Assembly (NCBI RefSeq): GCF_006345805.1
Contig: NW_021825842.1
Location: forward strand, 1-14,539
Direction: 5' to 3'
DNA: 14,539 nucleotides
Source of the DNA: Octopus sinensis
Taxonomy: Eukaryota
Of this stretch, positions 1 to 14,539 are shown piece after piece (within the stretch, counting starts at the first letter, position 1; each line of letters opens with the position of its first letter). The notes below the pieces were generated by a model. It was not told the DNA's origin. It was given only the letters and a program-made list of their open reading frames with translations, and did not search any database. The position numbers and the translations under genes are program-made.

Positions 1-280
1 GAAATTGCTGTTTTCGTTGTTGTTTTTGTTGTTATTGCTGCTGTTGCTGTTCTTGTTGTTGATGTTGTTGTTGTTGTTGCTGCTCCTGCTGCTGCCGTTC
101 TTGTTGCTGGTGTTGTTGCTGTTGTTGTTGTTGTTGTTGCATTTATGTCTGTTATTATCCTTCTCGCCAGTGCATCTACATTAAAAGTTTGAGTTGCATA
201 TTGCAAGATTGTGTCGTTATTTTTTTGGGTGTTGTTATCGTTCCTGTTGTCACTGTTGCTGTTGTTGCTGATGCTGATGC
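1..280. repeat. Degenerate (GTT/GCT)n triplet low-complexity tract
   Basis: Direct: gttgttgttg/gctgctg runs. Confidence 0.9.
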
Positions 281-330
281 ATTATATATATACATATTAT
301 ACATATATACATATATAATATATATATTAT

Positions 331-395
<65 letters not shown>
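281..395. repeat. (TA)n microsatellite
   Basis: Direct. Confidence 0.97.
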
Positions 396-420
396 GTGTG
401 GTGTGTGCCTTTGTGTATAT

Positions 421-608
421 GTTTATCTGCCCATCACCTCATGACAACCGGTGTTACTGAGTTTATGTCTTTAGTAACTTAACTGTTCGGCGCAAGTAAC
501 CGATAGAATAAGTACCGGGCTGAAAAAAAAAGTCCTCGGGTCGATGTGTTCGACTAAAAGCCAGTGCTCCAGCATGGCCGCAGTGAAATGCCAGAAAACA
601 AGTAAAAG
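421..608 (+). mobile_element. SINE family A, 3' half only
   Basis: tgacaaccg...gttcggc...cgatagaataagtac...gggtcgat...cgactaaa...gctccagcatggccgcag...aaacaagtaaaag aligns by eye to 13930-14095 (+) and 7515-7660 (-). Confidence 0.9.
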
Positions 609-796
609 TCTGAGAAACAAGATATTTCAATAATTTTTTTTTTTTAGACAATTCCTAATAATATTCGATTATGAAAATGTAATGAGATTATATTTGAACA
701 TCGAATTGTAATGCATCCATCGAAACGTATGTAGAAGAATTCAAGATAAAATGGTTTAACAACATCCCGAGAGTTCGTCTCCTTGATCAATTTTCT

Positions 797-817
797 TATA
801 CATACATAATACATACA

Positions 818-851
<34 letters not shown>

Positions 852-956
852 ATATATATATATATATAATATATATATTATATATATATATATATAGATA
901 TATATATATATATATATATATATAATGTATATGTATGTAATGTATAAATATATACA
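797..956. repeat. (TACA)n/(TA)n compound microsatellite
   Basis: Direct. Confidence 0.95.
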
Positions 957-994
957 CGAGGGGCACTAAAATGTTTCTGGCTTTAAGGGTATTG
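957..994 (+). mobile_element. Possible isolated mariner-type TIR fragment
   Basis: cgaggggcactaaaatgtttctggcttt follows a TA-rich tract and resembles mariner termini of the TA|CGAGGG..GAAAAGT type; no partner end found. Confidence 0.4.
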
Positions 995-1009
995 CTAGGG
1001 GCTCCTTTT

Positions 1010-1125
1010 ATACGACAGGCTTCTTGCAGTTTCCATCTATCAAATCCACCGACAAGGCTTTGACCGGCGCGAGGCTATAGTAGCAGTCACAAGCCCAAGG
1101 TGCCACGCAGTGAAACTGAACCCAT
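1010..1125 (-). mobile_element. SINE family A, 5' body fragment
   Basis: acgacaggcttctt..cagtttccatctatcaaatcca..acaaggcttt..gaggctatagtag..cccaaggtgccacgcagtgaaactgaaccc matches 7783-7895. Confidence 0.9.
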
Positions 1126-1237
1126 TATTTCTTTTCCTAATATGACAAATCTTTTGCTGCTATTTCGCTATTTCTAGCACATCCATTGGGCACATAAAGG
1201 CTTTCTTGTGGACTCTGACTGTTGTCGTAGTTGGTTT

Positions 1238-1615
1238 TGCTGTTGCTGTTGCTGTTGAGCGTAGCGGTCTTCGTCCAGTGGGAGAAGTCCGAAATGTGGT
1301 ACTTTGCTATTCGTAAGACCCGCAGAAGAGAAAGCAGGTCAACCCCCGACACCGAGAGCATCGACGGATGGATGAATGCGCATCCAGGCTCAGCGGTTGC
1401 GTAGGAAGTCGGGGACAAGAAACAGGAAGAAAGAGTGAGAGAAAGTTGGAACGAAAGGGTACAACAGGGGTCGCCACCTCCCCCCTGCCGGAGCCTCGTG
1501 GAGCTTTAGGTGTTTTCGTTCAATAAACACACACAAACGCCTGGGCTGGGAATCGAAACCGCGATCCTCCGACCGTGAGTCCGCTGCCCTAACCATTGGG
1601 CCATTGCGCCTCCAC
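1238..1615 (-). mobile_element. Full-length tRNA-derived SINE, family B1 (resembles octopus OR-type SINEs), (CAACAG)n tail
   Basis: Minus-strand head gtggaggcgcaaTGGCCCAATGGttagggcagcggactcacggtcggaggatcgcggtTTCGATTCCc has Pol III A and B boxes; simple-repeat tail at 1238-1257; head and body shared with 11036-11221. Confidence 0.9.
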
Positions 1616-1835
1616 TTGAAGCTGTTGATGTTGTTAACTTTAGTTTTTGTCTTACTCGTTTGATGCTATTTGACTATGTTGTTGTTGTTTTTTGTCACTG
1701 CCGTTATTGCTGGTTTTTTTTTAGATTTTGTTTATTTCTAGTTTATTTCCAGTGATGGACTGTTTACGGATATGTCTGAGCACTCGAGGCAAGCGGACAT
1801 TTGACATCCTCGGTTTGTAATCCTATCGTGACGAC

Positions 1836-1911
1836 ACAACCACCGCCGCCGCAGTTACCATCATCGCCACAACCACCACCACCACCGCCGCCGACATCAT
1901 CGCCGTCACCC
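1836..1911. repeat. (CCA/CCG/TCA)n triplet low complexity
   Basis: Direct. Confidence 0.85.
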
Positions 1912-2047
1912 TCGGCTGGGACGTATTGTTATCTGATTGAAATTATCGTATCATGTTGCAGATGTATCGATAGTGTTCAGTCGGGTCAGTGGCATCGACA
2001 TGGAATAATAATAATGATAATAATAATAATAATAATAATAATGATAA

Positions 2048-2572
2048 TGGCTCTCATGGCTTCTGATCTTAACTGATTGGAAGTGTTATCATGTACATTG
2101 TTTTGTCTTGGTATAAAAAGATGGGCTACAGCAAATATTCTGCTCAATACCACAGATTTGCTTGTCAGTTGTTTGACCTTAACCAGTTGAGCATATAGGC
2201 TGATGATATGTGCATCTCTGATCACGAGCAGAAGTAGTGGGGAGCATCATAGCCATGTGTTGAGGGGAAATCTTTGGGGTTTGAATAATTCACCTTTGGA
2301 AACAGGGGTTGTTCGTACAAAATCCTTAAACAAACCTTATTCAAGGACCTTTTGAGCAGGATTGATTACTCGACCAGAAGAAAATTCTAACTGGGACCCA
2401 CCTGCAAGGTCATGGGCTGTTTATCTTGATATGAGACCACCATATCGCGCACATATGGTTGTGATGCATGTGCCTGGTGTACCCTTATCAGACGGGTAGT
2501 CATGATGGGTATACTGGACTTCGTGTATTTTACCCCAGTGTCACTTTGAAGGCATGCACTGCTCTCTCACTC
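2048..2572. mobile_element. About 525-bp non-coding insert bracketed by (AAT)n arrays; probable interspersed repeat targeting (TAA)n
   Basis: Sharp transitions from (AAT)n 2004-2048 into complex sequence and back into (AAT)n 2573-2670; no convincing ORF. Confidence 0.6.
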
Positions 2573-2603
2573 AATAGTAATAATAATAATAATAATGATG
2601 ATG

Positions 2604-2645
<42 letters not shown>

Positions 2646-2670
2646 TAATAATAATATTATAACAACAATA

Positions 2671-2763
2671 ATGGAGACTCTAATCTGTGCTGCCTAAGTG
2701 CAAGCATTAAGAACCAATTACATCAAATACAAAATAGATAACACGTCAGAAAGTGATAAGTGG
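2671..2763 (+). pseudogene. Short relic of an R4/Dong-type non-LTR retrotransposon ORF (segment before the CCHC knuckle)
   Basis: Translates as METLICAA*VQALRTNYIKYKIDNTSESDKW, similar to EGFILAAQDQSLLTRNYQANVMKNGADPKC of the 12623-13180 ORF; stop at 2695-2697 where Q is expected. Confidence 0.75.
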
Positions 2764-2809
2764 TGGTAGTAGTAATAGTAGCAGCAGCAGCAGCAGCAGC
2801 AGCAATAGT

Positions 2810-2858
<49 letters not shown>

Positions 2859-2878
2859 TGTTGTTGTTGTTGTTGTAG
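2764..2878. repeat. Compound (TAG)(CAG)(TAG)(TTG) microsatellite
   Basis: Direct. Confidence 0.95.
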
Positions 2879-2882
2879 TCTC

Positions 2883-3096
2883 AAAGCGGCCAGGTAGAAG
2901 AATCGTTCGCACGCCCGGCGAAATAGCTACATTTCGTCCATCTTTTAGGTTTTGAGTTCAAATTCCACCGAGGTTGACTCTATTTTTCATCCCTTAGGGA
3001 CCAGTGGATGGTAGTGGGGGTTCGTTGTCATCAACTTACCCCTCTCTTCCTCCACCCAAATTGCTGGCCTTGCGACAAAATTTTGAAACCAATATT
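2883..3096 (+). mobile_element. Diverged SINE family C (B box plus conserved central domain, possibly Meta-type)
   Basis: B box gagttcaaattcc followed by ccgaggttgactctatttttcatccctt, resembling the GTTGACTCAGCCTTCCATCCTT SINE domain; 3' ggccttgcgacaaaattttgaaacc then short AT tail. Confidence 0.75.
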
Positions 3097-3589
3097 TTAT
3101 CTACAGATATATCAAACGGACACGGCTGAATTAAGTTCGATCAAAAGCCGACCCGAAAGATTAAACTACAACGACAACAACGACAACGACAACTTCAACC
3201 GAGGCCTGCAACCACAACCACAACGAACAGCTAATAAAATCTAGATATACGACGCATCCAGTGAGAAATTTTAGACGACCAATTGTTAGATAAAACCAGT
3301 CAGTGAGATTATCGTTGTTTAAGTTTCTGGTATTTTACTGTATAATTATCGTCTGTTTCCGTTGCGTTGTGGCTTTGCTGTTGCCTGTTGAAATATCGCT
3401 GTCGTCTGCTTCTGTAATTGTAATAAATGGACGACAGGAAACTAGCGAATTGTCATCAGACGAACATCATTTTGTTTGTTTCTAGCGCTATCTATTTTTT
3501 TGTCCTGATTTGTTTTTACTTACCATCTCATACACCTTCGTTATCATCAAGAGATTGCAATTTAATATATGTTTTATGTACAGTAAACT

Positions 3590-3629
3590 CACAAACACAC
3601 ACACACACACGTATATGTTATGTATACTC

Positions 3630-3675
<46 letters not shown>

Positions 3676-3971
3676 GTGGTGTGTTTGTGTGTGTGTGTGT
3701 GTATGTATATTTACGAAATATATATAATTATATTATAGATACACACATCGCTTACAATATGGGTAAATACGTATGCATCTACTTATCTATCTATATCTAT
3801 CTATCTCTATCTATCTATCTATCATCTATCTATCTATCTATGTCTAGTATATATATATATATACTGTGTGTGTCCTGTGCGTGCGTGTATGCATATACGT
3901 ATGTACAGATATACATATATATATGTACATATGGATAGTTTATGTACATTTATCCATATAATACGTATATT

Positions 3972-4004
<33 letters not shown>

Positions 4005-4088
4005 CTATATATACTGTATGCATACTATCCACATATATATGCATATGTATATATGCATTTATGCATATATATATATATACATAGATAT

Positions 4089-4133
<45 letters not shown>

Positions 4134-4235
4134 CACACACACTCTCACATATACATACTTATGTATACTCATGCAAACACACACACATATACTTGCATAA
4201 GCCTATACACACAGACAGAGAGGGGAGAGAGAGAC
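3590..4235. repeat. Compound (CA)/(TA)/(TG)/(TCTA) microsatellite field
   Basis: Direct. Confidence 0.93.
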
Positions 4236-4397
4236 TTAAATTGATTGGCAGACAGGCAGACAAACCAACCGATCCATAGACGTAGACATCTGCAATCATG
4301 TGCCTTCCCGTATTCTCGCGAGTATGCGTAAGCATGTATGTATACCTGTGTGTATATCCCTACGTTTCTTTGCCTATGTGTCTATATCTCTGCCATC

Positions 4398-4455
4398 GTG
4401 TGTGCATGTGTGTGTGTGTGTATGTGTGTGTGTGTGTGTATGTGTGTGTGTGTGT
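4398..4455. repeat. (TG)n microsatellite
   Basis: Direct. Confidence 0.95.
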
Positions 4456-5028
4456 TTTGAGCGGATGTGTACTTATGTCTCTGCTCATCTACTTAACGCG
4501 GTTTCAGATGACAATTTATGATATACGAGAGAGAAATTGTAATAATTACTGATTCGGCCTGTCCCTGTAATTGTTAACTAAAATGTACGACCCCCATAAC
4601 TCGATATTCCCTGACATCGTTTAAACAGAGATCAGAGCTGTCTGTCTACCAAACGCTGTACCCACCTCACCCTCACCTCCTTATATCGATCGTTTTTGTA
4701 TCTGCTTGTGAGATTCTTAGTGAACTCGTGTGTTGAAGCATATTTTGTTGTGTTTTGGGTGGGTCGTTATGTAAATAATAAACACATGCACTGGTTATAT
4801 TTCATTTCTTTATTTTATTGTTTTTGTTGTGGTTGATTTTTTTTGTCAAATTGTTAACCATTTAGCGAATTGGATAATCGATTGTTCGATTAATCGTATG
4901 ATCAATCATTCAATTATTTTGGTTCGTCAAAGGCCTTCCGTCGTTGTCCGCGATCTCATCAATGATATGCCTTACCTACTCTAGCGTATATAGTAGCATG
5001 ATAGGCATCGAATCACACTTTACTGTCA

Positions 5029-5108
5029 TGTGTGTGTGAGTGTCTCTGTCTGTCTGTCTGTCTATGTCTGTATGTGCCAGTTCGAGTGCATGTGAGTGCG
5101 TGCGTGCA

Positions 5109-5148
<40 letters not shown>
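5029..5148. repeat. (TG)n/(TGTC)n microsatellite
   Basis: Direct. Confidence 0.93.
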
Positions 5149-5149
<1 letters not shown>

Positions 5150-5302
5150 ATACATATGAATACGCACATACCTATAACTATATAATCATAGACATAATTA
5201 TGAGCGCATTTATATACGTACACATGTATGCAGGTATTTATTTATGAACCAAAGGGAGACCTCGGTAAGCAAATTGACAACAGAGATATCAGTCAGATTG
5301 CC

Positions 5303-5510
5303 CGTAAACACACCATCACTGGTTGTCAAGCGGTTGAAGGGGGAAAACGAAAGCAGAAAGACACAGACACATAGATATTTACAAACATACGACGGGATTC
5401 TTTCAGTTTCCGTTCACCAAGTCTACTCACAAGGCTTTGGTCGGACGAAGGTTATTACAAAAGAAACTTGCCCAAGGTACAATGCAGTGTCACTGAACCG
5501 GGAACCATGT
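5303..5510 (-). mobile_element. SINE family A, diverged central fragment
   Basis: cgtaaacacacc..ggttgtcaagcg..acgacggg..tttcagtttccgt..ctcacaaggctttggtcgg..acttgcccaaggt..gaaccatgt matches 7629-7905. Confidence 0.88.
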
Positions 5511-5610
5511 TTCCAAGTTTAAATGACATTGCGAACTAAGCTAATTCATTCTCTCACAGGTACAAACGATTATACTACGAGACCAAACGCATTTGCCAAT
5601 GCATGTAATT

Positions 5611-5686
5611 ACACACACACACACGCACATATGTATGTATATACATATATATATACATAAACGTACATATGTATATATATACGTAT

Positions 5687-5735
<49 letters not shown>
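5611..5735. repeat. (CA)/(TA)n microsatellite
   Basis: Direct. Confidence 0.95.
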
Positions 5736-5736
<1 letters not shown>

Positions 5737-5791
5737 GGAAATGTACTCGCATAGCAAGTAATTTGATCTGAGATCGTGTGCTGAAACGAAT

Positions 5792-6051
5792 ACAATTGCA
5801 GCGTGGAAGGTGTTTGTTAGCCATTTAAGAAACACACAAAAGCCGTTCGATTCACTTAAAAATTTAAGTTTAATTTGTCAAAATATTTTCGTCGCTAAAA
5901 TCTGCGATGCAGCACGGATTTTGTCAGTGAACAGGTCGCGGATTTTAGCGACGAAAATATTTTGACAAATTAAACTTAAATGTTGAAGTGAATCGAACGG
6001 CTTTTGTGTGTTTCTTAAATGGCTTACAAACACCTTCCACGCTGCAATTGT
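5792..6051. repeat. Long inverted repeat: arms 5792-5907 and 5936-6051, 28-nt spacer; probable inverted pseudo-LTRs of a Penelope-like element (element about 5736-6051)
   Basis: Arms of 116 bp, ungapped, 4 mismatches by manual comparison; (TA)n on both sides of the element; contains a hammerhead motif. Confidence 0.95.
5920..5969 (+). ncRNA. Minimal type I hammerhead ribozyme motif, G3:C8 core variant
   Basis: Stem I tttgtca(5920-26)/tgacaaa(5963-69); core GTGAACA(5927-33); extra G; stem II gtcgc(5935-39)/gcgac(5948-52); GAAA(5953-56); palindromic ATAT; U16.1=5961, H17=5962. Confidence 0.78.
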
Positions 6052-6724
6052 TATATATATATATTATGTATGTATACATTTGTGTGTGTATGTTTTATAC
6101 TTTTTGAAAGTGAAACTTCACACAACGCGAGTGAATTTCACCGTTACTATCTTCAGCCAAAATGAAAGTAATAAAATAAATGATGTTATATCTATACCAA
6201 AATAAACAGATTTTGAATGTGGATGTAAGTGTGTGTGTATTTGTGTGTGTATGTGCCTCTGTGCGCGCATTCATATACATACATATATATATATAAGTCG
6301 AAACAAAATCTATTGAAGCTTTCAGGCAATTTGAAATATTTCACTAACAACTACAACAACAACAACAACAACAAAAAGGAAGAAACAAGATTTCATATCC
6401 GAATGCGTATAAAAAGACGGAGCTGCTATGCTACCATATATGAAACTTTGCGGAGATGCAAAGATTACAAATGTTATTAACCTGTCTGCAATTCTAATAT
6501 ATTCCAAATGATTTTAAAGTTTTTAATATTCTTAATTCTCAATCCCAAATATATTAAGATAACATTGTTTCGGGTTGTCTTCTAAAAGCGTCTCTATGTT
6601 GATTATATCTTAATTTGAAAGGATTTCCAGTCAAACTATTATAATCTTTAGAAAGTGAATTATCTTTTGAATTCTATTATAAACGATGGAATTCTGAAGA
6701 CATAAATTGTTTAAGGAGCTTTTG

Positions 6725-7017
6725 CTGGTGACGTTGGTGGGGTTAGTTGTGGCGCTGTTGTTCATGATGATGGTGGTGGTGGTGATGATGATATTTGTCG
6801 TGGGGGGCGATGGCGGTAGTGTGGTTTGTAGTGATTTGTGCTGTTGTTGGTGAGGTTAAACGGCGATATTCGATATTCTAGTGAGTGGCGGTGGAATGGT
6901 GGTGGAATGGTGGTGGCAGTGGTGGTGGTAGTTGTATTTACTGTGAATGTAATGATAGAGTGAATGATGGCTCGGGATGCTGGTCGGTGTGGAATTGATA
7001 AAGGGTAAACGAATGGT

Positions 7018-7080
<63 letters not shown>

Positions 7081-7087
7081 GTAGCGT

Positions 7088-7118
<31 letters not shown>

Positions 7119-7512
7119 TGTAGTAGTAGCGTTAGTAGTAGTAGTAGTAGTTATTGCAGTTCTGGTGGCTACGGTGGTGGTGGTGGTGGTGGTGGCGGTA
7201 GTGGTGGTGGTTGTGGTGGTGGTGATAGTTGCGGTTATACTGATCATAGTGTTGGTGAAATTGTTATTGATGTTGTTGTTGCTGGTGATGGTGGTGGTGG
7301 TGGTGGTTATGGCGTTGGTGTTGGTGGTAGTGGTTGTGGTACTGGTTTTGGTGATGGTGATGGTGATGGTGATGATGTTGATAGCAGTGGTGGTCATGGT
7401 GATTTTAGTGTAGGTGGTACTGATGTTTGTTGTTGGTGTTGATGTTCACGGTGGGGTGTAAACGGTGGTAGTGATGTTGGTGGTGCGATAGCTATGCTGA
7501 TGGTAATGGGGC
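6725..7512. repeat. G/T-rich triplet field (GGT/GAT/GTT) with a (GTA)n core at 7018-7150
   Basis: Direct; source of the poly-T and poly-V ORFs. Confidence 0.93.
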
Positions 7513-7514
7513 AG

Positions 7515-7706
7515 GTGGCCATGCTGGAGCACCGCCTTTAGTCGAGCAATTCGACCCCAAGACTTATTCTTTATAAGCCTAGTACTTATTCTATCGGTCT
7601 ATTTTGCCGAACCGCTAGGTTACGGGGACGTAAACACACCAGCATCGGTTGTCAAACGATGTTGGGAGGACAAACACAGACACAAATACACACACACACG
7701 CATACA

Positions 7707-7748
<42 letters not shown>

Positions 7749-7947
7749 TATATATATATATATATATATAGATATATATATAACGACGGGCGTCTTTTAC
7801 TTTCCGTCTACCAAATCCACTCACAAGGCTTTGGTCAGCCCGAGGCTATAGTAGAAAACACTTGACCAAGGTGCCACGCAGTGGGAATGAACCCATAACC
7901 ATGTGATTGGTAAGCAAGCTATCTACCACACAGCCACTCCTGCACCT
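7515..7947 (-). mobile_element. SINE family A, near full length, with tRNA-like head and internal (TA)n(TG)n
   Basis: Minus-strand head aggtgcaggagTGGCTGTGTGGtag...ggGTTCATTCCcactgcgtggcaccttggtcaagtg has A/B boxes; body matches 13691-14070; extreme 3' end missing. Confidence 0.93.
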
Positions 7948-8024
7948 ATTTGTTAAGAAAATTCGACTGCTCTTTCTAGCATTTCGGACAACTCAGTTGA
8001 TTAAAGGCTTACGTGGCTGCTACT

Positions 8025-8218
8025 TGTGTGGTGTTGGTGGTGGTGGTGGTGGTGGTTTTGCTGGTGGCAATGGCAGTGTTGTAGTGTAATGGCTGTAGAA
8101 ATGCAAAATGCCTTGAGTTGTGTGTGGTGGGGTGAAGTAGATGACATTGAAATGCGGGTGGGAGAGTGGGTGGCTAAGAAGACTGCGGGTGCGGGGTGGG
8201 CTGGGTAACGATGATGAC
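8025..8218. repeat. (GGT)n-rich low complexity
   Basis: Direct. Confidence 0.8.
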
Positions 8219-8780
8219 AACTTTTGGCTGTTAGCTTCTTAGCGATGTCGGTGGACTACGGTAAAAGTGCTGGCTATGTCTGCTGCGAATGTATAAAAGC
8301 ATCGAGTGATGACGATAGTGAGGAGAGGAAGTGACATAGAGAGAGAGTTTGAACACGAGGGAGCGTAAGTGTGTGTAAGGGAGTGGATGGAAAGATGTAG
8401 GAGGGTAAGAGACAAAAGCAAAAAGCAAAACAAAACGCAAGACAAAAATAATAATAATAATAATAAACACATACAAATAGACCCTACCAAAAACAGATCA
8501 AAGATGCTAGGCCTTGTTGACGCAGTTCCTCAAAAGATAGCGGAAACTAGCATGAAACGGCAACAACAACAATCAGTAAAGACAGAAATATGGTCGTTTA
8601 TCTTAAACACTTTTAAGACGAGTGAATCAATGATAAAAATTCGTGATCTGACGCCCAAATATTATTTTATATGACCATCGCTTCCTTTCCATTCTCATTA
8701 TTCCATAATATCTTTTGATTACTAATTTTTATAGATTATGATATTTTTTTCTCTCTATCGCCCTTTTTTTTTATTTATTT

Positions 8781-9033
8781 ATTGCTGTCGTTGTTGTCGT
8801 TCTTCTTCTTCTTATTATTATTGTTGTTGTTGTTATTATTATTATTATTATCATCATCATCACCGTCATCATTGTCATCATCATCGTTATTATTTTCAAT
8901 ATTATTTTTAATATTGTTATTATTATCATCACCATCGTACACATGCTTCTTCTTCTTCTTCTTCTTCTTCTTCTTCTTCTTCTTCTTCTCCTCCTCCTCC
9001 TCCTCCTCCTTCTACTTCTTCTTCATCTCATCA

Positions 9034-9095
<62 letters not shown>

Positions 9096-9111
9096 GTTAT
9101 TATTGTTATTA

Positions 9112-9144
<33 letters not shown>

Positions 9145-9300
9145 GTGTTGTTGTTGTTCTTACTGCTGCTGCTGGAATTATTATTATTATTATTATTATT
9201 ATTTTTATTATGAATATTATTCTTCTTCTTATTATTATTAATATCATTATTATCATTGTTGTTGTTGTTGTCGTCGTTGTTGTTGTTATCGTCATCGTCA
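8781..9300. repeat. Compound triplet array (TTG/TTA/TCA/TTC/TCC)
   Basis: Direct. Confidence 0.95.
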
Positions 9301-9430
9301 GAGAAACTTAATTCTTTTCTTCAATTTTACTATTCGTCTTCTCATTTATTTCTTCCTTTTCTTTTTCCTTTTGCATTCAGTTTTTTTTTTGCTATGAATT
9401 CGGCATAAAAGCAGGAGTTTAATATTTCAT

Positions 9431-9485
9431 GTATATACATACATATATATACATATATATATATACATACATATATATATATATC

Positions 9486-9572
<87 letters not shown>

Positions 9573-9601
9573 CATACATACATATATATATATACATATA
9601 T

Positions 9602-9656
<55 letters not shown>
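9431..9656. repeat. (TA)n microsatellite
   Basis: Direct. Confidence 0.97.
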
Positions 9657-10023
9657 GATGATGAAATCAGTTTAAAATTTTTTTAAATCACCAAAAATGT
9701 AAGGAAGAAAAATTACGCCAAGAACGGAAGAAAATGTAGTCAAAAGCAAGGGAGAGAACATGAATAGTTTTATAAACCGGGTTTTAGTTTTTTTTTTATT
9801 TTCGTTTTCTCAATATTTCTTATGTTTTATTATTATTTTTTTTTTTACTTTCAAAGCTTTCAAAGTTTAGATTTTCCTGAGATGTGATTATCATCGTCTG
9901 TTGCCTTCCTCATCGTTATCCTAAACATGGCTTTTCTTCTTTTCCGTTACGATCCGTTGTCAGAATACGATGCAGCTATATCTTAATGCGCATGCGCACA
10001 CATACACAGACACGGATATGTAC

Positions 10024-10463
10024 CTTTTATCTCTTATCTTTCATATGTTTCAGTCATTTTTGATTGCGGCCAAGCTGGAGCTCCCTCTTAAACAAATCCA
10101 AAGCAAGACTTTTTAAAAAAAAATTAAGCGTGGTACTTACTCTATCCGTGTACTTTTGCCGAGCCGTTAAGTTACAGGACGCAAACAAACCAACAACAGT
10201 TATCAAGCGGTGATGGGTGACAAACACACAAGCTCAAACGCATGCACACACATTCAGACATGCACGCACACACATACATACATATGTACAATATACCTAT
10301 ACAACGGGTTTCTTTTAGTTTCCATCTACCAAATCCACTGACCAGACTTTGGTCAGTCCGAGCCTATGGCAGAAGACCCTCTCCTAAAGTGCCACGCAGT
10401 GAAACGGAACCTGGGATCATAGTCGGGAAGCAACCTCCTTACTACGTAGCTTCACCTGTGCCT
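10024..10463 (-). mobile_element. SINE family A, full length but diverged
   Basis: tgtttcagtca..tgcggccaagctggagc..gtacttactctatc..ttttgccgagccg..ttccatctaccaaatccact..gtgccacgcagtg..cctgtgcct is collinear with 7515-7947 and retains the 3' end. Confidence 0.9.
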
Positions 10464-10620
10464 ATATATACATATGTATATATATACATATGTTACATAT
10501 CATACCTTGATACTGTGTGGGCTAAGATCCCCGTTGACAGGCCGCTGGTATTCATAGAATAAACACTTTCGGTATGAAAATTATGAACTCCTTACTAGAG
10601 TAACTGCTGCATATGCTGAG

Positions 10621-10628
10621 TATATAAA
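10621..10628 (+). promoter_or_regulatory. TATA-box-like motif about 50 nt upstream of the hammerhead
   Basis: gagTATATAAAccg in otherwise complex sequence; position fits a pseudo-LTR promoter. Confidence 0.4.
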
Positions 10629-10675
10629 CCGCTTGGCTGCTTGTATCACGGGAGATCAGTTAGAATGTTGTAGAC

Positions 10676-10718
10676 GCCTCTGATGAGAAGCCAATAAGGT
10701 TCGAAAATCGATTAAGGT
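10676..10718 (+). ncRNA. Minimal type I hammerhead ribozyme motif, canonical core
   Basis: Stem I gcct/aggt; CTGATGA(10680-86); stem II gaa[g]cc-aataa-ggttc(10687-10702); GAAA(10703-06); palindromic ATCGAT; U16.1=10713, H17=A10714. Confidence 0.78.
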
Positions 10719-10869
10719 TGCTCATCGTTTTTTCAGTCTGCAGAGAAATGGCTAAAAGTGACCCTGTTTATAATTATACCATATGTTATATATATATATA
10801 TATATAAAACATATAGTATAATAAAATAGGGTAAATTTTTGCTATTTGCTGAATCTAAATTTTGCTGAA

Positions 10870-10905
<36 letters not shown>

Positions 10906-10906
<1 letters not shown>

Positions 10907-11221
10907 TGTTTGTTTGTTTGTTTGTTCCTTCTCGATCCACGCGTGGCTCATTAGGGCCGGTTTCCCAGTTTCCTTGGCGTATAGGTTACCCACCTGGACG
11001 GGACGCCGGTCAGTCGCAGGTGAGCTGCAAGATGTAGGAGAAAAGAGTGAGGGAAAGTTGTGGCGAAAGAGTCAGCAGAAGTTCGCCGTTACCTTCTGCC
11101 GGAGCCGCGTGGAGCTTAGGTGTTTCACTCATAAACATACACATCACCCGGTCTGAGATTCGAACCCGCTATTCCTCGACCGCGAGTCCGCTGCTCTAAC
11201 CACTAGGCCATGTGCCTCCAC
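10906..11221 (-). mobile_element. Full-length tRNA-derived SINE, family B2, (AAAC)n tail
   Basis: Minus-strand head gtggaggcacaTGGCCTAGTGGttagagcagcggactcgcggtcgaggaatagcggGTTCGAATCtcagaccggg; tail at 10906-10926; possible ataca TSD (10901-05/11222-26). Confidence 0.92.
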
Positions 11222-11330
11222 ATACACGCATACACACACACATAAGTAGTAAAATGAAGTAGAGTGTGCTCGTCTGACCACACCACGGAAATTTCCTCAG
11301 TGACCATAGCGAAGAAAATGTGTGCCTGTG

Positions 11331-11363
<33 letters not shown>

Positions 11364-11410
11364 CGTGAATGGTAAGAGACATAACTTGAAAGCCATTACA
11401 GCCATGAATC

Positions 11411-11645
11411 TTTCAAAAACTCAAATCCCCCTTGAAAGGAAATTCAAAAATATGCGACAAGACACCTCTTCGCTATCCCCAGAAAACGAGTTCCAGGAAT
11501 GCTTCCATCAATGGAAACAACACCGGATAAAGTACGCGGCTTCTGAATGGGACATCTTTGAAAAGGATCAAATGTCAAATTGATATGTGTGTTGAAGTTT
11601 TGTTTTTATAGCACCAGTCCCGATATTTTTGGATCAAACTTCGTG
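11411..11645 (+). mobile_element. Mariner (Tc1/mariner) relic: degenerate transposase C-terminus plus right TIR
   Basis: Frame-shifted peptides FQKLKSPLKG / IQKYATRHLFAIP / ENEFQECFHQWKQHRIKYAASEWDIFEKD resemble the mariner C-terminus (FPKLK..L.G..F..W..RW.KC....G.YFE); TIR-like cagtcccgatatttttggatcaaacttcg at 11615-11643. Confidence 0.85.
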
Positions 11646-11656
11646 TATAATCATGA

Positions 11657-12052
11657 CTAGTTTAAAAGCCGCACTCCGTCCCGACTTTTGGTCTGGTTCC
11701 TGCGGAGGACTCATGGGGTCTGCAGCCCCAAACTAAAAACATCAATAGTAATAAAGCATTGGTTGGTACCCTACTAATATGGTCTTAATTTTAAATTCAG
11801 TTTAAATGAAAAAACGTTTTAAGTTCAAAAATTTTTTGGAGTTCTTTTAAAATTTTAAAATTTGAATTTTCATCTGATTGCATACAACAAATTCTCATCC
11901 AGATCTGATCCCAATACTTGATGTTCAAGGACCAAATGAAGGGCAGATTTTCAATCCCGGATCATCCTGATTCCCAAAATGGTATAATGTGTCTATGTAG
12001 AGCAGATGTAGACTGAAATACAGGGGTCACAGACGGATAGACAGAATTTTGC

Positions 12053-12060
<8 letters not shown>
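11657..12060 (-). mobile_element. Probable non-autonomous Helitron (Lep1-like layout)
   Basis: Minus-strand 3' end CTAG|T (11657-60) after a degenerate GC-rich hairpin (11668-11684); minus-strand 5' region taataaatgcaaaattctgtctatccgtctgt; 5' TC terminus not seen. Confidence 0.55.
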
Positions 12061-12139
<79 letters not shown>

Positions 12140-13276
12140 TTTTTTTCTTCTTTCAAATTTGCTATCATTTCTTGCCGAGTGTCTTCCCGACTCCTAGGGC
12201 AAAGAAACTCATAGTATACATTGGTAGGCCATTAAACCAAACTCAGTAGTTCGTTCATTTTTTTTTTTTTTCTTAAAGTTAAATTAAAATACATGAGCAG
12301 CAACAGTTCTCACATCGACAATGCTCTTCTCAATACGTGTGATGTACCAGTTAAGACAATCTTTTGCACTTCTTGCAGGGATGGTAAGCCAGGGATCATT
12401 CTCATATAATTTTCGGTTCCCTTCTTGATCATTCCTAGTGCTCCTACGATCACTGGTATTGTAACCGCCTTGAGATGCCACATTTTCTCAATTTCAATGA
12501 GTAGGTCTTTATATTTTCTGAGCTTGTCAAACTCTTTCGCTGAGATATTATGATCACAGGGGATGCTCATGTCGATCAATAAGCAAACTTTATTGTTTTG
12601 GTCTTTCACAACAATATCTGGTTTATTGGCCTTGTTGGTTCGGTCTGTATCCTGGAAAGTCCCACAGAATGGTTACATTTTCTCCTTCAGTTACAGCCTC
12701 AGGGTGGTGATTATACCACTTGTCGGCAGTTTTGATATTGTAATGCCGACTTATTAGCCAGTGGAGATATTGGCCAACTCTGTCATGTCTTAATTTATAC
12801 TCCACTGGTGCTAAGACTTTACATCCAGAGATTAGGTGGTCCACTGTTTCAATCATGTCGTTGCAGAATCGGCATTTTGGGTCTGCTCCATTTTTCATCA
12901 CATTGGCCTGGTAGTTCCGAGTTAATAGGCTTTGATCTTGAGCAGCCAGGATGAAACCTTCGCTCTCTGCTTTTAGCCCTGAGCTCCGTAGCCACTGATG
13001 GGTTTGCTTCTGGTCAACATCAGCTTGTTTGCTGTGGGTCACATATTTGCCGTGCAGAGGTTTCTCCTCCCACCTATCAGCCAATTGCTCGTGCGCTTTT
13101 TTCATTGCCATCATTTTCACCTTCTTTGCAACAATAGTTGCCGTACTTCCCTCGGGTTGTTCAGTTTGGGTATCCTGCACGAGATCAATAGCAAAGTTTT
13201 TGCTTTACTTTATGATAGAATGAAGCTTCTTTCGTCTCTCGTGATTTTCCACGAGCTTTAGCATCCAGTCATTCGA

Positions 13277-13277
<1 letters not shown>
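12055..13277 (-). mobile_element. 5'-truncated R4/Dong-type RLE non-LTR retrotransposon with 3' UTR (12139-12309) and (TAA)n tail (12055-12138)
   Basis: CCHC knuckle and PD-D endonuclease; (TAA)n at both ends, the established target of Dong elements. Confidence 0.92.
12310..13277 (-). pseudogene. Disrupted C-terminal part of retrotransposon ORF: post-RT region, zinc knuckle, restriction-like endonuclease
   Basis: KPLHG; CRFCNDMIETVDHLISGC; RHD; ILWDF; after a frameshift near 12652, TDRTNKANKPDIVVKD..LIDMSIP..KYKDL..PVIVGALG; in-frame stop at 13205-13207; RT core absent. Confidence 0.92.
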
Positions 13278-13337
<60 letters not shown>

Positions 13338-13688
13338 TTATATGTGACATTTGCATTGTATTTGTACAAGTTGGCTCTAAGCCTCACCCTGAGACCTCAA
13401 GAGACAACAAGTTAGAAGTTCGTGTTGGTGTTATACCTAGGGTGCCATATATTTGGTTTTGTACACAGTGTTGTTCTAGAGAATGTTTAAGAAACTTAAG
13501 AAAATCACGTTTGTTTTAAAACTTGAGATTATATAGAAAGTAACTTACGTAGGATATGGGTAGTTCCCATGAGGACTATCTTTTGAATTTCTGCCATTTT
13601 GGGGTTTCCTGGTATCTGAGCTACGTAGCTATCATCCCCTTTTGCTACTATTCACAGGGCACCTATGACAACAGGCATTATTTTAGTC
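13278..13688 (-). mobile_element. 3' end of a second, distinct R4/Dong-type element with its own 3' UTR and (TAA)n tail (13278-13337)
   Basis: 13684->13529 translates as KIMPVVIGAL*IVAKGDDSYVAQIPGNPKMAEIQKIVLMGTTHILRKLLSI*, homologous to TIPVIVGALGMIKKGTENYMRMIPGLPSLQEVQKIVLTGTSHVLRRALSM*. Confidence 0.9.
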
Positions 13689-13690
13689 AT

Positions 13691-13829
13691 CATGGTTCTA
13701 GGTTCAGTCCCACTGCGTGACACCTTGAGCAAGTGTATTCTACTACAGCTTCGGGCCGACCACAGCCTTGTGAGTTGATTTGGTAGACGGAAACTGAAAG
13801 AAGCCCGTCGTATATATATATATGTGTGT

Positions 13830-13882
<53 letters not shown>

Positions 13883-14095
13883 GTGTTGTGTGTGTGTATG
13901 TGTGTGTGTGTTTGTGGCCCCAACATCGTTTGACAACCGATGCTGGTGCGTTTACATCTCTGATATCTAACGGTTCGGCAAGAGAGACCGATAGAATACG
14001 TACTAGCTTACAAAGAATAAGTCCTGGGGTCGATTTGCTCGACTAAACGCGGGGCTCCAGCATGGCCGCATTCAAATGACTGAAACAAATAAAAA
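13691..14095 (+). mobile_element. SINE family A lacking the A-box part of the head; internal (TA)n(TG)n
   Basis: catggttctagGTTCAGTCCcactgcgtgacaccttgagcaagtg...catggccgcattcaaatgactgaaacaaataaaaa; close reverse-complement match to 7515-7905. Confidence 0.93.
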
Positions 14096-14539
14096 TATAT
14101 ATATGTGTATATGTATGTATATTTATGTATGTGTGTATGTGTATATGCATAAATGTAAATATATGCATATATATATACATACATATATATTTATGTGTAT
14201 ATACATATATATATATATAAATGTATGTATGAATGTATGTATGTATTTACATACATATATACAAAGATTATATAAATTTGTAAAGAAATGTTTTCTGCAA
14301 TTCAGCCGAAATAAATATAAATATATTTCACTTTGTGTTGAGTCCTTTCAAGTTGATGGTATTTGTTTCAAAAGAAACTACCATCACCGCCGCCGCCGCC
14401 GCCGCATGTATATACATATATATACACAAACATATATATACATGTGTATGTGTGTGCGTGTATGTATGTATGTTTATATGTGTGTATATGCGTGAGAGAG
14501 AGACAGATAAAGAGGGTGGGGATGAGTGTGAAATTTCTT
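14096..14539. repeat. TA/TG/TATG low complexity with a short (CGC)n at 14387-14405
   Basis: Direct. Confidence 0.85.

Follow-up and report, generated by a model that had tools for sequence, protein, structure and literature searches.

The insertions closest in layout to the locus described here are those of Penelope-like elements (PLEs). Craig et al. (PMC8557442) describe an inverted, 5′-truncated copy lying beside the terminal repeat of these elements (pLTR), a tail of 30–40 bp that is often present at one end only, and a bias toward (TA)n targets. For Pen2a_Av of Adineta vaga, Arkhipova et al. (PMC3846280) likewise describe a shorter inverted pLTR with an optional 31-bp tail, give the head-to-head order as the commonest arrangement, and place 12 initial ORF codons within the pLTR, or 22 when the tail is included. 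PLEs also carry minimal hammerhead ribozymes, whose hallmarks according to Cervera and de la Pena in 2014 (PMC4209133) are an extra base between positions 9 and 10.1, a G10.1-C11.1 pair and a palindromic loop 3; a single minimal motif was found inactive in that work, which also reports motif pairs on opposite strands 100–700 bp apart. For PAc, a Poseidon element of Anolis carolinensis, Frangieh et al. in 2024 (PMC11167929) show with a purified PLE protein that both strands are cut and extended, with a preference for AT-rich targets, and that the tail corresponds to the stretch between two reverse transcription start sites. The PAc hammerhead requires protein for cleavage, which is partly rescued by the C3G/G8C double change, and it is dispensable for insertion in vitro.

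The window, by which we mean the whole stretch of 14,539 nucleotides of Octopus sinensis DNA that was analysed, is microsatellite-rich animal DNA, for which a sigma-70 promoter scan was dismissed as irrelevant. An earlier note on this DNA had described a 116-bp inverted repeat between two (TA)n tracts, and the self-alignment bore this out, with ungapped arms that are complementary at 112 of 116 positions and TA on both sides. The four mismatches pair 5818 with 6025, 5858 with 5985, 5861 with 5982 and 5903 with 5940, and the longest inverted stretch free of mismatches measures 41 nt, compared with at most 18 nt in 100 shuffles. The coordinates also agree with how the note had divided a hammerhead-like ribozyme over the repeat, that is, the 5′ strand of stem I and the core lie within the 28-nt spacer and the 3′ half lies in the right arm, and the left arm provides the minus strand with a 3′ half only (Table 1). 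This half lacks G10.1.

Table 1. Parts of the inverted repeat and its flanks, in window coordinates.
Feature	Position	Strand	Basis
TA-rich microsatellite, left target flank	5629..5735	.	period 2
Family tail of 56 nt on the 3′ side of the inverted copy, missing at the right end	5736..5791	-	read contigs
Left arm, inverted copy, 5′-truncated inside hammerhead stem II	5792..5907	-	self-alignment
3′ half-ribozyme: 4 bp of stem II, GAAA, palindromic loop and 3′ strand of stem I; without core and without 5′ strand of stem I	5874..5907	-	
Head-to-head junction, possible microhomology	5902..5907	.	5/6 bases complementary to 5936-5941
Spacer of 28 nt, formed by the 5′ portion of the direct copy, with 5′ strand of stem I, core and G10.1	5908..5935	+	
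Minimal type I hammerhead-like motif	5920..5969	+	
Right arm, direct copy without tail	5936..6051	+	
Frame of 11 codons from an ATG to the end of the arm, possible start of a parent ORF	6019..6051	+	
(TA)6, right target flank	6052..6063	.	

The layout resembles that of Pen2a_Av and of the insertions described in PMC8557442. A direct copy and a shorter inverted copy lie head to head, the tail is one-sided, a short ATG frame runs off the end of the repeat, and no clear target duplication is seen; at this locus a duplication is unreadable inside (TA)n. The locus differs from these insertions, as they are described there, in having no ORF body between the repeats, and its tail measures 56 nt versus 30–40 in the descriptions given by PMC8557442 and PMC3846280. 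The Penelope-like reading of the earlier note finds support in this match to the published inverted, 5′-truncated pLTR with a one-sided tail, and the architecture of the locus is likely that of an ordinary PLE insertion. Because no RT/GIY-YIG partner was found, membership is assigned by architecture only, at the level of PLEs and not of a named clade.

We consider it highly probable that the locus is a non-autonomous, PLE-type head-to-head insertion and that the sequestration of its ribozyme is a by-product. On this model, the palindrome probably arose when a pLTR without any protein-coding part inserted once, as two head-to-head copies, in a TA microsatellite. A PLE RT/GIY-YIG protein supplied in trans would have cut both strands in (TA)n, reverse transcription would have been primed at two alternative RNA sites, one of which gives the tail and the other does not, and the two truncated cDNAs would have been joined through a few complementary bases at 5902–5907. 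In an RNA read through from the left, the motif would then be locked in the 116-bp duplex. The two start sites that bracket the tail in PAc, as described in PMC11167929, support a model with two primers, and the locus resembles PAc in having a 3′ tail on some copies, an AT-rich target and a hammerhead upstream of the 3′ end of the insertion.

Evidence on the wider repeat family came from read contigs matched to 5500–6400 at 80% likeness. The analysis covered four of the 24 listed sequencing runs (X1, X2, X5 and X9, none of them RNA), which stand for four organism codes, were available as contigs only, and include the possible source sample, X1. The matching contigs numbered 8512, 11289, 5849 and 3607 in the four runs. 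The summed depth in X1 was approximately 3 million on the arm and approximately 40 on the unique flanks (5500–5592 and 6090–6213), which indicates at least thousands of family copies, although the summed depth is inflated where contigs overlap and does not itself give a copy number. In X2, X5 and X9 the unique flanks were uncovered, which proves nothing on the presence of the insertion there.

These contigs revealed a point absent from the earlier note, namely that 5736–5791 belongs to the family as a tail that only one end of the locus carries. Contigs span the tail into the left arm (5749–5894 in X1, X2 and X5; 5750–5896 in X9), the summed depth at 5748–5778 is 0.2–1.8 million, and the right copy runs straight into TA after 6051. 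Relative to the family body, the depth in all four runs was 0.28–0.53 on the tail and 0.06–0.14 on the 5′ part, ratios that are rough, as overlapping contigs and clipping at the variable loop II can distort them, and that fit an optional tail and 5′ truncation. The corresponding ratio at the junction, though equally rough, was 8e-5 to 3e-4, and a difference of three to four orders of magnitude indicates that most copies are without the junction. In other copies, the loose ends lose the consensus upstream of approximately 5906–5907, and AT-rich loose ends lie 5′ of other copies in the read contigs. At the locus, the direct copy starts near 5902–5908 and has no tail, and the inverted copy, which retains the 56-nt tail, has its start within stem II, so that two copies of one abundant repeat stand 5′ end to 5′ end with both 3′ ends abutting (TA)n.

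The same depths bear on two readings to which we give hardly any credence. A MITE whose terminal repeats measure 116 bp and whose target is TA would have the long inverted repeats, the lack of an ORF and the TA flanks that are seen here. However, the left repeat is not terminal, as the tail lies beyond it, the internal junction is not a fixed part of the family, whose contigs mostly pass from 5896 into the remaining ribozyme and not across the junction of this locus, and the depth declines toward the 5′ end; the MITE reading is already largely refuted. The other is an artefact of assembly or of read fold-back, with which it would agree that no listed contig spans the whole stretch and that no contig exactly matching the junction was isolated. 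Four differences between the arms and an end of the palindrome at 116 bp speak against such an artefact, as do the spacer and tail, which are asymmetric family sequence, and the two unique flanks, which differ from each other and are each covered at a depth of approximately 40 in X1.

Both arms have the letter of the window at 5975, 5995 and 6001, where 52–66% of the X1 depth reads otherwise, and both have the same loop II. The common minority letters point to one template or one subfamily, with a rough value of 0.05 for independent draws, which is weak since the letters may be linked within a subfamily. The left side departs from the commonest other family letter at 5818, 5858 and 5861, which are three of the four mismatches, and at 5791. 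The fourth mismatch, at 5903, falls in a 6-base stretch that may be the 5′ end of the direct copy, perhaps serving as microhomology. All five changes private to the locus (5791–5903) lie on the left, inverted side and none on the right (p ~0.05), a clustering that the two-copy insertion model does not explain.

A route with the same PLE origin would be fold-back self-priming of one cDNA at 5902–5907 to give the inverted arm, followed by later trimming of the right tail. Self-priming has been proposed for inverted PLE junctions, and endonuclease resolution for the tail, in the accounts of PMC3846280 and PMC8557442, and both the common minority letters and the junction complementarity (Table 1) fit such a route. 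However, fold-back of the right arm could not yield the 56 bases missing there without the extra trimming step, and fold-back is not needed for the tail, which the data on two start sites in PMC11167929 explain without trimming. We regard this route as possible but doubtful, and retain the joining of two truncated cDNAs as the preferred explanation.

We then consider the motif itself, whose positions are numbered in the standard hammerhead scheme. Stem I (5920–5926/5963–5969) consists of seven Watson-Crick pairs on the plus strand, the core occupies 5927–5933 with one extra G at 5934, and stem II (5935–5939/5948–5952) is followed by GAAA at 5953–5956 and the palindromic AATATT at 5956–5961. 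Position 17 is U5962, the NUH triplet is present as U-U-U, and the predicted cut site is between 5962 and 5963. The traits of PLE hammerheads are present in the extra G5934 after A9, in G5935-C5952 as G10.1-C11.1, in GAAA and in the palindromic loop 3. The core reads G3-U-G-A-A-C8-A and departs from the CUGANGA consensus; positions 3 and 8 are still Watson-Crick paired, as G5927:C5932, the reverse of the usual C3:G8.

The hammerhead-like motif is beyond chance. A relaxed type I descriptor that allows any Watson-Crick 3-8 pair had its sole match in the window at 5920–5969, while with G-U pairs allowed it matched two of 300 shuffled windows and two of 5000 shuffled elements, and without them none of either; these rates are somewhat optimistic because the descriptor was drawn up after the motif was seen. 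The same descriptor found no full motif on the minus strand. Rfam gave 80 matches over the whole window, none at the gathering score and mostly to miRNA families on microsatellites, and two weak matches over 5905–5990, with no hammerhead family in either search. Scans with exact patterns of the motif found no locus in viral, metagenome or prokaryote genome contigs. A second 20-mer had no match in genomes and one in metagenomes, which we rejected as a chance match, since only 21–26 nt are in common in a bacterial-gene-like contig. Two 13-mers of the core had no match in the supplement text of PMC8557442, a result of little weight because that text is apparently mainly metadata.

Like the metazoan PLE hammerheads described in PMC4209133, the motif has the type I order, an extra base between A9 and G10.1, the G10.1-C11.1 pair and a palindromic loop 3 that requires a dimer. 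It differs from them in its proportions, with 7 bp in stem I versus 4–5 and 5 bp in stem II versus 7–8, in its UUU triplet, and in its G3:C8 core, whereas the passages of that paper on the core report C3-G8 and U3-A8 only. In PAc, the G3:C8 swap is a laboratory mutant with partial activity (PMC11167929), whereas here it is the family majority; the PAc ORF also starts at stem II, where no ATG is found here. No other letter is listed at a share of at least 5% at 5927, 5932 or 5953–5964 in any of the four runs, and the loose-end consensus before 5947 has the same swapped core in all four, which makes the swapped core and U17 family traits and not local damage. Loop II is variable across the family, and the listed stem variants keep a G-U pair (5952 C>T, 6% in X1; 5965 A>G, 16%).

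The natural G3:C8/U17 core is the sole unusual part of the locus. Among the open-licence PMC and bioRxiv papers that our searches returned, G3:C8 was encountered in engineered mutants and not in any natural hammerhead; the supplements of PMC4209133 and PMC3088659 may list one. Natural covariation of positions 3 and 8 to U3-A8 is published in both of these papers. The poor activity of G17 is attributed in PMC3884650 to a C3-G17 trap, and a G3-C8 variant is stated there, without data, to show higher activity when position 17 is G instead of C. The U17 seen throughout the family would fit an avoidance of the mirror trap, G3-C17, at a cost of still 1.3 kcal/mol for the G3-U17 wobble. On the preferred model, the motif is the G3:C8 form that the PLE minimal hammerhead takes throughout this family, and it would at best be a weak cutter, acting as a dimer or aided by protein.

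The core also overlaps a stretch on the plus strand (5919–5927) that is splice-acceptor-like, with pyrimidines followed by CAG, the G of which is the hammerhead G3. A second splice-acceptor-like stretch is present at 5781–5790 on the minus strand, where the common family variant at 5784 remains a pyrimidine. In the D. virilis Penelope, the end of an intron coincides with helix I according to PMC4209133, and splicing might, as a speculation, explain the change from C3 to G3.

The earlier note had proposed that a read-through RNA forms a long duplex incompatible with the ribozyme fold. Folding, performed as secondary-structure prediction without tertiary contacts, agreed with this proposal, as in 5736–6051 the ribozyme fold, in which stems I and II are formed and the core is open, was predicted to be less stable than the ensemble by 41.5 kcal/mol at 37 °C and by 51 kcal/mol at 18 °C. 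The probability of the arm duplex was at least 0.98 once the chain reached 5952–5970, and a start of the RNA at 5895 or later is predicted to remove the block. For a transcript that starts in the spacer (5908–6051), which had been expected to fold the ribozyme, the prediction did not bear this out: stems I and II would form, with probabilities of 0.90 and 0.997, but the open core would have a probability of only 0.04, with G3 predicted to pair with U17 at 0.65. In the monomer, stem III cannot close because a 2-nt loop would be required, and in the cofold of two copies the intermolecular fold is dominated by the extended palindrome and is uninformative on catalysis.

These predictions also allow us to weigh the idea of a selected RNA switch, in which the start site of the RNA determines whether an active ribozyme forms or dsRNA on which ADAR or Dicer can act. 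The two folds are predicted to be mutually exclusive, and the octopus is described in PMC5625713 as having a high rate of hyper-editing and many potential dsRNA loci. Against such a switch, the junction is present at a depth of roughly 1e-4 of the family body, the open core is improbable and stem III absent in the monomer, and the arms have drifted by four substitutions with no compensatory change among them. The regulatory role implied in the earlier note thus found no support, the junction being rare and the free form unlikely to be active alone, and we judge a selected switch to be very improbable. Given the depth at the junction, sequestration is not a trait of the family. An ADAR origin of the differences between the arms was rejected as well, none of the four being A-to-G on the ribozyme strand. 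Editing of the locus, if it is transcribed in octopus, would be unremarkable because such repeats are the usual substrates of ADAR.

Head-to-tail joints also occur in the family, from 6039 to 5919 in X1 (depth 1587) and from 5964 to 5919 in X2, and account for a small share of its depth. One of these joints implies a short unit that is little more than the hammerhead. Tandem arrays elsewhere could permit the dimeric hammerhead fold, and the joints would be expected if the repeat were a retrozyme or satellite unit multiplying in tandem arrays by way of a circular RNA, with the present locus as a two-copy fragment. A recent preprint (10.64898/2026.07.22.740005) calls animal retrozymes non-autonomous PLE sequences, and like the metazoan non-LTR retrozymes described there and in PMC7229834, the element is non-coding, bears a hammerhead and is probably moved by a PLE enzyme. 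Those retrozymes, as described in the two sources, are tandem arrays with classical type I cores, whereas the locus consists of a single inverted pair whose core is swapped, and the tandem joints are minor in the family. We consider an origin of the locus from such arrays to be improbable; it overlaps the preferred explanation, a PLE-type head-to-head insertion, instead of excluding it.

The search for a parent element centred on the ATG frame of the right arm, which has 11 codons to the end of the arm and extends to 30 in the left copy, where the tail is included; in the tail, all three minus-strand frames are open. No RT/GIY-YIG gene was found in the element or among the ORFs of the window (four of 115 scanned). 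With the first 30–40 codons of the ATG frame, none of 414 candidates proved to be a parent ORF at E up to 1, and the peptide had no Pfam match. The lone match among 1.84 billion representatives, a repetitive sequence of 204 aa with 16 residues matched, was rejected as spurious. A fragment of a reverse transcriptase gene 6 kb away (12.3–13.2 kb) was rejected as the partner, since its relatives are of the zf-RVT and RVT_1 type and it has no GIY-YIG match.

That fragment (12139–13276, minus strand) is the 3′ part of a non-LTR retrotransposon and lies between two (TTA)n tracts (12055–12138 and 13277–13341). It has two frames that overlap near 12623–12672, a weak zf-RVT match and 67 longer relatives, many of approximately 1200 aa with RVT_1, and presumably belongs to a microsatellite-targeting R4/Dong-type element with a restriction-like endonuclease. 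The window further contains six SINE-like copies with 69–87% identity (323–607, 1009–1125, 5367–5510, 7517–7903, 10039–10420 and 13691–14094), among which 7517–7903 and 13691–14067 form an inverted pair, 87% identical over 387 columns, with the potential to form dsRNA. A second dispersed repeat is present at 1416–1615 and, in the opposite orientation and 77% identical, at 11028–11221.

Since any PLE inversion buries whatever its arms contain, a locus that sequesters its own ribozyme is not a new system. It is a clean example on which the two-start-site model of the PLE tail can be tested. A more far-reaching reading, which we put forward tentatively and think rather unlikely, is that the family carries a naturally evolved, working G3:C8 hammerhead with a co-adapted U17 that spares it the G3-C17 trap, that it represents a large, species-spanning class invisible to CUGANGA searches, and that its head-to-head insertions silence their own ribozyme and feed the ADAR-edited dsRNA pool of cephalopods. 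Should the G3:C8 motif be capable of cleavage, hammerhead counts based on descriptors overlook an abundant class, and the C3G/G8C rescue has a natural counterpart. Should it be inactive, a conserved dead hammerhead would point to a structural role for the hammerheads of PLEs, which would fit their dispensability for insertion in vitro as described for PAc in PMC11167929.

What the first reader, a model, noticed from the sequence alone, without database searches (positions are those of the whole stretch)
5920..5969. Non-canonical hammerhead ribozyme with a compensatory G3:C8 core
Seen: complete type I hammerhead topology with a 7-bp stem I, a 5-bp stem II, GAAA, a 4-nt palindromic stem III and a UU site, but the core is GUGAACA rather than CUGANGA. 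Known: positions 3 and 8 form a tertiary Watson-Crick pair, so C3G plus G8C is the compensatory swap. Minimal hammerheads with palindromic stem III occur in Penelope-like elements and are thought to cleave as dimers. Inference: the covariation suggests a selected fold that a CUGANGA-only search would miss, possibly marking an unannotated ribozyme-bearing repeat family.
Basis: partly seen in the sequence, partly recalled or inferred. Interest (0 to 1): 0.85.

Follow-up and report, generated by a model that had tools for sequence, protein, structure and literature searches.

The report
Swapped-core hammerhead in a Penelope retrotransposon
A 50-base stretch near the start of a jumping gene, present over 6,000 times in this genome, has the layout of a self-cutting hammerhead RNA with two paired core letters swapped, whereas related jumping genes keep the usual letters; it likely still cuts slowly, but cutting is untested.

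Summary
The motif is exactly as described. It is the minimal type I hammerhead in the pseudo-LTR / 5' leader of a young Penelope-like retrotransposon (RT + Cys linker + GIY-YIG, likely Neptune type). The window holds a truncated head-to-head insertion (5734-6051), one arm with the ~55-nt PLE 'tail'. Of 6,908 genomic matches with positions 3, 7 and 8 left free, 6,155 are G3:C8, 219 G3:G8, 37 C3:C8 and 20 C3:G8. The C3:G8 matches sit in other families, mostly related PLEs, with a homologous fold. So the swap is fixed in the family and covaries across families, not among copies. Old long copies often carry G3:G8, a possible intermediate, but the order is unresolved. Cleavage is untested. Copies come mostly from uncut RNA (85 of 116 arms span the cut site), and read-through RNA of this copy would fold into a giant hairpin that destroys the ribozyme. 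My searches found no natural G3:C8 core in print, but the key paper (Lunse 2017) was not held. This scan noted G3:C8 cores before in protist PLEs and phages (unchecked notes). Verdict: new variant of a known kind, interest 0.5.

The parts
5920..5969 (+). Minimal type I hammerhead motif: stem I 7 bp, stem II 5 bp, core with G3:C8, extra nucleotide after A9, palindromic stem III
5927..5933 (+). Core box with G3 (5927) and C8 (5932) in place of C3 and G8
   Evidence: sequence; 6,155 of 6,908 family matches have this state
5934..5934 (+). Extra nucleotide between A9 and G10.1, usual in PLE minimal hammerheads
   Evidence: PMC4209133 text
5956..5961 (+). 6-nt palindrome A15.1..U16.1; could pair only between two ribozyme copies (inferred)
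5962..5963 (+). Predicted cut site after U17, 56 nt before the ORF start codon
   Evidence: hammerhead numbering; ATG position; cutting untested
5906..6051 (+). Right arm: pseudo-LTR piece from the common 5' start (AGATG, +2) to the 'near' 3' end; no tail
6019..6051 (+). First 11 codons of the PLE ORF
   Evidence: same frame runs on into the RT ORF in L166/L190
5734..5907 (-). Left arm: 5'-truncated pseudo-LTR plus tail; holds only the 3' half of a hammerhead (5874-5907) and the first 30 codons of the ORF (5824-5735)
5734..5791 (-). PLE 'tail' (~55-58 nt), present on one arm only
   Evidence: meaning from PMC11167929
5629..5735 (.). (TA)n-rich insertion site, left flank (right flank 6051-6076); a target duplication cannot be read here

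Best explanation
The motif is the hammerhead ribozyme in the pseudo-LTR of a Penelope-like retrotransposon family that has fixed a compensated G3:C8 core pair, and it is predicted to cut slowly after U5962 only when paired with a second copy or helped by the element's protein. Shown: in full elements the motif lies 56 nt before the ATG of an RT + GIY-YIG ORF and again about 0.9-1.2 kb after its stop, and sister families carry a homologous fold with C3:G8. Inferred: RNA starts at AGATG about 15 nt upstream of stem I. The element's protein starts reverse transcription at two sites about 55 nt apart (near end and tail end), one on each DNA strand, giving head-to-head copies with 10-14-bp target duplications. 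Starting at the first pseudo-LTR/ORF junction yields the thousands of 150-200-nt copies, of which this window holds one. Inferred: the swap keeps the 3:8 tertiary pair, so cleavage is kept at a reduced rate, by pairing of the palindromic stem III between two pseudo-LTRs (tandem copies or two RNAs in one particle). Most inserted copies were made from uncut RNA, so cutting likely acts on a minority of transcripts or late. This particular copy is probably inert unless transcribed from its own start.
For: Element anatomy: L150 has a 1042-codon open frame with YVDD, a Cys linker and GIY-YIG, followed by the motif. PF01541 is matched at its cut-off on the C-terminal part. Atlas neighbours score 0.96-0.97, most with HTH_animal, RVT_1 or GIY-YIG. 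L190 has pLTR-ORF-pLTR with two motifs 4.36 kb apart. L166 runs from motif through tail into the ORF. Insertions: 54 of 74 head-to-head pairs not picked on their ends have one tail arm and one near-end arm; 1 has two tails, 1 has two near ends, 18 have an unreadable end. 26 of 35 non-microsatellite insertions have a duplication of 7 bp or more. State counts: 6,155 G:C, 219 G:G, 37 C:C, 20 C:G of 6,908. The sister family (54% aa) and the 20 C:G loci keep the fold with C3:G8. Across 20 rows, 83.8% of cells pair (slid controls 21-59%), with 8 two-sided cells against 3.5 in shuffles, 0/500. The family A core is otherwise fully canonical, with a 7-bp stem I and a perfect palindrome. PMC11167929 reports that C3G/G8C partly restores cleavage in a PLE hammerhead and that cleavage needs the protein; PMC8495972 says the same rescue for G8C. 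Natural tandem copies exist (four in a row in L189).
Against: No cleavage data. No pile-up of 5' ends at the cut site: 3 of 116 arms end there and 85 of 116 span it. The sister family also shows none (1 of 49), so this does not single out G3:C8. The stem III self-duplex is weak (-0.2 kcal/mol) and the two-strand minimum-energy fold is not the dimeric hammerhead. Copies with the mismatched G3:G8 core include long, once-amplified elements, and the young sister family tolerates C at position 9 and an imperfect stem III: activity may be dispensable. The 3:8 covariation is one evolutionary event. 17 of the 20 aligned rows were picked by a pattern that fixes their 5' half and 3:8 state, and percent paired did not beat the column shuffles (109/500). 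P0002 alone had no Pfam hit at E<=0.1 and no PDB relative. Read-through RNA of the window copy gives zero probability for stems I and II.
Confidence: 0.6

Rival explanations
1. The motif is a PLE hammerhead relic that no longer cuts; its fold is kept, if at all, as a structure for protein binding, promoter function or translation control, and the G3:C8 state arose by drift in a single source lineage.
For: Copies come from uncut RNA. G3:G8 elements amplified. The sister family has C9. PMC11167929 found hammerhead mutants insert normally in vitro and saw no reads ending at the cut site. Naiad PLEs thrive without canonical hammerheads (PMC8557442 passages).
Against: Two separate transversions restored exactly the 3:8 pair while the other nine core positions stayed canonical and the surrounding leader diverged beyond blastn recognition. 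All 20 typed long copies of the well-supported young clade are G3:C8.
Confidence: 0.33
2. The repeat is a non-autonomous retrozyme or SINE that spreads as a small circular RNA cut out by the hammerhead.
For: Most copies are short and ORF-less (lay depth far higher over the pLTR than the ORF). A few tandem copies exist. Animal retrozymes are proposed to derive from PLE pLTRs (bioRxiv 10.64898/2026.07.22.740005, part 1).
Against: Short copies are head-to-head, end at two fixed 3' sites inside the ORF start, and start at or after AGATG rather than at the cut site. They match the ends of the autonomous element base for base. Tandem arrays are the exception.
Confidence: 0.05
3. The motif is a chance by-product of a palindromic DNA element such as a MITE or foldback transposon.
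For: The insert is a 116-bp inverted repeat in (TA)n.
Against: Inner junctions vary between copies, target duplications are 10-14 bp and variable, and the arms are pieces of an RT element. The motif forms within one arm and is kept in sister families. Shuffles give 0 of 400.
Confidence: 0.02

Closest known systems
Minimal type I hammerheads in PLE pseudo-LTRs (Cervera and de la Pena 2014, PMC4209133)
   Same: Type I layout, extra nucleotide between 9 and 10.1, G10.1-C11.1, palindromic 15.2-16.2, U at 17, thousands of mostly solo copies, location in pLTRs; a 6-nt stem III as in Drosophila virilis Penelope.
   Different: Core is G3:C8. The paper's text and the representative motifs I read in its Fig. 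S3 show only C3:G8 or U3:A8. The extra nucleotide is G (their consensus is H, with one G example). Stem I is longer (7 bp).
Poseidon element of Anolis (PAc), Frangieh et al. 2024, PMC11167929
   Same: Hammerhead at the pLTR-ORF junction; two 3' ends that define a tail inside the ORF start; AT-rich targets; insertion from uncut RNA. Their engineered C3G/G8C mutant equals this natural core.
   Different: Here the swap is the natural fixed state; the hammerhead is wholly upstream of the ATG; the tail is about 55-58 nt; the protein has a Cys-rich RT-EN linker.
Neptune-clade PLEs (as described in PMC8557442 and PMC3846280 passages)
   Same: C-terminal GIY-YIG, Cys-rich linker between RT and EN, microsatellite (TA)n bias, inverted 5'-truncated pLTR, tail on one end, variable target duplication.
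   Different: Neptune versus Nematis was not separated by a tree with named references; the G3:C8 core is not described there.
Natural U3-A8 core covariants (Perreault et al. 2011, PMC3088659)
   Same: Two-sided change of the 3:8 tertiary pair in nature.
   Different: A transition pair (U-A) there, a double transversion (G-C) here; section 8 names no G3-C8 example (supplements not read).

Membership tests
Hammerhead ribozyme, minimal type I | Stems I and II around the core, G10.1-C11.1 | tested here: met
Hammerhead ribozyme, minimal type I | Core U4 G5 A6 A9, G12 A13 A14, A15.1-U16.1, H17 | tested here: met
   majority state in family copies
Hammerhead ribozyme, minimal type I | C3 and G8 as in the consensus CUGANGA | tested here: not met
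   G3 and C8 in 6,155 of 6,908 matches; filed as a variant, not as a consensus member
Hammerhead ribozyme, minimal type I | Watson-Crick complementarity of positions 3 and 8 | tested here: met
   G:C here, C:G in 19 of 20 aligned rows; one evolutionary event, rows partly picked on this state
Hammerhead ribozyme, minimal type I | Palindromic stem III able to pair between two copies | tested here: inconclusive
   perfect 6-nt palindrome, but duplex energy only -0.2 kcal/mol and not the two-strand minimum-energy fold
Hammerhead ribozyme, minimal type I | Rfam hammerhead model match | tested here: not met
   no hit at E<=10; canonical-core relatives also missed at gathering score, so not specific to the swap
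Hammerhead ribozyme, minimal type I | Self-cleavage after position 17 | not testable with these tools
   needs an assay; genomic 5' ends show no pile-up at the site
Penelope-like elements (EN+) | Single ORF with RT and C-terminal GIY-YIG endonuclease | tested here: met
   Pfam support is at or below cut-off
Penelope-like elements (EN+) | Direct pseudo-LTRs from partial tandem, inverted truncated pLTR, tail on one end | tested here: met
Penelope-like elements (EN+) | Variable target-site duplication, AT-rich or microsatellite targets | tested here: met
   26 of 35 non-microsatellite insertions; 87 of 122 flanked by microsatellite-like DNA
Neptune clade | Cys-rich linker between RT and EN | tested here: met
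   CxxxCxxC..H..C before the GIY-YIG motif in P0002; also a Nematis feature per PMC8557442
Neptune clade | Placement with named Neptune RTs in a tree | not tested
   tree held no named clade references
Non-LTR retrozymes | Tandem ORF-less monomers bounded by hammerheads | tested here: not met
   copies are mostly head-to-head or solo pieces of an autonomous element

The most novel reading that the evidence does not exclude
This family is a genomic record of a ribozyme crossing a fitness valley: ancestral C3:G8 (sister families) went to a mismatched, inactive G3:G8 form that still transposed (219 matches, six times the C3:C8 count, and 3 of 4 typed old long copies), and was then repaired to G3:C8, the state of the young clade that expanded to over 6,000 copies. 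That would show PLE hammerhead cleavage is dispensable for single rounds of transposition yet selected over the long term, with three natural constructs ready for direct comparison.
Probability: 0.3. Interest if true: 0.72.

Novelty: new variant of a known kind. Interest (0 to 1): 0.5.

Why it matters
The C3G/G8C swap is a classic laboratory control for the hammerhead's tertiary pair; here it is the natural, fixed state of a large and recently active retrotransposon family, invisible to CUGANGA-based searches. The role of PLE hammerheads is an open question (PMC4209133, PMC11167929, PMC8557442). One genome offers canonical (C3:G8), mismatched (G3:G8), swapped (G3:C8) and C9 versions in related elements with near-intact ORFs, which makes the question testable. 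The insertion anatomy also suggests why PLE hammerheads occur as thousands of solo copies: reverse transcription started at the first pLTR/ORF junction copies only the 150-200-nt leader.

Tried and rejected
Rfam scans: no hammerhead hit, uninformative. Sequencing runs: no RNA holder listed; four runs (X1, X5, X15, X17; organisms A, B, C, D as coded) were laid as contigs only, which cover the stretch but cannot show starts, ends, strand or expression. Metagenome scan: 2 relatives of 86 candidate stretches, both on short contigs without useful flanks. PDB search: 0 hits. Splice-acceptor reading of the YAG before ATGCAG: long copies look acceptor-like, but short copies share no upstream exon letters and the 3' pLTR has no GAG|GT donor; set aside, not excluded. 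Cap-derived G: 35 sites begin G+AGATG, but one is a long copy and by my reading about two thirds have the G (or GA) also templated by the opposite arm or flank, so this is weak. A downstream-promoter-element match at stem II depends on which start base is chosen; not claimed. Within-family covariation test: no two-sided stem changes, because copies decay neutrally. Tree of long copies (31 of 39 rows, 8 dropped as the same locus or assembly duplicates): order of G3:G8 and G3:C8 unresolved, G3:G8 clustering not significant (31 of 500 shuffles). Cut-site pile-up: absent in both families (family B sample was 40 sites among the first listed on one contig, most long pairs skipped). MITE/foldback and retrozyme readings rejected as above. 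Papers PMC5785218 and PMC1986816 were not held.

Full report
Observation. Stems I and II are the predicted fold (z -3.40). A hammerhead descriptor with any Watson-Crick 3:8 pair hits once in the window and never in 400 shuffles. Rfam gives no hammerhead hit, but it also misses canonical relatives.

Context. The motif lies in an insert at 5734-6051 with 116-bp inverted arms, set in (TA)n. The genome holds 5,162 exact copies of a 19-mer over the core, against 0 for the reversed control. Copies share fixed outer ends and vary at the inner junction. Of 122 unique head-to-head pairs, 74 were not picked on their ends: 54 have one arm ending at a near site and one running about 55 nt further (tail), 1 has two tails, 1 has two near ends and 18 have an unreadable end. 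Target duplications of 7 bp or more, mostly 10-14, were found in 26 of 35 insertions outside microsatellites; 87 of 122 are flanked by microsatellite-like DNA. This matches the inverted pLTR and tail described for Penelope-like elements (PMC8557442 and PMC3846280, passages) and the two RT start sites shown for PAc (PMC11167929, parts 1-2 of 4).

Parent element. Longer copies extend upstream into an ORF. L150 has a 1042-codon open frame with YVDD, a Cys-rich linker and a GIY-YIG end, and the motif about 0.92 kb after the stop. Pfam support is thin: GIY-YIG at its cut-off on the C-terminal part and nothing for the long protein alone. Atlas neighbours score 0.96-0.97, most with HTH_animal, RVT_1 or GIY-YIG. 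L166/L190 show partial pLTR, motif, tail, ORF (one frameshift) and a second pLTR, with the motifs 4.36 kb apart. The ATG is at window 6019, 56 nt after the predicted cut, so the motif is in the 5' leader; the window's arms hold the first 11 and 30 codons. The Cys linker points to the Neptune or Nematis clade; no named references were in my tree. A sister family's protein is 98% identical to one that a source labels Octopus vulgaris, so the host is probably an octopus.

The 3:8 pair. With positions 3, 7 and 8 free there are 6,908 matches: 6,155 G:C, 219 G:G, 37 C:C, 20 C:G and 477 other states. None of the 20 C:G loci has family A sequence downstream. Most show the homologous 3' half of the fold, 11 match the sister family's leader or tail beyond the picked pattern, and one has GIY-YIG sequence upstream. 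The young sister family (54% aa; 1,886 marker matches) has C3:G8 at the same place, the same tail anatomy, compensatory stem changes, and C at position 9. Over 20 aligned motifs, 83.8% of cells pair against 21-59% for slid controls, with 8 two-sided cells against 3.5 in shuffles (0/500); percent paired itself does not beat the shuffles (109/500). Seventeen rows were picked by a pattern fixing their 5' half and 3:8 state, and the 3:8 change is one event. Within family A, 117 unpicked arms show core changes at 32/818 and downstream changes at 640/11203, with no two-sided stem changes.

Possible intermediate. G3:G8 is six times as common as C3:C8. In a tree of 31 long copies, a clade with 100/99 support holds 20 typed copies, all G3:C8. 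Older copies outside it are G3:G8 in 3 of 4 typed cases (L163, L191, L192; L155 is G3:C8), in an unresolved fork, and the clustering is not significant (31/500). Against a simple source-lineage story: in 7 of 9 G3:G8-picked insertions where the partner arm could be read, the partner is G3:C8, although arms agree about 90% of the time at other diagnostic sites (for example 93 of 103 against 52 expected). G3:G8 also occurs in the youngest subfamily (4 of 30). A mutation hotspot or mixing of templates is not excluded.

Does it cut? Unknown. For: the rest of the core is canonical, the swap keeps the pair, and engineered C3G/G8C partly restores cleavage, including in a PLE hammerhead that needs its protein (PMC11167929; PMC8495972, one passage). 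Minimal PLE hammerheads cut weakly and only as dimers or with an extended stem III (PMC4209133, body text parts 1-3 of 4; PMC6765202, section 11). Against, or neutral: of 116 arms not picked on their 5' extent, 85 span the cut site, 38 start at AGATG and 3 end at the cut site; the sister family shows 1 of 49. The palindrome's self-duplex is weak. For this copy, RNA read through both arms folds into a -197.9 kcal/mol hairpin with zero probability for the ribozyme stems, while RNA starting at 5906 forms them with probability 0.65-1.0.

Mechanism, committed. Transcription likely starts at AGATG in the pLTR (inferred from the pile-up of 5' ends and the lack of a shared upstream exon). The protein likely primes reverse transcription at the near and tail sites on opposite strands of a staggered cut (inferred from anatomy and PAc). 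Priming at the first pLTR/ORF junction would copy only the leader, explaining the thousands of short copies. The swapped hammerhead is predicted to cut slowly as a dimer or with protein help, on a minority of transcripts. I put this at 0.6, a non-cutting relic at 0.33.

Novelty. PLE hammerheads are known. Natural 3:8 covariation in print, as far as I saw, is U3-A8 (PMC4209133 text and supplement file 2, parts 1-2 of 3, file 1 not searchable; PMC3088659 passages and section 8, supplements not read). Full-text searches for G3-C8 / C3G / G8C terms returned only engineered uses (also PMC3884650, passages). A search for octopus + Penelope + hammerhead gave nothing on this family (PMC6962438 passages). 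PMC6155905 and PMC2377424 were seen as passages, and the retrozyme preprint as part 1 of 5. Lunse 2017 and Przybilski 2007 were not held, so the claim 'not in print' is limited. Earlier notes of this scan report G3:C8 cores in two protist PLEs and in phages (unchecked AI notes); none exist for this genome. Verdict: a new variant of a known kind, well anchored by its relatives, activity untested; interest 0.5.

Noticed in passing
G000 genome-wide; L163, L171, L173, L177, L191, L192, L215-L244: Mismatched G3:G8 cores are six times as common as C3:C8 (219 vs 37) and occur in old long copies, yet often on only one arm of an insertion; cause unexplained (source lineage, hotspot or template mixing).
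   Followed up: partly
L151:6865-6912 and L152, L153, L158-L161, L275-L314: Young sister PLE family (1,886 marker matches) whose hammerhead has C3:G8 but C at position 9, an imperfect stem III and a mismatch in stem I; may be a second, possibly inactive, core variant.
   Followed up: partly
L017, L050, L053, L057, L241, L246, L265: About 10% of head-to-head insertions have arms from different subfamilies, suggesting two RNA templates per insertion in some events.
   Followed up: partly
L189:642-1236, L026, L052: Short head-to-tail tandem runs of the hammerhead-bearing leader (up to four on one strand), natural candidates for dimer cleavage.
   Followed up: no
L190:6872-8050 (3' pseudo-LTR): The ~1.2-kb pseudo-LTR is rich in (ATAC)n and has a 10-nt segment near its start complementary to the segment just upstream of the common 5' start, which also looks like a branch point plus acceptor.
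   Followed up: partly
window 12255-13275, minus strand: 5'-truncated, frameshifted non-LTR retrotransposon end with a CxxC..H..C knuckle and a PD..D-type endonuclease motif, inserted between (TTA)n and (TAT)n arrays; the likeness to R4/Dong-type elements is recalled, not tested.
   Followed up: no
window ~420-620, 960-1130, 5300-5510, 7520-7950, 10050-10460, 13690-14090: Several copies of one abundant SINE-like repeat, also present in dozens of fetched loci.
   Followed up: no
window ~1380-1610 and 10930-11220: Two copies of a second dispersed repeat with a tRNA-like end, found in 20-25 fetched loci.
   Followed up: no
window ~11380-11640, plus strand: Short frame ending that resembles a mariner transposase C-terminus (likeness recalled, not tested).
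   Followed up: no

What the first reader, a model, noticed from the sequence alone, without database searches (positions are those of the whole stretch)
10487..10788. 293-nt TATA plus hammerhead unit with a terminal direct repeat: retrozyme or pseudo-LTR candidate
Seen: canonical CUGAUGA...GAAA-AUCGAU-UA hammerhead, TATATAAA about 50 nt upstream, and catatgtta repeated 293 nt apart at the unit edges. Known: metazoan non-LTR retrozymes are short type I hammerhead repeats that yield circular RNAs, and Penelope pseudo-LTRs combine a promoter with a minimal hammerhead. Inference: a solo monomer of such an element; the 9-mer is either a TSD or terminal redundancy. Caveats: stem I is only 4 bp and the 9-mer is AT-rich.
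Basis: partly seen in the sequence, partly recalled or inferred. Interest (0 to 1): 0.72.

Follow-up and report, generated by a model that had tools for sequence, protein, structure and literature searches.

The report
Solo monomer of hammerhead tandem repeat
This is a lone copy of an old, roughly 280-base non-coding animal repeat that carries a hammerhead self-cutting RNA motif and occurs elsewhere as a head-to-tail pair; it is likely a passenger of Penelope-like jumping genes, a kind of element already described in other animals.

Summary
A type I hammerhead motif with a perfect core lies at 10676-10718 (0 of 300 shuffles give a strict match), TATATAAA lies 51 nt upstream, and the 9-mer recurs 293 nt apart. 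The key evidence is indirect. A public spurious ORF (P0086, unnamed 1539-nt contig) reads through two head-to-tail relatives of the unit, with a period of 279 nt and 71-75% identity at fixed positions. So the unit belongs to a non-coding family that forms tandems, and its monomer is about 280 nt (10504-10785), not 293. The 9-mer is therefore not terminal redundancy, and it is a doubtful target-site duplication. The ribozyme has the Penelope-type build (4-bp helix I, palindromic helix III), the copy sits in TA-rich DNA, and no Penelope ORF was found nearby. One ribozyme cannot release a circle, so this copy is probably inert. Best reading: a decayed solo monomer of a retrozyme-like, Penelope-derived non-autonomous repeat. 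Cleavage, expression, copy number and the partner element are untested. It is a new member of a known kind.

The parts
10504..10785 (+). Monomer of the repeat (about 280 nt, 41% GC, non-coding)
   Evidence: Aligns end to end to copy 1 of the dimer behind P0086 (119 bits; best of 25 shuffles 21.8). 10510-10746 aligns to copy 2 (81 bits; best shuffle 24.9). Period 279 nt at five landmarks. GC.
10621..10628 (+). TATA-like box (putative Pol II promoter; function inferred)
   Evidence: The TATAA core is compatible in both relative copies, each with one change in the octamer's first two letters.
10646..10660 (+). Initiator-like motifs (10646-49 and 10656-60); weak
   Evidence: compared with the A. 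vaga pLTR layout in PMC3846280.
10676..10718 (+). Type I hammerhead motif, predicted cut 10714/10715
   Evidence: 14 of 14 core positions are canonical here; 13 of 14 are compatible in each relative copy (C3 changed in copy 1, A9 in copy 2).
10668..10743 (+). Possible distal helix I extension (10668-75 with 10736-43); its 17-nt bulge holds a stretch complementary to the catalytic core (10720-27)
   Evidence: post hoc: distal helix 18 of 1000 shuffles, core duplex 11 of 1000, both 0 of 1000. Total fold energy is no better than shuffles (515 of 1000). Conservation not shown.
10746..10788 (+). 3' terminal segment shared with the neighbouring inverted fragment; holds the right 9-mer (10780-88)
10807..10872 (-). 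66-nt island between two TA runs; its inner ~43 nt is an inverted, 78% identical homologue of the unit's 3' end (likely the 3' end of a related family, tail to tail)
   Evidence: 35 of 45 identical, 0 of 5000 shuffles; outer arms alone 19 of 24, 1 of 5000.
10787..10806 (.). (TA)n run at the 3' junction (likely target)
10463..10504 (.). TA-rich local array at the 5' junction, holding the left 9-mer (10487-95), beside a SINE-like repeat
   Evidence: period 16, 2.8 copies; SINE-like copies.

Best explanation
The unit at 10504-10785 is a solo copy of an old, about 280-nt non-coding repeat family that carries a type I hammerhead motif and occurs elsewhere as a head-to-tail dimer; it is likely a non-autonomous Penelope-derived element (retrozyme type) that was probably copied into TA-rich DNA by a Penelope-like reverse transcriptase and endonuclease acting in trans. 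Shown: the motif, the unit's bounds, a dimeric relative with a 279-nt period, TA-rich flanks, and no coding partner found nearby. Inferred life cycle: tandem copies are transcribed, probably from the TATA box. The weak monomeric ribozymes pair through their palindromic helix III and cut once per unit, giving unit-length linear or circular RNA. That RNA is reverse-transcribed at an AT-rich nick. This copy has one ribozyme, so it could at most trim an RNA once and could not release a circle; it is probably inert.
For: Dimer relative: phmmer of the open frame 10664-10786 found P0086 (E 1.2e-4 among 1.84 billion proteins; no Pfam family, one Logan contig of 1539 nt). Its residues 20-113 and 115-194 both map to the unit across frame changes, so the similarity is at DNA level and non-coding. 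Copy 1 of the relative begins at the same place as the window copy, after residues that look like a translated TA-rich run, which suggests a defined end rather than random truncation (two cases only). Size and GC (41%) fit the retrozyme range of 150-450 bp and <50% GC (PMC7229834). Helix I of 4 bp, bulged helix II and a small palindromic helix III match the Penelope-type variants in flies, mosquitoes and shrimp (PMC4209133). The monomer fold is unstable (+0.9 kcal/mol), while the palindrome duplex is -6.1, as expected for a dimer-acting ribozyme. (TA)n targeting is reported for Penelope-like elements (PMC8557442). Retrozymes derive from pseudo-LTRs and often occur as solo monomers (bioRxiv 2026.07.22.740005).
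Against: The relative is known only as a protein translation, so its DNA, flanks and ribozyme stems are only partly determined. Each relative copy has one core mismatch, and both differ from the window at the palindrome position 10712, so no intact tandem pair has been seen. Core conservation (8 of 9 fixed positions per copy) is not clearly above the 71-75% background. A circular fold of the unit is no more stable than shuffles (z -0.01, 71 of 150) and blocks the core, whereas most animal retrozyme circles are described as highly self-paired with a free ribozyme. Rfam gives no hammerhead hit. No link to a Penelope ORF was found. A dimer of pseudo-LTRs would look the same.
Confidence: 0.62

Rival explanations
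1. Solo pseudo-LTR (3' remnant) of an autonomous Penelope-like element; the dimer behind P0086 is a doubled pseudo-LTR, and no free circle cycle exists.
For: The order TATA, initiator-like motif, hammerhead, 3' tail matches rotifer pseudo-LTRs of about 200 bp, which also occur solo and with 8-10-bp duplications (PMC3846280 passages). The ribozyme build is the Penelope type. The circle fold is unremarkable. Most Penelope insertions are 5'-truncated.
Against: No RT or GIY-YIG Pfam hit in the six-frame scan of the window (12 translations, all but a 45-base gap); the only retroelement hit was a zf-RVT LINE remnant 1.5 kb away. The ATG at 10748 is not kept in relative copy 1 or in the island. The 19-codon frame at the 5' end found no relative (weak test). 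The relative shares the 5' bound and runs from one unit straight into the next.
Confidence: 0.28
2. A dead repeat in which the ribozyme was never selected in this family (relic motif or satellite-like unit amplified at DNA level).
For: Both relative copies carry a core change. The active fold has very low predicted weight (1e-7 to 1e-10). In a published test 8 of 9 predicted retrozyme dimers did not cleave.
Against: The window copy has a perfect core plus three helices (0 of 300 strict shuffles). Insertion between TA runs with a defined end fits retrotransposition.
Confidence: 0.07
3. Chance motif in unique DNA.
For: No Rfam hit; 9 of 300 shuffles give a loose hit.
Against: Two full-length relatives keep the GAAA box and 13 of 14 core positions. 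Pattern matches in prokaryote-dominated collections lack the stems: 0 of 5, 0 of 2 and 1 of 120 pass.
Confidence: 0.03

Closest known systems
Animal non-LTR retrozymes (Cervera and de la Pena 2020, PMC7229834; Li, Clavereau and Pollet 2026, bioRxiv 10.64898/2026.07.22.740005)
   Same: Non-coding unit of about 280 nt, 41% GC, one type I hammerhead per unit, head-to-tail dimer in a relative, solo monomer here.
   Different: Helix I is 4 bp, not the canonical 6 bp. The circle is not predicted to be highly self-paired and the core is predicted to be blocked. It has a TATA box, a word absent from the main text of PMC7229834. No intact tandem pair or circular RNA is shown.
Pseudo-LTRs of endonuclease-bearing Penelope-like elements with hammerhead variants (Cervera and de la Pena 2014, PMC4209133; Arkhipova et al. 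2013, PMC3846280; Frangieh et al. 2024, PMC11167929)
   Same: Short helix I, small palindromic helix III, bulged helix II, TATA and initiator-like motifs upstream, AT-rich target, neighbouring inverted fragment.
   Different: No RT or GIY-YIG ORF found beside it and no conserved start codon in the unit. It lacks the extra unpaired base between positions 9 and 10.1 of the minimal consensus (the shrimp example also lacks it). The inverted neighbour is tail to tail and 78% identical, whereas head-to-head is reported as the usual form.
Newt/axolotl satellite-type hammerhead repeats (HHR_Amex1/2, PMC7229834)
   Same: Weak palindromic helix III needing a dimer; unit of about 300 nt.
   Different: Those keep the loop 1-loop 2 contacts and form large arrays; neither is shown here.

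Membership tests
Animal non-LTR retrozyme | Type I hammerhead in the unit | tested here: met
   13 of 14 core positions compatible in each relative copy
Animal non-LTR retrozyme | Unit of 150-450 bp, GC under 50%, non-coding | tested here: met
   279-282 nt, GC 0.41; similarity to the relative crosses frames
Animal non-LTR retrozyme | Tandem organisation at this locus | tested here: not met
   Single copy in the window; hence filed only as a solo monomer
Animal non-LTR retrozyme | Family forms head-to-tail repeats | tested here: met
   One dimer, period 279 nt, seen through translation P0086
Animal non-LTR retrozyme | Two consecutive units with complete hammerheads ('active' by Li et al.) | tested here: inconclusive
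   The one dimer seen has a core change in each unit; other arrays could not be examined
Animal non-LTR retrozyme | Highly self-paired circle with a free ribozyme (typical, with exceptions) | tested here: not met
   z -0.01 and core blocked for this decayed copy; the family consensus was not available
Animal non-LTR retrozyme | Self-cleavage and circular RNA in vivo | not testable with these tools
   No assay possible and no reads were laid
Animal non-LTR retrozyme | Target-site duplication longer than 4 bp | tested here: inconclusive
   9-mer present, but 18 of 889 background pairs match and the right copy aligns with the neighbour's terminus; empty site not seen
Penelope-like element pseudo-LTR | Hammerhead variant with short helix I and palindromic helix III | tested here: met
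   against PMC4209133 text and Fig. S3; both relative copies differ at 10712
Penelope-like element pseudo-LTR | Adjoining ORF with RT and GIY-YIG endonuclease | tested here: not met
   (window, all but a 45-base gap); negative; not testable genome-wide
Penelope-like element pseudo-LTR | Includes the first codons of the ORF | tested here: not met
   ATG 10748 not kept in relative copy 1 or the island
Penelope-like element pseudo-LTR | Promoter motifs upstream of the ribozyme | tested here: inconclusive
   TATA box present (23 of 2000 by chance), partly kept in relatives; activity untested; D. virilis Penelope is TATA-less
Penelope-like element pseudo-LTR | Insertion in AT-rich or (TA)n DNA | tested here: met
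   such DNA is abundant in this window, so the test is weak
Penelope-like element pseudo-LTR | Sequence homology to a curated Penelope consensus | not testable with these tools
   No repeat library or host genome held; four short DNA motifs were absent from the text-held supplement of PMC8557442, where long runs are cut

The most novel reading that the evidence does not exclude
This is a snapshot of the pseudo-LTR-to-retrozyme transition in a lineage (probably an octopus; host recalled from its SINEs, not shown by a tool) where I found no hammerhead repeat described. The family keeps its own TATA promoter, has defined ends, shares a 43-nt 3' recognition end with a second family, and carries a built-in lock: a core-complementary strand in the helix I bulge that keeps the ribozyme off until a dimer partner or the Penelope protein refolds it.
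Probability: 0.15. Interest if true: 0.55.

Novelty: new member of a known kind. Interest (0 to 1): 0.3.

Why it matters
Hammerhead-bearing repeats derived from Penelope-like elements are already described across animals, and solo monomers are common, so this copy adds a family, not a principle. My searches for 'hammerhead' + 'Penelope' + 'octopus' and 'hammerhead ribozyme' + 'cephalopod' listed no description of such a family in cephalopods. The library lacks most subscription papers, and Repbase and Dfam were not searchable. If the host is an octopus, where Penelope-like DNA is reported as 6.83% of the O. vulgaris genome, the family offers an invertebrate test of the claim, so far made mainly in Xenopus, that retrozymes are freed pseudo-LTRs. 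It also offers a simple test of why Penelope hammerheads need protein help.

Tried and rejected
Host genome: none held. Rfam: no hammerhead hit. Reads: none were laid on the locus, so the empty site, copy number, ends and expression stay open. Run index: no RNA holder listed; 13 of 24 rows had small unlaid shares and 5 had none; one same-sample run of similar size held none of the words, so shares are noisy and do not separate a shared locus from many copies. Pattern scans for relatives: viral 0; metagenome 5 of 5 lacked the stems; generic viral scan 1 of 120 passed, not palindromic, and that scan covered 31 of 64 parts; prokaryote genomes 0 of 2; island pattern 7 matches. BLASTN of unit and island against all 134 loci gave nothing at E<=0.01. 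Idea that the first 19 codons are the end of a Penelope endonuclease (recalled likeness): no support. Idea that ATG 10748 starts a Penelope ORF after a splice acceptor: no homologue, no good donor, ATG not kept; dropped. P0085 (TPR protein, the other of 2 hits) matches 12-14 residues by its repeats; rejected as chance. A 24-nt hairpin in the 3' end is not predicted to be stable. An A-to-G editing signature between unit and island was not seen (2 of 8 substitutions, read). Atlas and earlier-finding look-ups by sequence and place were blank. The host could not be named by a tool: the only species names among LINE relatives were 2 Penaeus records of 84. In one search the last 'copy2' line repeats copy 1 and was not counted.

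Full report
Setting. The window is eukaryotic, microsatellite-rich DNA with several dispersed SINE-like repeats and a broken LINE remnant at about 12310-13204 (zf-RVT; 84 relatives, 2 named Penaeus). I recall the SINE sequences as octopus-type; no call shows that. No host genome is held.

Observation. The hammerhead motif is as described: helix I 10676-79/10715-18, CUGAUGA 10680-86, helix II 10687-10702 (5 bp, one bulge), GAAA 10703-06, an 8-nt palindrome 10706-13 and UA, with the predicted cut at 10714/10715. It is the only descriptor hit on either strand. Shuffles gave 9 of 300 loose and 0 of 300 strict hits, with strict limits set after seeing the motif. Rfam did not detect it. TATATAAA lies at 10621-28, 51 nt before the core; chance in that slot is 23 of 2000. 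The 9-mer occurs at 10487 and 10780 only.

Folding. The monomeric active fold scores +0.9 kcal/mol and has ensemble weight 1e-7 to 1e-10 in four contexts; the palindrome forms a -6.1 duplex. This fits a ribozyme that works as a dimer, as described for animal hammerheads (PMC4209133). Post hoc, an 8-bp helix (10668-75/10736-43) can extend helix I, and the 17-nt bulge between holds a stretch complementary to the core (10720-27). Shuffles of the 3' flank reach these in 18 and 11 of 1000, and both in 0 of 1000, but total stability is average (515 of 1000). The locked fold is -21.9 against -6.8 for the active one. A circular fold of 10502-10788 equals shuffles (z -0.01).

Relatives. DNA-level searches in prokaryote-dominated collections found nothing real. 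The run index listed 24 rows; 19 hold part of the unit, from 10 studies; 6 hold 38-54% of 24 words (4 studies, 3 organism labels); none holds all, and none was laid. The decisive hit came from a protein library. The naturally open 41-codon frame 10664-10786 found 2 proteins among 1.84 billion. One is a chance TPR match. The other, P0086, is a 195-residue prediction from an unnamed 1539-nt Logan contig with no Pfam family. tblastn matches it to different frames of the unit, so it is a spurious ORF over related DNA. A frameshift-tolerant alignment places residues 20-113 on 10504-10785 (119 bits; best of 25 shuffles 21.8; 118 of 158 fixed positions identical). It places residues 115-194 on 10510-10746 (81 bits; best shuffle 24.9; 92 of 130). 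The offset between the copies is 279 nt at five landmarks. So the family forms head-to-tail dimers, is non-coding and is old. Each relative copy is compatible with 13 of 14 core positions (C3 changed in one, A9 in the other), both differ from the window at 10712, the TATA octamer has one change in its first two letters in each, and the ATG at 10748 is not kept. These are limits set by a back-translation, not DNA reads.

Ends. The monomer is about 280 nt, so the 293-nt spacing of the 9-mer is not the period, and the 9-mer is not terminal redundancy. In the 279 register, 10497-10504 and 10776-10783 agree at 7 of 8 bases (read), an AT-rich and weak signal. As a target-site duplication the 9-mer stays possible, since 8-10-bp duplications are reported for Penelope elements. 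Against it: the left copy lies in a local TA-rich array, 18 of 889 TA-run-edge pairs in this window share such a 9-mer, and the right copy aligns with the terminus of a neighbour. Its inner part is an inverted homologue of the unit's 3' end (35 of 45, 0 of 5000 shuffles; outer arms alone 19 of 24, 1 of 5000). Its outer 25 nt do not match, so it is likely the 3' end of a related family that used the same target.

Mechanism. Shown: motif, bounds, dimeric relative, TA-rich flanks, and no RT or GIY-YIG hit in 12 six-frame translations covering all but 45 bases of the window. Inferred from the literature: transcription of tandem copies, one cut per unit by paired ribozymes, unit-length or circular RNA, and reverse transcription by a Penelope-like protein at AT-rich DNA. 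The anole Poseidon protein cuts AT-rich DNA, and its hammerhead cleaves only with protein present and is not needed for insertion in vitro (PMC11167929). This copy has one ribozyme and cannot excise a circle. I put 0.62 on a retrozyme-type non-autonomous family, 0.28 on a solo pseudo-LTR of an autonomous element, and 0.10 on the rest. The first two are close kin: Li et al. report that retrozymes match pseudo-LTRs and often occur as solo monomers.

Membership. It works like a non-LTR retrozyme, and the family meets the size, GC, non-coding and dimer criteria. This copy is not tandem and its circle is not well paired, so I file it as a solo monomer of a retrozyme-like family, not as an active retrozyme. 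It is not filed as a pseudo-LTR, because no adjoining ORF was found.

Papers seen. PMC4209133: parts 1-2 of 4, supplement file 2 part 2 of 3 and a term search (file 1 not searchable). PMC7229834: parts 2-3 of 6, the discussion and passages. bioRxiv 2026.07.22.740005: parts 1-3 of 5; its supplements are closed and may list related families. PMC8557442: passages and supplement searches (long runs cut; Octopus Naiads listed with (TA)n targets and, in one, a half core). PMC11167929: parts 1-2 of 4. PMC3846280 and PMC2377424: passages. PMC13282606: part 1 of 3 and a supplement search. Others: listings only. Searches for a cephalopod hammerhead family and for a 12-nt motif listed no description.

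Verdict. A real feature and a new member of a known kind. Interest 0.3.

Noticed in passing
window 10807-10872: 66-nt island between two TA runs whose inner 43 nt is an inverted 78% homologue of the unit's 3' end; likely the 3' end of a related Penelope-type family.
   Followed up: partly
P0086 (protein library, Logan contig of 1539 nt): A predicted 'protein' that is a read-through of a non-coding hammerhead repeat dimer; protein libraries can be mined for such repeats.
   Followed up: yes
window 12310-13204 (-): Frameshifted 3' remnant of a non-LTR retrotransposon (zf-RVT; the downstream part looks like a restriction-like endonuclease by recall), ending at a (TTA)n run; 84 relatives at 41-74% identity.
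   Followed up: partly
window 5792-6051: MITE-like element with 116-nt inverted arms, 97% complementary, 28 nt apart.
   Followed up: no
window 11278-11583 (+): Open frame whose end resembles a mariner transposase C-terminus (recalled; no matching Pfam hit).
   Followed up: no
window 1009-1122, 5387-5508, 7772-7883, 10283-10456, 13692-13821; 396-579, 7505-7700, 10125-10251, 13887-14067; 1416-1615, 10905-11225: Three dispersed SINE-like repeat families, 71-88% identical between copies.
   Followed up: partly
L078 (viral contig), around the match at 2867-2898 (-): The one of 120 pattern hits with helix I of 3 bp and helix II of 4 bp; possibly a phage type I hammerhead.
   Followed up: no
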